Below, one piece after another: positions 1 through 40,812 of a stretch of DNA of 40,812 nucleotides. The DNA comes from a virus (Duplodnaviria > Heunggongvirae > Uroviricota > Caudoviricetes). The stretch is taken from IMG/VR virus record IMGVR_UViG_2541047766_000005, one strand, 5' to 3'. The notes under the pieces were generated by a model, which was given only the letters and a program-made list of their open reading frames with translations, was not told the DNA's origin and searched no databases. The stretch's first letter is position 1. The number at the start of each line of letters is the position of its first letter. The translations under genes and the position numbers were made by a program.

Positions 1-1284
1 TTACTTCTTCGCCTCTGCAACCACTTTGCTACCCACGCCGCGGTTATTGTATTCCCACATGCGGTTGTAGTTAGTGTCATTCAGATTGCGTTGTATTTCG
101 TCGTTATCATCAACGCTGCCGGTGTTACCCGCAAACGGACGATTAGAGATCACCGCATCAGCCCAGGGTTTGGCTGTGTTAAAACCTTCGTTGATGGCGC
201 TATCACGGATCACCACCTGACCGTTGGTATTGGCATCAACATCCAGCGAGCGACCCAGTTGCGCCACGCCATCACCGGAAGCATTGAAACGGCTGTTTAC
301 GGCGAGGAAACCGTAATAGATGTTAGACAGCGTAGCCGGTGCAAACACATACGCTTCTTGCTGAGTACGTGAGTTCACCACGCGGAATTCGGTGTTATCG
401 AACACCACTGCGCCGCGACCAGAAACGATATCCACATCCCCTTCAATGTAACTGTTGGTCACCAGAGTACGCGGCTGACGGTTGGTTTCCAGACGGTTTT
501 GCACACCACTGTTGGTGACAAAGAAGGTATTCTGACGACCGAGAATGTTGACGTTATTGATCTGCACTTTGTCACCATCAGTACGCAGTGCCACCGCCGG
601 ATGGTTACCCGCATCTACGCTATCGCCCAGCGTGTTTTCGATGGTCAGATTTTGCAGTTGCAGGCCATTGTTTTGTGACCAGAAGACCGCAGAGCAGAGA
701 ACACCGATACTGTCGCTGCGTTTGCTCTGGCAGCTATCGTACATATACCACGCTGGTTTACCTGGCATATATTTGCCGCGCGGGTTGACGTCGTGACGCC
801 AGTCGGCAGGGCTCATGCCCCCATCAAGGGAAAGCCCAATCTTCACATCAATCGGTTTTTCACCTGTACCGTACAGAGTAATTCCACCCGGAGCGGCAGG
901 GACATACACCGTTCCCTGATACTCACCAGGCATCACGGCAATATACTGGCGCTTGTTGGTGCGCTTGATAATTGCCGCATCTACCGCCGCCTGAATCGTG
1001 GTATGCGTTACACCTTGAGTACCCGCCGGGCCGACAACAAAGTCAGGTTGCGCAGGCAGGGTAATCGGGGAAGGATTCCACGCTGCCGCACCTGGTGTCA
1101 GGGATGCAAAATAGTGTTGAGCATCGAAATTCTGCGCTTCTTTTGCCGACAGAATCGGGCGAGAAGAGGTACCAGGCGCGGTTTGATCAGAAGGACGTTG
1201 ATCGGGCGGTGTTGAGCTACAGGCGGTCAGCGTCACGCCAAAAGCCAATGCCAGCGCCAGACGGGAAACTGAAAATGTGTTCAC
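1..1284 (-). CDS. ybhC: YbhC pectinesterase-family outer-membrane lipoprotein (host gene flanking lambda attB)
   Basis: 427-aa ORF with N-terminal lipoprotein signal (LTAC lipobox); sequence recognised as E. coli YbhC; sits immediately next to the attL core. Confidence 0.85.
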   Translation of the reverse strand: MNTFSVSRLALALAFGVTLTACSSTPPDQRPSDQTAPGTSSRPILSAKEAQNFDAQHYFASLTPGAAAWNPSPITLPAQPDFVVGPAGTQGVTHTTIQAAVDAAIIKRTNKRQYIAVMPGEYQGTVYVPAAPGGITLYGTGEKPIDVKIGLSLDGGMSPADWRHDVNPRGKYMPGKPAWYMYDSCQSKRSDSIGVLCSAVFWSQNNGLQLQNLTIENTLGDSVDAGNHPAVALRTDGDKVQINNVNILGRQNTFFVTNSGVQNRLETNRQPRTLVTNSYIEGDVDIVSGRGAVVFDNTEFRVVNSRTQQEAYVFAPATLSNIYYGFLAVNSRFNASGDGVAQLGRSLDVDANTNGQVVIRDSAINEGFNTAKPWADAVISNRPFAGNTGSVDDNDEIQRNLNDTNYNRMWEYNNRGVGSKVVAEAKK

Positions 1285-1315
1285 AGGTTGCTCCGGGCTA
1301 TGAAATAGAAAAATG

Positions 1316-1420
1316 AATCCGTTGAAGCCTGCTTTTTTATACTAAGTTGGCATTATAAAAAAGCATTGCTTATCAATTTGTTGCAACGAACAGGTCACTA
1401 TCAGTCAAAATAAAATCATT
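1316..1420. other. attL: Lambda attL (B arm, 15-bp core GCTTTTTTATACTAA at 1331-1345, P' arm with arm-type Int sites)
   Basis: Exact lambda core at 1331-1345; left flank TGAAGCCT matches the attB B arm; right flank GTTGGCATTATAAAAAAGCATTGCTTATCAATTTGTTGCAACGAACAGGTCACTATCAGTCAAAATAAAATCATT matches the lambda P' arm (arm sites at 1391-1412). Confidence 0.93.
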
Positions 1421-2489
1421 ATTTGATTTCAATTTTGTCCCACTCCCTGCCTCTGTCATCACGATACTGTGATGCCATGGTGTCCGACTTATGCCCGAGA
1501 AGATGTTGAGCAAACTTATCGCTTATCTGCTTCTCATAGAGTCTTGCAGACAAACTGCGCAACTCGTGAAAGGTAGGCGGATCCCCTTCGAAGGAAAGAC
1601 CTGATGCTTTTCGTGCGCGCATAAAATACCTTGATACTGTGCCGGATGAAAGCGGTTCACGACGAGTAGATGCAATTATGGTTTCTCCGCCAAGAATCTC
1701 TTTGCATTTATCAAGTGTTTCCTTCATTGATATCCCGAGAGCATCAACATGCAATGTTGTTGGGATGGCAATTTTTACGCCTGTTTTGCTTTGCTCGACA
1801 TAAAGATATCCATCTACGATATCAGACCACTTCATTTCGCATAAATCACCAACTCGCTGCCCGGTAACAACAGCCAGTTCCATTGCAAGTCTGAGCCAAC
1901 ATGGTGATGATTCTGCTGCTTGATAAATTTTCAGGTATTCGTCAGCCGTAAGTCTTGATCTCCTTACCTCTGATTTTGCTGCGCGAGTGGCAGCGACAGG
2001 GTTTGTTGTTATATGGCCTTCAGCTATTGCCTCTCGGAATGCATCGCTCAGTGTTGATCTGATTAACTTGGCTGACGCAGCCTTGCCCTCGTCTATGTAT
2101 CCATTGAGCATTGCCGCAATTTCTTTTGTGGTGATGTCTTCAAGTGGAGCATCAGGCAGACCCCTCCTTATTGCTTTAATTTTGCTCATGTAATTTATGA
2201 GTGTCTTCTGCTTGATTCCTCTGCTGGCGAGGATTTTTTCGTAGCGATCAAGCCATGAATGTAACGTAACAGAATTATCACTGTTGATTCTCGCTGTCAG
2301 AGGCTTGTGTTTGTGTCCTGAAAATAACTCAATGTTGGCCTGTATAGCTTCAGTGATTGCTATCCTCCTGTCTCTGCCTAATCCGAACTCTTTACCCGTC
2401 CTTGGGTCCCTGTAGCAGTAATATCCATTGTTTCTTAAATAAAGGTTAGGGGGTAAATCCCGGCGCTCATGACTTCGCCTTCTTCCCAT
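1419..2489 (-). CDS. int: Lambda-type tyrosine integrase
   Basis: 356-aa ORF whose translation matches lambda Int as I recall it (MGRRRSHERRDLPPNLYLRNNGYYCYRDPRTGKEF...); adjacent to attL P' arm. Confidence 0.95.
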   Translation of the reverse strand: MGRRRSHERRDLPPNLYLRNNGYYCYRDPRTGKEFGLGRDRRIAITEAIQANIELFSGHKHKPLTARINSDNSVTLHSWLDRYEKILASRGIKQKTLINYMSKIKAIRRGLPDAPLEDITTKEIAAMLNGYIDEGKAASAKLIRSTLSDAFREAIAEGHITTNPVAATRAAKSEVRRSRLTADEYLKIYQAAESSPCWLRLAMELAVVTGQRVGDLCEMKWSDIVDGYLYVEQSKTGVKIAIPTTLHVDALGISMKETLDKCKEILGGETIIASTRREPLSSGTVSRYFMRARKASGLSFEGDPPTFHELRSLSARLYEKQISDKFAQHLLGHKSDTMASQYRDDRGREWDKIEIK

Positions 2490-2685
2490 TTCTGATCCTC
2501 TTCAAAAGGCTACCTGTTACTGGTCGATTTAAGTCAACCTTTACCGCTGATTCGTGGAACAGATACTCTCTTCCATCCTTAACCGGAGGAGGGAATATCC
2601 TGCATTCGCGCACCCATCGACGAACTGTTTCAAGGCTTCTTGGGCGTCGCTGGCGAGCGTTCCACTCCTGAAGAGTCAAGTACAT
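2467..2685 (-). CDS. xis: Excisionase
   Basis: 72-aa ORF MYLTLQEWNARQRRPRSLETVRRWVRECRIFPPPVKDGREY... matching lambda Xis; overlaps int 5' end as in lambda. Confidence 0.93.
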   Translation of the reverse strand: MYLTLQEWNARQRRPRSLETVRRWVRECRIFPPPVKDGREYLFHESAVKVDLNRPVTGSLLKRIRNGKKAKS

Positions 2686-2949
2686 CGCAAAGTCTCCGCA
2701 ATTACACGCAAGAAAAAACCGCCATCAGGCGGTTTGGTGTTCTTTCAGTTCTTCAATTCGAATATTGGTTACGTCTGCATGTGCTATCTGCGCCCATATC
2801 ATCCAGTGGTTATAGCAGTCGTTGATGTCCTCGGCTTCGATAACTCTGTTGAATGGTTCTCCATTCCATTCACCTGTGACTCGGAAGTGCATTTATCATC
2901 TCCATAAAACAAAACCCGCCGTAGCGAGTTCAGATAAAAGAAATCCGCA

Positions 2950-3402
2950 TTAAGCGGCGTCGGTGAATTCAAATAAAAAACCGGCTTGCGCCGGCTCTCT
3001 CATCTTTCTGTCTACCCATGCTGATATCGATGGCGGATGCACCTTTTCAATAGCAGCGCGAAGTACAGCTGTACGTGCCAGTTTGTCGGTAATCTCAGGA
3101 AATCGCTTCTCTGTCTTCGGTACGTTAACAGCAACATTAGTAGAATCCGCACTGGCGAACGGATACATACCAAGAACTCTCACGTCGAGCATTCGAAGAC
3201 CATGAATTTTCACTTTCAAATTACGATTGATATAAATCTCAGTAAAAACTTCATCCATTCTCTGTTCCCACCATTTAGAGCGTATGTGCCTGTGTGGGCC
3301 GCAGCATCCAATCGCCACCCATTCAAATTTTCCAGAAAGGCGTAAAAGACGTTCAATTGATTCGTCGTATGCCAGACCGGAACCGCTTTTGATTTTAGCC
3401 AA
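2950..3402 (-). CDS. Hypothetical protein (possible C-terminal portion of the frameshifted gene, or spurious)
   Basis: 150-aa ORF overlapping 3216-3402 of the upstream ORF in a different frame; its 3' end contains a terminator-like hairpin (2981-2995) plus T-tract on the minus strand. Confidence 0.35.
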   Translation of the reverse strand: MAKIKSGSGLAYDESIERLLRLSGKFEWVAIGCCGPHRHIRSKWWEQRMDEVFTEIYINRNLKVKIHGLRMLDVRVLGMYPFASADSTNVAVNVPKTEKRFPEITDKLARTAVLRAAIEKVHPPSISAWVDRKMREPAQAGFLFEFTDAA

Positions 3403-3749
3403 TCAGGAACCAACTCAATCTGCTCGTCGTTTTCTGCCTCTGTCCCTTCGATAACGTCAGGTATAAGAAACCATTCAATTCTGCTGAACCACTTCCCAAC
3501 AAAGTCGTAGAATTTTGCTCGTCTCTTACTCCAGTCTACCGGAGTGCCTTTCTTTAATGCTTTCATCCAGTCGCTAAAAGCGCCGTTATCAAGGCGTATA
3601 TCACAAGGGAACATGGCAATCTTTTTCATCTGCTCTGGTCTGGCAAATGAAACAAAAGCCCCACTATCACGGTAAAGGGCTTTAATAAGCATATCTGTAG
3701 GGGCATGCTCATCACCCCATATTGGGCTGCCGTGAAAGTGGATGGTCAT
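3216..3749 (-). CDS. Hypothetical early-left protein (N-terminal portion of a possibly frameshifted gene)
   Basis: 177-aa ORF; its 3' third overlaps the next ORF (2950-3402) in another frame. Confidence 0.5.
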   Translation of the reverse strand: MTIHFHGSPIWGDEHAPTDMLIKALYRDSGAFVSFARPEQMKKIAMFPCDIRLDNGAFSDWMKALKKGTPVDWSKRRAKFYDFVGKWFSRIEWFLIPDVIEGTEAENDEQIELVPDWLKSKAVPVWHTTNQLNVFYAFLENLNGWRLDAAAHTGTYALNGGNREWMKFLLRFISIVI

Positions 3750-3807
3750 ATTATCCCCATATAAAAGAAATACCCGCGAGTGCGAGGATTGTTATGTAAT
3801 ATTTGGT

Positions 3808-4089
3808 TTAATCATCTATATGTTTTGTACAGAGAGGGCAAGTATCGTTTCCACCGTACTCGTGATAATAATTTTGCACGGTATCAGTCATTTCTCGCAC
3901 ATTGCAGAATGGGGATTTGTCTTCATTAGACTTATAAACCTTCATGGAATATTTGTATGCCGACTCTATATCTATACCTTCATCTACATAAACACCTTCG
4001 TGATGTCTGCATGGAGACAAGACACCGGATCTGCACAACATTGATAACGCCCAATCTTTTTGCTCAGACTCTAACTCATTGATACTCAT
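3808..4089 (-). CDS. Hypothetical Cys-containing small protein
   Basis: 93-aa ORF with AAGGAG Shine-Dalgarno 8 nt upstream of ATG; several Cys pairs (possible metal binding). Confidence 0.55.
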   Translation of the reverse strand: MSINELESEQKDWALSMLCRSGVLSPCRHHEGVYVDEGIDIESAYKYSMKVYKSNEDKSPFCNVREMTDTVQNYYHEYGGNDTCPLCTKHIDD

Positions 4090-4291
4090 TTATAAACTCC
4101 TTGCAATGTATGTCGTTTCAGCTAAACGGTATCAGCAATGTTTATGTAAAGAAACAGTAAGATAATACTCAACCCGATGTTTGAGTACGGTCATCATCTG
4201 ACACTACAGACTCTGGCATCGCTGTGAAGACGACGCGAAATTCAGCATTTTCACAAGTGTTATCTTTTACAAACCCGTATTCCTGCTCATA

Positions 4292-4843
4292 TCACTCTCC
4301 TTTGATGCGAATGCCTGTTGCAATGCTGTTTATGATGCTGTCAGTGCATGGGGTAGAAAGCTGGGCATCTCCAGCAATTTTCATGACCTCAACATCTGCA
4401 TATCGAATACCGAGGTGTATCAGACCGGCTATACCTGACTTAAGCCGAGCATTTTCCATAAACAGATCCTTTGCCCGCTGTTTTTCTGCCTCAAGCTCAA
4501 CGCGCAGCCTCCCAACCGTAAGCGCAATCTCCTCGTTCTCCTGGTCGCGGCGTTTGATGTACTGCTGGTTTCTTTCCCGTTCATCCAGTAGTGTCAGCAC
4601 GGTAGCCGGATTGGCTGCAGCGATGAATTCAGCATTGGCCTGCTGTTCCATTTGGAAATCTTCATCGAAACCGCTTTCAGGATGCGCTCCTTCAATTCTG
4701 CAAATGGGAATATATCCAGCAGCCTCGCGATGAATTAGCGCATCATCACCATCAAATCGGCCCTCTCCATATTCGAGCGACCACTCGCCACACGTTGCTT
4801 TTTCTGCCTTAGCACGCAGTGCCTGATAATCAATCTTGCTCAC
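4292..4843 (-). CDS. Ead/Ea22-like early protein
   Basis: 183-aa ORF; N-terminus (S)[19 protein letters not shown] resembles the Ead/Ea22 family of lambdoid phages; GTG start 6 nt after GGAGG. Confidence 0.6.
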   Translation of the reverse strand: MSKIDYQALRAKAEKATCGEWSLEYGEGRFDGDDALIHREAAGYIPICRIEGAHPESGFDEDFQMEQQANAEFIAAANPATVLTLLDERERNQQYIKRRDQENEEIALTVGRLRVELEAEKQRAKDLFMENARLKSGIAGLIHLGIRYADVEVMKIAGDAQLSTPCTDSIINSIATGIRIKGE

Positions 4844-5084
4844 TGGTTGCCTCCTGCTTTTCTGCCTTCAACACCATGCGAGAACCATCATCCAGATCCC
4901 ACGCGATCTCACCACCTTCAGCCATGACCAGTCGCCACACCAATTGAGCAGCCTCATTGGTAACATCACGACCTGGATCATTGCCAACGCGCATACGTCC
5001 ACCTTCAACATCGCGCATTTTTGCCAGCATGATAGTTTTTGATAGCGGTGAAAAACCAAGCTGTAGTCGTGCTGAATTACTCAC
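4830..5084 (-). CDS. Hypothetical early protein
   Basis: ORF in leftward operon; likely GTG start at 5084 preceded by AGGAGG (track ORF extends to ATG at 5105). Confidence 0.45.
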
Positions 5085-5244
5085 TGGTTGCCTCCTTTGC
5101 GCCACATCGCATTCAGATATTTGTTGTCATTAACAGAACCGAAACTCTTTCTCTTAAGCAATTCCTCTCTCGATGGCATTGGCTTTACGCGTTGGCGAAT
5201 AATCATTTCTGCCGGAAGAATGCCGGGATTGTATGAAAGTCCTC

Positions 5245-5526
5245 TCATGATTTACTCTCCATGAACTGGTCAACAGCCATGCTAAGTGATACACCTAAAG
5301 TCTCGATATGCTGCTGAATATCCTGTAGCGTCTGCGCCTGAGATAACAGGATTTCACGGTTGCATAACTCTTTGACCAGATGCTCAAACTTGCTGTAATG
5401 ACCGATACGACTTAGTGTTTCTTTCCCTGCATTCTCGCCTTCTTTGATAATTCCTCTTTCGCTAAGAATCAGATCGTGTTTGGTTCCGGTGATAACGTAT
5501 TTGCCGAGGTCGATGTTTAGCTTCAT
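5245..5526 (-). CDS. Hypothetical early protein
   Basis: 93-aa ORF co-oriented with the leftward early operon. Confidence 0.5.
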
Positions 5527-5542
5527 TGTTAATTATTCCATG

Positions 5543-5857
5543 TTAATTTATTCGTATGCCTGCTCTTTCTTCATCGAGTCTTTTTAGCTTGTATCGCATA
5601 GCCCTTACTGAATAAATTGAACGGCAGGTTGCAATTGCTATTTCTTCTGCGGAGAACTTACCGAAAAGTGATACTTCGGCTCTTGTCCAGCGTCTTCCAC
5701 GAAGTCGGCTAACAATGTCAGCACCAATCCTTGTTGCTTTCGCCATTACTGCTTTTTCAGTCCTTTCCAGTTTTTCAGCGATAACTTCAACTGGCATTGT
5801 CGCCGCCACTTCGCGCAAGAAATCGACTTCCCATTTCTCCCATGAAGTCTTTTTCAT
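5543..5857 (-). CDS. Hypothetical early protein with two internally similar helix-rich segments
   Basis: 104-aa ORF, co-oriented, 12 nt after preceding gene. Confidence 0.5.
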   Translation of the reverse strand: MKKTSWEKWEVDFLREVAATMPVEVIAEKLERTEKAVMAKATRIGADIVSRLRGRRWTRAEVSLFGKFSAEEIAIATCRSIYSVRAMRYKLKRLDEERAGIRIN

Positions 5858-5868
5858 AGTCGAGACCG

Positions 5869-6351
5869 TTATTTGATAAGAAGTGAAGGTTTCCCAACTT
5901 TGAGTTGAGCGCCGGGGATATTTATTCCTGCTTTTAGTTGGTGTTTGATTGCCAGTTTGTCGGCTTTAATTGTCGTTTCAAACTCAACGTATTCAGGAGG
6001 AAGGGCGCTTGAGTCGATGATTTCTACAGTTTCTGACGGTTTGCGGATTGTTACCTGGTGAATACCTGCTCGAATCTTTTTCTTGCCAACCATTTCAAGC
6101 GATGACGCTATATACGCCATAATGCTGTCAATCTTATTTTGAATTACTGCGGCTCGCTCATTTAGTGACTGTGCCTCTTCCTTGAGGCGTTCAGCATAAC
6201 CAGATTCATTTTTAATAATGGCAAGAAGTTGCTCTATTTTATCGGTAAATTCTCCTTCCATGCCTTCTATTGTGTCAGCAATCATCTCTGGCTCTAAATC
6301 TGAATCTATCAGCTTTGCGTATTCATTGGCAATTTCATACAGTTTGCTCAC
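5869..6351 (-). CDS. Siphovirus Gp157-like protein (commonly paired with RecT/Erf recombinases)
   Basis: 160-aa ORF directly downstream of recT; GTG start at 6351 6 nt after GGAGG (track ORF starts at TTG 6357); family assignment from memory. Confidence 0.55.
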   Translation of the reverse strand: MSKLYEIANEYAKLIDSDLEPEMIADTIEGMEGEFTDKIEQLLAIIKNESGYAERLKEEAQSLNERAAVIQNKIDSIMAYIASSLEMVGKKKIRAGIHQVTIRKPSETVEIIDSSALPPEYVEFETTIKADKLAIKHQLKAGINIPGAQLKVGKPSLLIK

Positions 6352-7237
6352 TGGCAACCTCCAGTTTCGCTTTGCATTCTGCGTAAATGGCTTGTACGTT
6401 CTGCTGCAATTTCATTCCAGATGTCAGGCGATATGCTTCTGCAAAATATCTCTTCAAATCATCCATGTTTTCAGCCTGAGCCATTTCATCACAAAGAAGT
6501 TGTGCTTTTTCCATTATTTCCTGCTGGCGTTTCCGTTCATCTTCGCGGATATCTTCCTCTGATTTGTGCGGCATAACCGGTTCCTGATGCATACCCTCAT
6601 CTTCGTTAAGCAGGTGAATGGCATTATCCAGTCGCTGGGCTTTAGGCCAGTATTTGCTGGCGCGTTTAACTATTGTTTTACGCGCCATCTCTTCCCAGAA
6701 TGTCTTCCACGGTCCATTCTTTGCCTTGCTCGTTGCTTCCACAGCTTTAATTTCTGCCAGACTCATTTCTTCAGTCAGGTAGTCACCATCTGCTGTTTTA
6801 ACCGTGCAATAACCACCAACAATAGAGCCTCGCTCACCAAATGCGTTGTATTTGTGGGTTGGCGCTGAATCAAGGCCGTTTGATTCATAGGTGTCGTTTG
6901 AGTACACCAGTTTACATTGCCCCCACTTAATTGATCCTGTCGACTGTGCAAGGTGAAGTAATCCCATATAGCTGATATCAAGGCAAACCATGCCGTCGCG
7001 CGGAACTAGATAAGCAAGTTTGCTGGCCGGGTTTAAGGTGATGCCGATCGCCGCAACATTGATGATGGCGTTCTGTGCGCTGGTTGGATTTGCCAGTGCC
7101 GTTTTAGCCAGGTAATCATTTTTCTGGAAATACTGAATTGCAAACTGGCTTTCCTTAGCCCATGTCACCGTCTGTTCAGTCAATGCTCCGCAGAATAACT
7201 GCTCCTGCTGTTTAACGAATTCAACGATATTGCTCAT
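6335..7237 (-). CDS. recT: RecT-family single-strand annealing recombinase
   Basis: 300-aa ORF with RecT-like core; occupies the bet position of the lambda early-left operon; GGAGAAG SD upstream. Confidence 0.8.
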   Translation of the reverse strand: MSNIVEFVKQQEQLFCGALTEQTVTWAKESQFAIQYFQKNDYLAKTALANPTSAQNAIINVAAIGITLNPASKLAYLVPRDGMVCLDISYMGLLHLAQSTGSIKWGQCKLVYSNDTYESNGLDSAPTHKYNAFGERGSIVGGYCTVKTADGDYLTEEMSLAEIKAVEATSKAKNGPWKTFWEEMARKTIVKRASKYWPKAQRLDNAIHLLNEDEGMHQEPVMPHKSEEDIREDERKRQQEIMEKAQLLCDEMAQAENMDDLKRYFAEAYRLTSGMKLQQNVQAIYAECKAKLEVASEQTV

Positions 7238-7545
7238 GCTGCTTCTCCATAAATGTGTCTGCGTTTGAATATTGCGAAGGCATATTCAGCCTTAACTCTT
7301 TCGGTTATTGCATCCCAGAACCATTCAGCGGCTTTTTCCTGATAGTCACAGTCATCATCTTCCAGCCAGTCGATAGCGTCCTTAGTGTGTTCATCTGGCT
7401 TATATGAGCGAAGCATTTCGCTTATTGGGTCGCAGCGTTTGCAGAGGCGATCAACTTCACTGTTGATTCGTTCGTAATCTTCATCAGTAAAACTTGCGAT
7501 GATTTGCGATATTTCACGCTTATCATTCAGAGTCAGAATCATCAT
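7234..7545 (-). CDS. Hypothetical early protein
   Basis: 103-aa ORF, ATGA overlap with recT. Confidence 0.5.
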   Translation of the reverse strand: MMILTLNDKREISQIIASFTDEDYERINSEVDRLCKRCDPISEMLRSYKPDEHTKDAIDWLEDDDCDYQEKAAEWFWDAITERVKAEYAFAIFKRRHIYGEAA

Positions 7546-7627
7546 CTTTCTCCTGTTCTTTGTGCTGATTGAGCATTTTGTTCATCTGACGAATGAATTC
7601 TTCGTCTGACCAGTTATCTGTAAAACT

Positions 7628-7797
7628 CATGGGCGGCCTTGTTGTTTCAAAATATCCCAAAGCTTTTCGAGCAAACTTTTCATTCTTGGTTGTTTAAAGT
7701 CTGCTCCGGTTAGAATGTTTTTTCGTGAATGCTGTACCGATAAAATCGGGTTGAAAGGGCGAACCGATGCCGCCCCTGCAATAGCGAACTGTTGCAT
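7628..7797 (-). CDS. Possible CIII-like small protein
   Basis: 56-aa ORF not in the supplied track (below its length cutoff); MQQFAIAG... and C-terminal SLLEKLWDILKQQG weakly resemble lambda CIII; position between Ea10-like and the recombination genes as in lambda. Confidence 0.35.
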
Positions 7798-7872
7798 AGG
7801 ATGCTCCTTCTGTTTGATTGCATAACGAAAACGCCTCGAGTGAAGCGTTATTGGTATGCGGTAAAGCCGCGC

Positions 7873-8241
7873 TCAGGCGGCTTTGATAGTCATATCATCT
7901 GAATCAAATATTCCAGATGTGTCGATATCGGTAATTCTTATTCCTTCGCTACCATCCATTGGAGGCCATCCTTCCTGACCATTTCCATCATTCCAGTCGA
8001 ACTCACACACAACACCATATGCATTTAAGTCGCTTGAAATTGCTATAAGCAGAGCATGTTGCGCTAGCATGATTAATACAGCATTTAATACAGAGCCGTG
8101 TTTTTTGAGTCTGTATTCAGAGTCTGACCAGAAATTATTAATCTGGTGAAGTTTTTCCTCTGTCATTACGTCATGGTCGATTTCAATTTCTATTGATGCT
8201 TTCCAGTCGTAATCAATGATGTATTTTTTGATGTTTGACAT
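7873..8241 (-). CDS. Ea10-like protein (DUF2528-type)
   Basis: 122-aa ORF, same length and position as lambda Ea10; a hairpin plus T-tract lies just upstream on the minus strand. Confidence 0.55.
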   Translation of the reverse strand: MSNIKKYIIDYDWKASIEIEIDHDVMTEEKLHQINNFWSDSEYRLKKHGSVLNAVLIMLAQHALLIAISSDLNAYGVVCEFDWNDGNGQEGWPPMDGSEGIRITDIDTSGIFDSDDMTIKAA

Positions 8242-8260
8242 CTGTTCATATCCTCATAGA

Positions 8261-8287
8261 TAAAAAATTGCCCTCACATTGGAGGGC
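8261..8287 (-). terminator. Intrinsic terminator within leftward early operon (tL-like)
   Basis: Minus-strand hairpin GCCCTC-CAATGT-GAGGGC followed by AATTTTTTA. Confidence 0.5.
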
Positions 8288-8423
8288 AAAGAAGATTTCC
8301 AATAATCAGAACAAGTCGGCTCCTGTTTAGTTACGAGCGACATTGCTCCGTGTATTCACTCGTTGGAATGAATACACAGTGCAGTATTTATTCTGTTGTT
8401 TATGCCAAAAATGAAGGCCACCA

Positions 8424-8624
8424 TCAGGCAGCCTTGTTGTTCTGTTTACCAAGTTCTCTGGCAATCATTGCCGTCGTTCGTATTGCCCATTTATCGACAT
8501 ATTTCCCATCTTCCATTACAGGAAACATTTCTTCAGGCTTAACCATGCATTCCGATTGCAGCTTGCATCCATTGCATCGTTTGAATTGTCCACACCATTG
8601 ATTTTTATCAATAGTCGTAGTCAT
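8424..8624 (-). CDS. ral: Restriction alleviation protein Ral
   Basis: 66-aa ORF MTTTIDKNQWCGQFKRCNGCKLQSEC..., matching lambda Ral in length and (from memory) sequence. Confidence 0.65.
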   Translation of the reverse strand: MTTTIDKNQWCGQFKRCNGCKLQSECMVKPEEMFPVMEDGKYVDKWAIRTTAMIARELGKQNNKAA

Positions 8625-8702
8625 ACGGATAGTCCTGGTATTGTTCCATCACATCCTGCGGATGCTCTTCGAACTCTTCAAATTCTTCTTCCATATCTCA
8701 CC

Positions 8703-8906
8703 TCAAATAAGTGGTTTGCTGCCTAATTTCATTTTCTGGCGACCAACACAAGTCACACCCATTTCACTGCGTGGCTTGCTGTAGTAAAGATTGTGCCTGT
8801 CTTTTAACCACATCAGGCTCGGTGGTTCTCGTGTACCCCTACAGCGAGAAATCGGATAAACTCTATTCACCCCTACAGAGAGCAAAAGAGAAACGCCGAT
8901 GAACAA
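8703..8906 (-). pseudogene. Fossil of a lambda-type N gene (only the C-terminal ~28 codons are N-like)
   Basis: ORF ends ...YYSKPRSEMGVTCVGRQKMKLGSKPLI, closely resembling the lambda N C-terminus (...YSKPGERGITCSGRQKIKGKSIPLI); upstream part has no N similarity and overlaps the SieB-like start. Confidence 0.45.
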
Positions 8907-9480
8907 CTCATGGTGGCAGGAACTAATGCATTTTTTCCTGCAAGGAATGACACTTAAACAGTTGATTCATATGCTAATCATCCTGATCATATTGATTATT
9001 GTTATGCCGGTAAGCGTAAAAGAATGGATAAACCTGCATAATCCAGAAATCCTTCCTCATTATTGGATGTATTACATCCTGTTGTTCTGCGTTAGCTATG
9101 TGCTTAACGGTGTAGTTAATTCCGCTTATCACGCTGTGACTGAAAGAATTGAGGTATCCGCTGCTCAGAAGCGCAAATCCAAAGAAGAAAAATATGTGCA
9201 AGATTTGTTTGATTCGTTAACTCTTGGAGAAAGAGCGTATTTGGCATTCGCTGTAGCCGCTAATAACCAGCTACAAACGGAAAAGGGAGCTCATGAATCA
9301 ATTTCATTGCTCAAAAAAGGCCTCCTCGTTCGAAGGCCTCCTGCTGTTGGATATCCTGATACCGACCGTTTTATTATCCCGGAAAGCTATAGACATGAGT
9401 GCTACATTAGGTTTGCCGGGAAGGCAGACAGCCTTATGGATGAACTTATCGCTCAGGATAAGCATGGCAAAAACAAGTAA
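8899..9480 (+). CDS. sieB: SieB-like superinfection exclusion membrane protein
   Basis: 193-aa ORF on the opposite strand inside the early-left operon between ral and N; two N-terminal hydrophobic helices; N-terminus MNNSWW... recalled as SieB-like. Confidence 0.6.
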   Translation: MNNSWWQELMHFFLQGMTLKQLIHMLIILIILIIVMPVSVKEWINLHNPEILPHYWMYYILLFCVSYVLNGVVNSAYHAVTERIEVSAAQKRKSKEEKYVQDLFDSLTLGERAYLAFAVAANNQLQTEKGAHESISLLKKGLLVRRPPAVGYPDTDRFIIPESYRHECYIRFAGKADSLMDELIAQDKHGKNK

Positions 9481-9496
9481 TTAGCAAATGAATTTA

Positions 9497-9769
9497 TCAT
9501 CTCGCTGTCAGTTGTTTTGATTTCCGGTAGCCTGCCGCGTAAAGAGCTACGTTTGGCAGGCAAATACTTCCACTGCGTTCATCTTCTTCCTTACAGCGAA
9601 GGCTTCCGAGTGATGCTGCTTTGTCTGCTCTGACGCAACCAGAGAGCTTTAGCGCAATCTTTCGCGCCAGTCGCTGTTCTTGCATTGCCTGTTCACGTTG
9701 AGCCTGTCTGCGTGCTCTGCGGCGATTTCTGGCGTTATCGTCAGCCAGATATGTAATGACTACTGTCAT
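9497..9769 (-). CDS. N-like transcription antiterminator (P22 gp24 type)
   Basis: 90-aa ORF with arginine-rich motif NARNRRRARRQAQ near the N-terminus and C-terminus LPNVALYAAGYRKSKQLTAR resembling P22 gp24; GGAGG SD; first gene downstream of nutL. Confidence 0.75.
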   Translation of the reverse strand: MTVVITYLADDNARNRRRARRQAQREQAMQEQRLARKIALKLSGCVRADKAASLGSLRCKEEDERSGSICLPNVALYAAGYRKSKQLTAR

Positions 9770-9877
9770 GTTGACCTCCGATGATTGACTTTGGCGGTGA
9801 CGCGCCGGGTGCTTATCTTCCGGTTGCCGTCGTGCAGCTGCACTTCACGTCACCCCAAAGCCAACTACTCTTTGGTT

Positions 9878-9917
9878 CCCGCATTTCGGCGGGACAATCC
9901 CATCAATGTTAAAGAGC
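9878..9917 (-). promoter_or_regulatory. nutL (boxA GCTCTTTAA and boxB hairpin CCCGCCGAAATGCGGG)
   Basis: On the leftward transcript, boxA-like GCTCTTTAACA then a 5-bp-stem hairpin; the same boxA and an identical boxB occur at 11547-11589 downstream of cro. Confidence 0.7.
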
Positions 9918-9965
9918 CTGCCAATCTGTTCCGTTTGGCTACCAGCGTCCTGCTGATGGCTAAAG

Positions 9966-10050
9966 AATACTGTAGGTATTTTATTGTGTAAATACCCAAG
10001 GTATTTATTTTTGGTGAGATAATGATAAGCAAATGAATACAAAGGATATT
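9966..10050 (-). promoter_or_regulatory. OL operators and pL region
   Basis: Three 15-bp sites AATACTGTAGGTATT (9966-9980), AATACCCAAGGTATT (9991-10005), AATACAAAGGATATT (10036-10050) sharing AATAC-N5-GTATT dyad symmetry with the OR sites. Confidence 0.65.
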
Positions 10051-10136
10051 TATTTTTTCGGTGTCTGCTTGTTCAGTGCTTTTTATGCGGGATATGTGAA
10101 GTGGATCCCGATAGCTATTGCTGCCGGGATTATGGG

Positions 10137-10505
10137 TTAGTCAGCGAAGGTTAAGACGAGAATTACCTTAATGATGTCTGCTACAACAGACACGGCCATA
10201 GATAAACCAAAGACAATCCAAGCCATAGAGATGTCTTCACTACCATCGTATAGAGTTCCGTAATCACTGGTGTAAGGCGTAAATGTCGCGCCTTGATACA
10301 ATAGGTATAAGCTTGATCCATAGAGGATAAATGCAGATATTCCTTGTATTGCCATGATCACCAGAATCATGAAACGAGCTGATCTATGCGCCCAAGCCTG
10401 GCTTATTTTTTCTGATAGAGATTTCGCAATAAAAGCATGCGCTAAGCCGTAAATTGTCGAGATTGCCAACATCCCAAAAAAGCTTGCTATAGCGGTTCCA
10501 ACCAT
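10137..10505 (-). CDS. Multi-pass membrane protein encoded immediately downstream of cI (rex-position gene)
   Basis: ORF with three predicted hydrophobic helices; probable ATG start at 10505 with AAGGGG SD (track ORF starts at TTG 10526 overlapping the cI stop). Confidence 0.6.
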   Translation of the reverse strand: MVGTAIASFFGMLAISTIYGLAHAFIAKSLSEKISQAWAHRSARFMILVIMAIQGISAFILYGSSLYLLYQGATFTPYTSDYGTLYDGSEDISMAWIVFGLSMAVSVVADIIKVILVLTFAD

Positions 10506-10522
10506 AAGCGCCCCTTGCGTGA

Positions 10523-11239
10523 TCAAACCAGCCTTAGTTTTGTCTCAATTGCAACGCCTATAATCTTGCAGTTTCCATTGATTGGCACGAGAGGCCATGC
10601 AGGGTTAAGTCCCTTGAGGTATTTATTTCCGCCGTCGATTATCAGCTTCTTGAATGTTGCTTCGTTAGAGTCAGAAAGTTTTGCTATGACCAAGCTGCCG
10701 TTGATCGCCTCCCTTCCGGTATCGAAAAGAACGAATGTTCCCTCTGGAATGCTTAACCCAACCGGTGCCGTCATTGAATCACCTTCCACTTTAAGCCAAA
10801 ACGCATTACCTTGAATATGCGCGTCAGACTCAAGCCAAACATCTATGTCTTTAATGGTGTATGGTTCGCATGCTTCACACCACGAGCCAGCCTGGATACT
10901 GCTTAACACCGGATACCTCTTTCCTGCTCTGTATTCCCCTGCATACCTTACGTTGGCATCGCTCTTAAGGCTTTCTGCCTGTTCTGCAACCTTGGCAGCA
11001 ATTGACTGGCTAAAATCAGCAATTGAGACTTGCAACAGTCGTGCAAAACCAGATGCAACCTCAACGTTTAGCGCGTTTCTGCCATTAAGATAATGCCCTA
11101 CCGCTCCTTGGGTGATACCCAGTTCATCAGCGATTGAGTATTGGGTTATTCCCAATTCTTTCTTTTTTGACTCATACAAAGCCTTAAGCCGCTTAGCGTC
11201 TTCGAGCTGTTCTGTCGTCAGTGATTTTTTATTTTCCAT
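10523..11239 (-). CDS. cI: CI-type prophage repressor (HTH N-terminal domain, LexA/S24-like C-terminal autocleavage domain)
   Basis: 238-aa ORF with lambda-CI-like architecture (QYSIADELGITQGAVGHYLNG helix-turn-helix; C-terminal VEGDSM...FKKL motif); divergent from cro across the operator region. Confidence 0.9.
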   Translation of the reverse strand: MENKKSLTTEQLEDAKRLKALYESKKKELGITQYSIADELGITQGAVGHYLNGRNALNVEVASGFARLLQVSIADFSQSIAAKVAEQAESLKSDANVRYAGEYRAGKRYPVLSSIQAGSWCEACEPYTIKDIDVWLESDAHIQGNAFWLKVEGDSMTAPVGLSIPEGTFVLFDTGREAINGSLVIAKLSDSNEATFKKLIIDGGNKYLKGLNPAWPLVPINGNCKIIGVAIETKLRLV

Positions 11240-11250
11240 AGCTTAATTCT

Positions 11251-11314
11251 AATAGCTAAGGTACTTAAACTAAAAATACCCTGAGTATTGATTGCTTTGA
11301 ATACCTGTAGTATT
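11251..11314. promoter_or_regulatory. OR operators with divergent pRM/pR
   Basis: Three 15-bp sites AATAGCTAAGGTACT (11251-11265), AATACCCTGAGTATT (11275-11289), AATACCTGTAGTATT (11300-11314), centres 24-25 bp apart, between cI and cro. Confidence 0.7.
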
Positions 11315-11345
11315 CTTTGTTCATGGTTAATAACGGAGAGTGCAT

Positions 11346-11540
11346 ATGATTCGAATGACACTTGCCGATTACGCCAAAATCCATGGACAGGCTAAAGCAG
11401 CCAGTGACTTTGGTGTAATCCAGTGCGCTATCAGCAAGGCCATTCTGGCAGGCCGTAACATTATGGTTACGGTAAAGCCTGATGGCAGTGTGATTGGAGA
11501 GGAAGTTCGTCCTTTCCCAAGCAACAAGAAAAACAAATAG
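11346..11540 (+). CDS. cro: Cro repressor
   Basis: [36 protein letters not shown]... resembles lambda Cro; GGAGAG SD 5 nt upstream of ATG 11346 (track ORF begins at GTG 11340). Confidence 0.85.
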
Positions 11541-11546
11541 TAACAC

Positions 11547-11589
11547 CGCTCTTTAACAGTCATGGTCCTCATTCCCGCCGAAATGCGGG
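11547..11589 (+). promoter_or_regulatory. nutR (boxA CGCTCTTTAA, boxB CCCGCCGAAATGCGGG)
   Basis: boxA 11547-11556 and hairpin 11574-11589 just downstream of cro; boxB identical to nutL. Confidence 0.7.
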
Positions 11590-11648
11590 AATACAACGCG
11601 CATCAGTTGGTGCGTATAACTTCTTATTTGTTAAGGAAATACTTACAT

Positions 11649-11927
11649 ATGCAACTTACAAGTACTCGCAAGAAAGCGAATGCAATTACAAGCAACATCC
11701 TGAATCGAATTGCTGTACGTGGTCAGCGAAAGGTTGCTGATGCATTAGGGATTAATGAATCGCAAATTTCGCGATGGAAAGACAGCTTTATCCCAAAGAT
11801 GGCCATGCTTCTGGCTGTGCTGGAGTGGGGTGTTGAAGACGAGGAATTGGCGGAACTGGCAAAGAAAGTAGCCAAGGTGCTGACAAAAGAAAAGCCTCAA
11901 GACTGCTGCAACAGTTTTGAGGCCTGA
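11649..11927 (+). CDS. cII: CII transcriptional activator
   Basis: 92-aa ORF from internal ATG; ...ALGINESQISRWKDSFIPKMAMLLAVLEWGV... closely resembles lambda CII; upstream track extension overlaps nutR and is rejected. Confidence 0.85.
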   Translation: MQLTSTRKKANAITSNILNRIAVRGQRKVADALGINESQISRWKDSFIPKMAMLLAVLEWGVEDEELAELAKKVAKVLTKEKPQDCCNSFEA

Positions 11928-11961
11928 TGTAGAAAGACTGGATCAATCCACAGGAGTAATT

Positions 11962-12123
11962 ATGACAAAACGTCGTAAGAAATACCAGGAAAAAGAAGAG
12001 ATTCGACACCCTGATTCACCTGAGGGATTAGTGGTAGCCGCAGCAAATAACAGGGCGTTCGCAGAGCGCCTTGTTGGTGTTTACAGACTAGCCAAAGCAG
12101 GAGTGAAACATGGGCGTCGTTAA
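11962..12123 (+). CDS. Small basic hypothetical protein between cII and O
   Basis: 53-aa ORF from ATG 11962 with AGGAG SD; track ORF starts earlier at 11917. Confidence 0.4.
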   Translation: MTKRRKKYQEKEEIRHPDSPEGLVVAAANNRAFAERLVGVYRLAKAGVKHGRR

Positions 12124-12931
12124 GTTAGCTGATTACAGGCCTCAACTGGAGGTCGTGGAGCATCGCTTGGCAGATACCGAAGATGGTTTCATGCGCGTTG
12201 CTAACGAGATTACCGACAGTCTGCTGATGGCTGATTTAACCGTCCGGCAGTTGAAGGTGATGCTCGCTATCATGCGCAAGACATACGGATTCAATAAGCC
12301 GATGGATCGACTCACAAACACGCAGATAGCAGCCATGACAGGTATTCATCACACTCATGTTTGCGCTGCCAAGCGCCAGCTTATTGAGCGTAAATTCCTC
12401 ATTGCTGATGGCGTGAAAATCGGAGTGAACAAGGTGGTTTCTCAGTGGATTAGCCAGGACAGCTTAAAATTAGCTAAAACAGCTAATAAAACATTAGCTA
12501 AGTCGGCTAATGGGTATAAGCCAAGTCAGCTAAACACAAAAGACAATATACAAAAGACAATAAATACAAATACCCCCTTACCCCCTAACGGGGGCGGCGA
12601 TGGGCAGGTTAAACCTGAACGTCGCAAGGCAGAACGAATCGACTACGAATCCTTCCTGAACGCCTACAACACCGAAGTCGGTGACAGACTTCCACATGCT
12701 GTTGCGGTCAACGAGAAACGCAAACGCCGCCTGAAGAAAATCATCCCGCAACTGAAAACGCCAAACGTGGACGGTTTCAGAGCGTATGTCAGGGCGTTTG
12801 TGCATCAGGCCAAGCCGTTTTACTTCGGAGACAACGACACGGGCTGGACGGCCGATTTTGATTACCTGCTGAGAGAAGATTCGTTAACGGGAGTTCGTGA
12901 AGGGAAGTTTGCAGACAGGGGGATTGCATGA
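12110..12931 (+). CDS. Replication initiator (O-like replisome organiser)
   Basis: 273-aa ORF in the lambda O position with AGGAG SD; contains internal iteron/AT-rich ori-like segment. Confidence 0.75.
12460..12565. repeat. Putative replication origin inside the O-like gene: AGCTAA iterons plus AT-rich tandem repeat
   Basis: AGCTAA/GGCTAA repeated at 12472, 12481, 12496, 12505, 12528; CAAAAGACAATA direct repeat at 12537-12548 and 12551-12562. Confidence 0.5.
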
Positions 12932-14304
12932 GGCAGGATATCGAAGCGAGCGTTATCGGTGGCCTGCTGATTGGTGGATTAACTCCAACCGCCAGTGACG
13001 TTCTGGCAATGCTGGAGCCGGAAGCGTTTTCAATTCCGCTCTACCGGAAAGCCTTCGAAGTTATCCGGAAGCAGGCGAGAAACAGAAACCTAATCGACGC
13101 GCTGATGGTTGCCGAGGCGTGCGGAGAGGAGAATTTCACGTCAATCCTGATGACCAGCAAAAACTGTCCGAGTGCCGCAAACCTGAAGGGATATGCCGGA
13201 ATGGTCGCGGATAACTATCACCGCCGTCTGGTGCTGGAAATCATGGATGAAATGCGCGAACCAATTCAGAGCGGAACCATCGACGCATCGAGTCAGGCGA
13301 TGGATGAGCTTGTAAATCGTCTTTCAGCCATCAGAAAACCCCGTGACGAGGTTAAACCTGTACGGTTAGGGGAAATCATCACCGACTACACTGACACGCT
13401 TGACAGGCGTCTGAGGAACGGAGAAGAGTCAGATACCCTGAAGACCGGAATCGAAGAACTTGATGCCATCACCGGAGGGATGAACGCGGAAGACCTGGTG
13501 ATAATCGCTGCTCGTCCTGGTATGGGTAAAACCGAACTGGCGCTGAAGATTGCCGAAGGCGTTGCAAGCCGCGTTATTCCCGGTTCTGACGTCCGGCGCG
13601 GAGTGTTGATTTTCTCGATGGAAATGAGCGCATTGCAGATTGCAGAGCGAAGCATTGCCAACGCCGGGAGGATGTCGGTTAGCGTGCTGCGAAACCCTGC
13701 ATCGATGGATGACGAAGGCTGGGCGCGTGTTGCTAACGGCATGAGTCAGCTTGCAGATTTGGATGTATGGGTAGTCGATGCCTCGCGGTTATCGGTCGAA
13801 GAAATTCGCTCAATCGCAGAACGGCACAAACAGGAAAATCCAAACCTGTCACTCATCATGGCGGATTATCTTGGCCTGATTGAGAAGCCGAAAGCAGATC
13901 GCAACGACCTCGCAATTGCTCACATCTCCGGAAGTCTAAAAGCGATGGCGAAAGACCTGAAAACGCCTGTTATCTCCCTAAGTCAGCTTTCGCGCGATGT
14001 TGAGAAGCGACCAAACAAACGCCCGACAAACGCAGATTTGCGTGATTCTGGAAGCATTGAACAGGACGCAGACTCAATCATCATGCTCTATCGGGAAGCG
14101 GTATATGACGAGAACAGTAGCGCCGCGCCATTTGCTGAAATCATTGTGACGAAAAACCGTTTTGGCTCGCTTGGTACGGTTTACCAGCGGTTCTGCAACG
14201 GACACTTTGTTGCATGTGACCAGGACGAAGCCAGACAGATTTGCACAGCATCAAATGCACCTGCTGCGCGTGGCAGACGATATGCACAAGGGGCTGACGT
14301 ATGA
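12928..14304 (+). CDS. DnaB-like replicative helicase
   Basis: 458-aa ORF with Walker A ([10 protein letters not shown]) and DnaB-family C-terminal domain; follows the O-like gene with 4-nt overlap. Confidence 0.85.
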
Positions 14305-14330
14305 CCATCTACATCACTGAGCTAATAACA

Positions 14331-14359
14331 GGGGCTATTTACACAGTAGCCCTTTTTTA
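14331..14359 (+). terminator. Intrinsic terminator after the replication genes (tR2-like position)
   Basis: GGGCTA-TTTACACAG-TAGCCC hairpin followed by TTTTTT. Confidence 0.6.
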
Positions 14360-14387
14360 TTGGATTAAGAGCGAGGGGTAAGTACCG

Positions 14388-14570
14388 ATGGTAAATGCAT
14401 TTATTTGTAGTTTATTTCTTGTCGCGATTTTTCATGGATTCCTTCTGATGATGAGTTTTGTTCTCTGGAATAATGGATATCGCATATTGGGAGTAGGTTT
14501 TGTTTTACGGTTTTCAGTCCTCTGCGCGTTGCTACCGATAATTATGGCGACTATCAAATATTATTGGTGA
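14388..14570 (+). CDS. Small hydrophobic membrane peptide (AT-rich moron candidate)
   Basis: 60-aa ORF, two predicted transmembrane segments, GAGGGG SD 9 nt upstream, markedly AT-rich relative to flanks. Confidence 0.4.
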   Translation: MVNAFICSLFLVAIFHGFLLMMSFVLWNNGYRILGVGFVLRFSVLCALLPIIMATIKYYW

Positions 14571-14585
14571 CCCAAAAAATCATCG

Positions 14586-14936
14586 ATGGAGAGTGATATG
14601 GACGAATCAAGAAAGCAGTTTGAAAAAAGTTGGTTGCGACGTGGAGGCGAATCTTCAGACCTTATCCGTTACCCTGAAAATCACCATGAAATTGGCAGCG
14701 GTAATATTGGTGGTCAATACGTGATGAACGATGTTCAAGGCCACTGGCAAACGTGGCAGGCATCGCGAGCAGCTTTTGAACTGGATATCGACTGGCCCGA
14801 ATCGAATGACGACTTTTGGAAAGATGGTGAAGAAGGTGCTTATGCGATGGGTTATGAGGATGGGCGTGACAAAACGATAATTGCAGTAATGAAAGCTATC
14901 AGAGCCGCTGGAATTAAAGAGAAGAATTTTCGATGA
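14586..14936 (+). CDS. Hypothetical nin-region protein
   Basis: 116-aa ORF with GGAGAG SD (alternative start 14598); precedes ninB with overlap. Confidence 0.55.
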   Translation: MESDMDESRKQFEKSWLRRGGESSDLIRYPENHHEIGSGNIGGQYVMNDVQGHWQTWQASRAAFELDIDWPESNDDFWKDGEEGAYAMGYEDGRDKTIIAVMKAIRAAGIKEKNFR

Positions 14937-15343
14937 AGCAAACAATCTTCCTCCGAACTAAGCAACAACAGCAAGCTGCAATAAATGCCATCCTCGCAAC
15001 ACCACTCGATAAAGACAAGCCAGTCACCATCCGCATTACTGACTACAAGCGCAACCTTGACCAGAACGCAAAATTTCACGCGATGGTCGCAGATATCGCT
15101 CGTCAGGTTCAATGGTGCGGCAAATGGTTAAAACCGGAACAATGGAAGGTTTTGTTGATTAGCGGTCATGCAGTGGCAACAAACCTGGAAACTGATGTTT
15201 TGCCCGGGCTTGAAGGCGAATACGTCAACATTCGCGAAAGCAGCGCGCAGATGAGCGTGAAGCGCATGGCAAGTCTGATCGAGTACACAACAGCCTGGGC
15301 TATTGGTCAGGGTGTCAGATTTACCGACAGGAGGTACGAATGA
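14933..15343 (+). CDS. ninB: NinB (Orf-family recombination mediator)
   Basis: 136-aa ORF; ...[27 protein letters not shown]... resembles lambda NinB. Confidence 0.8.
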
Positions 15344-15516
15344 GACGACAGCGACGAAGTTTCACCGACATCATCTGCGAAAACTGCAAATACCTTCCAA
15401 CGAAGCGCTCCAGAAACAAACGCAAGCCAATCCCAAAAGAATCTGACGTAAAAACCTTCAATTACACAGCTCACCTGTGGGATATCCGGTGGCTAAGACA
15501 TCGTGCGAGGAAATGA
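15340..15516 (+). CDS. ninE: NinE
   Basis: 58-aa ORF not in the supplied track (below its length cutoff); [22 protein letters not shown]...[12 protein letters not shown] matches lambda NinE; ATGA overlap with ninB. Confidence 0.75.
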
Positions 15517-15878
15517 CAATGGATTATTCACAGTTAAGTGATTTTGAAATTAACAAGCGAGTGGCAATTTGCTGTGGATTTGCTCCCGAAGATTGCGAAA
15601 TCGCAAAGTTGGGAACATCAATCGTTGGTGTTGAGTGGGATGACGAAACTGGTTATGCAATAAAAACGGTTGATTACTGTAAAAGCCCATCAGACGCAGA
15701 GCCGATTATCGTAGAGAACAGAATTGGAATTATTCCAGCACCAGAAAATGGATTATGGAAGGCAGCGCATAGAAAAGTTGGCGGTGATAGTACCCCATAT
15801 CATATGACTCAAGATGAAAACCCACTCCGCGCTGCCATGATTGTCTTTCTCATGATGCAGGACGCCAATAATGCTTAG
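15513..15878 (+). CDS. NinX-like protein (DUF2591-type)
   Basis: 121-aa ORF from ATG 15513 overlapping the ninE stop; track ORF extends to 15477. Confidence 0.55.
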
Positions 15879-16047
15879 CCCATCCCAATCCATTCAATAC
15901 CAGAAAGAAAGCGTCGAGCGAGCTTTAACGTGCGCTAACTGCGGTCAGAAGCTGCATGTGCTGGAAGTTCACGTGTGTGAGCACTGCTGCGCAGAACTGA
16001 TGAGCGATCCGAATAGCTCAATGTACGAGGAAGAAGACGATGAGTGA
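15871..16047 (+). CDS. ninF: NinF
   Basis: 58-aa ORF not in the supplied track (below its length cutoff); [58 protein letters not shown] matches lambda NinF. Confidence 0.75.
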   Translation: MLSPSQSIQYQKESVERALTCANCGQKLHVLEVHVCEHCCAELMSDPNSSMYEEEDDE

Positions 16048-16252
16048 TTACCTGAAATGGTATCTCTGCCACCGCTGGTTAATTAAGTTTGCTGTAAAAG
16101 ACTGGATGACAGCGGATGCCAACAAGCTTAAGCAAAGAAAAGACTATTACTACGCCAGAATGAAGGAAAACTACTGCTCAATTCGCACTCGCATATTTAT
16201 TAAAAAAGACCTTCAGTCAATTCTTCAATTGCGAGGGAAGGTAAATGGCTAA
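16040..16252 (+). CDS. Hypothetical nin-region protein
   Basis: 70-aa ORF overlapping the ninF stop and the next gene's start. Confidence 0.5.
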   Translation: MSDYLKWYLCHRWLIKFAVKDWMTADANKLKQRKDYYYARMKENYCSIRTRIFIKKDLQSILQLRGKVNG

Positions 16253-16535
16253 CCTACGCAAAGAAGCGCGCGGCAGAGAATGCCAGGTACGTATTTACGG
16301 CGTATGCAATGGCAATCCTGAAACTACAGTTCTGGCACATTACCGGATGGCTGGAATTTGCGGAACGGGAATGAAGCCTGACGACCTGATCGGCGCATGG
16401 GCTTGTAGCGCGTGTCACGATGAAATCGACCGACGCACCCATAATCTCGACAACAAAGACGCCAGACTTTACCACCTCGAAGGCGTGATCAGGACGCAGG
16501 CGATACTGCTGAAGGAGGGGAAGATTAAGTCATGA
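16245..16535 (+). CDS. YbcO-like DUF1364 protein (putative nuclease, Cys-rich)
   Basis: 96-aa ORF MANLRKEARGRECQVRIYGVCNGNPETTVLAHYR...CSACHDEIDRR resembling E. coli DLP12 YbcO. Confidence 0.7.
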   Translation: MANLRKEARGRECQVRIYGVCNGNPETTVLAHYRMAGICGTGMKPDDLIGAWACSACHDEIDRRTHNLDNKDARLYHLEGVIRTQAILLKEGKIKS

Positions 16536-16894
16536 ACGAATATCAGTTTGTGCTCCCATACCCGCCGTCGGTGAATACCTACTGGCGAAGACGGGGAAGC
16601 CAATATTACATAAGCGACAAAGGCCAGAAATACCGAAAAGACGTTCAGCAAATCATCCGCCAACTCAAGTTAGACATTTTCACCAAATCACGACTCCGTA
16701 TCAAAGTCATCGCAGACGTTCCGGACTCCCGCCGTCGCGACCTCGACAACATCCTGAAAGGTTTACTCGACTCCCTTATCCACGCCGGATTTGCGGAAGA
16801 CGACGAGCAATTCGATGACATTCGCGTAATTCGTGGCGTGAAAGTACCAGGCGGAAGGCTTGGAATAAAAATCACCGAACTGGAGAACGCATGA
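16532..16894 (+). CDS. rusA: RusA Holliday-junction resolvase
   Basis: 120-aa ORF with RusA signature (...DVPDSRRRDLDNILKGLLDSL...GGRLGIKITE). Confidence 0.85.
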   Translation: MNEYQFVLPYPPSVNTYWRRRGSQYYISDKGQKYRKDVQQIIRQLKLDIFTKSRLRIKVIADVPDSRRRDLDNILKGLLDSLIHAGFAEDDEQFDDIRVIRGVKVPGGRLGIKITELENA

Positions 16895-17079
16895 ACGCCA
16901 CAATTCAAACGATACCAGAGCTTCTTATCCAGACACGAGGCAATCAGACCGAAGTGGCAAGGATGCTTTCCTGCGCAAGAGGAACAGTGCTCAAGTACAA
17001 CCGAGACAGCAAAGGCGAGCGTCACGTAATAGTTAACGGCGTCCTGATGGTCAAACAGGGCAAAAGGGGAAGGCCATGA
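16891..17079 (+). CDS. ninH: NinH
   Basis: 62-aa ORF; ...GNQTEVARMLSCARGTVLKY... resembles lambda NinH. Confidence 0.75.
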   Translation: MNATIQTIPELLIQTRGNQTEVARMLSCARGTVLKYNRDSKGERHVIVNGVLMVKQGKRGRP

Positions 17080-17699
17080 GACTCGAAAGCGTAGCTAAAT
17101 TTCATTCGCCAAAAAGCCCAATGATGAGTGACTCACCACGGGCTACGGCTTCTGACTCTCTTTCCGGTACTGATGTGATGGCTGCTATGGGGATGGCGCA
17201 ATCACAAGCCGGATTCGGTATGGCTGCATTCTGCGGCAAGCACGAACTCAGCCAGAATGACAAACAAAAGGCTATCAACTATCTGATGCAATTTGCACAC
17301 AAGGTATCGGGGAAATATCGTGGTGTGGCAAAGCTCGAAGGAAATACTAAGGCAAAGGTACTGCAAGTGCTCGCAACATTCGCTTATGCGGATTATTGCC
17401 GTAGTGCCGCGACGCCGGGCGCAAGATGCAGAGATTGCCACGGTACAGGCCGTGCGGTTGATATTGCCAAAACAGAGCAGTGGGGGAGAGTTGTTGAGAA
17501 AGAGTGTGGAAGATGCAAAGGCGTCGGCTATTCAAGGATGCCAGCAAGCGCCGCATATCGCGCTGTAACGATGCTAATCCCCAACCTTACCCAACCCACA
17601 TGGTCACGCACTGTTAAGCCGCTGTATGACGCTCTGGTGGTGCAATGCCACAAAGAAGAGTCAATCGCAGACAACATTTTGAATGCGGTCACACGTTAG
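17076..17699 (+). CDS. Q: Late-gene antiterminator Q (lambda type)
   Basis: 207-aa ORF matching lambda Q essentially throughout (MRLESVAKFHSPKSPMMSDSPRATASD...). Confidence 0.93.
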   Translation: MRLESVAKFHSPKSPMMSDSPRATASDSLSGTDVMAAMGMAQSQAGFGMAAFCGKHELSQNDKQKAINYLMQFAHKVSGKYRGVAKLEGNTKAKVLQVLATFAYADYCRSAATPGARCRDCHGTGRAVDIAKTEQWGRVVEKECGRCKGVGYSRMPASAAYRAVTMLIPNLTQPTWSRTVKPLYDALVVQCHKEESIADNILNAVTR

Positions 17700-17742
17700 C
17701 AGCATGATTGCCACGGATGGCAACATATTAACGGCATGATAT

Positions 17743-17770
17743 TGACTTTTTGAATAAAGTTGGGTAAATT
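17743..17770 (+). promoter_or_regulatory. Late promoter pR' (-35 TTGACT, -10 TAAATT) with downstream qut region
   Basis: TTGACT at 17743-17748 and TAAATT at 17765-17770 with 16-bp spacer, lambda-like sequence immediately after Q. Confidence 0.75.
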
Positions 17771-17911
17771 TGACCCAACGATGGGTTAATTCGCTCGTTG
17801 TGGTAGTGAGATGAAAAGAGGCGGCGCTTACTACCGATTCCGCCTAGTTGGTCACTTCGACGTATCGTCTGGAACTCCAACCATCGCAGGCTGAGAGGTC
17901 TGCAAAATGCA

Positions 17912-17969
17912 ATCCCGAAACAGTTCGCAGGTAATAGTTAGAGCCTGCATAACGGTTTCGGGATTTTTT
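17912..17969 (+). terminator. tR' terminator (3' end of the 6S late leader RNA)
   Basis: Long hairpin ATCCCGAAAC...GTTTCGGGAT followed by TTTTTT, as in lambda tR'. Confidence 0.8.
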
Positions 17970-18369
17970 ATATCTGTGCAACAGGTAAGAGCATTCTCCC
18001 TTATGGGGCTTGGCTTAAATGCACCGAGTGCTCTTTCCGTTGTGCTGAATTAAGCGAATACCGGAAGCAGAACCGGATCAACAAATGCGTACAGGCGTCA
18101 TCGCCGCCCAGCAACAGCACAACCCAAACTGAGCCGTAGCCACTGGCTATCCTGAATTCATCAGTGATAGTTACGCTGCGGCCTTCTACACATGACCTTC
18201 GTGAAAGCGGGTGGCAAGAGGCTGCGCTAACAACCTCCTGCCGTTTTGCCCGTGCATATCGGTCACGAACAAATCTGATTACTAAACACAGTAGCCTGGA
18301 TTTGTTCTATCAGTAATCGACCTTATTCCTAATTAAATAGAGCAAATCCCCTCAATGAAGGGGTAGAGC

Positions 18370-18573
18370 ATGTACCGTATGGACAAAATCAGAGAATGGT
18401 TCAGTTACAGCTTCGGAGGACTGACTGCGATGGGTGGCATTCTCTCCCTGAATGACTGGGCTGTCATCATTGGTATTCTTTGTACTGTCGGCACATTTGG
18501 CATCAACTGGTACTACAAGCGCAAAGAGCGCGAGGACAGATTGAATGGCAATGTCACCGGCACTACGAAATAG
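18370..18573 (+). CDS. Pinholin-type holin with dual start (MYRMDK)
   Basis: 67-aa ORF, two transmembrane segments (Gly/Ser-rich TMD1), Met1/Met4 dual start like phage 21 S; immediately upstream of a SAR endolysin. Confidence 0.7.
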
Positions 18574-19048
18574 CGTAATAGCGGCGATAAGTGGCGGGGC
18601 TATTGCTATAGCATCTGTGTTAATCACTGGCCCAAGTGGTAACGATGGTCTGGAAGGTGTCAGTTACATACCATACAAAGATATTGTTGGCGTATGGACT
18701 GTATGTCACGGACACACCGGAAAAGACATTATGCTCGGTAAAACGTATACCGAAGCAGAATGCAAAGCCCTCCTGAATAAAGACCTCGCCACCGTCGCCA
18801 GACAAATTAACCCGTACATCAAAGTCGATATACCGGAAACAACGCGCGGCGCTCTTTACTCGTTCGTCTACAACGTGGGTGCTGGCAATTTCAGAACATC
18901 GACGCTTCTTCGCAAAATAAACCAGGGCGATATCAAGGGCGCATGTGATCAGCTACGGCGCTGGACATACGCTGGCGGTAAGCAATGGAAAGGGCTGATG
19001 ACCCGTCGTGAGATTGAGCGTGAAGTCTGTTTGTGGGGGCAACAATGA
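18545..19048 (+). CDS. SAR endolysin (lysozyme, phage 21 R-like)
   Basis: 167-aa ORF with Gly/Ala-rich signal-anchor-release N-terminus and lysozyme E-x8-D-x5-T catalytic triad ([16 protein letters not shown]). Confidence 0.88.
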
Positions 19049-19136
19049 GCATGATTTGCTTTTTCATGGCAGCGTTGCTCGCATTGAATGGCAACGATGC
19101 GTGGCCGTGGTTTCTGGCCGTTGGGGTGTTGATGTC

Positions 19137-19604
19137 ATGAGTCGGTTAACCGCGATTATCTCCGCTCTGGTTATCTGCATCATCGTCTGCCTGTCATGGG
19201 CTGTTAATCATTACCGTGATAACGCAATCGCCTACAAAGAACAGCGCGATAAAAAAGTCAGTGAGCTGAAGCAGGCGGCTGCCACCATTACTGACATGCA
19301 GCAGCGCCAGCGTGATGCTGATGCGCTCGATGCTAAATACACGAAGGAGTTAGCTGATGCGAAAGCTGAAAATGATGCTCTTCGGCGCAAGCTTGATAAT
19401 GGTGGCAGGGTGCTCGTCAAAGGAAAATGCCCTGTGCCATCCTCAGCCGAAACCTCCAGCGCCTCCGGCATGGGCAATGATGCCACCGTCGAACTCTCTC
19501 CAGTTGCTGGACGAAACGTTCTCGGTATCCGGGACGGAATTATCCGCGACCAAACAGCACTGAGAACGCTTCAGGAATACATCAGGACGCAATGCCTTCG
19601 ATGA
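19137..19604 (+). CDS. Rz: Rz inner-membrane spanin
   Basis: 155-aa ORF from ATG 19137 with N-terminal transmembrane helix and coiled-coil periplasmic region; Rz1 embedded in +1 frame. Confidence 0.8.
19357..19563 (+). CDS. Rz1: Rz1 outer-membrane lipoprotein spanin (embedded in Rz)
   Basis: 68-aa ORF with lipoprotein signal (LIMVAGC lipobox) and proline-rich mature region, wholly inside Rz. Confidence 0.8.
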
Positions 19605-19780
19605 TAGCGATAATTTTACTCATCATCCTTCACATCTGGCTCTGTAGACAGGGTGGTGCTTACTTCTGGAGCGAATCCAGATTAAACATCTCATTGCTGA
19701 TGCTTGAATTTAAGCATATGGCGCGCGGTAAGGGGCTGCGTTGAGACAAGAGCCAGTTCATTACAAATACCAAGATTTTG

Positions 19781-19803
19781 CCTCGCATTCGCGGGGCTTT
19801 TTT
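19781..19803 (+). terminator. Candidate intrinsic terminator downstream of lysis genes
   Basis: CCTCGC-ATTC-GCGGGG hairpin (one G-U pair) followed by CTTTTTT. Confidence 0.4.
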
Positions 19804-19947
19804 ACATCTGAATTTCACCGCGCATCTCACGCGCATATTAACGAGAGCCTTTCAGTAAGCGAGCCTGAGAAATGCCGTTATAGGTGGCGACCTCTCTCGG
19901 GCGGCTTTTCTGTGAGACAGGCTCACTTTCTAAAAGGTAAAGACGCT

Positions 19948-20472
19948 ATGAATAATCCGTCAGTTATTCCGGCCTTTGACTTCCGAGAAATGGTGCAAGC
20001 TAAAAACGGAGAGGTCGTTACCACATCCAGAAAAGTTGCTACGTACTTCGGAAAGCGACACGGTGATGTGCTCAGGAAAATCGAGCAGGTTAAGGCCGAT
20101 TGCTCAAGAGAGTTTAGCCAACGCAATTTTGCGTCGGCTGATTATATCGATGAGCAGGGTAAGGTTCGCCCGATGTATAGCCTGACGAAAGATGGCTGGA
20201 TCATGGTTGTTATGGGATTCACCGGGAAAGCTGCTGCGGCTATCAAAGAAAGCTACATTTCAGCGTTCAACTGGATGTCTGAGCAACTTAGCCGTCGCCT
20301 GGCCATGGGTGAAGAAATGCAGCACCGCTACGCCATCAAAGAAACGCGCTCAAAGTTGAAGGGAACGATCGGTAGCCGGTTGATGAATGAGCGGAAGAAA
20401 GAGAAGCGCGTTCTTGAGCTAGAGCATGAGCACATCATGCAGGTGACGCAGCCAGAATTGCTGATTGGCTGA
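19948..20472 (+). CDS. rha: Rha-family phage regulatory protein
   Basis: 174-aa ORF from ATG 19948; VATYFGKRHGDVLRKIE motif typical of Rha; same position as rha in P22; track ORF has a TTG-initiated extension that spans the terminator-like hairpin. Confidence 0.7.
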   Translation: MNNPSVIPAFDFREMVQAKNGEVVTTSRKVATYFGKRHGDVLRKIEQVKADCSREFSQRNFASADYIDEQGKVRPMYSLTKDGWIMVVMGFTGKAAAAIKESYISAFNWMSEQLSRRLAMGEEMQHRYAIKETRSKLKGTIGSRLMNERKKEKRVLELEHEHIMQVTQPELLIG

Positions 20473-20538
20473 TTGACATTACAGAAACTCTTCACTGAGG
20501 TGCTTGGACAATGGCGCACCTAACGATGCGCCTAAAAC

Positions 20539-20799
20539 TCAACCCCTGTTGAAATTCTCTTTTGCTTCATTAATGAGATCTGAAGCGATCCGAAAGCTAT
20601 TAGGGTTGGAATTGCTAATCAAACCTTTAACTGTTTCTTCTAATTCAATCAGCGCCTGATTGCTGTGCGCAGACCTTGCAACGTTAGTCAATAAGGCAAC
20701 CAAAATTGCCTCATGGGCAATGGCATGTTCTTTATCAGTTGTTTCTATGCGAAGCGGGCTGTTGGATGATCGTAGGCTTGTTTGGTTGAACGAAGACAT
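20539..20799 (-). CDS. Hypothetical protein, antisense to late operon
   Basis: 86-aa ORF with AGGAGG SD 4-5 nt upstream of ATG; convergent with rha. Confidence 0.55.
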   Translation of the reverse strand: MSSFNQTSLRSSNSPLRIETTDKEHAIAHEAILVALLTNVARSAHSNQALIELEETVKGLISNSNPNSFRIASDLINEAKENFNRG

Positions 20800-20852
20800 T
20801 CTTCCTCCTATATGTCATTGGTAATTTTAACCGCCTTTGAAGGTATAACACT

Positions 20853-21059
20853 ATGTCCGACATCTACCAAATCACGCTAACCACCCAAACAGGCGAAACC
20901 TTCACTGGCAAGATGTCACGACGTCAGCATGAGCTGGTTAATGGCTTTGTGCCGCTGGCGACCGAGACAGGCGAGTAGCTGTACTTTGCTCCTGGTGATG
21001 CGAAGCGCGTGCAGTTCACGCCAGTAGCGGCAGGACAGACAGAGCAAACGACGGAGTAA
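20853..21059 (+). pseudogene. Small ORF interrupted by an in-frame amber codon (TAG at 20976-20978)
   Basis: ATG 20853 opens MSDIYQITLTTQTGETFTGKMSRRQHELVNGFVPLATETGE, then TAG, and the same frame continues for 26 codons to TAA. Confidence 0.3.
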
Positions 21060-21156
21060 CCTATGGCTAACGATGGAGAGCCTAGGTAATGTCCGCCAAT
21101 TATCTTTCCCGACTCTGGCAACTGGCATCCATGAGCCTTTTTACATATGCTGAGTA

Positions 21157-22062
21157 TTAACTGATATATCCATGAGCTTTGAGATAATTTTCTGCAATAA
21201 TCATACCTACTGGATTGATGACTAGTGAGTCAAGTTCTGTAAGGGTTGAAATACCAAAAGAGTCGAGAACTAATTTTGTAGCTGGGAATGCTTCATAAAA
21301 TGATGCATCAGATGTAAGAGTGTCATAACCCGTTCTTTTTGATAATAACTCTAAGTAATTGATATTATATATTTTATCTGAGAAAAATACGCCTTTAATT
21401 TCTAATAGCTGCTGATTTAGGCGTTTGAGGGTGAAATGTTCTCCAAGAAATTTTATATAATCTGTTTCATAAACAGCATACATTGACCTATGGATCATGT
21501 AATTTTCTTCCAAGGAAATGTTAGGTAGTGAAAAATGAGTACTTTTTTTCTCTGCAAGTTCTGTGATATTTATACTTCCTACCATCTTATTGATTGAACG
21601 TAAAAAATATACAAATGCCAAAAACTTAATATCATTAGTGGTCAGTCTGGATGTTGTATCTAACGCTTGATCGATCAAAATGCTTTGGTCTTCTTGATCG
21701 TTTTCAATTTTAGTAACTATTAACTCCTTAAGAAGTTCTGATTTTGCATCAAACCCCTTTCTTGCGACCTGAACGACTGCTTGATTGAGGGTGTACTGAA
21801 TATCGGGATCAGCGAGTTTTGCTCTTAGTTTTTCATCAACATCTTTAGATAGTTTTTCTGCAATTTGGTGACCAAATTCTTGAGCCCGTGAGTCGACTAA
21901 AGCGAATGCATCTTCACGAAGCGAAGCCATTTCACTTTTGACCATTAACTGGCAAATAGCCATGACCTCAGTAGTGGTGTTGCCAAAGTAGGCATCACCG
22001 GTAACTTGTATAGCTGAGGAGTTATCACCCACACTTTGACCGGATTTCTCGAATAAGCTCAT
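21157..22062 (-). CDS. Unknown-function 301-aa protein of an AT-rich antisense accessory cassette (candidate defence/exclusion effector)
   Basis: Long ORF in strongly AT-rich DNA, opposite to the late operon, between lysis module and terminase; ATGA overlap with upstream small membrane gene; no P-loop, HEPN or other motif I can recognise. Confidence 0.7.
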   Translation of the reverse strand: MSLFEKSGQSVGDNSSAIQVTGDAYFGNTTTEVMAICQLMVKSEMASLREDAFALVDSRAQEFGHQIAEKLSKDVDEKLRAKLADPDIQYTLNQAVVQVARKGFDAKSELLKELIVTKIENDQEDQSILIDQALDTTSRLTTNDIKFLAFVYFLRSINKMVGSINITELAEKKSTHFSLPNISLEENYMIHRSMYAVYETDYIKFLGEHFTLKRLNQQLLEIKGVFFSDKIYNINYLELLSKRTGYDTLTSDASFYEAFPATKLVLDSFGISTLTELDSLVINPVGMIIAENYLKAHGYIS

Positions 22063-22304
22063 TCTTTGTCCCTTTCATTAATAGTTATGTTGCCACCAAT
22101 TTGTATACCGCTAGAGTTATCGCCGATTGTTTGGCTAACACCTTGCTCTTTAGCTTTGTTGCTTTTTAGATTTGCTAAGGCTGTTAGAAAAACGACCAAA
22201 CTCGCTAATGCTGCTAGCGCTGTGGATAATGTTTGACTGGTTATGGCTTGATAGCCAAAGCCTAAAGCCGAACAAAAAGATACAAATACGATTAATTTTC
22301 TCAC
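22059..22304 (-). CDS. Small membrane protein of the same accessory cassette
   Basis: GTG start at 22304 6 nt after GGAG (track ORF starts at ATG 22361 inside the terS start region); two hydrophobic segments; C-terminal GDNSSGIQIGGN motif echoed at the N-terminus of the 301-aa partner. Confidence 0.6.
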   Translation of the reverse strand: MRKLIVFVSFCSALGFGYQAITSQTLSTALAALASLVVFLTALANLKSNKAKEQGVSQTIGDNSSGIQIGGNITINERDKE

Positions 22305-22325
22305 GAAAATCTCCAGAGATAAAAC

Positions 22326-22853
22326 ATGGCACTTACTGACAAGCAAGAAATGTTCTGTCACGAGTACCTCATCGATTTAAACGCCACGCAAGCGGCTATT
22401 CGTGCGGGGTACAGCGCAAAGACAGCTAACCGTACCGCATCCGAAAACCTGTCAAAACCTGACATCAAGTTAAGAATCGCCGAACTGAAAGCGCAACGCA
22501 ATGATCTTGTTGGTATTAATGCAGAATATGTACTTAATCGCCTTCTTGAAATCGACCAGATGGATGTGCTCGACATTCTTCTGCAAAACGGTGAGTTAAA
22601 GCCCATTAAAGACTGGCCTAAGGTATGGCGCACAACGCTATCAGGAATGGATGTTGTGGAGATGGTATCCGCAGATAGTGCCGCACTTCTGAAGAAAATC
22701 AAATGGCCTGATAAGGTTAAAAACCTCGAACTTCTTGGTAAGCATGTTTCTGTTCAGGCATTTAAAGAACAATCTTCTCACGAGCTAACCGGCAAAGACG
22801 GCGGCGCAATCCAGATAGAAACATCACCGATGAGCACTCTATTCGGAAAATGA
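22326..22853 (+). CDS. Terminase small subunit (Terminase_2-type)
   Basis: 175-aa ORF, N-terminal LTDKQEMFCHEYLIDLNATQAAIRAGYS typical of small terminase subunits; overlaps large subunit start. Confidence 0.8.
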   Translation: MALTDKQEMFCHEYLIDLNATQAAIRAGYSAKTANRTASENLSKPDIKLRIAELKAQRNDLVGINAEYVLNRLLEIDQMDVLDILLQNGELKPIKDWPKVWRTTLSGMDVVEMVSADSAALLKKIKWPDKVKNLELLGKHVSVQAFKEQSSHELTGKDGGAIQIETSPMSTLFGK

Positions 22854-24265
22854 CCACGATTAATCCTATCTTTGAACCGTTCATTGAGGCGCATCGCTAC
22901 AAAGTCGCCAAAGGCGGTCGAGGTAGCGGTAAATCATGGGCAATTGCGAGACTGCTTGTTGAAGCGGCGCGTCGGCAGCCGGTGCGTATTCTCTGCGCTC
23001 GCGAACTGCAAAACAGTATCAGCGATTCGGTAATCCGGTTGCTTGAAGATACCATCGAGCGTGAAGGGTATTCGGCTGAGTTTGAAATTCAGCGTTCCAT
23101 GATTCGTCATCTCGGAACGAATGCTGAGTTCATGTTCTACGGCATCAAAAACAACCCGACGAAGATTAAATCGCTCGAAGGCATTGATATCTGCTGGGTG
23201 GAAGAAGCGGAAGCGGTAACGAAGGAATCATGGGATATCCTGATCCCAACCATCCGTAAGCCGTTCTCTGAAATATGGGTGAGCTTTAACCCGAAGAACA
23301 TCCTCGACGATACCTATCAGCGATTCGTCGTAAATCCTCCCGATGATATTTGCCTGCTGACGGTGAACTACACCGACAACCCGCACTTTCCTGAAGTTCT
23401 CCGTCTGGAGATGGAAGAGTGCAAACGCAGAAATCCGACACTGTATCGTCACATCTGGCTTGGTGAGCCAGTAAGCGCAAGTGATATGGCAATCATCAAA
23501 CGTGAATGGCTTGAAGCCGCAACCGATGCGCACAAGAAACTCGGATGGAAAGCGAAAGGCGCTGTTGTCTCTGCGCATGACCCGTCAGATACAGGACCGG
23601 ATGCTAAAGGTTATGCATCGCGCCACGGTTCGGTAGTTAAACGCATTGCCGAAGGCCTGCTGATGGACATCAACGAGGGTGCTGACTGGGCTACTTCTCT
23701 GGCGATTGAAGACGGCGCTGACCACTACCTGTGGGATGGTGATGGTGTCGGTGCAGGGCTACGCAGACAGACAACGGAAGCGTTCTCCGGCAAGAAAATC
23801 ACCGCCACGATGTTCAAGGGAAGCGAATCGCCATTTGATGAAGATGCACCGTATCAGGCCGGAGCATGGGCTGATGAAGTCGTACAGGGTGACAACGTTC
23901 GTACTATTGGCGATGTATTCCGCAATAAGCGAGCGCAATTCTATTACGCACTGGCTGACAGGCTGTATCTGACATATCGGGCGGTTGTCCACGGTGAGTA
24001 TGCAGACCCCGACGACATGCTGAGCTTCGACAAAGAAGCGATAGGCGAGAAGATGCTGGAGAAGCTGTTTGCAGAACTGACGCAGATTCAGCGCAAATTC
24101 AATAACAACGGGAAGCTGGAGCTAATGACTAAGGTCGAAATGAAGCAGAAGCTCGGTATTCCATCTCCTAACCTGGCTGATGCACTGATGATGTGTATGC
24201 ATTGCCCGGAGTCGGCTGCGCAACCCGACTATTCCAGTTACTCAATTCCTTGTGGTGTAGGTTGA
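22850..24265 (+). CDS. Terminase large subunit (headful-packaging, Sf6/P22-like)
   Basis: 471-aa ORF with Walker A GRGSGKS and nuclease domain; N-terminus recalled as near-identical to Sf6 large terminase. Confidence 0.9.
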   Translation: MTTINPIFEPFIEAHRYKVAKGGRGSGKSWAIARLLVEAARRQPVRILCARELQNSISDSVIRLLEDTIEREGYSAEFEIQRSMIRHLGTNAEFMFYGIKNNPTKIKSLEGIDICWVEEAEAVTKESWDILIPTIRKPFSEIWVSFNPKNILDDTYQRFVVNPPDDICLLTVNYTDNPHFPEVLRLEMEECKRRNPTLYRHIWLGEPVSASDMAIIKREWLEAATDAHKKLGWKAKGAVVSAHDPSDTGPDAKGYASRHGSVVKRIAEGLLMDINEGADWATSLAIEDGADHYLWDGDGVGAGLRRQTTEAFSGKKITATMFKGSESPFDEDAPYQAGAWADEVVQGDNVRTIGDVFRNKRAQFYYALADRLYLTYRAVVHGEYADPDDMLSFDKEAIGEKMLEKLFAELTQIQRKFNNNGKLELMTKVEMKQKLGIPSPNLADALMMCMHCPESAAQPDYSSYSIPCGVG

Positions 24266-24266
24266 T

Positions 24267-26465
24267 ATGGCAGAAAAAAAGATGACTGACTGGCATCGCA
24301 AGGTGCTGTGCAACTTTGATAATGCCTGGTCAGCAACGCAGGATATGCGTGAGCAGATTATTGAGGCTCAACGTTTCGTCCGGGTGTCCGGCGCACAGTG
24401 GGAAGGCAGCACAAACGCTGGTTACTCATTTGATGAAGGCAGGTTTGAGCATTATCCGCGTTTTGAACTGAATAAGATTGCCCGTGAATGTGATCGCATC
24501 ATTGGCGAGTATCGACAGAATCGCATCAGCGTTAAATTCAGACCGAAGGACGATAAGGCATCGGAAGCGTTAGCCGAAAAGATGAACGGAAAATTCCGCG
24601 CTGACTATCAGGAAACATCCGGTGGCGAAGCGTGTGATAACGCATTTGATGATGCTGTAACGGGCGGATTCGGTTGTTTCCGCATGTGTGCCGATTACGA
24701 AGATGAAATGGATCCGAGTAACGAGCAACGCCGTATAAGCCTTCTCCCGGTTTACGACCCAGCGACATGCGTCTTCTTCGATCAGGACAGCAAGCAATAT
24801 GACCGCTCTGATGCTATGTGGGCTATGGAAATGTTCTCCATGACGCCTAAAGCGTTCGAGGCTGAATACCCTGATTCCATCGCGGCAAGTCTTTCTCGTG
24901 ATGACACTGGCACTCAATATGACTGGTCAACTCCTGATGCTATCTATGTTGGTCGCTACTACGAAGTTCGCATAGAGAAGGTGAAGCTCACAGCATGGCG
25001 TAACCCTGTTAGCGGAGAAACGGCAATCTATGATGAAGAGCAAATCAAAGATATTGTCGACGAGCTGACCGATGGTGCATTCGAACTGATTGGTGAGCGG
25101 ACAGTGAAGAAACGCCGAGTTTATTGCGGTCTTCTGTCTGGCGCTGAATGGCTGGAAGAACCGAAGCGTATTCCGGGCGAACATATTCCTCTCATCCCGG
25201 TATATGGGCGTCGTTCATTTGTTGATAATCAGGAGCGAATCGAAGGCCACGCAGCAAAAGCGATGGATGCACAGCGTCTTGAGAACCTGATGGTTTCCAT
25301 GATTGCAGATAACGCTACTCAGGCTGGCGGTGATGGCATTCCTGTAGTTGATGCTGACATGATTCCTGGTCCTCTCGCCACTCATTGGGCGGAGCGCAAC
25401 AAAAAGCGCCCGGCGTTCCTGCCGATGGTCAGTCTGAAAAACAAAAACGGAGATATTACTGCGCAGGCTCAGGTCAGCAGTTATACGCCTCCGACACAAA
25501 TGCCTCCAGCTCTTGCCGGGCTATTGCAGTACACCGGAACGGCTATTCAGCAAATTACAGGTGCGTCGCAGCTTGAGAACATGCCGAGCAACGTCGCCAC
25601 CGATACCGTTGATAGCATCTTTAACCGGATGGACACGCAGTCCTATATCTACATGGACAACATGGCTAAATCCATGCGCCGCGCTGGCGTCGTGTGGCTT
25701 TCTATGGCTCGTGAAGTCTATGGCAGTGATACGCCGATGCGTGTCGTTAATGAGGACGGCAGCGATGACGTGGCGCTGATGACTGGTGAAGTGGTTGACC
25801 GTCAGACAGGGCAGGTTATCGCGCTTAACGACCTTTCGCAGGGTAACTATGAAGTGACTGTCGATGTCGGTCAGTCGTTCGCTACTCGCCGTGATGCAAC
25901 GGTTAAGTCGTTACTTTCCATGCTGGCACTTATCCCGCCCGGAACGCCGAAACACGACCTTGTGTCGTCTCTTATTCTCGACAATATGGACGGCGAAGGG
26001 ATGGACGACCTGAAAGAATACAACCGCAATCAGTTGATTCTGTCTGGAGTTATCAAGCCGAGAACGCCAGAAGAACAGCAGATGGTTGAGCAGGCGAAAC
26101 AACAACAGGCCAGTCAGCCGGATCCGGCTATGATTGCAGCGCAAGGTCAGCTTCTTGCTGGTCAGGCTGAATTGCAGAAAGCGCAGAACGAACAAGCAGC
26201 CATTCAGGTTAAAGCATTCCAGGCACAGACGGATGCTCAGGTTGCTGCGGCAAATGTTGTGAAAATCCTCGCATCTGCCGATAGCCAGCAAAAATCTGAT
26301 ATCCGTGAGGCGCTGAAACTGCTCGGACAGTTCCAGCAACAGCAAGGAGATAATGCCCGTGCTGATGCAGAGCTTGTCCTGAAAAGTCAGGCGCAGGGCC
26401 ATGCGCAGCGCATGGACATCAGCAGCATCCTGCAAAAATCAACTCAGCAACAACCACAGCAGTAA
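24267..26465 (+). CDS. Portal protein (P22 gp1-like, with long C-terminal helical barrel)
   Basis: 732-aa ORF; conserved blocks shared with P22 portal (GEHIPLIPVYG, Q-rich C-terminus ending RMDISSILQ). Confidence 0.9.
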   Translation: MAEKKMTDWHRKVLCNFDNAWSATQDMREQIIEAQRFVRVSGAQWEGSTNAGYSFDEGRFEHYPRFELNKIARECDRIIGEYRQNRISVKFRPKDDKASEALAEKMNGKFRADYQETSGGEACDNAFDDAVTGGFGCFRMCADYEDEMDPSNEQRRISLLPVYDPATCVFFDQDSKQYDRSDAMWAMEMFSMTPKAFEAEYPDSIAASLSRDDTGTQYDWSTPDAIYVGRYYEVRIEKVKLTAWRNPVSGETAIYDEEQIKDIVDELTDGAFELIGERTVKKRRVYCGLLSGAEWLEEPKRIPGEHIPLIPVYGRRSFVDNQERIEGHAAKAMDAQRLENLMVSMIADNATQAGGDGIPVVDADMIPGPLATHWAERNKKRPAFLPMVSLKNKNGDITAQAQVSSYTPPTQMPPALAGLLQYTGTAIQQITGASQLENMPSNVATDTVDSIFNRMDTQSYIYMDNMAKSMRRAGVVWLSMAREVYGSDTPMRVVNEDGSDDVALMTGEVVDRQTGQVIALNDLSQGNYEVTVDVGQSFATRRDATVKSLLSMLALIPPGTPKHDLVSSLILDNMDGEGMDDLKEYNRNQLILSGVIKPRTPEEQQMVEQAKQQQASQPDPAMIAAQGQLLAGQAELQKAQNEQAAIQVKAFQAQTDAQVAAANVVKILASADSQQKSDIREALKLLGQFQQQQGDNARADAELVLKSQAQGHAQRMDISSILQKSTQQQPQQ

Positions 26466-26555
26466 TTAACCCATAACGTGCAATGGCTGTCTTTATGAGG
26501 CCTGGCACCCTATTGCCTTCCGATGGGCTGAACATCGAGTAAACAGGGGTAACAA

Positions 26556-27449
26556 ATGGACCAGATGGCAGAAAACACACCAGAAGTTGAAATCGAAACC
26601 GATACATCAGAGCAGATTCCTGATGATGTCGAACTGGCTGAAGAAGTCGAAACAGAAGATGGCAGTAAGCCCTCCGGAAATGATGCAGAGGAAGCTACTG
26701 AAACTGATGACGACGAATCAGAACAGGAATTCTACTTTGGTGACGAAAAGCTGGATTCGCCAACCAGCGAAGATGGCGCAGAGCATGGACTGGTAAAACA
26801 CCTGCGCAAGACGATTAAAGAGAAGGACCGCGAGCTGAAAGAGCTGATGCGTCAGTCTCAGAAACCCGTCGAGCAGCAGCCGGTAATCACTCAACCACCG
26901 CGAATGCCAAAACTGGATGATGAGGACATCGGTTTCGATGAAGAAATCTACCAGCAACGCATGACTAAGTGGGCAGAGGATAACGGCAAGTACCAGCAAC
27001 AGGAGATGGCTCGCAAGCAGAAGGAACAGGAGCTTCATGCTGCCTATCAAGAGCGATTATCCAAATATCAACAACGTGTTAAGGCTCTCAAGGTCCCTGG
27101 CTATCAGGAAGCAGAACAGGCCGTACTCGAGGAAATCCCCATCGAGACACAAAACGCGATCCTGTTTGAGTCAGAGAAGCCGGAAATCGTTGTTCTGGCA
27201 CTCGGTCGCAACGCTGAACTGCGCAAGCAACTGGCAGAAGCTACCAACCCCGTAGCAATTGGTCGTCTGCTGGAACGTATCGAATCGAAGGCCAGAATCA
27301 TGCCAAAAGCAAAAACCACGGCAGCCACAACCCCGACAGTTAAGGGGAGCAACGGCGCAGTAATCAACAACCTCGACAAATTGAAAGCCAAGGCGCTGGA
27401 AACTGGTGACTGGACGCCGTATTTCGCCGCTAAAAAGGCAAAAAAATAA
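26556..27449 (+). CDS. Scaffolding protein
   Basis: 297-aa acidic, helix-rich ORF between portal and coat, as P22 gp8. Confidence 0.75.
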   Translation: MDQMAENTPEVEIETDTSEQIPDDVELAEEVETEDGSKPSGNDAEEATETDDDESEQEFYFGDEKLDSPTSEDGAEHGLVKHLRKTIKEKDRELKELMRQSQKPVEQQPVITQPPRMPKLDDEDIGFDEEIYQQRMTKWAEDNGKYQQQEMARKQKEQELHAAYQERLSKYQQRVKALKVPGYQEAEQAVLEEIPIETQNAILFESEKPEIVVLALGRNAELRKQLAEATNPVAIGRLLERIESKARIMPKAKTTAATTPTVKGSNGAVINNLDKLKAKALETGDWTPYFAAKKAKK

Positions 27450-27467
27450 CCTATCGGAGCATTAAGC

Positions 27468-28721
27468 ATGGCTAACCAATTAGCAAAAGACCTTGAAATC
27501 ATGTTCGAAAACTACGTTGAAGGCTTTGAGGCCGCCTGCGTAGTTTCCCGTAACGCTAAAAAATTCCGTCCCGGTGATACAGCAATGCAGCGAGCAGGTG
27601 ATGTTCTGTATCGTCCGCAGCATTACCACATGAACATTGAGGAAGGCCTCGACCTCAGCAGCAAAACGCCAACAGCACTGGTTCAGCGCCTTGTTCCTTC
27701 TGTGTTCAAGGAGCCTAAAAACATTCTGTACACTCTGGATGCGCGTGAAATGCGTGACCCGGAACATAAAACTGAAGCTGGTCGCGCCGCAGGTATGCGC
27801 CTTGCTGCACAGATTGACTCTGACCTGATTTCCATGGTCACGCAGCGTGCTACTAACGTGATCACAATGGCTGACTCAACCACTGGTTCACAGGGCCGTG
27901 ATTTGTGGAACTGTGCGGCAGGTATTGATGCCACCATGACGGCGATTGGTGTACCGCAGGGTATCAACCGTCGCTCTTTCTGGAACCCCTTCAACTACAA
28001 AGACCTTGCTGGCGAGCTTGGTCACCGTGCCTACGCTCAGGGCGCAACCCTGACAGCATACGAAAAAGCGCAGATCCCTCCTATTGCTTCCTTTGATAGC
28101 TACAAGACCGATATTTCTGGTCGTGTTCCGAAAGGGACTGCGACTTCCATTACGCTGGCGGCCGAACCTGCGCACAAGGTTGAAGCGAAAGACGCCAACG
28201 ATATGCCAGTGGATAACCGACAGGGGACCATTACGGTATCTGCATCTGGTTTGCAGGTTGGCGATGCATTTACCATTGCAGGGGTGAATTCTGTACACCA
28301 GATCACCAAAGACACCACCGGGCAGCCGCAGGTATTCCGCGTTCTGGCAGTTAGCGGAACGACAGTAACTATCTCCCCGAAAATTTTGCCGCCTGACAAC
28401 GCGGATGTCGCCAGCCGTCCATATGCAAACGTTGATGCTAACGCGGCAAATGGTGCAGCAATTACCATTCTCAACAAAAATGCCGCACCGGCTAACCTGT
28501 TCTGGGCTGATGGTTATGTTGAACTGATGTACGGCAAACTGGCATTCCCGACTGGTCAGGGGCCACAGGTAATGACAGCAACCACCGAGCAGGGCGCTAC
28601 GCTGATCATGTCTTACGCCTTCGACCACATCAAAGGCGTAACCACTGCACGTTTCACCACTCTGTACGGTTGCTCTGTACTGGTTCCTGAATATACGGGC
28701 ATCGTTATTGCCGGGCAGTAA
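27468..28721 (+). CDS. Major coat (capsid) protein, P22/Sf6-like
   Basis: 417-aa ORF in the coat position with GGAG SD, followed by a strong intrinsic terminator. Confidence 0.85.
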   Translation: MANQLAKDLEIMFENYVEGFEAACVVSRNAKKFRPGDTAMQRAGDVLYRPQHYHMNIEEGLDLSSKTPTALVQRLVPSVFKEPKNILYTLDAREMRDPEHKTEAGRAAGMRLAAQIDSDLISMVTQRATNVITMADSTTGSQGRDLWNCAAGIDATMTAIGVPQGINRRSFWNPFNYKDLAGELGHRAYAQGATLTAYEKAQIPPIASFDSYKTDISGRVPKGTATSITLAAEPAHKVEAKDANDMPVDNRQGTITVSASGLQVGDAFTIAGVNSVHQITKDTTGQPQVFRVLAVSGTTVTISPKILPPDNADVASRPYANVDANAANGAAITILNKNAAPANLFWADGYVELMYGKLAFPTGQGPQVMTATTEQGATLIMSYAFDHIKGVTTARFTTLYGCSVLVPEYTGIVIAGQ

Positions 28722-28725
28722 TTTT

Positions 28726-28751
28726 GGTGGGGCTTCGGCCCCATTTTTATT
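28726..28751 (+). terminator. Intrinsic terminator after coat gene
   Basis: GGGGC-TTCG-GCCCC hairpin followed by ATTTTTATT. Confidence 0.7.
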
Positions 28752-28762
28752 GGGAGAAGACA

Positions 28763-28951
28763 ATGGCACGAACAATGCTCTATAAGCCTGGCAACATGAT
28801 CACCTGTGGTCAGTTTGCTGTCGATTACATCATTGTTGATGACGAAGAAGTTAAATCTCACCTGAAAAAAGGCTGGGTAAAAACTCCTGAAGAAACCGCA
28901 ACGAAGCAAAAAGTGGCTAAGGCGGAAGAAGATGGCGAAAACGAAGGGTGA
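28763..28951 (+). CDS. Small hypothetical protein
   Basis: 62-aa ORF from ATG 28763 with GGGAGA SD; track ORF starts at 28724. Confidence 0.45.
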   Translation: MARTMLYKPGNMITCGQFAVDYIIVDDEEVKSHLKKGWVKTPEETATKQKVAKAEEDGENEG

Positions 28952-29393
28952 TCTCGTTCTTAAGGCTTTACGAAAAGCCGGGCTGTATTCCAATGCCACG
29001 TTGACAGATGCTGACCCTCAGGCAATTGAAGATGCCATTAATGACCTCGAAGACATGATGGCAGCATGGCAGGCTAAAGGTATCGAGCTTGGGTATCAGT
29101 TTGCTGATACAGAAAACGGCATCATGCCGTTACCTGACGATGATTCAGGTATCCCTGCATGGGCAAATGATGGCGTCGCTTTGAAACTCGCTGTGCAAGT
29201 GTGCATGGATAACGTCATTCAGCCGTCAGACGCTCTCCTTACCGCTGCTGACAGTGCATATCAGACAATCTGTATCGCTTTAACCAAAATACCACCACTT
29301 GAGCGACGAAATGACATGCCTCGCGGTAGTGGTAACAAAAGCGCGTTTACGTGGAATCGGTTTTACATCGAGAAAGATGATCCGAGTACGTGA
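28932..29393 (+). CDS. Head completion / tail adaptor protein (P22 gp4-like)
   Basis: 153-aa ORF; MAKTKGDLV...ATLTDADPQAIEDAINDLEDMMAAW resembles P22 gp4. Confidence 0.8.
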   Translation: MAKTKGDLVLKALRKAGLYSNATLTDADPQAIEDAINDLEDMMAAWQAKGIELGYQFADTENGIMPLPDDDSGIPAWANDGVALKLAVQVCMDNVIQPSDALLTAADSAYQTICIALTKIPPLERRNDMPRGSGNKSAFTWNRFYIEKDDPST

Positions 29394-29402
29394 GGTGAAT
29401 AA

Positions 29403-30821
29403 ATGCCGATTCAGCAACTTCCGCTTATGAAAGGTGTCGGCAAAGACTTTCGAAACGCCGACTATATCGACTATCTGCCAGTAAATATGTTGGCTACACC
29501 CAAAGAAATCCTTAACAGCAGCGGATATCTTCGCTCATTCCCGGGCATTGCAAAACGTTCTGATGTGAACGGTGTATCTCGAGGCGTCGAGTACAACATG
29601 GCGCAGAATGCTGTTTATCGCGTGTGTGGTGGCAAGCTGTACAAAGGAGAAAGTGAAGTCGGTGATGTTGCCGGAAGTGGTCGCGTATCAATGGCGCATG
29701 GTCGGACATCACAGGCGGTAGGCGTTAATGGTCAACTTTTCGAGTATCGCTATGATGGCACGGTTAAAACCGTCTCAAACTGGCCTGCAGACAGCGGATT
29801 TACGCAGTATGAATTAGGTTCGGTTCGTGACATTACTCGCTTACGTGGGCGTTATGCGTGGTCAAAAGACGGTACTGATTCATGGTTTATCACTGATCTT
29901 GAAGACGAATCGCATCCTGACCGCTACAGCGCACAATATCGGGCAGAATCACAGCCTGACGGCATCATCGGCATCGGAACATGGCGAGACTTCATCGTCT
30001 GCTTTGGCTCATCGACGATTGAATATTTCTCCCTGACTGGTGCAACCACAGTTGGTGCTGCTTTGTATGTCGCACAGCCATCGCTGATGGTGCAGAAAGG
30101 CATTGCCGGGACTTACTGCAAAACGCCGTTTGCTGATTCGTATGCGTTCATCAGCAATCCGGCAACAGGTGCGCCGTCTGTGTACATCATCGGTTCCGGT
30201 CAGGTGTCACCAATCGCCAGCGCGAGCATTGAGAAAATCCTCCGCTCCTACACTGCTGATGAACTGGCTGATGGTGTGATGGAATCGCTGCGATTTGATG
30301 CTCATGAGTTGCTGATTATCCACCTTCCGCGCCATGTTCTCGTGTACGACGCATCTTCAAGCGCCAATGGTCCGCAATGGTGTGTGTTGAAAACTGGCTT
30401 GTATGACGATGTGTACCGCGCTATCGACTTCATTTACGAAGGCAATCAGATAACGTGCGGCGATAAGCTGGAATCCGTGACCGGGAAATTGCAGTTCGAT
30501 ATCAGCAGCCAGTACGACAAGCAGCAGGAACACCTGCTGTTTACTCCGTTGTTCAAAGCGGATAACGCCAGAGTTTTCGACCTTGAAGTTGAATCGTCAA
30601 CTGGAGTTGCGCAGTATGCTGACCGCCTTTTTCTCTCTGCAACCACTGACGGCATCAATTACGGGCGTGAGCAGATGATTGAGCAGAATGAACCGTTCGT
30701 TTACGACAAACGCGTTTTGTGGAAGCGGGTCGGACGCATCAGGAAAAATGTCGGCTTCAAATTGCGCGTTATCACTAAGTCACCTGTCACTCTCTCAGGC
30801 TGCCAGATAAGGATTGAGTAA
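29403..30821 (+). CDS. Tail accessory protein (P22 gp10-like)
   Basis: 472-aa ORF, same length and position as P22 gp10. Confidence 0.8.
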
Positions 30822-31669
30822 TGGTTGATTCATCACTGAATGATCCTGTTGTGGTTCAGGCTACGCGCCTTGATGCTTCAATTTTGCCACGCAATATATT
30901 CAGCCAGTCTTACCTACTATATGTCATAAATCAGGGAGCTGATGTCGGTGCAATCGCCGGGAAGGCAAATCAGGCTGGTCAGGGCGCTTATGATGCACAG
31001 GTCAGGAACGATGAGCAGGATGTGATTCTCGCTGACCATGAGCAGCGAATTTCTGCTGCGGAAGCAACGCTTGTTAATCATGAGGAGCGAATCAGCCAGG
31101 CAGAATCAACTCTTCAGGAACATGAAACACGAATAGCTCAGAATGAAAGCGATATTGCCTCGCTTGATACCAGAGTTCAGTCGCTGGAATCGCAGGTTTC
31201 AGACCATGAAACGCGCATCGATGCTCTGGAGTATGCCACTACTCGCAAAAAGTCAGAGGTTGTTTACTCTGGTGTATCTGTAACCATCCCGACAGCGCCG
31301 ACCAACCTTGTTAGCCTGCTGAAAACGCTCACGCCATCATCCGGCACGTTGGCACCATTCTTCGACACCGTTAACAACAAGATGGTTGTGTTCAACGAGA
31401 ACAAAACCTTGTTCTTCAAGCTGTCGATCGTCGGGACGTGGCCCAGCGGAACCGCCAACAGGTCAATGCAGCTAACCTTTTCCGGCTCTGTTCCTGACAC
31501 ACTGGTAAGCAGTTGCAACTCGGCGACAACAACCGATAACATCTTGTTAGCTACGTTCTTCAGCGTGGATAAAGACGGCTTTCTTGCCACAAATGGCAGC
31601 ACGTTAACCATTCAGTCTAATGGTGCGGCGTTTACTGCCACAACCATCAAAATCATTGCGGAGCAGTGA
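30821..31669 (+). CDS. Tail needle protein (P22 gp26-like, with C-terminal knob as in Sf6)
   Basis: 282-aa ORF; N-terminus [36 protein letters not shown] matches P22 gp26; trimeric coiled-coil heptads; extra C-terminal domain. Confidence 0.85.
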
Positions 31670-32136
31670 TGGAAATAAAGCTCATCGATAATCCGGTGAA
31701 GCTTGCAGAATTCCTCAACAACCCGGCAAACACGGGAAATATCGTAGACAGTGGAGATAAATACTACATCAAGCCTGATGCGGTATACCTCGGCATCTAC
31801 GAAGGATTAGTGCTGGCTGGCGTTCATGAAGTGCGTAACTTCTGGCATAGCGTTGTGGAATGTCATGCGGTGTACGACCCCGGATTCCGTGGTGAATATG
31901 CACTGCAAGGGCATCGATTATTCTGCAAATGGCTTCTCGAAAACTCACCATTCCTTAACAGCATCACCATGGTTCCTGACACCACGAAATACGGACGGGC
32001 AATTATCCGTTTGCTTGGCGCTTCCCGTGTTGGTCACCTTGATGATGCGTACATGAGTAACGGAAAACCGGTTGGAATCACCCTCTATCAATTACCTCGT
32101 TCAAAATATGAGGAGCTAATAAATGTTAGTACTTAG
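31666..32136 (+). CDS. Head assembly protein (P22 gp14-like)
   Basis: 156-aa ORF in the gp14 position, overlapping neighbours. Confidence 0.6.
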
Positions 32137-32803
32137 CGAAAGCTTCAAGAATAAATTGCTTCCTATGAATGGGTATATGAAAGGCGGCAGCGACTCCGGC
32201 TCTAAAGCCCAGGCACGCGCAACTGAAAAGGGTATCGAATTGCAGCGTGAAATGTGGCAAACGAACATGCAAAACCTTGCACCGTTCACGCCACTCGCTC
32301 AGCAGTACGTATCACAGTTGCAGAATCTTTCCTCTCTTCAGGGGCAAGGTCAGGCGCTTAACCAGTATTACAACTCCCAGCAGTATAAAGACCTTGCAGG
32401 GCAGGCGCGTTACCAGAGTCTGGCAGCAGCAGAGGCAACGGGTGGATTAGGCTCTACAGCAACAGGAAACCAGTTAGCAGCAATCGCACCTACACTCGGT
32501 CAAAACTGGTTGTCAGGTCAGATGAACAACTACAACAATCTGGCAAATATTGGCCTTGGCGCTCTTACAGGTCAGGCAAACGCCGGACAGAACTATGCCA
32601 ACAACGTCAGCCAGTTGTATCAACAGCAGGCGGCAGCATCTGCGGCTAATGCTAACCGACCATCAGGATTGCAATCAGCTTTGGGCGGTGCCATGAGCGG
32701 TGCGGCATCAGGGGCGATGATTGGCTCTGTGGTGCCTGGAATAGGTACAGCTGTTGGCGCTATTGGTGGCGGTATTATCGGTGGTCTTGGATCATTGTTT
32801 TAA
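32123..32803 (+). CDS. Ejection (DNA transfer) protein, P22 gp7-like
   Basis: 226-aa Gln/Ala/Gly-rich ORF with C-terminal hydrophobic glycine-zipper segment, in the gp7 position. Confidence 0.65.
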   Translation: MLVLSESFKNKLLPMNGYMKGGSDSGSKAQARATEKGIELQREMWQTNMQNLAPFTPLAQQYVSQLQNLSSLQGQGQALNQYYNSQQYKDLAGQARYQSLAAAEATGGLGSTATGNQLAAIAPTLGQNWLSGQMNNYNNLANIGLGALTGQANAGQNYANNVSQLYQQQAAASAANANRPSGLQSALGGAMSGAASGAMIGSVVPGIGTAVGAIGGGIIGGLGSLF

Positions 32804-32812
32804 GGTGGGAAT

Positions 32813-34114
32813 ATGGCTACTTGGCAACAAGGAATCAACTCAGGCGGTTTTCTTGCTGGTATCGGTGGGCAAAACTCAAATGCGCCAAAGGCAAGTGATG
32901 TAAGTGAGGCGTTGGCCTATATTCGCCAGAACAACGAAATGGAGCGTTCAGGTCGCAATAACATCGGCCTTCAGGCGTTGCAGGGACTTGGTAGTGTCGC
33001 TCAAACATATCAAGCCGCAAAGCAACAGGAAGCGGATGCTGCATTCCAAAAAGAATATGCGGCAGCCATCCAGTCCGGTGATCGACAGCAGGTTCGAGAT
33101 CTGATGACCAAATATCCTGGTCAATTAGAGAAGATTCAGTCTGGTATGAAGTGGGCAGACGAAGACCAGCGCAATTCTATCGGCACCTTAGCGGCTGGCG
33201 CACGCCTTGCGGCCTCGTCTCCAGAAGCAATGCAATCATGGCTGCAAAACAACGCCAAGGAACTGACTCGCGTCGGTGTTGACCCTAATAACGTTGCTCA
33301 GATGTATCAGCAGAATCCTTCAGGATTTGGTGAGTTTGTTGATCACCTTGGAATGTCAGCGCTTGGTCCTAATGATTATTTCAATGTTCAGGACAAGATG
33401 GCTGGTCGTGAGATTGACCGAGGCAGGCTGGCAGAGACAATCCGCAGCAATCAGGCCGGAGAAGCACTAACAGCTCGAGGTCAGGACATCCAGATACGTG
33501 GACAGAACATCAGCGCACAGAATGCTGCTCTTTCCCGCGAAATACAAAGAGCAGAATTACAAGAAAAGGCTCTGGACAGACAGATAGCCAGAGAAAGCAA
33601 TCAGTTAAAGCTTGAAGAGTTAAAGCAGAAACAGGCAGATGTTCGGCAAAAGGCTGACATAGCCCGCGCGGACAGACAGGCCGCCGCTCAGGGCGCTGTT
33701 GATACGTTCAGCACTGCGCTTGATTCTCTCAACGAGATAGAGCAAAGCCCCGGCCTTTCAAAAGCAGTAGGCATTCGCTCAGCGTTTCCGACAGTTCCTG
33801 GATCCGATGCGGCTAACTTTGAAGCAAGGCTAGATACCTTTAAAGCTCAAACTTTCCTCCCTATGGTGCAGTCCCTGAAGGGGATGGGGGCTCTTTCAGA
33901 TGCTGAGGGTAAAAAATTATCCGATGCGGTTGGTGCTCTAAGTCCCAAAATGAGTGAAAAGGCTTTTCGTGACTCTATCGGAAAGATTCGAAATCAGCTT
34001 GAAAGCAAGTTGAGCACTGTTAAAAAACAGTTTGATTATCAGGAGCCGGTGCAGAATACGCCAGGACAACAATCTCCTGCTGGCAGTAACTTTTCTTCAC
34101 TATGGGGTGATTAA
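32813..34114 (+). CDS. Ejection protein, P22 gp20-like
   Basis: 433-aa ORF in the gp20 position. Confidence 0.65.
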   Translation: MATWQQGINSGGFLAGIGGQNSNAPKASDVSEALAYIRQNNEMERSGRNNIGLQALQGLGSVAQTYQAAKQQEADAAFQKEYAAAIQSGDRQQVRDLMTKYPGQLEKIQSGMKWADEDQRNSIGTLAAGARLAASSPEAMQSWLQNNAKELTRVGVDPNNVAQMYQQNPSGFGEFVDHLGMSALGPNDYFNVQDKMAGREIDRGRLAETIRSNQAGEALTARGQDIQIRGQNISAQNAALSREIQRAELQEKALDRQIARESNQLKLEELKQKQADVRQKADIARADRQAAAQGAVDTFSTALDSLNEIEQSPGLSKAVGIRSAFPTVPGSDAANFEARLDTFKAQTFLPMVQSLKGMGALSDAEGKKLSDAVGALSPKMSEKAFRDSIGKIRNQLESKLSTVKKQFDYQEPVQNTPGQQSPAGSNFSSLWGD

Positions 34115-36111
34115 TGGCTAAAGCATGGAAAGATGTTATCGCCTCTCCACAGTATCAGGCGTTAGCACCAGAACAAAAAGCGCAGGCTCAGGAGCAATAC
34201 TTCAATGAAGTCGTGGCACCGCAAGCCGGAGAAAATGCAGAGCAGGCTAAGCAAGCTTTCTATGCAGCCTATCCATTGTCATCTGTGCAGCCAGTGGAGA
34301 CACAGCAACCAGTAGCACAGCAACAACCACAGCAAAGTAGATTTATGTCTGACCTTGGTGAAGCAGTGAAAGAGACTGGTCGCGGACTGGTGCAGGCTGG
34401 CGTGAACGTGGCAAACATACCTGCATCAATTGCCGATGCTGTAACAAGCGCGGCGGCATGGGCTGGCGGTAAACTCGGCATTGGCGATGGGACATATCAA
34501 CCAGCGCCACGAGTAACAACGCAGGGATTAGAACAGGACTTTGGTCTTCAGCAAGGCGCGCTGACTCCACAAACGACAGAGGGCAGGGTATTTGCTGAGG
34601 CATTGCCTTATCTCACTCCTGCTGGCGTTGAGAGAGCGGCAACACAGGCACCAACACTTGCTGGTCGAATTGCTCAGGGTGCAACTCGCCTTCTCGCAGA
34701 AAACGCAGTCGGAACACTTGCTGCAAATAGTGCGAAAGATGATGCGGAAGCACTCGCCACCGATTTAGGCGTTGGTGTTCTGGCTGGAGGCGCTATTAAC
34801 GCTGCTGGACGTGGATTAGGTGCTGCTTATCGTGGCGTTCGTGGTGCTATCGCACCAGAAGCGCAACAGGCTATCAGATTTGCAGAGCGTGAAGGGGTGC
34901 CTCTTCATACTACTGACCTCTTACAGCCTACTTCCCGCGTCGGAAAAATGGCGCAAACGACAGCAGAAAATATCCCCCTGGCTGGCACAAGCGGAATGAG
35001 AGCAACGCAACAGGAAGCGAGAAGTCAGTTGGTGCAGAGATTTGCTGATAAATTCGGTGAGTATGATCCAGCGGTTATTATTGACAGCCTTAAAGCGAAA
35101 ACATCAGGAATTCGTCGTGCTGCTGGGAACCGTCTTGAGCAGGTTCAGAATGCAATGGCGGGAGTCAACATTCAGCCTGCGCGAGCAATTCAGCAGATTG
35201 ATACTGAGATATCTAATCTGCAGAAGCTTGGTAAGGTTGCTGATAACGAGACGATTTCAAAACTTCAATCATATCGTGATGAGCTTGTTCGCAATGCTGG
35301 TCCTGATGGTCCGGTAAATCTGGATTTGAAACAATTAAGCGATCTGCGCAGCCAGTTCAGAATGGACGTGAAGGGGGAGCGACCAGTGTTACCAAACCGT
35401 TCCGATGCCGCCATTCAGCGCGTTTACAAGGCAATGACCGACGATATCAATAGTGTCATTGGTCAGAATCTTGGCAACGATACTCTCCGGAAATATCAGC
35501 AGGCCAATGCCGTCTACGCTGACGAAGCGGCGAAACTAAAGAATACCAGGCTGAAGAATGTTCTCATGAAAGGCGATCTGACGCCGGAAGTTGTCAACAA
35601 CATGCTATTCAGCAAGAACAAATCGGAAATTAAGACTCTGTATAACTCAGTTGGTCGTGTTGGCAGGGCGCAAATGCGCAATGGCATCATTGGAAAGGCG
35701 ATGGAGAAATCTGGCGGATCCCCTGACCAGTTCCTTCGGCAGCTTAACATCCTGCAAAACCAGACTGGCATCACATTTAAGGGTCAGGACGCTGCTTATC
35801 TGAAAGGATTAAAAAACTACCTGCAATCCACGCAGCAGGCTGCAAAAGCGGCAGTAACAACACCCACAGGGCAGCAAACCATCCCGTTCATTATTGGGTA
35901 TGGTACGGCAATGAACCCGGCGACAACTGGCGCAGCAGTAAGCTACGGACTTCTTACTCGCGCCTATGAGAGCGAGCCATTCAGAAATGCAATGCTCAGA
36001 ATGGCAAACACCCCACGTGGATCAACAGCGTTTGAGAAAGCCATGCAGCAGGCACAAAAGGCAATTAGCGCCATGACTCAGGGTGCTAAGTCTGATGCGT
36101 TGTCAGAATAG
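34114..36111 (+). CDS. Ejection protein, P22 gp16-like
   Basis: 665-aa ORF in the gp16 position. Confidence 0.65.
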   Translation: MAKAWKDVIASPQYQALAPEQKAQAQEQYFNEVVAPQAGENAEQAKQAFYAAYPLSSVQPVETQQPVAQQQPQQSRFMSDLGEAVKETGRGLVQAGVNVANIPASIADAVTSAAAWAGGKLGIGDGTYQPAPRVTTQGLEQDFGLQQGALTPQTTEGRVFAEALPYLTPAGVERAATQAPTLAGRIAQGATRLLAENAVGTLAANSAKDDAEALATDLGVGVLAGGAINAAGRGLGAAYRGVRGAIAPEAQQAIRFAEREGVPLHTTDLLQPTSRVGKMAQTTAENIPLAGTSGMRATQQEARSQLVQRFADKFGEYDPAVIIDSLKAKTSGIRRAAGNRLEQVQNAMAGVNIQPARAIQQIDTEISNLQKLGKVADNETISKLQSYRDELVRNAGPDGPVNLDLKQLSDLRSQFRMDVKGERPVLPNRSDAAIQRVYKAMTDDINSVIGQNLGNDTLRKYQQANAVYADEAAKLKNTRLKNVLMKGDLTPEVVNNMLFSKNKSEIKTLYNSVGRVGRAQMRNGIIGKAMEKSGGSPDQFLRQLNILQNQTGITFKGQDAAYLKGLKNYLQSTQQAAKAAVTTPTGQQTIPFIIGYGTAMNPATTGAAVSYGLLTRAYESEPFRNAMLRMANTPRGSTAFEKAMQQAQKAISAMTQGAKSDALSE

Positions 36112-36275
36112 CTTTGCAAACACCAGGAACGTGCAAAAACCAAATATATAGAGCGCAATATTCAACAGATCTCTTTGCATAGACTCATCTCATAATTAAC
36201 AAATCATAACTGACATTAGTGCAATGCTGGGCAAGTTGCATCTTGTTCGGCATTGCTACGTCCGGAGCAAATTAA

Positions 36276-38039
36276 ATGACAGACATTACAGCCAATGTTG
36301 TGGTAAGCATGCCTTCGCAACTCTTCACTATGGCGCGTTCTTTTAAAGCCGTTGCCAATGGCAAAATTTATATCGGTAAAATTGACACTGACCCGGTAAA
36401 TCCTGAAAACCAGATTCAGGTTTATGTAGAGAACGAAGACGGCTCTCACGTTCCTGTTTCGCAACCAATCATCATTAACGCTGCTGGTTATCCGGTATAT
36501 AACGGACAGATTGCAAAGTTCGTTACCGTACAGGGACATTCAATGGCTGTGTATGACGCATATGGCACACAGCAGTTCTACTATCCAAACATTCTCAAGT
36601 ATGACCCGGACCAGTTCCGGCAGGAGCTAGAGGGAGAGTTTGCAAGCGGGGCATTCCCTGAAACAGTAAAGTATAAGTATGGATTACCATCTGTTGTTGA
36701 TGGTGCTGTCTTCAGGAATGTACAAGAAAAGCTGGATGATTTTGTATTTTTGGAAGACTTTGGTGGCAAAGATGATTCTGGAACAACAGATAATAGCATA
36801 GCCTTTCAGAAGGCATTCGCTTCAGGCGCAAGAAAAATTCACTTGAAAGGTTCTGGCATATATGGAATGAAGACCAGAGACATTGAGCTTCCAGCAAAAT
36901 ATGAAATTATTGGTAACGCAAAAAATCCAGAGATTAAATATCTAGGTTCTGATTCAACCTTCACTATGTTTACCCTTACAGGGTCTGGCCCGGCTGCTAG
37001 TCAGTGGAAACAGGGTGGCATATTCCGAGATGTAGTCATATCATCCGACGTGCTGATTAACTGGATTGTTTGTCGTCATGTCCAGAACTTAGAGTTTGAT
37101 CGGGTGTTTTTCTATAACGCACAAACTACTATGAACAACTACCATTACGTTAACTTCTTCCGGTGCGAACGTTGGGGTAGTCCATTCTTGGGGCGTGCGG
37201 ATTTAAATACTGTGGAGTTCATCAGCGAATCACCTAAGTTTCTTATGTGTTTCAGTTCTAACTCTCCGATTGACGTATGGGATACCGCCGATTTATTTAT
37301 TAGTGAATGCTCAATGTTTGCTGGAGATTTTGCGGTAAGAACACGCACAACACTTGGTGAGATGGGTGGAACAGACCAATTCGCGGGTTATCCGGTTATA
37401 ATTTCAAATAGCGTTTTTGATGCCATCAACGGTACTGCTTTTGATATGGAGAGTCTGGCTTACGCTACCATCAGCGGTAACATTATTAGTGCAGGGAGGA
37501 TAAACAATAGTCGTGGAATTAATATTAAAGGGGCAAGAAATCTAACATTTACGGGAAACACTATCACTTACTGTGGTGAGTTCGGCATGGTATTGGAAAA
37601 TGCTGAACAATGTTCTTTGTCTAATAATATATTCAACGGAAATAAGACTGGTGGGCTATCGTTGGTAAACTGTAAAGAAATATCTGTTATTGGCGGCTCT
37701 ATGGGTACGTCTTATATCAGAGGTGGATACTACGTGCAACCACTTGGGATCACAGACCCCGCCGATAACTGTAACGGCATAACCATCAATGGCGTTTCTT
37801 TCGATAGCGATATGACGACCAAGATTTACCTTAATACATCGGAAGAGCGCAAAAATCGTATTATAGCTTGTCTAGGTGTTAATGATACTCAGACGACTTA
37901 TCAAAACCGTGGATCTACTGCGCAGCGCCCTACAGCACCAGTCAGTGGGCAGATGTATTATGATACAACGCTAGGTCTTCCAATATGGTATAACACAGTA
38001 TCATCTGAATGGAAGAGGGCGGATGGTACAAGTGTATGA
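36276..38039 (+). CDS. Tailspike protein (P22 gp9-like head-binding domain plus distinct receptor-binding domain)
   Basis: 587-aa ORF; first ~110 aa match the P22 tailspike head-binding domain ([11 protein letters not shown]...YDPDQ); the rest diverges, consistent with a different O-antigen specificity. Confidence 0.9.
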
Positions 38040-38043
38040 TAAT

Positions 38044-38068
38044 GCGGGTGCTTAGCACCCGCTTATTT
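38044..38068. terminator. Bidirectional intrinsic terminator between tailspike and gtr operon
   Basis: GCGGGTGC-TTA-GCACCCGC hairpin flanked by T-rich tract, between convergent genes. Confidence 0.7.
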
Positions 38069-38070
38069 AA

Positions 38071-39537
38071 TTAATTGCAGTTGAATGTAATGTTTTTATC
38101 GTAAACAAAAATCTTCTTATCTCCGACGTCAATAACCTTTGATGGATTACCAATCTCTTTAATTGTTATATTTCTCATAACCTCGTCATCTGTAATTATG
38201 AAATTTCCTCCGCGCTCATACCAATAGTTTTTTGACAACCATTTATTGCATGCAAGTATATTCAAACCTCGGTTTACATCAATCGGAGCAATTGATATGT
38301 CTCCATCTATACTTGCTGATGAAGCAAACCAGAAAGATGCATACCCGTTTGTGAGGTTATTCTGCCTTACAGTGTGTTTTATCTGATTTATAATATCATT
38401 AGAATTGTCTTTTTTTTCATGCATATAAATAGAACAAAAGAGAATAAATGTTGTAACAACCCCTAATGCGATGAATTTCCACCCTCTGGAGTTGTTAGAT
38501 CTGCCAATAACAACAGGTGCTAGTATAAAAAATGGAACGATATATCTTATAGTCCATTCATCTATTGGACGGTTACTTGCAAGGTATGCTGGTATCATTA
38601 TAATACAAGCTATACATATAGCCATATTGATCATGGAGGTAAAGAATATTTCCTTTACTGACATTGCAACTAATATAAGAAGTAAAATCATTACAACAAA
38701 ACAAAAAACAGAAATAAGCGCTGTAATATCAGAAGGTGGCTTGCCAAAGAAGAAAGCTCCACTGTATAGGAGGAATCCTTTTACGAATAAGTATAAATTA
38801 TTCAGGATATCATCAAATGCAACAAATGTTGGATCTGGAACGCCTGGCAAAATGTACCAGTTATGAGCTCTTGCGTACATGGTCATAATTTTTGATGCAA
38901 CATATGCAAATATAGTTGCAACTAGTATGATCAGATTTTTTTGGCTTTTGGTTTTTACTATAAAAATCACTGATGATATTGCTACTGGTGCAATAATGAG
39001 TAGCTTTATGATGTCATCACTGAAACAAGCTAGAGCTAACACTAAAATATAAAGAGATAGAGAAATTAACGATCTTGTTTTGGAAAAATTGTCTAACATT
39101 ATGAAGCAAAACAACATGGATACATATGTGCCGACATGTATCACAGGTATTAATACGTTTAATACTGCAAACCCAGAAGGCAGCGCAACGCAAAATGAAA
39201 TGGCCCATAACGATGAAAGCCTTTCTTTTGAAAGATAAAATGTCATCAATGTAACCATTGAATACATAATTGCCGGTATGCAGTATGCTTGGTACTGTCC
39301 GTACCAGAATACCTTTGAAGCAAGCCCGTACCATATTATGTCTGTAAAATAGAATGATACTGTAGAGAGATACCATCCACTAAGCGTCCAATTTCCGTCC
39401 GCAATGTCCTTACCCTCAAGAAGTCCAGAAACAGCATCCGAACTTGGCAAAATCTGTTTTGAAATCGAGGCGTAGAAGAAAGTCAGGAATATAAATCCAA
39501 TGATGTATATGGCTGTTTTTTTTATATTTAAAGTCAT
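38071..39537 (-). CDS. Serotype-specific O-antigen glucosyltransferase (GtrC-type polytopic membrane protein)
   Basis: 488-aa multi-pass membrane ORF, very AT-rich, immediately downstream of gtrB in the gtr operon. Confidence 0.75.
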   Translation of the reverse strand: MTLNIKKTAIYIIGFIFLTFFYASISKQILPSSDAVSGLLEGKDIADGNWTLSGWYLSTVSFYFTDIIWYGLASKVFWYGQYQAYCIPAIMYSMVTLMTFYLSKERLSSLWAISFCVALPSGFAVLNVLIPVIHVGTYVSMLFCFIMLDNFSKTRSLISLSLYILVLALACFSDDIIKLLIIAPVAISSVIFIVKTKSQKNLIILVATIFAYVASKIMTMYARAHNWYILPGVPDPTFVAFDDILNNLYLFVKGFLLYSGAFFFGKPPSDITALISVFCFVVMILLLILVAMSVKEIFFTSMINMAICIACIIMIPAYLASNRPIDEWTIRYIVPFFILAPVVIGRSNNSRGWKFIALGVVTTFILFCSIYMHEKKDNSNDIINQIKHTVRQNNLTNGYASFWFASSASIDGDISIAPIDVNRGLNILACNKWLSKNYWYERGGNFIITDDEVMRNITIKEIGNPSKVIDVGDKKIFVYDKNITFNCN

Positions 39538-39538
39538 T

Positions 39539-40453
39539 TTACTTATCCTTTAGAATGTATCTTGGTCGCTGCTTAACTTCAACATAAATTCTTCCTATAT
39601 ACTCTCCAAGAACTCCTATGCCTATTAACTGAACTCCACCAAGAAACAATATTGATACAATGATAGAAGGGTAACCTGGAACACTATTTCCAAACATCAA
39701 TTTATCAGCAATCATCCATGCTCCATAAAGGAATGATAAGGTTGCCACAAACAGGCCTATATAAGTCCACATGCGCAAAGGGAAAGTAGAAAAGCTAGTG
39801 ATCCCTTCCAGCGCCAAGTTCCATAGCTTCCATCCATTGAACTTTGTGCTTCCTGCAACGCGTTCTGCTCGCGCATATTCTACGACATCGGTTCGACCAC
39901 CAACCCAGCTCAGCACACCCTTCATAAACAGGTTTCGTTCTGGCATGAGCTTAATGTTTTCTACTACTTCGCGAGACATGAGCCGGAAGTCGCCAACATT
40001 CTCTTCTATCTGAGGGTTGCTGATTTTGTTATGAAGTTTATAGAACCACTCAGCAGATTTACGCTTCAGCCTGCTGTCAGTGGAGCGGTCAGAGCGTTTA
40101 GCCAGAACCATATCTGCACCGGCCTGCCATTTCTCTATCAAGTGAGGAATAACTTCTATAGGGTCTTGCAGATCAACGTCAATCGGGATAATTGCCTCCC
40201 CGGTAGCATGGTCCAGACCTGCGAACAGGGCAGGTTCTTTGCCGAAGTTACGTGTGAACGACAGCGAAACCACAAGCGGGTCGGCAACAGCAAGCTCGTT
40301 GATAATTGATTCTGTAGCGTCTTTGCTGCCATCGTTTATGAAGACTATCTCGACTTCATGCTGCTGAAGCCCTTCAAATTCGCGCACGGTTTTATAAAAA
40401 ATAGGTATCGTGGCCTCTTCGTTAAAGACCGGAACGACTAAAGAAATTTTCAT
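39539..40453 (-). CDS. gtrB: Bactoprenol glucosyltransferase GtrB (GT2 family)
   Basis: 304-aa ORF with GT2 N-terminal domain (VVPVFNEE...DGSKD) and two C-terminal transmembrane helices. Confidence 0.9.
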
Positions 40454-40812
40454 TTCGCATCCCTAAAGACAATGAACTTTGAATAGACGAAACCGCACAC
40501 CAGGCTGATGGCGGAGAAGGTGACAAGAGTTATCATCGGAGGAAGTGCGCATCTATCAGCAGCCCATCCAACAGTAGCACTCAGTGTTCCCATGAACCCG
40601 ACATATAACATGTAGCGCATCGTTGTAGTTGATGCTTTGAATGTGAATTTTGCATTCGCGAAGAAGCTAAAACTCACAGCCACAACGAAACCTGCGAAGT
40701 TTGCCAGAGCCTGATTGGTATGCGCGGCATAGATACATACACCAAAAACCACCCAGTGTATAAGTGTGTTCAGCACACCAATCGAGGTGTACCTTGCAAA
40801 TATATTTAACAT
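40450..40812 (-). CDS. gtrA: GtrA flippase (bactoprenol-glucose translocase)
   Basis: 120-aa four-helix membrane ORF matching GtrA of serotype-converting phages; start codon at the last three bases of the window. Confidence 0.88.

Follow-up and report, generated by a model that had tools for sequence, protein, structure and literature searches.

In phage lambda, the gene that lies directly after the replication genes is ren, and in lambdoid phages read-through of the tR2-type terminator is provided by N-type antitermination. T4 Imm, P22 SieA, and HK97 gp15 are membrane exclusion proteins, while most of the known type I toxins are single-helix peptides transcribed as a unit of their own. The locus described here shares with lambda ren and the nin accessory genes its position after the replication genes, a tR2-like terminator, and a high degree of mosaicism, yet neither ren nor any of the named nin genes is homologous to the 60-aa protein that it encodes.

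The locus lies in a 40,812-nucleotide stretch of DNA (hereafter the window), which is an almost complete P22-like (Lederbergvirus-type) E. coli prophage. The queried stretch is 100% identical to prophages in E. coli ST3 and other strains, and the annotation of the ST3 prophage spans from the integrase to the tailspike and gtr genes. Between the helicase gene, which is the final gene of the replication module, and the gene for a 112-aa hypothetical protein, 294 nt are without RefSeq annotation, and a 60-codon ORF sits in this stretch (Table 1). Among phage genes, those for small membrane proteins escape annotation most often. The 60-aa ORF is unannotated in RefSeq E. coli genomes, including those of LF82 and O26:H11 11368, and in the record of phage Gally, and PGAP made no call of it in the three E. 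coli genomes examined. By contrast, a homologue from Serratia is called by PGAP, and a few GenBank submissions carry the protein under the label 'hypothetical protein' (DAE59226.1, GCK97410.1, and EFN7228125.1).

Table 1. Features at and around the 60-codon ORF, in coordinates of the window
Feature	Position	Strand	Basis or detail
DnaB-type replicative helicase gene	12928..14304	+	ORF list; PGAP 'replicative DNA helicase' in the 100%-identical ST3 prophage
26-codon ORF, HK97 gp56-like	14301..14381	+	phrog_5907 match, E = 1.7e-16
Intrinsic terminator	14330..14360	+	Pattern scan and folding; 10-bp stem, 5-nt loop, U-run
Mosaic module carrying the 60-aa gene	14350..14627	+	BLAST coordinates, alignment, three upstream contexts
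Shine-Dalgarno sequence GAGGGG	14373..14378	+	Read from the sequence; 9 nt 5' of the ATG
Gene for predicted 60-aa two-helix membrane protein	14388..14570	+	ORF and homologue family
Weak antisense promoter-like site, TCACCA-18-CATAAT	14541..14570	-	8/12; 9/12 in the O26 allele
Downstream gene, phrog_343 match	14598..14936	+	112 aa (PGAP start) or 116 aa (ATG at 14586)

A 60-codon frame behind the replication module

The ORF runs intact from ATG to TGA and encodes a protein of 60 aa: MVNAFICSLFLVAIFHGFLLMMSFVLWNNGYRILGVGFVLRFSVLCALLPIIMATIKYYW. An earlier note on this DNA had described a small hydrophobic peptide gene at this site, preceded by a clear intrinsic terminator and a good ribosome-binding site, encoding two transmembrane segments and set in DNA more AT-rich than its surroundings. 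All of these observations hold. The terminator stem (14330-14354, with a T-run to 14358) lies about 30-33 nt from the ATG; when the segment 14318-14365 was folded, it had a dG of -17.4 kcal/mol (z = -4.4), a stability reached by none of 200 shuffles. This terminator is the positional equivalent of lambda tR2. The GAGGGG ahead of the start codon is retained by every allele of the E. coli clade, and an SD-like sequence also stands 5' of all the distant homologues considered below. The GC content is 0.36 in the ORF compared with 0.49 in 3 kb of flanks, and because GC3 is also low (0.37, versus 0.55 in the replication genes), the low GC does not arise merely from hydrophobic codons. The encoded protein has a GRAVY of 1.52, and AlphaFold2 predicts two helices, spanning residues 2-26 and 30-59, in a model of only moderate confidence (mean pLDDT 69).

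The neighbouring genes are tightly packed around the ORF. On the left, the ATG of the 26-codon ORF overlaps the helicase stop codon (ATGA), the terminator hairpin lies within this small ORF, and its TAA comes 6 nt before the ATG of the 60-aa ORF; its equivalent in HK97 is annotated Gp56. On the right, the downstream gene, whose relatives carry PF26207 Phage_phiTE_015, is throughout the E. coli clade the constant neighbour of the 60-aa ORF; ninB comes next. Two side observations concern this part of the prophage genome. First, the helicase-stop-overlapping ORF, of 26-28 codons, carries the terminator hairpin in two stem variants, one being that of the window and the other that of the O26:H11 11368 locus (L004, 2497-2520), and with the hairpin inside the ORF, ribosomes translating it may modulate termination. 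Second, the same O26:H11 11368 locus has an unannotated two-helix ORF of 61-63 aa (L004, 2778/2784-2969) in the same post-replication slot.

Homologues and the evidence for coding

An open frame of 60 codons is insignificant on its own. Approximately 2% of shuffles of the ORF's 180 nt remain open, and the window contains 156 ORFs of at least 60 aa, both of which would suit a spurious ORF, that is, a non-coding AT-rich spacer or stretch of regulatory DNA that is open by chance. The lack of annotation by PGAP in E. coli and in the Gally record points the same way. Comparison within the E. coli clade, for which we collected 60 loci from E. coli genomes, IMG/VR, Logan assemblies, and metagenomes, gives a mixed picture. 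The frame is intact in 60/60 loci, which comprise 17 DNA alleles and 15 protein variants, and the stop codon switches from TGA to TAA without loss. Pairwise dN/dS, at 0.65-0.96 on 8-18 differences, is near 1 and indistinguishable from neutral evolution, as a spurious ORF would predict, and the lack of new stops has P ~ 0.3. None of the 11 helix-core replacements is charged, strongly polar, or a proline (P ~ 0.02-0.04), and charged replacements (N28K/D, G30E) are confined to the turn. Because dN/dS on so few differences cannot reject neutrality, the coding signal rests on the distant homologues.

These homologues were recovered in several ways. With a profile made only of the E. coli alleles, HMMER was run exhaustively over 1.84 billion cluster representatives and picked up P0006 (61 aa, E = 3e-9) as well as P0008, P0009, and P0010 (61-65 aa, E = 6e-5 to 1.5e-4). 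Further members, namely P0012, P0013 (Enterobacter cloacae), P0014 (Erwiniaceae bacterium), P0037, and P0038, came from iterated word-indexed searches; a scan of IMG/VR added a further homologue (L064:3956-4147); and tblastn against plasmids added Serratia WP_223501766.1, which is encoded on a 44-kb circular phage-like replicon. When the back-translated motif was scanned against 185,579 species-representative genomes, exactly one match was found, in Rosenbergiella gaditana. Scans of species-representative genomes with the E. coli-clade peptides, and of IMG/VR with the Enterobacter subgroup, gave no match. Two candidates, P0007 (229 aa) and P0011 (253 aa), were discarded as spurious, being repetitive, low-complexity proteins that match in several short stretches. 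The 73-113 aa proteins that fall in the 90% cluster of the window protein were likewise set aside, as they are the downstream phiTE_015-like product and reflect a clustering artefact, not longer isoforms.

The homologues are 60-65 aa long, 25-49% identical to the window protein, and found in prophages of Enterobacter, Atlantibacter, Serratia, and Erwiniaceae. Seven residues are invariant in the 11-sequence alignments (S23, F24, W27, N29, L34, G35, and R41), M22 and V25 are nearly invariant among the 11 aligned members, and the motif recurs in the members from Serratia and Rosenbergiella. The earlier note had proposed looking for conservation in related prophages, and this is what we find, both in the intact E. 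coli-clade frames and in the motif that the homologues share. Between P0006 and P0013, which are 73% identical in DNA, there are 25 synonymous and 25 non-synonymous changes on 42 and 141 sites, respectively (dN/dS = 0.16), and the differences fall at the three codon positions in numbers of 14/10/26, with third positions foremost. This low dN/dS argues against a spurious ORF, as do the conservation of length, motif, and kind of position across homologues in five genera, the SD-like sequence in every member, and the retention of hydrophobicity, and we regard a chance ORF as extremely improbable. Protein-family conservation lifts the ORF above chance, and on this comparative evidence the 60-codon ORF is established as a genuine protein-coding gene.

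Within these searches, and judged by the sequences they returned, the family is small and limited to Enterobacterales prophages of the lambdoid and P22-like types. Of 5,426 complete E. coli genomes, 78 carry the gene, always on the chromosome and as a single copy, and of 50,697 phage records one does, that of Gally; it is absent from lambda, P22, and HK97. It is also absent from the family libraries: scans of Pfam, PHROGs, NCBIfam, and PADLOC with the window protein and the 11 aligned members returned nothing significant (E-value threshold 0.001 for Pfam, NCBIfam, and PADLOC), the best weak matches being VMA21 (E = 0.006, for one member) and phrog_33436 (E = 0.056). A profile search of PDB sequences gave at best CcmD (E = 0.12), and Foldseek matched 32 viral structures, in each case with E > 3, and nothing in the PDB, although a 60-aa hairpin is too simple for an informative fold search. 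In the literature, the peptide is nowhere mentioned, and no small membrane protein is described in this slot of the nin region. A conserved family with so sharply defined a motif offers a concrete fix for annotation.

Operon context and the type I toxin question

At every locus, the family gene lies within a phage early operon and is read in the same direction as the genes around it. Its place is the nin-region position after the replication genes in E. coli, Enterobacter, Erwiniaceae, Rosenbergiella, and the IMG/VR locus. The preceding replication genes vary, being of the DnaB, DnaC/IstB, or primase-helicase type, and thus the family gene goes with more than one replication system. Prophages of Atlantibacter hermannii have the gene in a leftward operon, with erf, ssb, and dam ahead of it and xis and int behind. 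Its start and stop codons either overlap those of the neighbours by 4 nt (ATGA, GTGA) or are separated from them by a 6-nt gap. No partner gene was found to co-vary with the family. The phiTE_015-like gene was considered as an obligate partner and rejected, since it adjoins the family gene only in the E. coli clade; in one Enterobacter-type locus it is one gene removed from the family member. Separately, two further small hydrophobic ORFs, likewise two-helix and unannotated, adjoin the Rosenbergiella member.

Within the E. coli clade, the gene is the core of a mosaic module of ~270 nt. Homology to other prophage contexts begins at 14350 or 14363 and in several of them ends at ~14623-14627, and thus the flanks of the module differ on both sides. 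Three left-hand contexts are seen: 24 loci have the 26-codon ORF with the terminator inside it, which is the arrangement of the window; 19 have a mini-ORF of 13 codons that is preceded by another small ORF; and 17 have the last part of a 106-aa ORF. Whichever context is present, the upstream ORF ends at the same TAA (14379-14381), between the SD and the ATG, which suggests termination-reinitiation coupling. The 106-aa ORF of these other E. coli prophages has an N-terminal hydrophobic segment.

How might such a gene be expressed? A strict scan of 13900-15100 found no sigma-70-like promoter on either strand, and there is no terminator between 14570 and the next gene. The best reading of this arrangement is a delayed-early accessory gene of the rightward operon, with the layout of an ordinary early phage gene. 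It would have no transcription unit of its own and would be read within the delayed-early rightward (PR) operon, in which case polymerases would have to pass the tR2-like terminator to reach it, via N-type antitermination as inferred for this phage. Translation would probably start from the gene's own SD, and coupling to the upstream ORF, whose stop lies so close to the ATG, is possible. In LF82 lysogens, the repressor is the one gene of the Gally prophage with transcription above background (PMC9928086), in an analysis carried out per annotated gene in a genome where the 60-aa ORF is unannotated. As Gally carries the ORF, this transcriptome agrees, as far as it goes, with the delayed-early reading.

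The same observations bear on whether the gene could instead be a moron or superinfection-exclusion factor, which would be transcribed in the lysogen independently of the repressor and would block the entry of incoming phage DNA. A base composition unlike that of its neighbours, a mosaic module carrying a single gene, and a predicted membrane protein, like the known exclusion proteins, are all features that such a factor might show. However, a lysogen-expressed moron is made unlikely by the lack of both a promoter and a terminator: nothing resembling a promoter lies upstream, where only ~30-33 nt separate the terminator from the ATG and where, at other loci, the gene starts 6 nt after a coding ORF, and no terminator follows it. 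The silence of Gally in LF82 lysogens counts against it within the gene-based limits of that analysis, and the protein has no similarity to Imm, SieA/B, or any PADLOC model. Overall, we consider a lysogen-expressed factor quite unlikely; an exclusion factor is possible in lytic-phase form only.

The earlier note had also suggested that a small membrane peptide at such a spot can be the toxin of a type I pair, and had pointed to the opposite strand as the place to look for the promoter of an antisense small RNA. In this scheme, a membrane-depolarising peptide would have its translation checked by a cis-encoded antisense RNA. The small size, strong hydrophobicity, and two predicted helices of the protein would fit, and two features of the DNA might be read in the same way: the weak antisense promoter-like site at the 3' end of the ORF, which scores slightly better in the O26 alleles than in the window, and the upstream hairpin, whose A-rich 5' flank makes weak termination in the antisense direction also possible. 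Yet this site, the sole candidate for an antisense-RNA promoter, is not above chance: it is missed by the strict scan, which has no site at all, and the relaxed scan gives 5 weak sites, one of them antisense (8/12), compared with 5.8 +/- 2.7 in shuffles, although a weak promoter could escape scans of sequence. No antisense promoter is seen at the distant loci of Atlantibacter and Enterobacter. Moreover, the gene is without a promoter of its own and abuts or overlaps co-directional ORFs of the early operon; no Rfam family covers the region (a search of 13800-15200 gave a single chance snoRNA match), and no toxin family of Pfam or NCBIfam matches the protein; and conservation is centred on a loop motif rather than on a pore-lining helix. 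Given the co-directional early-operon setting, the missing promoter, the chance-level antisense signal, and the lack of a family, the suggestion of a type I toxin is unsupported, and we judge it very unlikely to be correct. This is a clear negative: a small hydrophobic ORF behind a terminator need not be a type I toxin.

Small size and two hydrophobic helices are also what one would expect of a lysis-timing protein, such as a class II holin, pinholin, or antiholin. However, the gene lies ~8 kb upstream of the lysis cassette and before the late-gene antiterminator, and the prophage has its own holin, endolysin (lysozyme), and lysis-protein genes. The protein ends in ...TIKYYW, without a charged C-terminal tail (members have 0-1 Lys/Arg after helix 2), and it matches no holin family. 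We exclude a holin role on the basis of the early-operon position and the uncharged C terminus, and would grant it only the slightest probability.

A predicted membrane hairpin with a conserved loop

What could the protein do in the membrane? The conserved segment runs from the end of helix 1 through the turn into the first third of helix 2, and can be summarized as MSFVxWxN-x-[FY]-[KR]-x-LG-x-x-x-x-x-R. In 11 of 11 members, the loop contains 2-4 Lys/Arg, compared with 0-1 at each terminus. Under the positive-inside rule, this concentration of Lys/Arg predicts that the loop is cytoplasmic and the termini periplasmic, and thus the conserved loop probably faces the cytoplasm. In the helices, substitutions are free so long as they are hydrophobic, which suggests that the helices act mainly as anchors. 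We hold with considerable confidence that the three elements apply jointly, namely a real gene, an early operon, and a membrane hairpin.

Two anchors joined by a conserved juxtamembrane element of 15 residues would most simply be a ligand for another membrane component. That the motif binds a target is a tentative proposal, suggested by the pattern of conservation and by analogy with described proteins. During lytic growth, the membrane-tethered loop would bind and modulate some component of the inner membrane, belonging either to the host or to a competing phage, and the role of the protein would be a non-essential accessory function, for example in host takeover, lytic-phase exclusion, or anti-defence. 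Our best explanation as a whole, of a genuine early-operon gene whose product is a hairpin inner-membrane protein with a loop-mediated accessory role, seems to us reasonably probable. An oligomeric pore is an alternative, since R41, several turns into helix 2 in the predicted model, would fit a pore or oligomer equally with a binding loop.

Returning to the binding loop, a bolder version would make the family a new class of phage early effector, in which a cytoplasmic loop of ~15 residues (WxN...LG...R) disables an inner-membrane machine. Candidate targets would be the route by which superinfecting phages bring in their DNA or an abortive-infection effector bound to the membrane. This version would also comprise a slot for small membrane proteins, unnoticed until now, directly behind the lambdoid replication genes, where O26, Rosenbergiella, and other loci have additional small two-helix ORFs without annotation, and synthesis coupled to that of an upstream mini-ORF translated through the tR2-like terminator; taken with these parts, it is rather doubtful. 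If it were true that the loop motif acts on a membrane machine of the host, the family would join the few small-protein effectors listed for phages. So long as no phenotype is tied to it, the 60-aa gene is another accessory gene of unassigned role. Gally is inducible and forms lysogens (PMC9928086), which makes the family a tractable candidate for functional work.

How does the protein compare with small membrane proteins whose roles are known? T4 Imm, P22 SieA, and HK97 gp15 are likewise small, phage-encoded, accessory proteins of the inner membrane with a patchy distribution. T4 Imm is synthesized early in lytic growth and not from a lysogen, as we infer for the 60-aa gene, and it is thought to act by binding another membrane component, which is a parallel of analogy and not of homology. 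However, none of the three has sequence or profile similarity to the 60-aa protein (Pfam, PHROG, and PADLOC), and SieA and gp15 are expressed from prophages, of which there is no sign here. The type I toxins Hok/Gef, Ldr, TisB, Ibs, ShoB, ZorO, and DinQ are of similar size, equally extreme in hydrophobicity, and likewise predicted to insert into the membrane, and the type V toxin GhoT (57 aa) also has two helices. In contrast to these toxins, the 60-aa gene has neither its own transcription unit nor a match to their families, lies in an early operon, and is conserved chiefly around its loop. Class II holins and pinholins, such as S21 of phage 21, share the two TM helices and a length of ~60-70 aa, but differ in belonging to the lysis cassette instead of the early operon, and in having the charged C-terminal tail and the holin-family match that are missing here.

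The working model of the mechanism follows the bacterial regulators MgrB, AcrZ, SafA, and MgtS, proteins of ~30-65 aa that consist of little beyond their membrane helices and bind a larger inner-membrane protein. These are chromosomally encoded, mostly single-helix, and not homologous to the 60-aa protein. In kind, then, the protein is a familiar one: a further small accessory membrane protein of the mosaic nin region.

Reading frames between the helicase gene and the 60-aa gene

The start of a short ORF of 26-28 codons overlaps the stop codon of the DnaB-type helicase gene (ATGA), and the entire intrinsic terminator hairpin falls inside this ORF. The hairpin differs between the two variants of the ORF (14330-14354 in the window versus 2497-2520 in the O26 locus), and the reading frame stays open in both. 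Ribosomes translating the short ORF through the hairpin could therefore modulate termination. Alternatively, translation through the hairpin could couple that of the helicase to downstream expression.

At the other end of the interval, the same TAA closes the upstream ORF in three unrelated left-hand contexts, in which that ORF has 26, 13 or 106 codons. This stop codon lies between the Shine-Dalgarno sequence and the start codon of the 60-aa gene, 6 nt before the ATG. Its presence at this position in all three contexts suggests that the upstream ORF and the 60-aa gene are translationally coupled.

Coordinates of the features, by locus
Feature	Coordinates	Strand	Source or context
ead/Ea22-like pseudogene, truncated, lacking the C terminus	window ~4424-4843	-	RefSeq, identical prophage
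26-28 codon ORF (phrog_5907, HK97 gp56-like)	window 14301-14381; L004 2468-2554	+	
Common TAA stop of upstream ORF	window 14379-14381; L004 3020-3022; L017 3992-3994		
Downstream gene of 60-aa gene	window 14586-14936	+	
Two genes on the strand opposite to surrounding late genes	window ~21157-22304	-	RefSeq
GtrA/GtrB-like genes and third gene	window ~38071-40812	-	
Two-helix ORF, 61-63 aa, unannotated	L004 2778/2784-2969		E. coli O26:H11 11368
106-aa ORF, hydrophobic N-terminal segment	L017 3674-3994		other E. coli prophages
Two small two-helix ORFs	L074 7410-7562 and 7573-7761	-	Rosenbergiella gaditana

The slot after the replication genes also holds other small hydrophobic ORFs (in L004, L017 and L074), all of which lack the family motif. 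The Rosenbergiella gaditana pair lies directly upstream of a family member.

The downstream gene and a mixed protein cluster

A 90%-identity cluster groups the exact 60-aa window peptide with proteins of 73-113 aa. We rejected these longer members as isoforms of the peptide; they are products of the unrelated downstream gene. Their grouping with the peptide is an artefact of the clustering and could lead automated annotation astray.

The downstream protein itself had no Pfam match by hmmscan, even at E <= 1; a precomputed table gives PF26207 (Phage_phiTE_015) for its relatives. Past approximately the ninth codon, the gene diverges strongly in sequence between prophages, which places a recombination joint within it.

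Genes elsewhere in the prophage

The ead/Ea22-like pseudogene belongs to the leftward early region. The opposite-strand pair occupies a moron-like position, flanked by the lysis/Rha region on one side and the terminase genes on the other. One of the two is a small hypothetical gene; the other is called "LPO_1073/Vpar_1526 family protein" in RefSeq. The GtrA/GtrB-like genes and the third gene lie at the end of the prophage, beside the gene for the tailspike, an arrangement that suggests O-antigen modification by the lysogen.

Follow-up and report, generated by a model that had tools for sequence, protein, structure and literature searches.

A mosaic lysis cassette with a predicted HP1-family holin and an R21-like SAR endolysin in an Escherichia coli prophage

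Related lysis systems and the prophage locus

Phage 21 (reference sequence OL657228) has a holin of about 70 aa with two helices. The holin gene begins with a basic dual start, M-x-x-M-D-K-I, and one Shine-Dalgarno sequence serves both start codons. In the S21-71 product of phage 21, as in S107 of lambda, the longer product with one added basic residue is the antiholin (PMC9636201). An established pathway joins a pinholin to a signal-anchor-release (SAR) endolysin, and it fits all parts of the cassette described here (PMC6139136, PMC9636201). The size, helices and start of the phage 21 holin recur in this cassette, and the spanin genes Rz and Rz1 are embedded in the same way. However, the phage 21 holin belongs to another Pfam family, PF04971, and shows no significant pairwise similarity to the holin found here, which carries PF16080. 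Phage 21 also differs in having another Q gene and tRNA genes in its late leader.

Haemophilus phage HP1 possesses a holin of the same Pfam family as the present one, and its partner is also a SAR endolysin. HP1 Hol is lethal to E. coli but causes neither lysis nor leakage of β-galactosidase, and it is needed for phage release, a pinholin-like phenotype (PMC7312051). When over-expressed, it was reported to have an unusual N-in/C-out topology (PMC7312051). HP1 differs in that Hol has no dual start, that Lys resembles P1 Lyz and not R21, and that the phage is a myovirus in which the genes have another genomic context.

The lysis genes are also found in P22-like Salmonella phages. The gp13-gp19-gp15 cassettes of PS119, ST104, SE1, SPN9CC, Emek, SEN22, BTP1, and PS34 have the same gene order and 92–98% nucleotide identity, and for the isolates Emek, SEN22, and SPN9CC the identity is 96–98%. 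A 93-nt gene of 31 codons, located between the endolysin and Rz genes, is included in the cassettes of Emek, SEN22, BTP1, and PS34. It is absent from phage 21, PS119, ST104, and SPN9CC. Emek also combines the cassette with a lambda-type Q, but it differs in the leader between Q and the holin (annotated as a P22-like qut) and in the 3′ part of Rz. These phages are from Salmonella, whereas the host of the DNA described here is E. coli. The cassette, its proteins, and the cassette type are already known and annotated in the published Salmonella phages, and they also occur in E. coli prophages.

The DNA that was analyzed is a viral stretch of 40,812 nucleotides (IMG/VR record IMGVR_UViG_2541047766_000005), here called the window. 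An earlier note had described positions 18370–19604 as a phage-21-style pinholin and SAR endolysin cassette downstream of a lambda Q/pR′ module. The surrounding 2.7 kb that were queried (17000–19700) are 100% identical to a prophage in E. coli ST3 and in nine other complete genomes. In the PGAP annotation, the surrounding 42.7 kb extend from an integrase gene next to ybhC to a tailspike gene, and they contain genes for a P22-type coat protein and for other virion proteins like those of P22. The phages that best match the window, Kapi1, phiv205-1, and Emek, are members of Lederbergvirus. The annotation and these matches indicate that the segment is the late-control and lysis part of an intact P22-like lambdoid prophage. 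The family and sequence matches of these parts reflect homology and not chance. The features of the region are as follows, all on the plus strand.

17076–17699, +: late antiterminator Q of lambda type, 207 aa (PF03589, E = 1.3e-57; 94–100% nucleotide identity to lambda Q in 50-nt windows)
17742–17770, +: pR′-type late promoter, TTGACT-17-TAAATT (consensus scan; within a stretch 96–100% identical to lambda)
17912–17969, +: homolog of the tR′ (6S RNA) terminator, read from the sequence as a 10-bp outer stem (17912–17921 with 17955–17964) followed by a T-run
17976–18045, +: long conserved hairpin of the late leader (RNA fold, alignment, identity profile)
18348–18363, +: small hairpin, CCCCU/AGGGG, that holds the holin Shine-Dalgarno sequence (alignment and fold)
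18370–18573, +: predicted class II holin of the HP1 family, 67 aa, beginning MYRMDK (PF16080; two helices; M-x-R-M motif)
18545 or 18551–19048, +: SAR endolysin, a GH24 lysozyme and ortholog of R21 and of E. coli RrrD (PF00959, E = 1e-45)
19045–19140, +: tiny gene for a 31-aa protein, predicted to be a helical hairpin (ORF list; conservation)
19137–19604, +: Rz i-spanin, 155 aa, with an N-terminal transmembrane domain (PF03245, E = 5e-29; hydropathy)
19357–19563, +: Rz1 o-spanin, embedded in the +1 frame of Rz (PF06085, E = 3.8e-21; lipobox V-A-G-C in LIMVAGC)
19592–19744, +: hydrophobic ORF of 50 aa that overlaps the end of Rz (phrog_11822, E = 2e-34; hypothetical in PGAP and in Kapi1)
19780–19807, +: terminator-like hairpin and T-run after the lysis block (pattern scan)

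Late control and the mosaic joints

The late control genes and sites upstream of the holin are those of lambda. Q, pR′, and tR′ had been called lambda-like in the earlier note, and this is borne out by the PF03589 match, the promoter hexamers, and 94–100% nucleotide identity to lambda across 17066–17980. The tR′ stretch (17900–17974) is 98–100% identical. The long leader hairpin that follows has a minimum free energy of −30.3 kcal/mol (z = −4.4), and none of 200 shuffled sequences was equally stable. Its lambda counterpart has −33.2 kcal/mol (z = −4.2). The apex of the hairpin, roughly 40 nt at about 17995–18030, is the sole patch between Q and the holin that is not lambda-like. No tRNA genes, which are present in the leaders of phage 21 and Kapi1, were found in the leader here, and no Rfam families were found within 17000–20000.

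From about 18030 the identity of 94–100% to lambda continues to 18352, and 17066–18352 is about 95% identical overall. It is lost by the holin ATG at 18370, and blastn homology stops at 18365. Lambda has a hairpin, CCCCUU...GGGGG, at the equivalent place upstream of S, where the window has CCCCU...AGGGG. From this comparison the left joint with lambda is placed at 18353–18369, inside the hairpin and Shine-Dalgarno sequence directly upstream of the holin ATG. The earlier note had proposed a joint between 17970 and 18370. The lambda similarity does end within that interval, but the joint is localized at its right edge and not spread across it.

Similarity to lambda resumes at about 19140–19385, in the 5′ half of Rz, with 88% identity. 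A second, right-hand joint is thus indicated by the alignment, with the 5′ half of Rz again lambda-like. Between 18353 and about 19136, other sequence stands in place of the lambda S gene for a class I holin with three transmembrane domains and the R gene for a soluble enzyme. The 5′ half of Rz, to about 19385, resembles phage 21 as well as lambda, while its 3′ half and the sequence up to 19802 resemble Kapi1, a Lederbergvirus, in blastn.

Phage 21 matches the window at the nucleotide level in three segments only, 18127–18187 (98%), 18550–19051 (92%, the endolysin gene), and 19147–19384 (89%). Since the match is restricted to these segments, the boundary between holin and endolysin is itself a joint relative to phage 21. 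Salmonella phage SEN22 matches continuously over 18127–19621 with 96% identity.

The spanin genes can be recognized by their families, the transmembrane domain of Rz, and the lipobox of Rz1 as a two-component embedded pair. In phage Emek a terminator is annotated after the Rz gene.

Holin, endolysin, and the proposed lysis pathway

The holin possesses two hydrophobic segments. Segment 1 (W10–L27) contains 50% Gly, Ala, Ser, and Thr and has a mean Kyte-Doolittle value of 1.02, and segment 2 (W30–Y49) contains 30% with a value of 1.34. The same measures for S21 of phage 21 are 55% and 0.52 for segment 1 and 35% and 1.50 for segment 2, so the pattern matches. The membrane anchor of Rz, with 30% and 2.69, is unlike segment 1 of the holin. 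A weakly hydrophobic first transmembrane domain had been claimed, and the composition, which is the only measure used here, agrees. An AlphaFold2 model built with 17 homologs has helices at residues 3–22 and 27–58, with a mean pLDDT of 67, which gives moderate confidence only. The loop between the helices consists of Asn-Asp only and is much shorter than that of S21. With 67 aa, two hydrophobic segments, and two modeled helices, a class I holin is excluded; three transmembrane domains would not fit.

The family of the holin was explored through profile and pairwise comparisons. PF16080 (Phage_holin_2_3) matches it with 75.1 bits, where the cut-off is 28.8 (E = 4.4e-21, profile positions 1–49 of 56), and this family is carried by 44 of 45 database homologs. 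HP1 Hol is 41% identical over 41 aa in BLASTP (E = 5e-6), and hhalign gives this pair a probability of 77% (E = 1.9e-5). PF04971 (Phage_holin_2_1), the family of phage 21 S, reaches 19.5 bits, below its cut-off of 26 (E = 0.001, residues 25–54 only). BLASTP against S21-71 gave 29% identity over 49 aa with gaps, which is not significant (E = 0.27). Direct membership in the S21 family was ruled out on these two results. There was also no S21-type record among the matches listed, which were the best 40 of 109 tblastn hits of the holin.

A more distant relationship to S21 does appear at the profile level. When a profile of the holin subfamily was compared with a profile of 21 proteins of the S21 family, hhalign aligned them end to end over 56 columns with a probability of 95.9% (E = 5.8e-9). 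The score was 45.6. None of 60 column-shuffled controls exceeded 19.6, and a reversed control scored 9.2. These controls rule out an artefact of composition. The comparisons place the holin in the HP1 family, with an S21-like architecture and a relationship to S21 that is remote only. The description "phage-21-style" therefore suits the endolysin, an R21 ortholog, but not the holin, which lies outside the S21 family. It shares its sequence, at 100% identity, with gp13 of the Salmonella phages PS119, ST104, and SPN9CC. We infer the pinholin label from the family and the gene pairing, as class II topology alone is no proof of pinholes.

The holin gene has ATG codons at 18370 (Met1) and 18379 (Met4), and the protein begins M1-Y-R3-M4. 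Across 17 homologs, the most distant with 60% identity, Met1, Arg3, and Met4 never change, and residue 2 can be Y, Q, or H. The Met1/Met4 dual start of the earlier note is therefore present and conserved. More distant holins of the same type begin with MQRM (SPN3UB and RCIP0114) or MKM (UPF_BP1). A G-rich Shine-Dalgarno sequence (18360–18363) precedes the two ATG codons by 6 and 15 nt, respectively. It is likely that both starts are used. By analogy with S21-71 and lambda S107, the Met1 form with its extra Arg3 is a putative antiholin and the Met4 form a putative holin.

It could be instead that only one start codon is used and no antiholin is made, with M-x-R-M kept for another reason, for example as an N-terminal topology signal. 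The Shine-Dalgarno spacing is ideal for Met1 only, gene callers disagree on the start with several database entries beginning at Met4, and HP1 Hol does without a dual start. However, the ribosome-binding site annotated in phage 21 has spacings of 7 and 16 nt to the two starts, the same geometry, and both starts are documented there (PMC9636201). Met1, Arg3, and Met4 are also all invariant while residue 2 varies, and the MQRM and MKM starts recur in distant holins. Use of a single start is considered unlikely, and the dual start is kept in what follows.

The endolysin is identical to R21 of phage 21, and to PDB 3HDE, at 156 of 165 residues (95%). It is nearly identical to the solved structures 3HDE and 3HDF, which match the R21 sequence, and 4ZPU, which is E. 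coli RrrD. The claimed SAR N-terminus is present. The checkable claims of the earlier note thus all held, and neither of the two outcomes it named as refuting, a holin with three transmembrane domains or an endolysin that lacks a SAR domain, was observed. Residues 9–29 contain 57% Gly, Ala, Ser, and Thr compared with 62% in R21, residues 17–30 are identical to R21, and six substitutions all fall in R21 positions 2–14. A segment of 13 residues is unchanged from R21. The residues aligned with Glu35, Asp44, and Thr50 (R21 numbering), which we take to be the catalytic triad of R21, are present and unchanged. A GAGGA sequence is found 8 nt before the ATG at 18545, and because of it the 167-aa form is favored over the PGAP start at 18551. 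The 167-aa form is the one annotated in PS119, Emek, and SEN22, and the SAR helix is the same with either start. The 95% identity to R21 and RrrD suggests that the endolysin would be exported by Sec and released upon collapse of the proton-motive force.

A pathway for lysis can be proposed from these parts. The lambda-type Q, nearly identical to that of lambda, would antiterminate transcription from pR′ through tR′. The holin would be translated from two starts off the one Shine-Dalgarno sequence in the small hairpin, with Met4 giving the active two-helix holin. The Met1 product adds Arg3 and would probably be an antiholin that holds the weakly hydrophobic helix 1 in the membrane, as with S21-71 and S21-68; movement of this helix in the active form is presumed. 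The endolysin would be tethered in an inactive state by its Gly/Ala-rich SAR helix and would build up in the membrane together with holin and antiholin. At the programmed time the holin would depolarize the membrane, most likely via small pinholes. The SAR helix would then leave the bilayer, and the lysozyme would refold and cut the murein. Rz and Rz1 would act last and disrupt the outer membrane.

The hole may possibly be a large one. In that case the holin would be a conventional large-hole class II holin that is located next to a SAR endolysin by chance, and it would make micron-scale lesions with the timing unchanged. Pinhole formation cannot be read from sequence, and the holin falls below the S21-family threshold and has the BLASTP result given above. 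SAR endolysins are also functional with large-hole holins, as is P1 Lyz with LydA. Alleles of the holin and of the endolysin reassort freely, and in 80 viral loci from IMG/VR the R21-like endolysin has an HP1-type, an S21-type, or another holin as its partner. However, HP1 Hol is the nearest relative that has been tested, and it behaves as a pinholin (PMC7312051). Transfer of the mechanism from HP1 Hol is imperfect because Hol has no dual start and has the N-in/C-out topology. The holin is also a remote homolog of S21 over its full length, and it shares the S21-like architecture of a short protein with a SAR-like helix 1, a Gly-rich helix 2, and a basic dual start. A large-hole holin is quite improbable on this evidence.

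A decayed, non-functional prophage remnant is very improbable, since the chromosomal location and two PGAP pseudogenes elsewhere in the prophage are set against intact lysis ORFs, identical holin and endolysin proteins on at least 1,000 contigs each, 96–98% nucleotide identity to the cassettes of phage isolates, and a full prophage gene set from integrase to tailspike. The pinholin pathway is preferred. Taken jointly with that pathway, it is likely that positions 18370–19604 hold the late lysis genes of a P22-like (Lederbergvirus-type) prophage that is intact and integrated beside ybhC in E. coli.

The 31-codon gene and the place of the cassette

The 31-codon gene is coupled to its neighbors. 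Its ends overlap with the endolysin stop and with the Rz start through ATGA sequences. The earlier note does not mention this gene. It is under purifying selection, as it is uninterrupted in 82 loci (23 haplotypes) and its 35 variable sites fall 9, 3, and 23 at codon positions 1, 2, and 3. The product matches phrog_14810, which has no assigned function, and no Pfam or NCBIfam model matched it. In databases it is a "hypothetical protein" found on more than 500 contigs per variant, and in Emek it is orf30. A single-sequence AlphaFold2 model has a helix at residues 2–15, a turn, and a helix at 20–30 (pLDDT 79).

In UPF_BP1, RCIP0114, and SPN3UB, the endolysin gene is directly followed by a gene for a homolog with 43–48% identity, and these homologs share C-x7-A-x2-G-x-D-x-W-x-W. 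In UPF_BP1 and RCIP0114 the homolog abuts Rz, and in SPN3UB Rz is about 300 nt further on. These phages carry other holin and endolysin alleles than the window does, and by inspection all of their endolysin N-termini are of SAR type. The conserved Cys was considered as a possible lipoprotein site; this was ruled out, because only 4–9 residues precede it and leave no room for a signal peptide.

The 80 IMG/VR loci were fetched via the 31-codon ORF, and in 79 of them it follows an R21-like endolysin gene; the holin may be HP1-type (44 loci), S21-type (20), or of another type. The idea that the tiny ORF is strictly tied to SAR endolysins lost support in a scan for the motif GNDGWGW. ORFs of the same shape were found beside ssb and in other non-lysis contexts on high-GC viral contigs, and the family is thus not confined to lysis cassettes.

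The 31-codon gene could be a fifth lysis component, a putative tiny membrane hairpin that is coupled through ATGA and modulates one of two steps, SAR endolysin release or holin triggering. This role is speculative, and we hold it to be rather improbable. To our knowledge, no such tiny-hairpin regulator has been described for R21-type systems.

Among 5,426 complete E. coli genomes, 21 cover at least 80% of the stretch from Q to Rz. The segment with the holin, endolysin, and tiny genes is covered to the same extent in 78 genomes. The order of lambda Q, this holin, R21-like endolysin, tiny ORF, and Rz was found in 22 of the 80 IMG/VR loci, a set that by its retrieval always includes the tiny ORF. 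The proteins identical to the holin and to the endolysin are on public contigs.

The window is an example of textbook lambdoid mosaicism, in which modules are swapped exactly at gene boundaries, and its parts are common to many sequenced phages and prophages. Its significance extends little beyond correct annotation. The holin should be labeled an HP1-family class II holin and probable pinholin, and not an ortholog of S21. NCBI PGAP omits both the Rz1 gene and the 31-codon gene. The 31-codon gene is the sole poorly described part of the cassette. It sits between SAR endolysin and spanin genes in several cassettes that are otherwise different, and it is the element that could repay a simple experiment.

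Prophage end and endolysin start

The integrase end of the prophage was placed as follows.

About 1420-2710 (4420-5686 of locus L006): integrase end of the prophage

The prophage adjoins ybhC though its virion genes are P22-like. The lambda attachment site lies in the neighborhood of ybhC.

The endolysin start on the + strand is ambiguous and could be at either 18545 or 18551. The 167-aa form (MAMSPAL), which would start at 18545, is favored because this ATG is preceded by GAGGA, 8 nt upstream. The PGAP annotation gives a 165-aa endolysin that starts at 18551. In either case, the gene overlaps the 3' end of the holin gene, in a different frame, by 23-29 nt.

Small genes around Rz

A small gene was found on each side of Rz, with a hairpin after the second.

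19045-19140, +: unannotated 31-codon gene between endolysin and Rz, matching phrog_14810
19592-19744, +: 50-aa hydrophobic ORF, phrog_11822 (unknown function)
19780-19797, +: terminator-like hairpin, 3' of the 50-aa ORF

The 31-codon gene overlaps its neighbor at each end through ATGA and is under purifying selection; phrog_14810 also has no assigned function. Homologs lie immediately 3' of SAR endolysin genes in other cassettes, and in high-GC phage contigs they are present in non-lysis contexts too. In the related cassettes of two viral contigs (L125, 1906-2044, and L101, 1837-2041), the endolysin-Rz gap holds extra small hydrophobic ORFs in addition to the tiny gene, which suggests an insertion hot spot for small membrane proteins at this junction. 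The 50-aa ORF shares 13 nt with the end of Rz, and phage Kapi1 has this ORF as well.

Hairpins between tR' and the holin

Two hairpins precede the holin.

17976-18045, +: very stable hairpin just 3' of tR' (-30.3 kcal/mol, z=-4.4)
18348-18369, +: hairpin with the Shine-Dalgarno, upstream of the class II holin

Lambda keeps a counterpart of the first (-33.2 kcal/mol). Both of the two 5'-arm substitutions relative to lambda retain pairing as G-U wobbles. The apex of about 40 nt has been swapped for unrelated sequence. Rfam has no family for this hairpin, and we know of no function for it.

The mosaic joint is located within the second hairpin, and lambda has a hairpin in the same position before S. 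The Shine-Dalgarno hairpin is an inheritance from the lambda leader, so that one translational-control element is common to unrelated holin classes.

Follow-up and report, generated by a model that had tools for sequence, protein, structure and literature searches.

The closest described relatives of the locus that is the subject of this study are found in temperate phages of enterobacteria: the protein family phrog_6581 occurs in phages and prophages of Enterobacter, Citrobacter, Escherichia, Klebsiella and Salmonella, and has been seen in the isolated temperate phages CobraSix and ENT1 of Enterobacter, ENT47670 of Cronobacter, and vB_EhrS_49 and vB_EhrS_59 of Erwinia. In these relatives, the phrog_6581 gene has the orientation of the late operon and is located just upstream of the terminase gene or of a metallopeptidase gene; the CobraSix record ends with this gene, whose position just before the terminase is deduced. 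In the AF2 model of an intact phrog_6581 homologue (pLDDT 77), five strands form a small barrel, and residue 42 opens strand 4. The fold is predicted to be an Sm/SH3-like small β-barrel, and the nearest known systems for such a fold are the Sm/Hfq-like and SH3-like small β-barrels (Hfq, YaeO (Rof), PDB 3bdu).

Here, we have analysed an interrupted member of this family, together with its neighbours, in a stretch of viral DNA of 40,812 nucleotides, which we refer to as “the window”. The window corresponds to a prophage of E. coli that is P22-like and adjoins ybhC; it differs from a prophage of E. coli strain ST3 at just 7 positions. The order of its genes is as follows: int/xis, recombination genes, ral, sieB, a LexA-type repressor gene, cro, cII and replication genes in the first part; the nin region, Q, holin, lysozyme, Rz, rha, the interval between rha and terS, terS and terL in the middle part; portal, P22-type coat, gp4/gp10/needle, ejection proteins, tailspike and the gtr operon in the last part. 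The interrupted phrog_6581 gene is the sole damage in the late region of the prophage, and in the stretch that was examined, PGAP marks only one further pseudogene, a partial ead/Ea22-like gene of the early region.

The interval between the stop of rha (20472) and the start of terS (22326) is 1853 nt long, with the rha-family gene forming its boundary on the upstream, late-operon side. It is an accessory, mosaic region, composed of four pieces rather than being a single unit: the pair of an 86-aa gene and the phrog_6581 gene, a 69-nt remnant of the 5' end of a metallopeptidase gene, a two-gene cassette of low GC, and short spacers (Table 1). An earlier reading of the bare sequence, the first-pass annotation, had described this region as an accessory island of roughly 1.8 kb between rha and the terminase; its size and its accessory nature have stood, but not its unity. 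A search of positions 19000-23000 against Rfam has found no known RNA element. The same interval occurs at 85% identity in a prophage of Enterobacter hormaechei B56 (locus L023), with the same layout as in the window (rha, the 86-aa gene, phrog_6581, LPO_1073, the 81-aa gene, terS), and there the phrog_6581 gene is intact, encoding 72 aa. Our overall reading of the interval, which we hold with considerable confidence, is that it contains a real 86-aa accessory gene and a null phrog_6581 allele, that the two form a linked pair, and that a cassette has overwritten the metallopeptidase gene next to them.

Table 1. Features in and around the interval between rha and terS, in window positions.
Feature	Position	Strand	Basis or remark
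rha-family regulator gene	19948..20472	+	Pfam Phage_pRha E=3.6e-28; phrog_518 E=2.5e-77; RefSeq WP_001064346.1
86-aa gene	20539..20799	-	ORF list; RefSeq WP_000093956.1 “hypothetical protein”
Divergent spacer between the two start codons	20800..20852	.	53 nt
Shine-Dalgarno AGGAGG of the 86-aa gene	20804..20809 (plus-strand CCTCCT)	-	sequence; 4 nt 5' of ATG
phrog_6581-family late-operon pseudogene (probable)	20853..21059	+	phrog_6581 match; RefSeq “pseudogene, internal stop”
Amber codon TAG at the Trp42 position	20976..20978	+	TGG in homologues; TTG (Leu) in sister allele L006
Metallopeptidase (PF18894-type) 5' remnant	21064..21132	+	69 nt, 23 codons, in-frame stop at codon 9
LPO_1073/Vpar_1526-family gene, 301 aa	21157..22062	-	NCBIfam NF045477 E=1e-27; phrog_19542
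81-aa gene, apparently hydrophobic	22059..22304	-	overlaps start of LPO_1073 gene
Terminase small subunit gene (terS)	22326..22853	+	RefSeq annotation; downstream boundary of the interval

The interrupted reading frame begins with ATG at 20853 and runs for 41 codons up to the TAG at 20976-20978, after which 26 sense codons follow before the TAA at 21057-21059. Both ORFs, the AGGAGG, the amber codon and the 26 open codons are found in the sequence exactly where the first-pass annotation had placed them. The open run after the stop has a probability of about 0.29 of occurring by chance [(61/64)^26], so that it is uninformative when taken alone; it is the homology of the encoded residues that gives it meaning. 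When Trp is restored at codon 42, the read-through translation of 68 aa matches phrog_6581 with E=1.1e-33, residues 1-65 being aligned with positions 1-65 of the 66 positions of the profile. Homologous proteins form 298 clusters, nearly all of 64-72 aa in length (64-114 aa among the 120 listed), i.e. the uninterrupted homologues of about 68 aa, for which a search had been proposed, do exist. The copy in the window is read in the late-operon direction, between the lysis and the packaging genes; the earlier description of both ORFs as antisense cargo thus fits the 86-aa gene and not the interrupted ORF, which follows the late operon and belongs to a widespread phage family.

The amber codon is located at a nearly invariant position: among the 120 homologues listed, which are all uninterrupted, position 42 is occupied by Trp in 118, by Leu in one and by Arg in one. 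A single base change separates the alleles, since the codon that is TAG in the window reads TGG in the loci L002, L003 and L004. The block WLYFAP-DVKRV-FTP, the best conserved of the family, is still encoded in the window, but its W is replaced and the rest is located beyond the stop. The codon of Trp42 became TAG by one base change, whether from TGG in one step or by way of the TTG of a sister allele, and translation would end there; because the stop is at codon 42, the product of 41 residues would lose strands 4 and 5 of the predicted five, along with the conserved block. On these grounds of sequence and predicted structure, we read the interrupted ORF as a probable loss-of-function pseudogene, i.e. 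a null allele of a late-operon gene, with the 41-aa product presumably devoid of function; the RefSeq/PGAP annotation already treats the ORF as pseudogenic, on account of its internal stop. The opposite reading of the short product, in which the N-terminal peptide of 41 residues is functional and the ORF has become a neo-functional short gene, could draw on the intact start codon, ribosome-binding region and first 41 codons, as well as on the fixation of the allele in its lineage. We consider it extremely unlikely, as such a peptide is predicted to retain only strands 1-3 of a five-stranded barrel, is deprived of the most conserved part of its family, and has no counterpart of about 41 aa among the 120 clusters listed.

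The TAG allele is not a sequencing error, since it is present in 19 independent assemblies, as a search with an allele-specific pattern and BLAST has revealed: 13 complete E. coli genomes, five IMG/VR contigs and one metagenome contig of 262 kb. The complete genomes, which originate from Italy, Japan and elsewhere, were sequenced independently, and the resequencing that had been suggested for verification of the TAG is unnecessary. In three of the genomes with the TAG, a segment of the window (19129-22768) is found in a different backbone, which has a lambda-type holin, a GH24 lysozyme and a different terminase, and shares only this segment with the window; the occurrence of the TAG in two backbones means that the mutation predates the exchange of the module. 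To an artefact of sequencing or assembly that conceals an intact gene we give almost no credence: the one sequence that might speak for it, a metagenome contig of 584 nt (L006) that is the same as the window except for TTG in place of TAG, encodes Leu and not the Trp of the family, and is thus no “corrected” version of the gene. All other assemblies of this allele have TAG at the codon. The L006 allele could be an intermediate (TGG -> TTG -> TAG) or a pseudo-revertant (TAG -> TTG); in the latter case, it would hint at selection that restores the phrog_6581 protein.

Apart from the stop, the amber allele has few peculiarities. With W42 restored, it contains two other unusual substitutions, H26 and A50, and lies within the range of the family; it is no outlier in its deviations at conserved columns, and its dN/dS resembles that of intact pairs, although the gene is very short. 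The scarcity of other rare substitutions implies that the inactivation is recent, or that the gene is not decaying freely. Recoding or programmed read-through is excluded, as tRNA genes are absent from the window, TAG ends six of the 60 genes of the prophage (including cro, Q and holin), Rfam elements are lacking in the region searched, and no stable RNA structure follows the TAG (z=+0.59).

A leaky or suppressed TAG, by which full-length protein would still be made at a reduced, regulated or attenuated level, is a separate matter, and we judge it to be very unlikely. The stop codon is followed by C, and UAG-C is a comparatively weak termination context in E. coli; furthermore, the reading frame remains open past the stop and has gathered few other harmful changes, and the allele has survived in two phage backbones. 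Against this, the prophage supplies no suppressor tRNA, uses TAG as the normal stop of six other genes and has no stimulatory structure downstream; none of the 120 homologues listed is interrupted at this position, and the Gln, Tyr or Lys that near-cognate read-through would insert at Trp42 would probably be damaging as well.

The reading of the ORF as a null allele is accompanied by disruptions of phrog_6581 elsewhere, in the form of a decayed remnant in L007-L011, a deletion or frameshift in L031 and three in-frame stops in L005; these independent disruptions indicate that phrog_6581 is dispensable for the prophage. Loss of phrog_6581 beside an intact 86-aa gene is seen in the window, in the L007 group and in L031.

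The second member of the pair, the 86-aa ORF, had been proposed as a minus-strand gene, and the comparison of its homologues supports this: they form 14 clusters at the 90% identity level and 8 at the 50% level, the 14 clusters having 59-99% identity, and pairwise dN/dS is 0.06-0.2, with dS being saturated. The family is tiny. An exhaustive profile search of 1.84 billion representative proteins has returned eight matches at E<=0.001, seven of them unnamed proteins of 85-88 aa and one a weak match inside a protein of 1985 aa. Its conserved motifs are the N-terminal SFNxSSLRS, (E/D)xHxIAHE(A/V)LL (HAIAHE) and IAxDLIxEA (IASDLI-EA), and the GGAG core of the Shine-Dalgarno sequence is kept in all head-to-head homologous loci. 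The 14 clusters with their conserved motifs, the low dN/dS and the confident AF2 model together establish that the gene is real; as judged from sequence comparison, purifying selection maintains it, and its orientation is antisense to the late operon.

In the AF2 model (pLDDT 83.7), the first 20 residues of the 86-aa protein, which are Ser-rich and conserved, are disordered, and are followed by a bundle of three helices (residues 22-44, 48-64 and 66-85). A Foldseek search of the model against PDB and BFVD has given no match at E<=0.001; Pfam, PHROGs and NCBIfam have returned nothing usable for the protein, tblastn against 50,697 phage genome records has returned no match, and profile searches of PDB sequences have been negative both for the 86-aa family and for phrog_6581. 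The only match from PADLOC is a weak, partial one to a Type II methyltransferase model (16 bits, 52 of 409 positions), on account of which we discount homology to Type II methyltransferases; the phrog_6581 protein has no PADLOC match. The two genes do not correspond to a catalogued defence or toxin-antitoxin system, given that PADLOC has produced no credible match and that the genes are located on opposite strands. A comparison of the 86-aa family with the antisense neighbours that phrog_6581 has in L002 and L005 has likewise shown no distant homology.

The 86-aa gene is found in the window and in the loci L007-L039, in backbones that are unrelated to one another (HK97-like, Sf6-like and P22-like), and in every locus it is located in the stretch that separates the lysis genes from the terminase, with an orientation opposed to that of the late operon. 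It is absent from the phrog_6581-bearing relatives L002-L004 and from L005. The GC content across the gene is 42-43%, versus 48-52% in the phage DNA upstream. A consensus scan has found no convincing sigma-70 site in the 53-nt spacer upstream of the gene and no T-run terminator after it; the spacer contains only conserved ribosome-binding regions, and the sole promoter candidate on the minus strand (21128-21099, 9/12 matches) is not conserved. We propose that the gene is an accessory gene (a “moron”) that is read against the late operon, and that its product would be a small soluble protein, with a predicted three-helix bundle and a Ser-rich N-terminal tail, that probably acts by binding another protein and not as an enzyme. 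The gene would not depend on late transcription for its expression, the prophage being the probable source; as no promoter has been identified, we can only infer such expression.

The pairing of the two families has been examined by grouping the loci that contain a relative of the 86-aa gene, down to 41% identity, into 14 lineages. A phrog_6581 gene or remnant immediately adjoins the 86-aa relative in 13 of them, L021 being the only lineage with an 86-aa gene and no phrog_6581. Most pairs are arranged head-to-head, with a spacer of 50-55 nt in every such locus, while L012/L024 and L016/L017/L036, which have phrog_6581 of the Erwinia type, are arranged tail-to-tail with overlapping ends; L019, which belongs to the same phrog_6581 subgroup as L012 and L016, is nonetheless head-to-head. 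The outer flanks of the pair vary between lineages. The distance matrices of the two partners are weakly correlated (Mantel r=0.39, p=0.045), and between the window and L018, synonymous divergence is saturated in the 86-aa gene versus 0.33 in phrog_6581. Unrelated antisense genes are also located beside phrog_6581: a 112-aa gene in L002, a 72-aa gene in L005, a DUF2158 gene in L018, a 235-aa gene in L037 and the LPO_1073 gene in the window. The pairing is most likely a matter of tight linkage at an insertion hot spot for accessory genes, through which the pair would be co-inherited, rather than of functional coupling; adjacency in two arrangements is less easily explained by linkage alone.

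Functional coupling would mean that the 86-aa and phrog_6581 proteins form a two-component module, in which, for example, the 86-aa protein made by the prophage would bind, regulate or neutralise the Sm-like late protein of the prophage itself or of a superinfecting relative, and the amber mutation would be a tolerated or selected loss of the partner. Such a module is conceivable, but rather doubtful. It would account for the adjacency in 13 of the 14 lineages, at identities of the 86-aa protein down to 41%, for the persistence of the pair between variable outer flanks, for an adjacency that is kept in two arrangements, even within one phrog_6581 subgroup, for the weak correlation of the distance matrices, and for the three of the 13 lineages that have lost phrog_6581 and kept an intact 86-aa gene. 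It does not account for the large majority of phrog_6581 genes that have no 86-aa partner (298 clusters versus 14), or for the solitary 86-aa gene of L021; moreover, the unrelated antisense genes that flank phrog_6581 elsewhere fit a hot spot of insertion, and the discordant divergence from L018 suggests that alleles have been swapped with no obvious co-adaptation. The more specific proposal, that the 86-aa protein binds or controls the late barrel protein of its own phage or of related superinfecting phages and that the repeated losses of phrog_6581 reflect selection and not mere decay, is in our opinion unlikely.

The remnant at 21064-21132 matches the metallopeptidase of L002 with 57% identity over 23 aa (tblastn, E=1e-4); an intact metallopeptidase gene follows phrog_6581 in L002 and L035, and L021 has one beside its 86-aa gene. 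The cassette that follows the remnant, i.e. the LPO_1073 gene and the 81-aa gene, has a GC content of 29-42%; the 81-aa protein has only weak matches, to membrane and holin-like families, and a literature search on LPO_1073/Vpar_1526 has been uninformative. In our reading, this cassette was acquired separately and replaced the remainder of the metallopeptidase gene, leaving the 69-nt scar. The amber mutation is later than the acquisition of the cassette, since L023 combines the same layout, cassette included, with an intact phrog_6581. The proposed order of events is thus: formation of the pair, replacement of the metallopeptidase gene by the cassette, amber mutation, and exchange of the module between backbones.

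Except for a pairing that is unusually constant, the biology of the interval is the common mosaicism and decay of prophages, and what is new in it is only mildly so: the persistent pairing of two families and the insertion scar, the pseudogene being already present in RefSeq. The order of events helps to follow these prophages through clinical lineages of E. coli, the occurrence of the two families as a pair in P22-, HK97- and Sf6-like backbones provides a handle for testing the role of either protein, and the flanks of phrog_6581, as a hot spot of antisense accessory genes, are a good place to look for defence or exclusion genes that are expressed by prophages.

Lastly, we compare the locus with the known systems that it resembles. 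With the phrog_6581 genes of isolated phages, the copy in the window shares the full-length profile match, the orientation and the position upstream of the packaging genes, and it differs from them by the TAG at the near-invariant Trp42 and by the rare residues H26 and A50. Like other nonsense pseudogenes of prophages, it stems from one substituted base in a gene that lysogeny does not require, has become fixed in its lineage and is labelled “internal stop” by PGAP; it differs from them in that a Leu variant exists at the same codon and that little other damage is flagged. The 86-aa gene, for its part, resembles a moron in that only some of the relatives have it at this position of the late operon, in its opposite orientation and its GC content, lower than that of the phage DNA upstream, and in that the isolated phages with phrog_6581 do without it. 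It differs from a moron in that the consensus scan has given it no convincing promoter of its own and no terminator, in its distance of only 53 nt from the start codon of its neighbour, and, above all, in its partnership: a typical moron is free-floating, whereas the 86-aa gene is nearly always tied to one neighbouring family.

The comparison of the window with the prophages of E. coli Rb-23, 1002W03 and TUM14697 has revealed a common module of 3.6 kb, which begins in Rz and extends into the 5' part of terS, where positions 19129-22768 of the window are 98.4% identical to these relatives; the holin, the lysozyme and the terminase of the three prophages differ from those of the window. This segment is clearly a recombination module, the breakpoints of which are located within Rz and terS.

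In other phages, the same slots next to phrog_6581, a late-operon family, are filled by unrelated antisense genes, just upstream of the terminase (see table), which suggests that these slots are a hot spot for accessory genes. In several complete E. coli genomes, of which one has been inspected (locus L005), phrog_6581 itself persists as an unannotated, decayed remnant with several in-frame stops.

Coordinates of the features at and around the slots beside phrog_6581
Feature	Sequence	Position	Strand	Remark
Inverted repeat, GC-rich	window	about 20510-20535		GGCGCA, 8 nt, TGCGCC; flanked by the 3' ends of rha and the 86-aa gene, which converge here
Metallopeptidase (PF18894-type) gene remnant	window	21064-21132		phage gene, 5' end, 69 nt; codon 9 is an in-frame stop
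Two-gene cassette, antisense	window	21157-22304	-	GC 29-42%; 81-aa gene and LPO_1073/Vpar_1526-family gene
235-aa protein gene	L037	3037-3744	+	beside phrog_6581
DUF2158 protein gene	L018	2506-2688	+	beside phrog_6581
112-aa protein gene	L002	3266-3604	-	beside phrog_6581
72-aa protein gene	L005	3216-3434	-	beside phrog_6581
Decayed phrog_6581 remnant	L005	2950-3149		between KilA-N gene and terminase

In the window, the low-GC cassette has replaced the remainder of the metallopeptidase gene, and the remnant indicates where the cassette begins on its left side. Within this cassette, for which PADLOC returned no match, the 81-aa gene overlaps the LPO_1073/Vpar_1526-family gene (301 aa); as the 81-aa gene starts just 21 nt away from the start of terS, its promoter must be located inside terS. 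The same cassette is carried by a prophage of Enterobacter hormaechei.

For the amber codon of the window's phrog_6581 copy, a single instance of a variant was found, in a metagenome contig (ENA ERZ27246828 k141_24790) whose 584 nt are identical to the window except for this one codon: it reads TTG (Leu) at contig position 410 (window 20977), instead of TAG, and this allele represents either a step on the way to the amber allele or a pseudo-revertant of it.

Disorder is predicted (pLDDT about 50-70) for residues 1-20 of the neighbouring 86-aa protein (20539-20799), with the pattern MSSFNxSSLRSSxSP, which are among the best-conserved parts of the family, even in relatives that are 41-46% identical overall; this tail may serve as a linear motif for binding or recognition. 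The inverted repeat next to the 3' end of the gene could form a bidirectional stem-loop; a T-run is found there on neither strand.

Elsewhere, the prophage carries sieB, ral, a partial ead/Ea22-like pseudogene and, 3' of the tailspike gene, a gtrA/gtrB-like O-antigen modification operon. Its ends, read on the related locus L022 at 1-2200 and 37592-40333 (window coordinate = L022 + 479), place the integration site next to ybhC, a gene of the lambda attB neighbourhood.

Follow-up and report, generated by a model that had tools for sequence, protein, structure and literature searches.

Matched terminal motifs in a two-gene module of a P22-like prophage: a candidate abortive-infection system with proposed amyloid-like signalling

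In a P22-like prophage of Escherichia coli, a small membrane protein ends, and the LPO_1073/Vpar_1526-family protein encoded directly downstream begins, with a copy of the same motif; across the family the two copies co-evolve, the pair is conserved and the match is maintained at the protein level. In amyloid signalling, a mechanism established in fungi and animals, a 20-residue motif of a receptor templates the same motif on a cell-death effector. To our knowledge, its bacterial forms are limited to the NLR/Bell pairs of filamentous species and, at the functional level, to one Escherichia coli system, Bab/Agp. We give a probability of about 0.5 to the reading that the two genes described here constitute a self-contained mobile moron of abortive-infection type, in which a sensor and a membrane effector signal through a homotypic, probably amyloid-like motif. 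The window, that is, the whole stretch of 40,812 nucleotides analysed (IMG/VR record IMGVR_UViG_2541047766_000005), carries the following features of this module:

22311-22314, minus strand: Shine-Dalgarno-like GGAG, read directly, 6 nt 5' of the GTG of the small gene
22059-22304, minus strand: small gene, proposed effector (81 aa; WP_001228633.1 in RefSeq), with GTG start and TGA stop, from the ORF and its annotation
22149-22301, minus strand: predicted transmembrane (TM) hairpin of two hydrophobic helices (residues 2-23 and 26-52), from AF2 and the hydropathy profile
22077-22142, minus strand: tail motif, residues 55-76, GVSQTIGDNSSGIQIGGNITIN, from the sequence; modelled as disordered (AF2)
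22059-22062, minus strand: ATGA, 4-bp overlap of the small-gene stop and the large-gene start, from the sequence
21157-22062, minus strand: large gene, proposed cytoplasmic sensor (301 aa; WP_001544378.1), from NCBIfam NF045477 and RefSeq annotation
21979-22047, minus strand: head motif, residues 6-28, KSGQSVGDNSSAIQVTGDAYFGN, from the sequence; outside the NF045477 match, which begins at residue 27
21178-21984, minus strand: LPO_1073/Vpar_1526 domain, residues 27-295, modelled as all-helical (NF045477, AF2)

A motif shared by the C-terminus of the small protein and the N-terminus of the 301-aa protein had been noticed in a sequence-only reading of the window, and both peptides, as well as the DNA strings quoted for them, were confirmed; they lie on the minus strand. 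The 81-aa protein has the C-terminus QTIGDNSSGIQIGGN (in its longer context, ...GVSQTIGDNSSGIQIGGNITINERDKE), and the 301-aa protein has the N-terminus QSVGDNSSAIQVTGD (context MSLFEKSGQSVGDNSSAIQVTGDAYFGN). Tail and head are identical at 8 of 12 positions in the GDNSS.IQ..G core and at 9 of 15 when the preceding Q-x-[IV] is included; at the DNA level, 23 of 36 bases are equal in the 12-codon core and 33 of 66 across 22 codons. The spacing of about 75 bp given by that reading has to be corrected, the 12-residue cores being separated by 59 bp from end to start, or 95 bp from start to start. Taken alone, the similarity of the window pair is modestly above chance (Smith-Waterman score of 52, reached by 2 of 5000 shuffles of both proteins; Gumbel p ~1.4e-3), and it becomes overwhelming once the comparative loci described below are added. 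Residues Q58 and Q68 of the tail are invariant, as are Q9 and Q19 of the head. The 81-aa start of the small gene was preferred over that of a longer listed ORF of 100 aa because of the position of the GGAG, and the 4-bp overlap, also found in 13 of 16 enterobacterial loci, suggests translational coupling of the small and large genes. A consensus scan for a promoter or a terminator of the pair found none.

The small protein is modelled by AF2 as a helical hairpin (helices H2-23 and H26-52, pLDDT ~90) followed by a disordered tail. Since the N-terminus is MRK and a Lys-rich stretch follows helix 2, the positive-inside rule predicts an N-in/C-in topology, hence a cytoplasmic tail. The motif positions rank among the most conserved residues of this protein. 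The 28 homologues that retain the tail are related over the full length, at 56-93% identity, and the sole homologue that lacks it, P0090, is only a fragment of 53 aa, stopping short of the tail. The significant PHROG match is to phrog_27656 (E = 4.8e-6), a group whose function is unassigned; identity as a holin was rejected, the match to phrog_565 being insignificant (E = 0.059, 14.3 bits). Comparison of the small protein with Pfam, NCBIfam and PADLOC gave nothing significant.

The 301-aa protein, named LPO_1073/Vpar_1526 family in RefSeq, is placed in this family by NF045477 (97.5 bits for a cutoff of 45, E = 9.9e-28), with residues 27-295 aligned to profile positions 1-244 of 257, and precomputed annotation assigns PF28206 to all 63 large-protein homologues. 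The N-terminal half of the domain is conserved family-wide and the C-terminal half is variable; for the most distant relatives, the best alignment is limited to query positions ~5-160. The head is predicted to be disordered, with a pLDDT below 50 at model residues 1-25, which correspond to protein residues 2-26. As the NF045477 model leaves out everything before residue 27, the available family description covers neither the motif nor the obligatory small partner. Foldseek found no structural relative of the fold in PDB or BFVD (nothing at E < 0.5 in BFVD), and sequence-profile searches of PDB gave no relative. Pfam searches returned no match for the 301-aa protein, in which no NTPase or repeat domain was found, and nothing consistent for 50 distant relatives. 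In the literature, Vpar_1526 occurs once, in a proteome list.

A profile search recovered 1582 cluster representatives of the family at E <= 1e-3. The motif is present in 126 of the 147 representatives inspected (86%) and begins within the first 20 residues in 122, with the core consensus Q-x-V-G-x-x-S-x-x-I-Q-A-G-[GR]-D-x-x-I. Sequence upstream of the large gene is available for 63 loci, from Enterobacteria, environmental metagenomes, the human gut and IMG/VR contigs, and at 61-62 of them a small membrane protein with a matching motif at its end is encoded directly upstream. We looked for loss of the motif from one partner and did not see it, as all 63 large homologues and the 28 tail-retaining small homologues carry it; both partners keep it even among relatives with only 25-40% identity. 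The mean score of cognate tail/head pairs is 49.8 vs 32.2 for non-cognate pairs, a value reached in 0 of 100,000 permutations (z = 9.5). This excess persists with the enterobacterial clade left out, and composition was ruled out as its cause by a shuffled-head control (20.9 vs 49.8). Mean core identity is 44.8% for cognate pairs, 32.5% for non-cognate pairs, 38.9% between the tails of different loci and 35.8% between their heads, that is, orthologous tails resemble each other less than cognate tails and heads do. Some loci have private variants common to both partners, such as QKGGIGS.NIQ (L055), ASS.S..IQS.RDTN (L062) and LQAD.I...IN.G (L034), and a gut clade (L033-L045) has a weak tail/head match, with scores of 24-33. 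The effector part is exchangeable: the partner types joined by the motif to the proposed sensor comprise two-TM proteins, one-TM proteins, a fused TM segment and a fused HNH-like domain. With the HNH-like N-domain of P0199 as query, only HNH proteins fused to PF20275 were found, and the motif is absent from them. Retrieval from genome contigs yielded 2 loci only, and three viral scans with small sub-alignments of the family yielded none.

Three origins had been suggested for the shared motif, a junctional duplication, a shared interaction strand and a remnant of gene fission. As a recent DNA event, duplication is unsupported, and the codons speak against it. The Ser-Ser dipeptides of the two copies are encoded differently (TCT-AGC vs TCC-TCA), and among 291 identical aligned residues from 29 distinct loci, 130 codons are identical vs 126.6 expected from local usage (p = 0.36). 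Codon identity at the level expected from usage indicates that the motif match is kept at the protein level and not by duplication or gene conversion, and recent events of either type were rejected on this test. Fission finds no support as a general explanation either, since fused forms are rare and the split arrangement is widespread. Single-gene forms, with the TM segment covalently joined to the domain, account for 2 of the 147 representatives (P0200 and P0217), and P0200 looks by its sequence like a fusion rather than an ancestral unsplit state, because its N-terminus has homologues in one class of the free-standing small partners. Retention of the motif in these fused TM-motif-domain proteins would also suit a motif that serves as a structural linker or as a constitutive tether to the membrane. 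The shared interaction strand is the reading that we favour: the motif occupies the cytoplasmic C-terminus of the small protein and the N-terminus of the large one, both modelled as disordered, and its copies co-vary locus by locus.

The family motif resembles in sequence the published bacterial amyloid signalling sequences, chiefly those of cluster C01. This cluster is apparently BASS1, judging from its number and its size and because C03 displays G-phi-Q-phi-G, a signature ascribed to BASS3 in the published work. The string QAGRD occurs 802 times in the published C01 file (PMC8086366 datasets). With a profile of the family motif, 50% of C01 sequences score above the 99th percentile of shuffled decoys, vs 0.3% of decoys. 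Reciprocally, with a C01 profile built from 36 C01 sequences of one validation file, 53% of 58 family peptides exceed the 99th percentile of decoys (maximum of 24.6 bits), and 21 of the 58 are found at E < 0.01 in a search of these 58. It is the motif's second half (Q-A-G-[RG]-D) that agrees; the first half is A-S-G-x-x-R-V-Y in C01 and Q-x-V-G-D-N-S here. For the window's own pair the similarity is weak, with C01 and C06 scores of 10.7 and 12.3 bits for the tail and of 0.7 and 6.5 for the head; in a six-frame scan of the window with the C01, C06 and C02 profiles, the tail is the top match, at a weak 5.8-9.9 bits. BASS1, the most common family, forms amyloids and prions in experiments, and cross-seeding BASS pairs are 43-56% identical (bioRxiv 10.1101/2020.01.06.895854), a range to be set beside the cognate mean of 44.8% here. 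RHIM (PF12721) is the only Pfam family touched by the tail peptide, and membership was rejected (tail at 13.0 bits and E = 0.077, below the gathering threshold of 20; no match for the head); 1 of 56 family peptides matches RHIM at E < 1. The window tail does contain G-I-Q-I-G, which equals the G-phi-Q-phi-G core of RHIM/PP/BASS3, but the head has A-I-Q-V-T-G and the resemblance is limited to the enterobacterial variant.

The module can be compared with several known systems. Lambda RexA/RexB is an exclusion system of two prophage genes, whose cytoplasmic sensor switches on a cell-depolarising membrane protein; RexB has four TM helices, and no shared terminal motif is known to us for it. The analogy is one of function only, and for the window pair no sequence or fold similarity to anything annotated was detected. 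In the NLR/Bell pairs with motifs BASS1-10 (Dyrka et al. 2020, bioRxiv 10.1101/2020.01.06.895854; datasets PMC8086366), a C-terminal effector motif stands beside an N-terminal receptor motif, often with a 4-bp overlap, and the same adjacency and motif placement recur here at the 61-62 of 63 loci. The motifs of a pair also resemble each other (~40-56% identity, higher within than between pairs), as they do here, with 9 of 15 in the window; the core phi-Q-A-G-[RG]-D-x-x-phi is common to C01, with reciprocal profile scores well above those of shuffled decoys. However, the receptor here has neither an NB-ARC/NACHT NTPase nor repeats, and the effector has no Bell/HeLo-type or other known immune domain. 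Neither protein is thus of the NLR or Bell type, and the likeness is one of architecture; targeting of the membrane by the small protein is plausible, by a kind of protein other than Bell/HeLo. The hosts differ as well, NLR/Bell pairs occurring in multicellular Actinobacteria, Cyanobacteria and Archaea and the present module in phages and prophages of Enterobacteria and many uncultured bacteria.

The closest parallel in E. coli is Bab/Agp of the ECOR25 prophage, an abortive-infection system with the motif BASS11 (Ibarlosa et al., bioRxiv 10.1101/2024.11.07.622273). It likewise consists of two neighbouring prophage genes. The upstream one encodes a small protein (109 aa there) whose N-terminal helix is hydrophobic and whose C-terminus bears a motif of ~20 residues; the product of the downstream one is a large cytoplasmic sensor, on which this motif recurs at the N-terminus. 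The sensor here is instead the 301-aa LPO_1073/Vpar_1526 protein, and a two-helix membrane hairpin replaces the soluble Bell-related helical domain of the effector. For Bab/Agp, the motif was demonstrated to assemble into amyloid, and abortive infection was shown to depend on it (bioRxiv 10.1101/2024.11.07.622273), whereas the module here is known from sequence and models, and the likeness is set by architecture and not by BASS11 sequence. The PADLOC candidate model PDC-S47 matches 13 of 50 distant relatives of the large protein (best E = 1.3e-6); it is a single-gene candidate, unlike the two-gene module described here, and neither window protein has a match at E <= 1 in PADLOC-DB 2.0. Literature searches for LPO_1073, PDC-S47 and the motif strings found none of them, and no description of the two-gene module was found.

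In unrelated phages, the module lies, oppositely oriented, in an accessory slot with lysis genes on one side and the terminase on the other, a setting that would fit a defence role. As just 13 of 183 E. coli genomes with the same flanking terminase sequence contain it, the pair is accessory. A minus-strand ORF of 86 aa (20539-20799) was considered as a further part of the module and rejected, as it travels with the closest relatives only.

In the mechanism that we propose, the sensor would be the cytoplasmic LPO_1073/Vpar_1526-family protein and the effector the small two-helix membrane protein, the sensor N-terminus and the cytoplasmic effector tail each bearing one copy of the ~20-residue Gln/Gly/Asn/Ser-rich motif, and the two copies would recognise one another homotypically. 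A trigger such as phage infection would cause the sensor to oligomerise, whereupon its disordered N-terminal motifs could stack into a cross-beta template. This template would recruit and convert the tails of the membrane protein, and the clustered hairpins would permeabilise or depolarise the membrane, leading to abortive infection or exclusion. We infer in this way the binding of tail to head, its amyloid nature, the trigger, the membrane damage and the anti-phage role. By analogy, the logic would be that of NWD2/HET-S, of the NLR/Bell BASS pairs and of Bab/Agp, with a sensor family and effectors that would be new.

Other explanations of the shared motif have to be weighed against this one. 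It is possible, if rather unlikely, that the motifs zip into a stable intermolecular beta-sheet by which the small protein constitutively ties the LPO_1073 protein to the inner membrane, with no templating or switch, and the same modest credence applies to the idea that the LPO_1073 domain then acts at the membrane, for example by sensing or blocking DNA entry. The covalent joining of TM segment and domain in P0200 and P0217 suggests that membrane attachment itself is important, co-variation is expected of any specific interface, and the window already encodes membrane-associated exclusion functions such as SieB. Yet P0200 retains the motif although the covalent link makes a docking strand needless, and a soluble HNH-like domain is also joined to the sensor by the motif. 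The similarity specifically to amyloid signalling sequences is order-dependent, both motif regions are modelled as disordered and not as part of the fold, and the two invariant Gln with Gly/Asn turns would be typical of stacked beta-arches, all of which points away from a fixed tether. Binding of both motifs to the same other molecule rather than to each other, such as a host protease or chaperone that reads them as a common degron, or a phage protein, seems improbable to us. Short, conserved and disordered terminal motifs are typical of degrons and short linear motifs, and both ends are exposed here, but a conserved host factor would fix the motif instead of allowing matched drift with private variants of each pair, and identity within cognate pairs is above that between orthologous tails.

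The small protein also resembles class II holins, which are of small size and have two TM helices and a charged C-terminus. The pair might accordingly be a prophage lysis device and not a defence system, with a holin- or antiholin-like small protein that the large one regulates via the motif to time lysis; the module does adjoin the lysis cassette in several phages, and a weak PHROG holin match exists. We regard this as very improbable, since that match is insignificant, transcription of the pair runs against that of the late operon, genes for a holin, an endolysin and a spanin are already present in the window, and the pair is accessory in E. coli (13 of 183) and also exists outside recognisable lysis regions, as in Serratia, where it adjoins an IS3-family transposase. 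Hardly any credence is left for the absence of function, that is, for a chance similarity, a recent duplication at the junction or a gene split that left an inert remnant. The shuffle p value of the single window pair is only ~1e-3 and fused forms do exist, but the motif is kept in both partners at 25-40% identity, no permutation reached the cognate mean, codon identity equals the expectation from usage and few residues of the small protein are as conserved as those of the motif.

Returning to the sensor-effector reading, the module has the same genetic signature as the known amyloid signalling pairs with a different sensor and different effectors, in a family that counts over 1,500 clusters when grouped at 50% identity and occurs in phages as well as prophages from many bacteria. 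Should the mechanism hold, a large family so far known by name only would gain a function, as would its unannotated small partner; the motif would be a portable adaptor, and the 81-aa and 301-aa proteins would offer a tiny and genetically tractable E. coli system for work on how a membrane effector is opened by templating. Matched private variants are also at hand for specificity swaps. Under constitutive tethering too, annotation pipelines should handle both genes as one unit. More tentatively, LPO_1073/Vpar_1526 proteins and their small partners may form a large unrecognised class of phage and prophage abortive-infection systems, with prion-like templating, a BASS1-related motif, a non-NLR sensor and interchangeable effectors (two-TM hairpin, one-TM protein or HNH nuclease). 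If this is true, amyloid signalling would reach well past multicellular NLR/Bell pairs and the lone Bab/Agp, and the motif would be a widespread modular adaptor for the mobile elements of unicellular bacteria.

The C-terminus of the 81-aa small membrane protein (the tail) and the N-terminus of the 301-aa protein (the head) carry the same motif on either side of the gene junction. The large gene lies downstream of the small one, with an ATGA overlap between them.

Features of the gene pair (window coordinates)
22059-22304, minus strand: small gene, GTG start preceded by GGAG; 81-aa product, annotated as hypothetical only
22077-22142, minus strand: tail motif in the small protein, contains QTIGDNSSGIQIGGNITIN
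21157-22062, minus strand: large gene, 301-aa product with the RefSeq name LPO_1073/Vpar_1526 family protein
21979-22047, minus strand: head motif in the large protein, contains QSVGDNSSAIQVTGDAYFGN

The 301-aa protein matches NCBIfam NF045477 over residues 27-295 (97.5 bits, cutoff 45), and neither protein has a match in our local Pfam copy or in PADLOC. In the AF2 model, the small protein forms a two-helix hairpin (residues 2-23 and 26-52, pLDDT ~90) followed by a low-confidence tail. By the positive-inside rule, both of its ends are probably cytoplasmic, as it starts with MRK and has a Lys-rich stretch following helix 2. The large protein is modelled as all-helical (pLDDT 83, pTM 0.80), the first 25 modelled residues, which correspond to the motif, being under pLDDT 50. 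No fold relative of the helical domain was found in PDB or BFVD, nor any sequence relative in PDB. Distant relatives align well over approximately the first 160 residues only; thus, the N-terminal half is conserved and the C-terminal half, possibly the sensing part, is variable.

The sequence-only reading had described a 12-residue motif common to both protein ends. Tail and head indeed agree at 8 of the 12 core residues, and at 9 of 15 when the preceding Q-x-[IV] is included; the DNA strings given for them are correct, whereas the two copies are 59 bp apart, end to start, rather than ~75 bp. For the window pair alone, the similarity is only moderately improbable: when both proteins were shuffled, 2 of 5,000 trials scored as high (p ~1e-3). 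Absence of the motif from one partner was looked for among homologues: it starts all 63 large-protein homologues (32-100% identity; Escherichia, Enterobacter, Klebsiella, Leclercia, Pantoea, Serratia, Providencia and others) and ends all 28 small ones that retain a tail. The sole small-protein homologue without it, P0090, is a 53-aa fragment ending before the tail. Invariant motif residues of the small protein are Q58, I60, S64, G66, Q68, G70, G71 and I75. A profile search over 1.84 billion representatives returned 1,582 relatives of the large protein (E <= 1e-3); 147 new representatives were listed, of which 126 have the core motif, beginning within the first 20 residues in 122. The NCBIfam family model starts after the motif, which therefore lies outside the available family description. 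The consensus reads x-x-x-Q-x-V-G-x-x-S-x-x-I-Q-A-G-G-D-x-x-I; its two Gln are ten apart, the second invariant (56 of 56 aligned peptides) and the first present in >90%. Tails and heads differ consistently: ahead of I-Q, tails mostly have Gly and heads Ala. A tail Lys corresponds to a head Asp (G-K-N-S vs G-D-G/N-S) in several pairs from enterobacteria (loci L004, L005 and L007), which could provide charge complementarity if the motifs stack in register.

Besides the window, 65 loci were fetched from genomes, metagenomes and IMG/VR. A small hydrophobic ORF, with a tail resembling the downstream head, lies directly upstream in 61-62 of the 63 loci with upstream sequence; the pattern is broken in L032, where the ORF is disrupted, and in L040, which encodes a protein with a fused HNH-like domain. 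Neighbours of the pair vary by locus (different terminase types, an IS3-family transposase, HTH genes), indicating that the two genes travel as a unit. Among 29 non-redundant pairs, the mean tail/head alignment score was 49.8 within a locus (cognate) vs 32.2 for non-cognate combinations, and none of 100,000 permutations reached the cognate mean (z = 9.5). This excess persists after removal of the enterobacterial clade and is lost with shuffled heads, so composition is not its cause. In the aligned core, tails are 44.8% identical to their own partner's head, compared with 38.9% to the tails of other loci. Certain variants are confined to a single pair: QKGGIGS.NIQ (L055), ASS.S..IQS.RDTN (L062), LQAD.I...IN.G (L034), GD.S..YQA.RDI.I (L046) and S[MV]NVQI (L044). 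In a human gut metagenome clade (L033-L045), which has a single-TM-helix partner, the motif has drifted to VNQTFNVSGDHNTIVGI in the tail and VNTTQNAQFGSHDNKFVSQ in the head; these loci show the weakest tail/head match seen (scores 24-33) and a G-[SD]-H-[DN] element common to both.

Tail and head share a residue at 291 positions, and at 130 of these they also use an identical codon, against 126.6 predicted from local codon usage (p = 0.36). The junctional duplication proposed earlier thus falls away, as does gene conversion, and the tail/head match is therefore maintained by selection on the proteins. Together with the permutation result and the regular upstream position of a motif-bearing partner, these codon counts contradict chance similarity or an inert duplication. 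I-Q is encoded by ATA-CAA in both window copies (22103-22108 and 22008-22013). E. coli seldom uses ATA for Ile, and this common coding may be a coincidence, overall codon identity between the copies being at expectation.

Among the small partners, two or more mutually unrelated classes can be told apart: hairpins of two helices whose loop is KPGFDS-like (the window has GFGYQA there), and one-helix proteins beginning ...EWVFSG[IV]G.... Fused single-gene versions, sought among the homologues, do occur but are rare. P0200 fuses the single-helix partner class to the motif and the family domain, and in P0217 (404 aa) a pair of TM helices precedes two motif-like copies, AGDSSNIVLVNG and GGDNSNIIKTEGNNN, which are spaced ~25 residues apart and followed by the family domain. 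In P0199, P0229 and L040 (104-1522), an N-terminal HNH-like domain (CHIEGG...H-N/H-H-K) replaces the membrane partner and is joined to the family domain by a degenerate motif. This HNH-like domain is fused in other proteins to PF20275, a domain found at the C-terminus in ABC-three-component conflict systems. The varied partner classes and fused forms thus point to the motif as a joint between one sensor family and different effectors. Coexisting split and all-in-one versions have also been described for NLR systems (bioRxiv 10.1101/2020.01.06.895854).

The enterobacterial tail contains G-I-Q-I-G, matching the G-phi-Q-phi-G core of RHIM, PP and BASS3 (bioRxiv 10.1101/2020.01.06.895854), BASS being bacterial amyloid signalling sequences. 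Assignment to RHIM itself was rejected, the Pfam model giving 13 bits (cutoff 20) and matching 1 of 56 peptides. We compared the motif with the published BASS datasets (supplement of PMC8086366), where C01, C02, C03 and C06 are motif clusters. 'QAGRD', common among LPO_1073/Vpar_1526-family motifs, occurs 802 times in the C01 file, whose sequence pattern is ...A-S-G-x-x-R-V-Y-Q-A-G-R-D-Q-H-I-T-E-R. With a profile of 58 family peptides, 50% of C01 sequences exceeded the 99th percentile of shuffled decoys (decoys 0.3%). Conversely, with BASS profiles drawn from one validation subset, 53% of the 58 family peptides exceeded the decoy 99th percentile on C01 (36 sequences; maximum 24.6 bits) and 52% on C06. 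In a blind scan of 748 six-frame window segments, the small-protein tail ranked first with the C01, C06 and C02 profiles, weakly (5.8-9.9 bits); the window head is also weak (C01 0.7 bits, C06 6.5 bits). From its numbering and size, and from C03 carrying the BASS3 signature given in the paper, we infer that C01 is BASS1. Fibrils and prions have been shown for BASS1 and BASS3, with cross-seeding pairs 43-56% identical (bioRxiv 10.1101/2020.01.06.895854). Two membership criteria separate the pair from the classical NLR/Bell system, of which it is therefore not a member, although it appears to work like one.

We consider it likely (probability about 0.8) that tail and head interact directly and specifically through the motifs; that this interaction is amyloid-like templating is close to an even call. 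A constitutive beta-zipper tether between the motifs would account equally well for the co-variation and the fused TM forms, and less well for retention of the motif in fused proteins, its link to a soluble HNH domain and the specific BASS resemblance. Were both motifs a common handle for a third molecule, the pair-private variants would be difficult to reconcile with it.

The window corresponds to an essentially complete P22-like prophage that sits between the E. coli genes ybhC and ybhB. Its module region (21100-22400) is 100% identical to the PS_131_S11 chromosome, and the gene layout agrees with the annotation surrounding that region in the PS_131_S11 record. Lysis genes and a Rha-family gene flank the pair on one side and the small terminase subunit on the other. 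The pair is accessory, because it is found in 13 of 5,426 complete E. coli genomes vs 183 with the flanking terminase sequence; it has no megablast-level match among 50,697 phage records. A function in the prophage's own lysis conflicts with this distribution, with the orientation of the pair, opposite to the late operon, and with its non-phage contexts. The GTG of the small gene and the ATG of the divergently oriented small-terminase-subunit gene are only 21 bp apart (22305-22325); therefore, any promoter for the pair must be located within terS, which is on the other strand. Consensus scans found neither a promoter for the pair nor a terminator after the 301-aa gene. On the strand of the module lies an 86-aa hypothetical gene (20539-20799, minus), separated from it by an annotated pseudogene (20853-21059) that contains an internal stop; the 86-aa gene was rejected as a module member, co-occurring with it in the closest relatives only.

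An anti-phage role is somewhat favoured, on indirect evidence: in unrelated phages the pair lies reversed within an accessory slot, and the PADLOC candidate PDC-S47 matches 13 of 50 distant relatives. The prophage has further genes for lysogen protection or conversion, namely sieB (~8899-9480), ral and, at 38071-40812, a gtrA/glycosyltransferase/488-aa gene set for O-antigen modification. In a Leclercia prophage (L004), a gene adjoining the module (3504-3842) has a weak Pfam match to Acb2/Tad1-hairpin, an anti-defence sponge family, and hence a defence/counter-defence pair in one accessory slot is possible. A Klebsiella prophage with the module (L005) has a RelA/SpoT-domain gene (5226-5909; 353 aa) just past the lysis genes, which may be another defence or toxin gene.

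The closest worked example for the proposed mechanism is Bab/Agp of an E. coli prophage, in which a common C-terminal/N-terminal motif forms amyloid and is required for abortive infection against T5 (bioRxiv 10.1101/2024.11.07.622273). The principle is already known. For the sensor family and membrane effectors, as for the motif variant and the breadth, there appears to be no description in the literature searched, a collection with few subscription journals. The pair is most likely a prophage-borne abortive-infection or exclusion module, in which the LPO_1073 protein would assemble upon sensing a trigger, its N-terminal motifs would build a cross-beta template, the membrane protein's cytoplasmic tails would be captured and converted by this template, and the clustered hairpins would then damage the membrane.

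Follow-up and report, generated by a model that had tools for sequence, protein, structure and literature searches.

Serotype conversion driven by phages is a known kind of system, and several described examples resemble the prophage locus analysed here. In the lederbergviruses P22, epsilon34 and HF4s, the tailspike gene is followed by a convergent gtrC-gtrB-gtrA cassette and then by attP and int, in the order and orientation found at our locus, and HF4s also lacks an immI block, its gene 16-tailspike spacer being 155 bp long. The GtrC proteins of these phages nevertheless come from other families (DUF6056 in epsilon34 and HF4s), their tailspikes have other specificities and their integrases are not of the lambda type. 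Of the classical Shigella GtrC proteins, GtrI of phage SfI (type I antigen) alone has sequence kinship to the 488-aa GtrC encoded here, and its gene is likewise the third after gtrA-gtrB, adjoining attP; SfI is, however, a myovirus-type phage without a tailspike, and the O-antigen backbone that it meets differs from the O77 type. The S. flexneri O-antigen backbone consists of rhamnose and GlcNAc.

A single O-antigen gene cluster is common to the E. coli serotypes O17, O44, O73, O77 and O106, and genome-based serotyping therefore merges them as ‘O77g’. The differences within this group are attributed to prophage gtr genes, and the determinant of O44 is the only one to have been identified: PMC10304059 and PMC7685785, citing Wang 2007, credit the O44 glucose branch to the gtrA-gtrB-gtrC (‘WbbG’) cassette of E. 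coli 042 (O44:H18). That cassette occupies the same att-lambda site between ybhC and ybhB, with the same lambda-type integration module; its upstream and attR DNA is 95.9% identical to ours, and the host O77-group gene cluster is common to both. Its GtrC belongs to the same protein family, but is only 32% identical, and the homology ends exactly at the gtrB/gtrC junction, so that the two enzymes are expected to differ in acceptor position or linkage. In 042, the cassette sits in a prophage of a myovirus type with tail fibres, whereas the one described here is a P22-like podovirus with a tailspike.

The window, that is, the whole stretch of 40,812 nucleotides of viral DNA that was analysed, includes in the part studied the right end of an intact P22-like E. 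coli prophage, inserted at att-lambda between ybhC and ybhB in an O77-group strain (Table 1). An earlier note on this DNA had described an ejection gene, a tailspike and, convergent to the latter, gtrA-gtrB with a 488-aa gene; all were found where it had placed them, gtrC-gtrB-gtrA spanning 38071-40812. The start codon of gtrA falls on the last bases of the window, and the operon upstream region and attR, which lie beyond it, were read from an identical genome (L001). There, the att-lambda core GCTTTTTTATACTAA occurs about 340 bp past the gtrA start and is followed by ybhB, which places the cassette at the prophage end adjoining the attachment site. The host O-antigen gene cluster was taken from a genome matching window positions 36000-40812 at 100% identity.

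Table 1. Features at the right end of the prophage (positions in the window)
Feature	Coordinates	Strand	Evidence or remarks
gp16-type DNA-ejection (DNA transfer) protein, last ejection gene before tailspike	34114..36111	+	phrog_770 ‘DNA transfer protein’, E 5.8e-237
Non-coding spacer, 164 bp, in place of P22 immI block	36112..36275		no ORF >=50 aa wholly inside
Tailspike, 587 aa	36276..38039	+	head-binding domain, then beta-helix
Tailspike N-terminal head-binding (particle-anchor) domain, residues 1-113	36276..36614	+	PF09008 Head_binding, E 2.4e-67
Tailspike receptor-binding/catalytic beta-helix and small C-terminal domain, residues 114-587	36615..38039	+	phmmer E 7.6e-223 to CBA120 TSP3 (PDB 5W6F, 6NW9)
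Co-inherited block: tailspike receptor domain, terminator, gtrC, gtrB, part of gtrA	36720..40494		colinear 3.78-kb match, 84% identity
G+C-rich hairpin terminator common to both convergent transcription units	38044..38062		GCGGGTGC-TTA-GCACCCGC, then T-rich TTATTTAATT; 8 pairs, 7 G-C
gtrC, predicted type-specific GT-C-fold glucosyltransferase, 488 aa	38071..39537	-	third gene after gtrA-gtrB; AF2 model
gtrB, bactoprenol (Und-P) glucosyltransferase, family GT2	39539..40453	-	PF00535 E 2.9e-30; phrog_841 ‘GtrB-like O-antigen conversion’ E 1.9e-166
gtrA, small membrane protein, putative Und-P-glucose flippase	40450..40812	-	PF04138 E 2e-13; phrog_2224 E 2.7e-69

Upstream of the gp16-type gene lie genes of the P22 gp20 (PF16928) and gp7 (PF25688) types. 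The spacer that the earlier note had reported between the ejection gene and the tailspike is present, at 164 rather than 165 bp, and is too short to encode sieA, mnt or ant. Since tblastn searches with Arc, an Arc/Mnt-like protein and Ant from the related immI-bearing prophage GF66.2 (L005) also gave no match in the whole window, the immI block (sieA, mnt, arc, ant) is indeed absent between gene 16 and the tailspike. Over its 3′ part and the beginning of the tailspike gene, the spacer aligns with its HF4s counterpart at 73% identity.

The tailspike has the architecture of its P22 counterpart, with an N-terminus matching those of the P22 and Sf6 tailspikes in the PDB and a beta-helix matched by PF13229. 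Its receptor and catalytic domain is homologous to that of TSP3 (ORF212) of the Kuttervirus CBA120 (66% identity over 473 residues), whose N-terminal anchor differs from the P22 head-binding domain of the prophage protein. The catalytic Glu/Asp pair is common to both, the TSP3 residues Glu362, Asp426, Asp383 and His334 (PMC6517402) being kept as E318, D382, D339 and H290. CBA120 TSP3 is O77-specific (PMC10408124), and O77 tropism is lost when its receptor domain is swapped (PMC12737597). The beta-helix of the prophage tailspike is accordingly predicted from its sequence to be an O77-backbone glycosidase, although, at 66% rather than 100% identity to TSP3, with the lowest values (~54%) in the distal third, it could instead be specific for a branched form of the antigen and not for plain O77.

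Only 31 bp separate the stop codons of the tailspike and gtrC genes, and gtrA and gtrB overlap by 4 bp. The family assignments of gtrA and gtrB are clear. GtrA is 100% identical to that of strain 042 (O44) and 87% identical to SfI GtrA, and GtrB reaches 95% and 87%, respectively; the two are kept while GtrC varies, as is typical of a gtr cassette. The AT-richness noted earlier for the 488-aa gene is real, its G+C content being 34.4% against 46.9% for the whole window, with 44.7% in gtrB and 45.2% in gtrA.

The AF2 model of GtrC (pLDDT 85.5) shows about 13 helices and a C-terminal alpha/beta domain, the multi-helix membrane architecture of GT-C enzymes. Comparison with known Gtr transferases, as the earlier note had proposed, reveals homologues among them. 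With SfI GtrI, hhalign gives a probability of 97.6% (E 3.9e-12, 424 columns, ~20% identity) and BLASTP a match in the C-terminal domain (E 4.6e-5); with the O44 GtrC of 042, BLASTP aligns the full length (32% identity over 480 residues, E 6e-80). The residues D34 and D44 (in the first loop after TM1), H134, S173-D174 and R331 are invariant or nearly so among 20 relatives, and D34, H134, S173-D174 and R331 also occur in GtrI in the hhalign alignment. D34, aligned with an Asp of GtrI, and D44 fit the acidic residue characteristic of the first extracytoplasmic loop of GT-C enzymes, and the Lys-rich N-terminus suggests that this loop would face the periplasm. No Pfam model matched GtrC even at E 10, including PF14264 (GtrII-type), which GtrII and the GtrC of GF66.2 do match. 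GtrII, GtrIV, GtrV and the GtrC proteins of epsilon34 and HF4s were rejected as kin, with hhalign probabilities below 4%. Relatives at 89, 88, 53, 40 and 32% identity are all encoded after gtrA-gtrB, which, with the homology to GtrI and O44 GtrC, sets aside the assignment to a non-Gtr membrane protein family that the earlier note had named as a refutation of its reading. The linkage of gtrC to gtrB, whose product makes Und-P-Glc, suggests a polyprenyl-phosphate-linked sugar as the GtrC donor. As the closest characterized relatives are only 32% (O44 GtrC) and ~20% (GtrI) identical, the sequence does not disclose which position serves as the acceptor.

The host carries wzy and wzx annotated as belonging to the O17/O44/O73/O77/O106 family, that is, an O77-group gene cluster. 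Among 5426 complete E. coli genomes, 94 contain an O77-group wzy and 25 contain this gtrC; at least 22 of these 25 are O77-group according to genome searches and PMC13094856 (hypergeometric P = 3e-37, a nominal value as the counted genomes are partly clonal). The tailspike receptor domain is present in 16 genomes, 13 of which carry the same gtrC, and 10 of those 13 are confirmed as O77-group, in indirect support of the predicted cleavage of O77 antigen by the tailspike. The cluster of GtrC proteins at 89% identity is named from the Salmonella serovars Carrau and Florida, which we take to be O:6,14, with the same backbone as the O77 group. This gtrC is missing from K12a, the type strain of O17, and from 042 (O44). 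It would be possible for the 488-aa protein to serve another acceptor (LPS core, enterobacterial common antigen or capsule) or to transfer a sugar other than glucose, because the GT-C fold, common to ArnT, PglB and PMTs, leaves donor and acceptor unspecified by itself and no Gtr-specific Pfam model was matched; with a gene invariably linked to gtrA and gtrB, a product homologous to GtrI and O44 GtrC, and a distribution tightly confined to hosts of one O-antigen backbone type, we regard this as exceedingly improbable. Taken together, the homology of the tailspike to TSP3, the O77-group cluster of the host and the homologies of GtrC indicate that the receptor of the tailspike and the substrate of the cassette are very probably the same polysaccharide, as had been suggested earlier.

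The best explanation, to which we give a probability of roughly three in four, is that a TSP3-type tailspike acting on an O77-type backbone is combined with a gtrABC cassette that glucosylates the same antigen, altering its serology and probably reducing tailspike binding or cleavage. Its basis is the gene content, the fold, the homologies, the O-antigen gene cluster of the host, the population association and the co-inheritance of the receptor domain with gtrCBA; from these we infer glucosyl transfer, a defined acceptor position, expression of the cassette and a block to adsorption, and modification of the O-antigen by the prophage is well supported by inference. On the virion, the N-terminal 113 residues would dock the tailspike, and the beta-helix, of CBA120 TSP3 type, would bind and cut the O77-type backbone (Man-Man-Man-GlcNAc). 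In the lysogen, the cassette would be expressed from the prophage, convergent to the tailspike: GtrB would transfer glucose from UDP-Glc to undecaprenyl phosphate at the cytoplasmic face, GtrA would assist the passage of Und-P-Glc to the periplasmic face, and GtrC would attach this sugar at a single defined site in the repeat unit of the O77 type. On the surface of the lysogen, the O77-group antigen would consequently bear a glucose branch and have an altered serology, and the branch would probably reduce binding or cleavage by TSP3-type tailspikes, including the prophage’s own.

Some tailspikes tolerate glucose branches, so that a barrier to self-adsorption is not guaranteed. The antigen might be glucosylated with no hindrance to the prophage’s own tailspike, the value of the branch lying in escape from other O77-specific phages, antibody or grazing protists, and the adjacency to the tailspike being the usual attP-side position of cargo. 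We consider this unlikely, although gtr cassettes adjoin attP in many phages without a tailspike (SfI, SfII, SfIV, SfV), and the present cassette, at 99.3% identity, is found in a myovirus-type prophage without this tailspike (M7424 and related strains) and remains intact in seven genomes in which the tailspike is IS-interrupted or truncated. GF66.2 combines the receptor domain, at 93% identity, with another GtrC, one of the GtrII type, so the pairing of tailspike and gtrC is not obligatory; glucose branches of O73 have also been reported to block Acanthamoeba uptake (PMC10304059). This reading has to contend with a tailspike whose target is, very probably, the polysaccharide that the cassette modifies, and with the inheritance of receptor domain and gtrCBA as one block in two unrelated phage backbones, as a functional link would give. 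The 3.78-kb block is matched in a Citrobacter freundii prophage and a related contig (Logan run ERR3712476), where another N-terminal anchor is joined to the receptor domain within a different phage backbone. If the proposed function is true, this would be a clean natural case of receptor-recognition and receptor-modification modules travelling jointly between phage backbones.

Glucosylation also presupposes that the cassette is expressed. The 450 bp preceding gtrA revealed no sigma-70 consensus promoter, and some Salmonella gtr operons shifted the LPS visibly only under a constitutive promoter (PMC3688519), which could mean that the cassette is intact but silent or condition-dependent and that the lysogen mostly shows plain O77 antigen. 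The Dam/OxyR phase-variable promoter pattern of Salmonella gtr operons (four GATC within OxyR half-sites) is not seen, however, the 347 bp upstream of gtrA holding a single GATC (L001 position 10868). From gtrB through gtrA and its upstream region to attR, the DNA agrees at 95.9% identity with that of 042, whose O44 phenotype is attributed to its cassette, and all three gtr ORFs are intact and at least 99.3% conserved in the 25 genomes, degraded prophages included. A cassette-carrying outbreak strain was, moreover, unreactive with O77 serum (PMC13094856), and a silent cassette is in our view highly unlikely.

That strain, from the 2025 French HUS outbreak (ST69, O77-group cluster), was not agglutinated by any of the five O77-group sera (PMC13094856). 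The outbreak isolate CNREC_004-43 carries the gtrC described here at 99.7% identity, genomes of the outbreak lineage have a single gtr locus, and the cassette is present in a non-serotypable ST69 Shiga-toxin lineage behind HUS outbreaks. Two glucose branches each are reported for O73 and O106 in PMC10304059, which describes the O73 transferases as unidentified. We tentatively raise the possibility, in our judgement more doubtful than probable, that the 488-aa GtrC adds a single glucose at a position unused in O17, O44, O73 and O106, giving a sixth O77-group antigen outside the current serotyping scheme; this would explain the non-agglutination of the outbreak strain and would make gtrC a sequence marker subdividing ‘O77g’, which is at present unresolvable in silico. 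The single gtr locus of the outbreak lineage and the lack of this gtrC in K12a and 042 are compatible with such an antigen. The historical typing of C165-02, a strain from the outbreak lineage, as O73 speaks against it, as does the fact that capsule or low O-antigen expression could also cause non-agglutination. If the function of the cassette is confirmed, gtrC would be a typing marker and would predict resistance to O77-specific phages and tailspike reagents, such as CBA120 TSP3 and Kagunavirus tailspikes.

Among Salmonella, the GtrC of serogroup C1 (Paratyphi C, Choleraesuis, Ohio and others) is of the same family as the 488-aa protein (30-33% identity), and in S. Choleraesuis gtrC is also convergent to a P22-like tailspike; the receptor domain of that tailspike is, however, unrelated and the host O-antigen different. 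Judging from strain names and prophage context, these relatives are probably ‘family V’ of Davies et al. 2013, which shifts the LPS ladder in S. Infantis (PMC3688519). The novelty implied earlier for a tailspike without immI and followed directly by gtr genes does not stand, as this layout is shared by HF4s, an isolated phage of E. coli, and the tailspike-gtrCBA-attP order is likewise old, being that of P22 and epsilon34. The prophage locus is a concrete, unannotated candidate for another O77-group determinant, set beside a tailspike that probably has the unmodified backbone as its receptor: the layout is ordinary, and what is new is the candidate determinant of an unassigned O77-group variant.

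The right end of the window holds a P22-like virion module, in which family scans identified an Sf6-type needle knob and ejection proteins of the P22 gp7, gp20 and gp16 types upstream of the tailspike, followed by an O-antigen conversion cassette on the opposite strand. The earlier note had described a gtrA-gtrB pair and an AT-rich 488-aa gene convergent to the tailspike, and this layout is borne out, the G+C content being 34.4% in the 488-aa gene and 46.9% in the whole window. It had also placed a 165-bp spacer between the ejection genes and the tailspike; the spacer is indeed free of ORFs, but its length is 164 bp. The claimed absence of the P22 immI block (sieA/mnt/arc/ant) before the tailspike is real, since no homologue of Arc, Mnt-like proteins or Ant was found anywhere in the window and sieA would not fit into the spacer.

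Coordinates of the features discussed, in nucleotides of the window
Feature	Position	Strand	Remarks
ybhC, host gene	1-1284		
Integrase, lambda-type, 356 aa	1419-2489		PF09003, lambda arm-binding domain
sieB, superinfection exclusion	8899-9480	+	early region; PF14163, E 2.2e-22
Two opposite-strand ORFs	21157-22361	-	301 aa (RefSeq 'LPO_1073/Vpar_1526 family protein') and about 81-100 aa; located between the lysis and small terminase genes
gp16-type ejection gene	ends 36111		
Spacer	36112-36275		
Tailspike	36276-38039	+	residues 1-113, P22 head-binding domain PF09008; beta-helix after (family scan)
G+C-rich hairpin, then T-rich tail	38044-38062		inside the 31 bp separating the two stop codons
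488-aa ORF (gtrC)	38071-39537	-	
gtrB	39539-40453	-	GT2, PF00535; phrog_841, E 1.9e-166
gtrA	40450-40812	-	PF04138; phrog_2224

The 488-aa protein is labelled 'hypothetical protein' in public records and has no match in Pfam (down to E 10), NCBIfam or PADLOC; a profile search against PDB sequences returned a chance match only (E 0.81), and PHROGs holds only C-terminal fragments of it, listed with function unknown. As a tblastn search of 50,697 phage records found no match, the gene is known only from prophages. Its relatives, collected by database search, form 23 clusters at 99 to 29% identity, in Enterobacteriaceae throughout. Their gene neighbourhoods show gtrA and gtrB preceding gtrC in the relatives at 89, 88, 53, 40 and 32% identity, and a relative from S. 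Choleraesuis (31% identity), lying at a contig end, is convergent to a P22-like tailspike. The AlphaFold model, computed with 20 relatives as input, is confident (pLDDT 85.5, pTM 0.86) and predicts about 13 helices, with an alpha/beta domain formed by residues 395-488 at the C-terminus. In the family alignment, H134, S173-D174 and R331 are invariant, while D34 and D44 are near-invariant in the loop after the first helix, which is the expected hallmark.

Profile comparison (hhalign) with seven known GtrC proteins singled out GtrI of Shigella phage SfI as the one clear relative (probability 97.6%, E 3.9e-12, 424 columns), with D34, H134, S173-D174 and R331 conserved in the alignment, so that the protein, which the earlier note took for a type-specific transferase, is homologous to a known one. 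GtrII, GtrIV, GtrV, epsilon34 GtrC and HF4s GtrC were unrelated by the same method. Assignment to the GtrII Pfam family was rejected, given the hhalign result and the lack of any Pfam match at the threshold used.

The prophage of E. coli 042 (O44:H18) occupies the same att-lambda site as that of the window, and its GtrA and GtrB are 100% and 95% identical to the window proteins. The DNA that starts at the end of gtrB and takes in attR shares 95.9% identity with the window type, whereas the 042 GtrC (491 aa) is 32% identical to the 488-aa protein over the full length (E 6e-80), and homology breaks exactly at the gtrB/gtrC junction. Two publications citing Wang et al. 2007 credit the O44 glucose side branch to the 042 cassette between ybhB and ybhC (PMC10304059, PMC7685785). 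Taken together, the comparison and this assignment mark the window GtrC as the allelic-type substitute for a side-branch glucosyltransferase already known from the O77 group.

The host background points in the same direction. In strain ST3, whose genome is 100% identical to the window over 36000-40812, wzy and wzx are annotated 'O17/O44/O73/O77/O106 family'. These five serogroups of the O77 group have a common backbone and gene cluster and differ in their glucose branches, with none in O77, one in O17 and O44, and two in O73 and O106 (PMC7685785, PMC10304059). Among 5426 complete E. coli genomes, 25 carry window-type gtrC and 94 an O77-group wzy or wzx. At least 22 of the 25 carriers belong to the O77 group (CNREC-004-43 via PMC13094856), a count that leaves out PRO_A-1551, JNE25-005 and 2018-05-2CC; the association has a nominal P of 3e-37, the genomes being partly clonal. 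The 89%-identical gtrC cluster takes its name from the Salmonella serovars Carrau and Florida, which are O:6,14, with the same backbone as the O77 group. The 30% cluster comes from serogroup C1 serovars. In Salmonella Carrau (L026, 5724-8467), the 89%-identical cassette adjoins proBA, phoE and crl without phage structural genes, and a separate short contig (L027) bears an integrase fragment just past gtrC; the Carrau cassette resembles a remnant that has become fixed where P22-type phages attach.

As for the antigen concerned, the O44 strain 042 has a different allele. In the O17 type strain K12a, att-lambda is empty, with ybhB and ybhC adjacent (L024, 9124-11035), and window-type gtrC was not found in this strain; the genes for the O17 glucose branch must therefore lie at another locus. 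The O73 transferases have been stated to be unidentified (PMC10304059), and none of the complete genomes contains P0017, an E. coli paralogue at 40% identity. Cassette carriers in the ST69 stx2d O77g:H18 lineage, which has caused HUS cases, are CNREC_004-43, M7424, M00057 and M11957, each with one gtr locus only. Among the complete genomes, the 2025 French HUS outbreak strain carries the window-type cassette, and this strain agglutinated with none of the O17, O44, O73, O77 or O106 sera (PMC13094856). A new antigenic variant is thus conceivable, although O73 was the type once assigned to another strain of this lineage. The window gtrC has a concrete, testable use for O77-group typing.

Residues 114-586 of the tailspike match TSP3, the O77-specific tailspike of phage CBA120 (PDB 5W6F, 6NW9; E 7.6e-223), with 66% identity over 473 residues; the first 200 residues reach 77-78%, and the value drops to about 54% beyond them. 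The TSP3 catalytic residues established by mutagenesis, Glu362 and Asp426 (PMC6517402), are conserved as E318 and D382 in the window tailspike, as are Asp383 (D339) and His334 (H290). TSP3 is reported to cleave the O77 antigen (PMC10408124), and CBA120 loses its O77 tropism when the TSP3 receptor domain is swapped (PMC12737597). Among phage tailspike genes, the closest in DNA sequence come from two Kagunavirus phages (84% identity).

In the mechanism that we propose, GtrB would make Und-P-Glc, GtrA would help it across the membrane, and the GT-C enzyme GtrC would add glucose in the periplasm at one position of the O77-type repeat. The antigen of the lysogen would be converted, and TSP3-type tailspikes, the prophage's own included, would probably be impaired. 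The interpretation in the earlier note, that the prophage probably modifies the receptor of its own tailspike and thereby raises a superinfection barrier, is supported. The cassette is presumably expressed. The DNA upstream of gtrA is common to the O44 cassette of 042; a scan found no consensus promoter there, which does not count against expression because that region also serves the O44 cassette. The Dam/OxyR phase-variation signature of Salmonella, which has four GATC sites, is absent: the DNA upstream of gtrA contains one (PMC3688519), so that phase variation of this type is not expected.

A colinear 3.78-kb block (window 36720-40494) begins near codon 149 of the tailspike, continues through the terminator, gtrC and gtrB, and ends within gtrA. 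At 84% identity, it recurs in a Citrobacter freundii prophage and in a related contig, Logan run ERR3712476 (L028 and L029, 6043-9818), where the tailspike has 679 aa and joins the receptor domain (~90% protein identity) to another N-terminal anchor. A common block under different anchors indicates that the recognition and modification modules move between phage backbones together, seemingly as a single unit. The link between receptor domain and cassette is not absolute. Three other genomes, GF66.2, PSS-11 and MB53, also have this receptor domain (93% identity), and the P22-like prophage of GF66.2 (L005, 1435-7584), in which immI is present with two Arc-family genes and an ant pseudogene, encodes a PF14264 GtrII-type GtrC instead of the 488-aa type. 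Myovirus-type prophages of the ST69 Shiga-toxin lineage carry only the cassette, and of the tailspike they retain 84 bp from its 3' end.

In myovirus-type prophages at att-lambda, the final 84 bp of that ORF and the terminator (window 37956-38120) lie beside the gtr cassette, at 95.8% identity in M7424 (L006, 6001-6161) and 73% in 042 (L021, 9709-9793); non-coding in both, the remnant is the trace of a former linkage to a tailspike. The tailspike is broken by an IS3-family element (ISEc31 or IS3) in ESC818, JNE25-001, JNE25-003, JNE25-005, JNE12-007 and G4/9, and the tailspike of 2018-05-2CC is truncated. All seven genomes nevertheless have an intact gtrCBA (at least 99.3% identity), suggesting that the cassette is kept after phage decay.

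The window spans the whole prophage. In ST3, about 340 bp past gtrA, a lambda-like attP arm and the core GCTTTTTTATACTAA lead to ybhB, and this gap just beyond the right end of the window (L001, 10960-11170) contains an arm hairpin, ttagcgcaag...cttgcgctaa, resembling the lambda sib/tI terminator. With the lambda-type integrase, this arm shows P22-like virion genes combined with a lambda-type integration module. RefSeq annotation of the ST3 prophage gives a complete P22-like gene set (int, xis, recT, sieB, cI, cro, cII, replication, nin, Q, lysis, terminase, portal, scaffold, coat, gp4, gp10, needle, ejection genes). The sieB gene provides a second exclusion function, unrelated to the gtr cassette. 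The two opposite-strand ORFs have no match in Pfam or PADLOC and look like a cargo insertion.

Prophages with gtr genes at att-lambda were proposed as diversifiers of the O77 group in 2007, and the case of O44 was solved. The novelty here is this GtrC itself, unannotated and in no curated family. The order tailspike, convergent gtrCBA and attP is found in P22-type SPN9CC, in epsilon34 and in HF4s, the last of which resembles the window prophage in having no immI, and the tailspike-gtrCBA layout is standard for P22-like phages.
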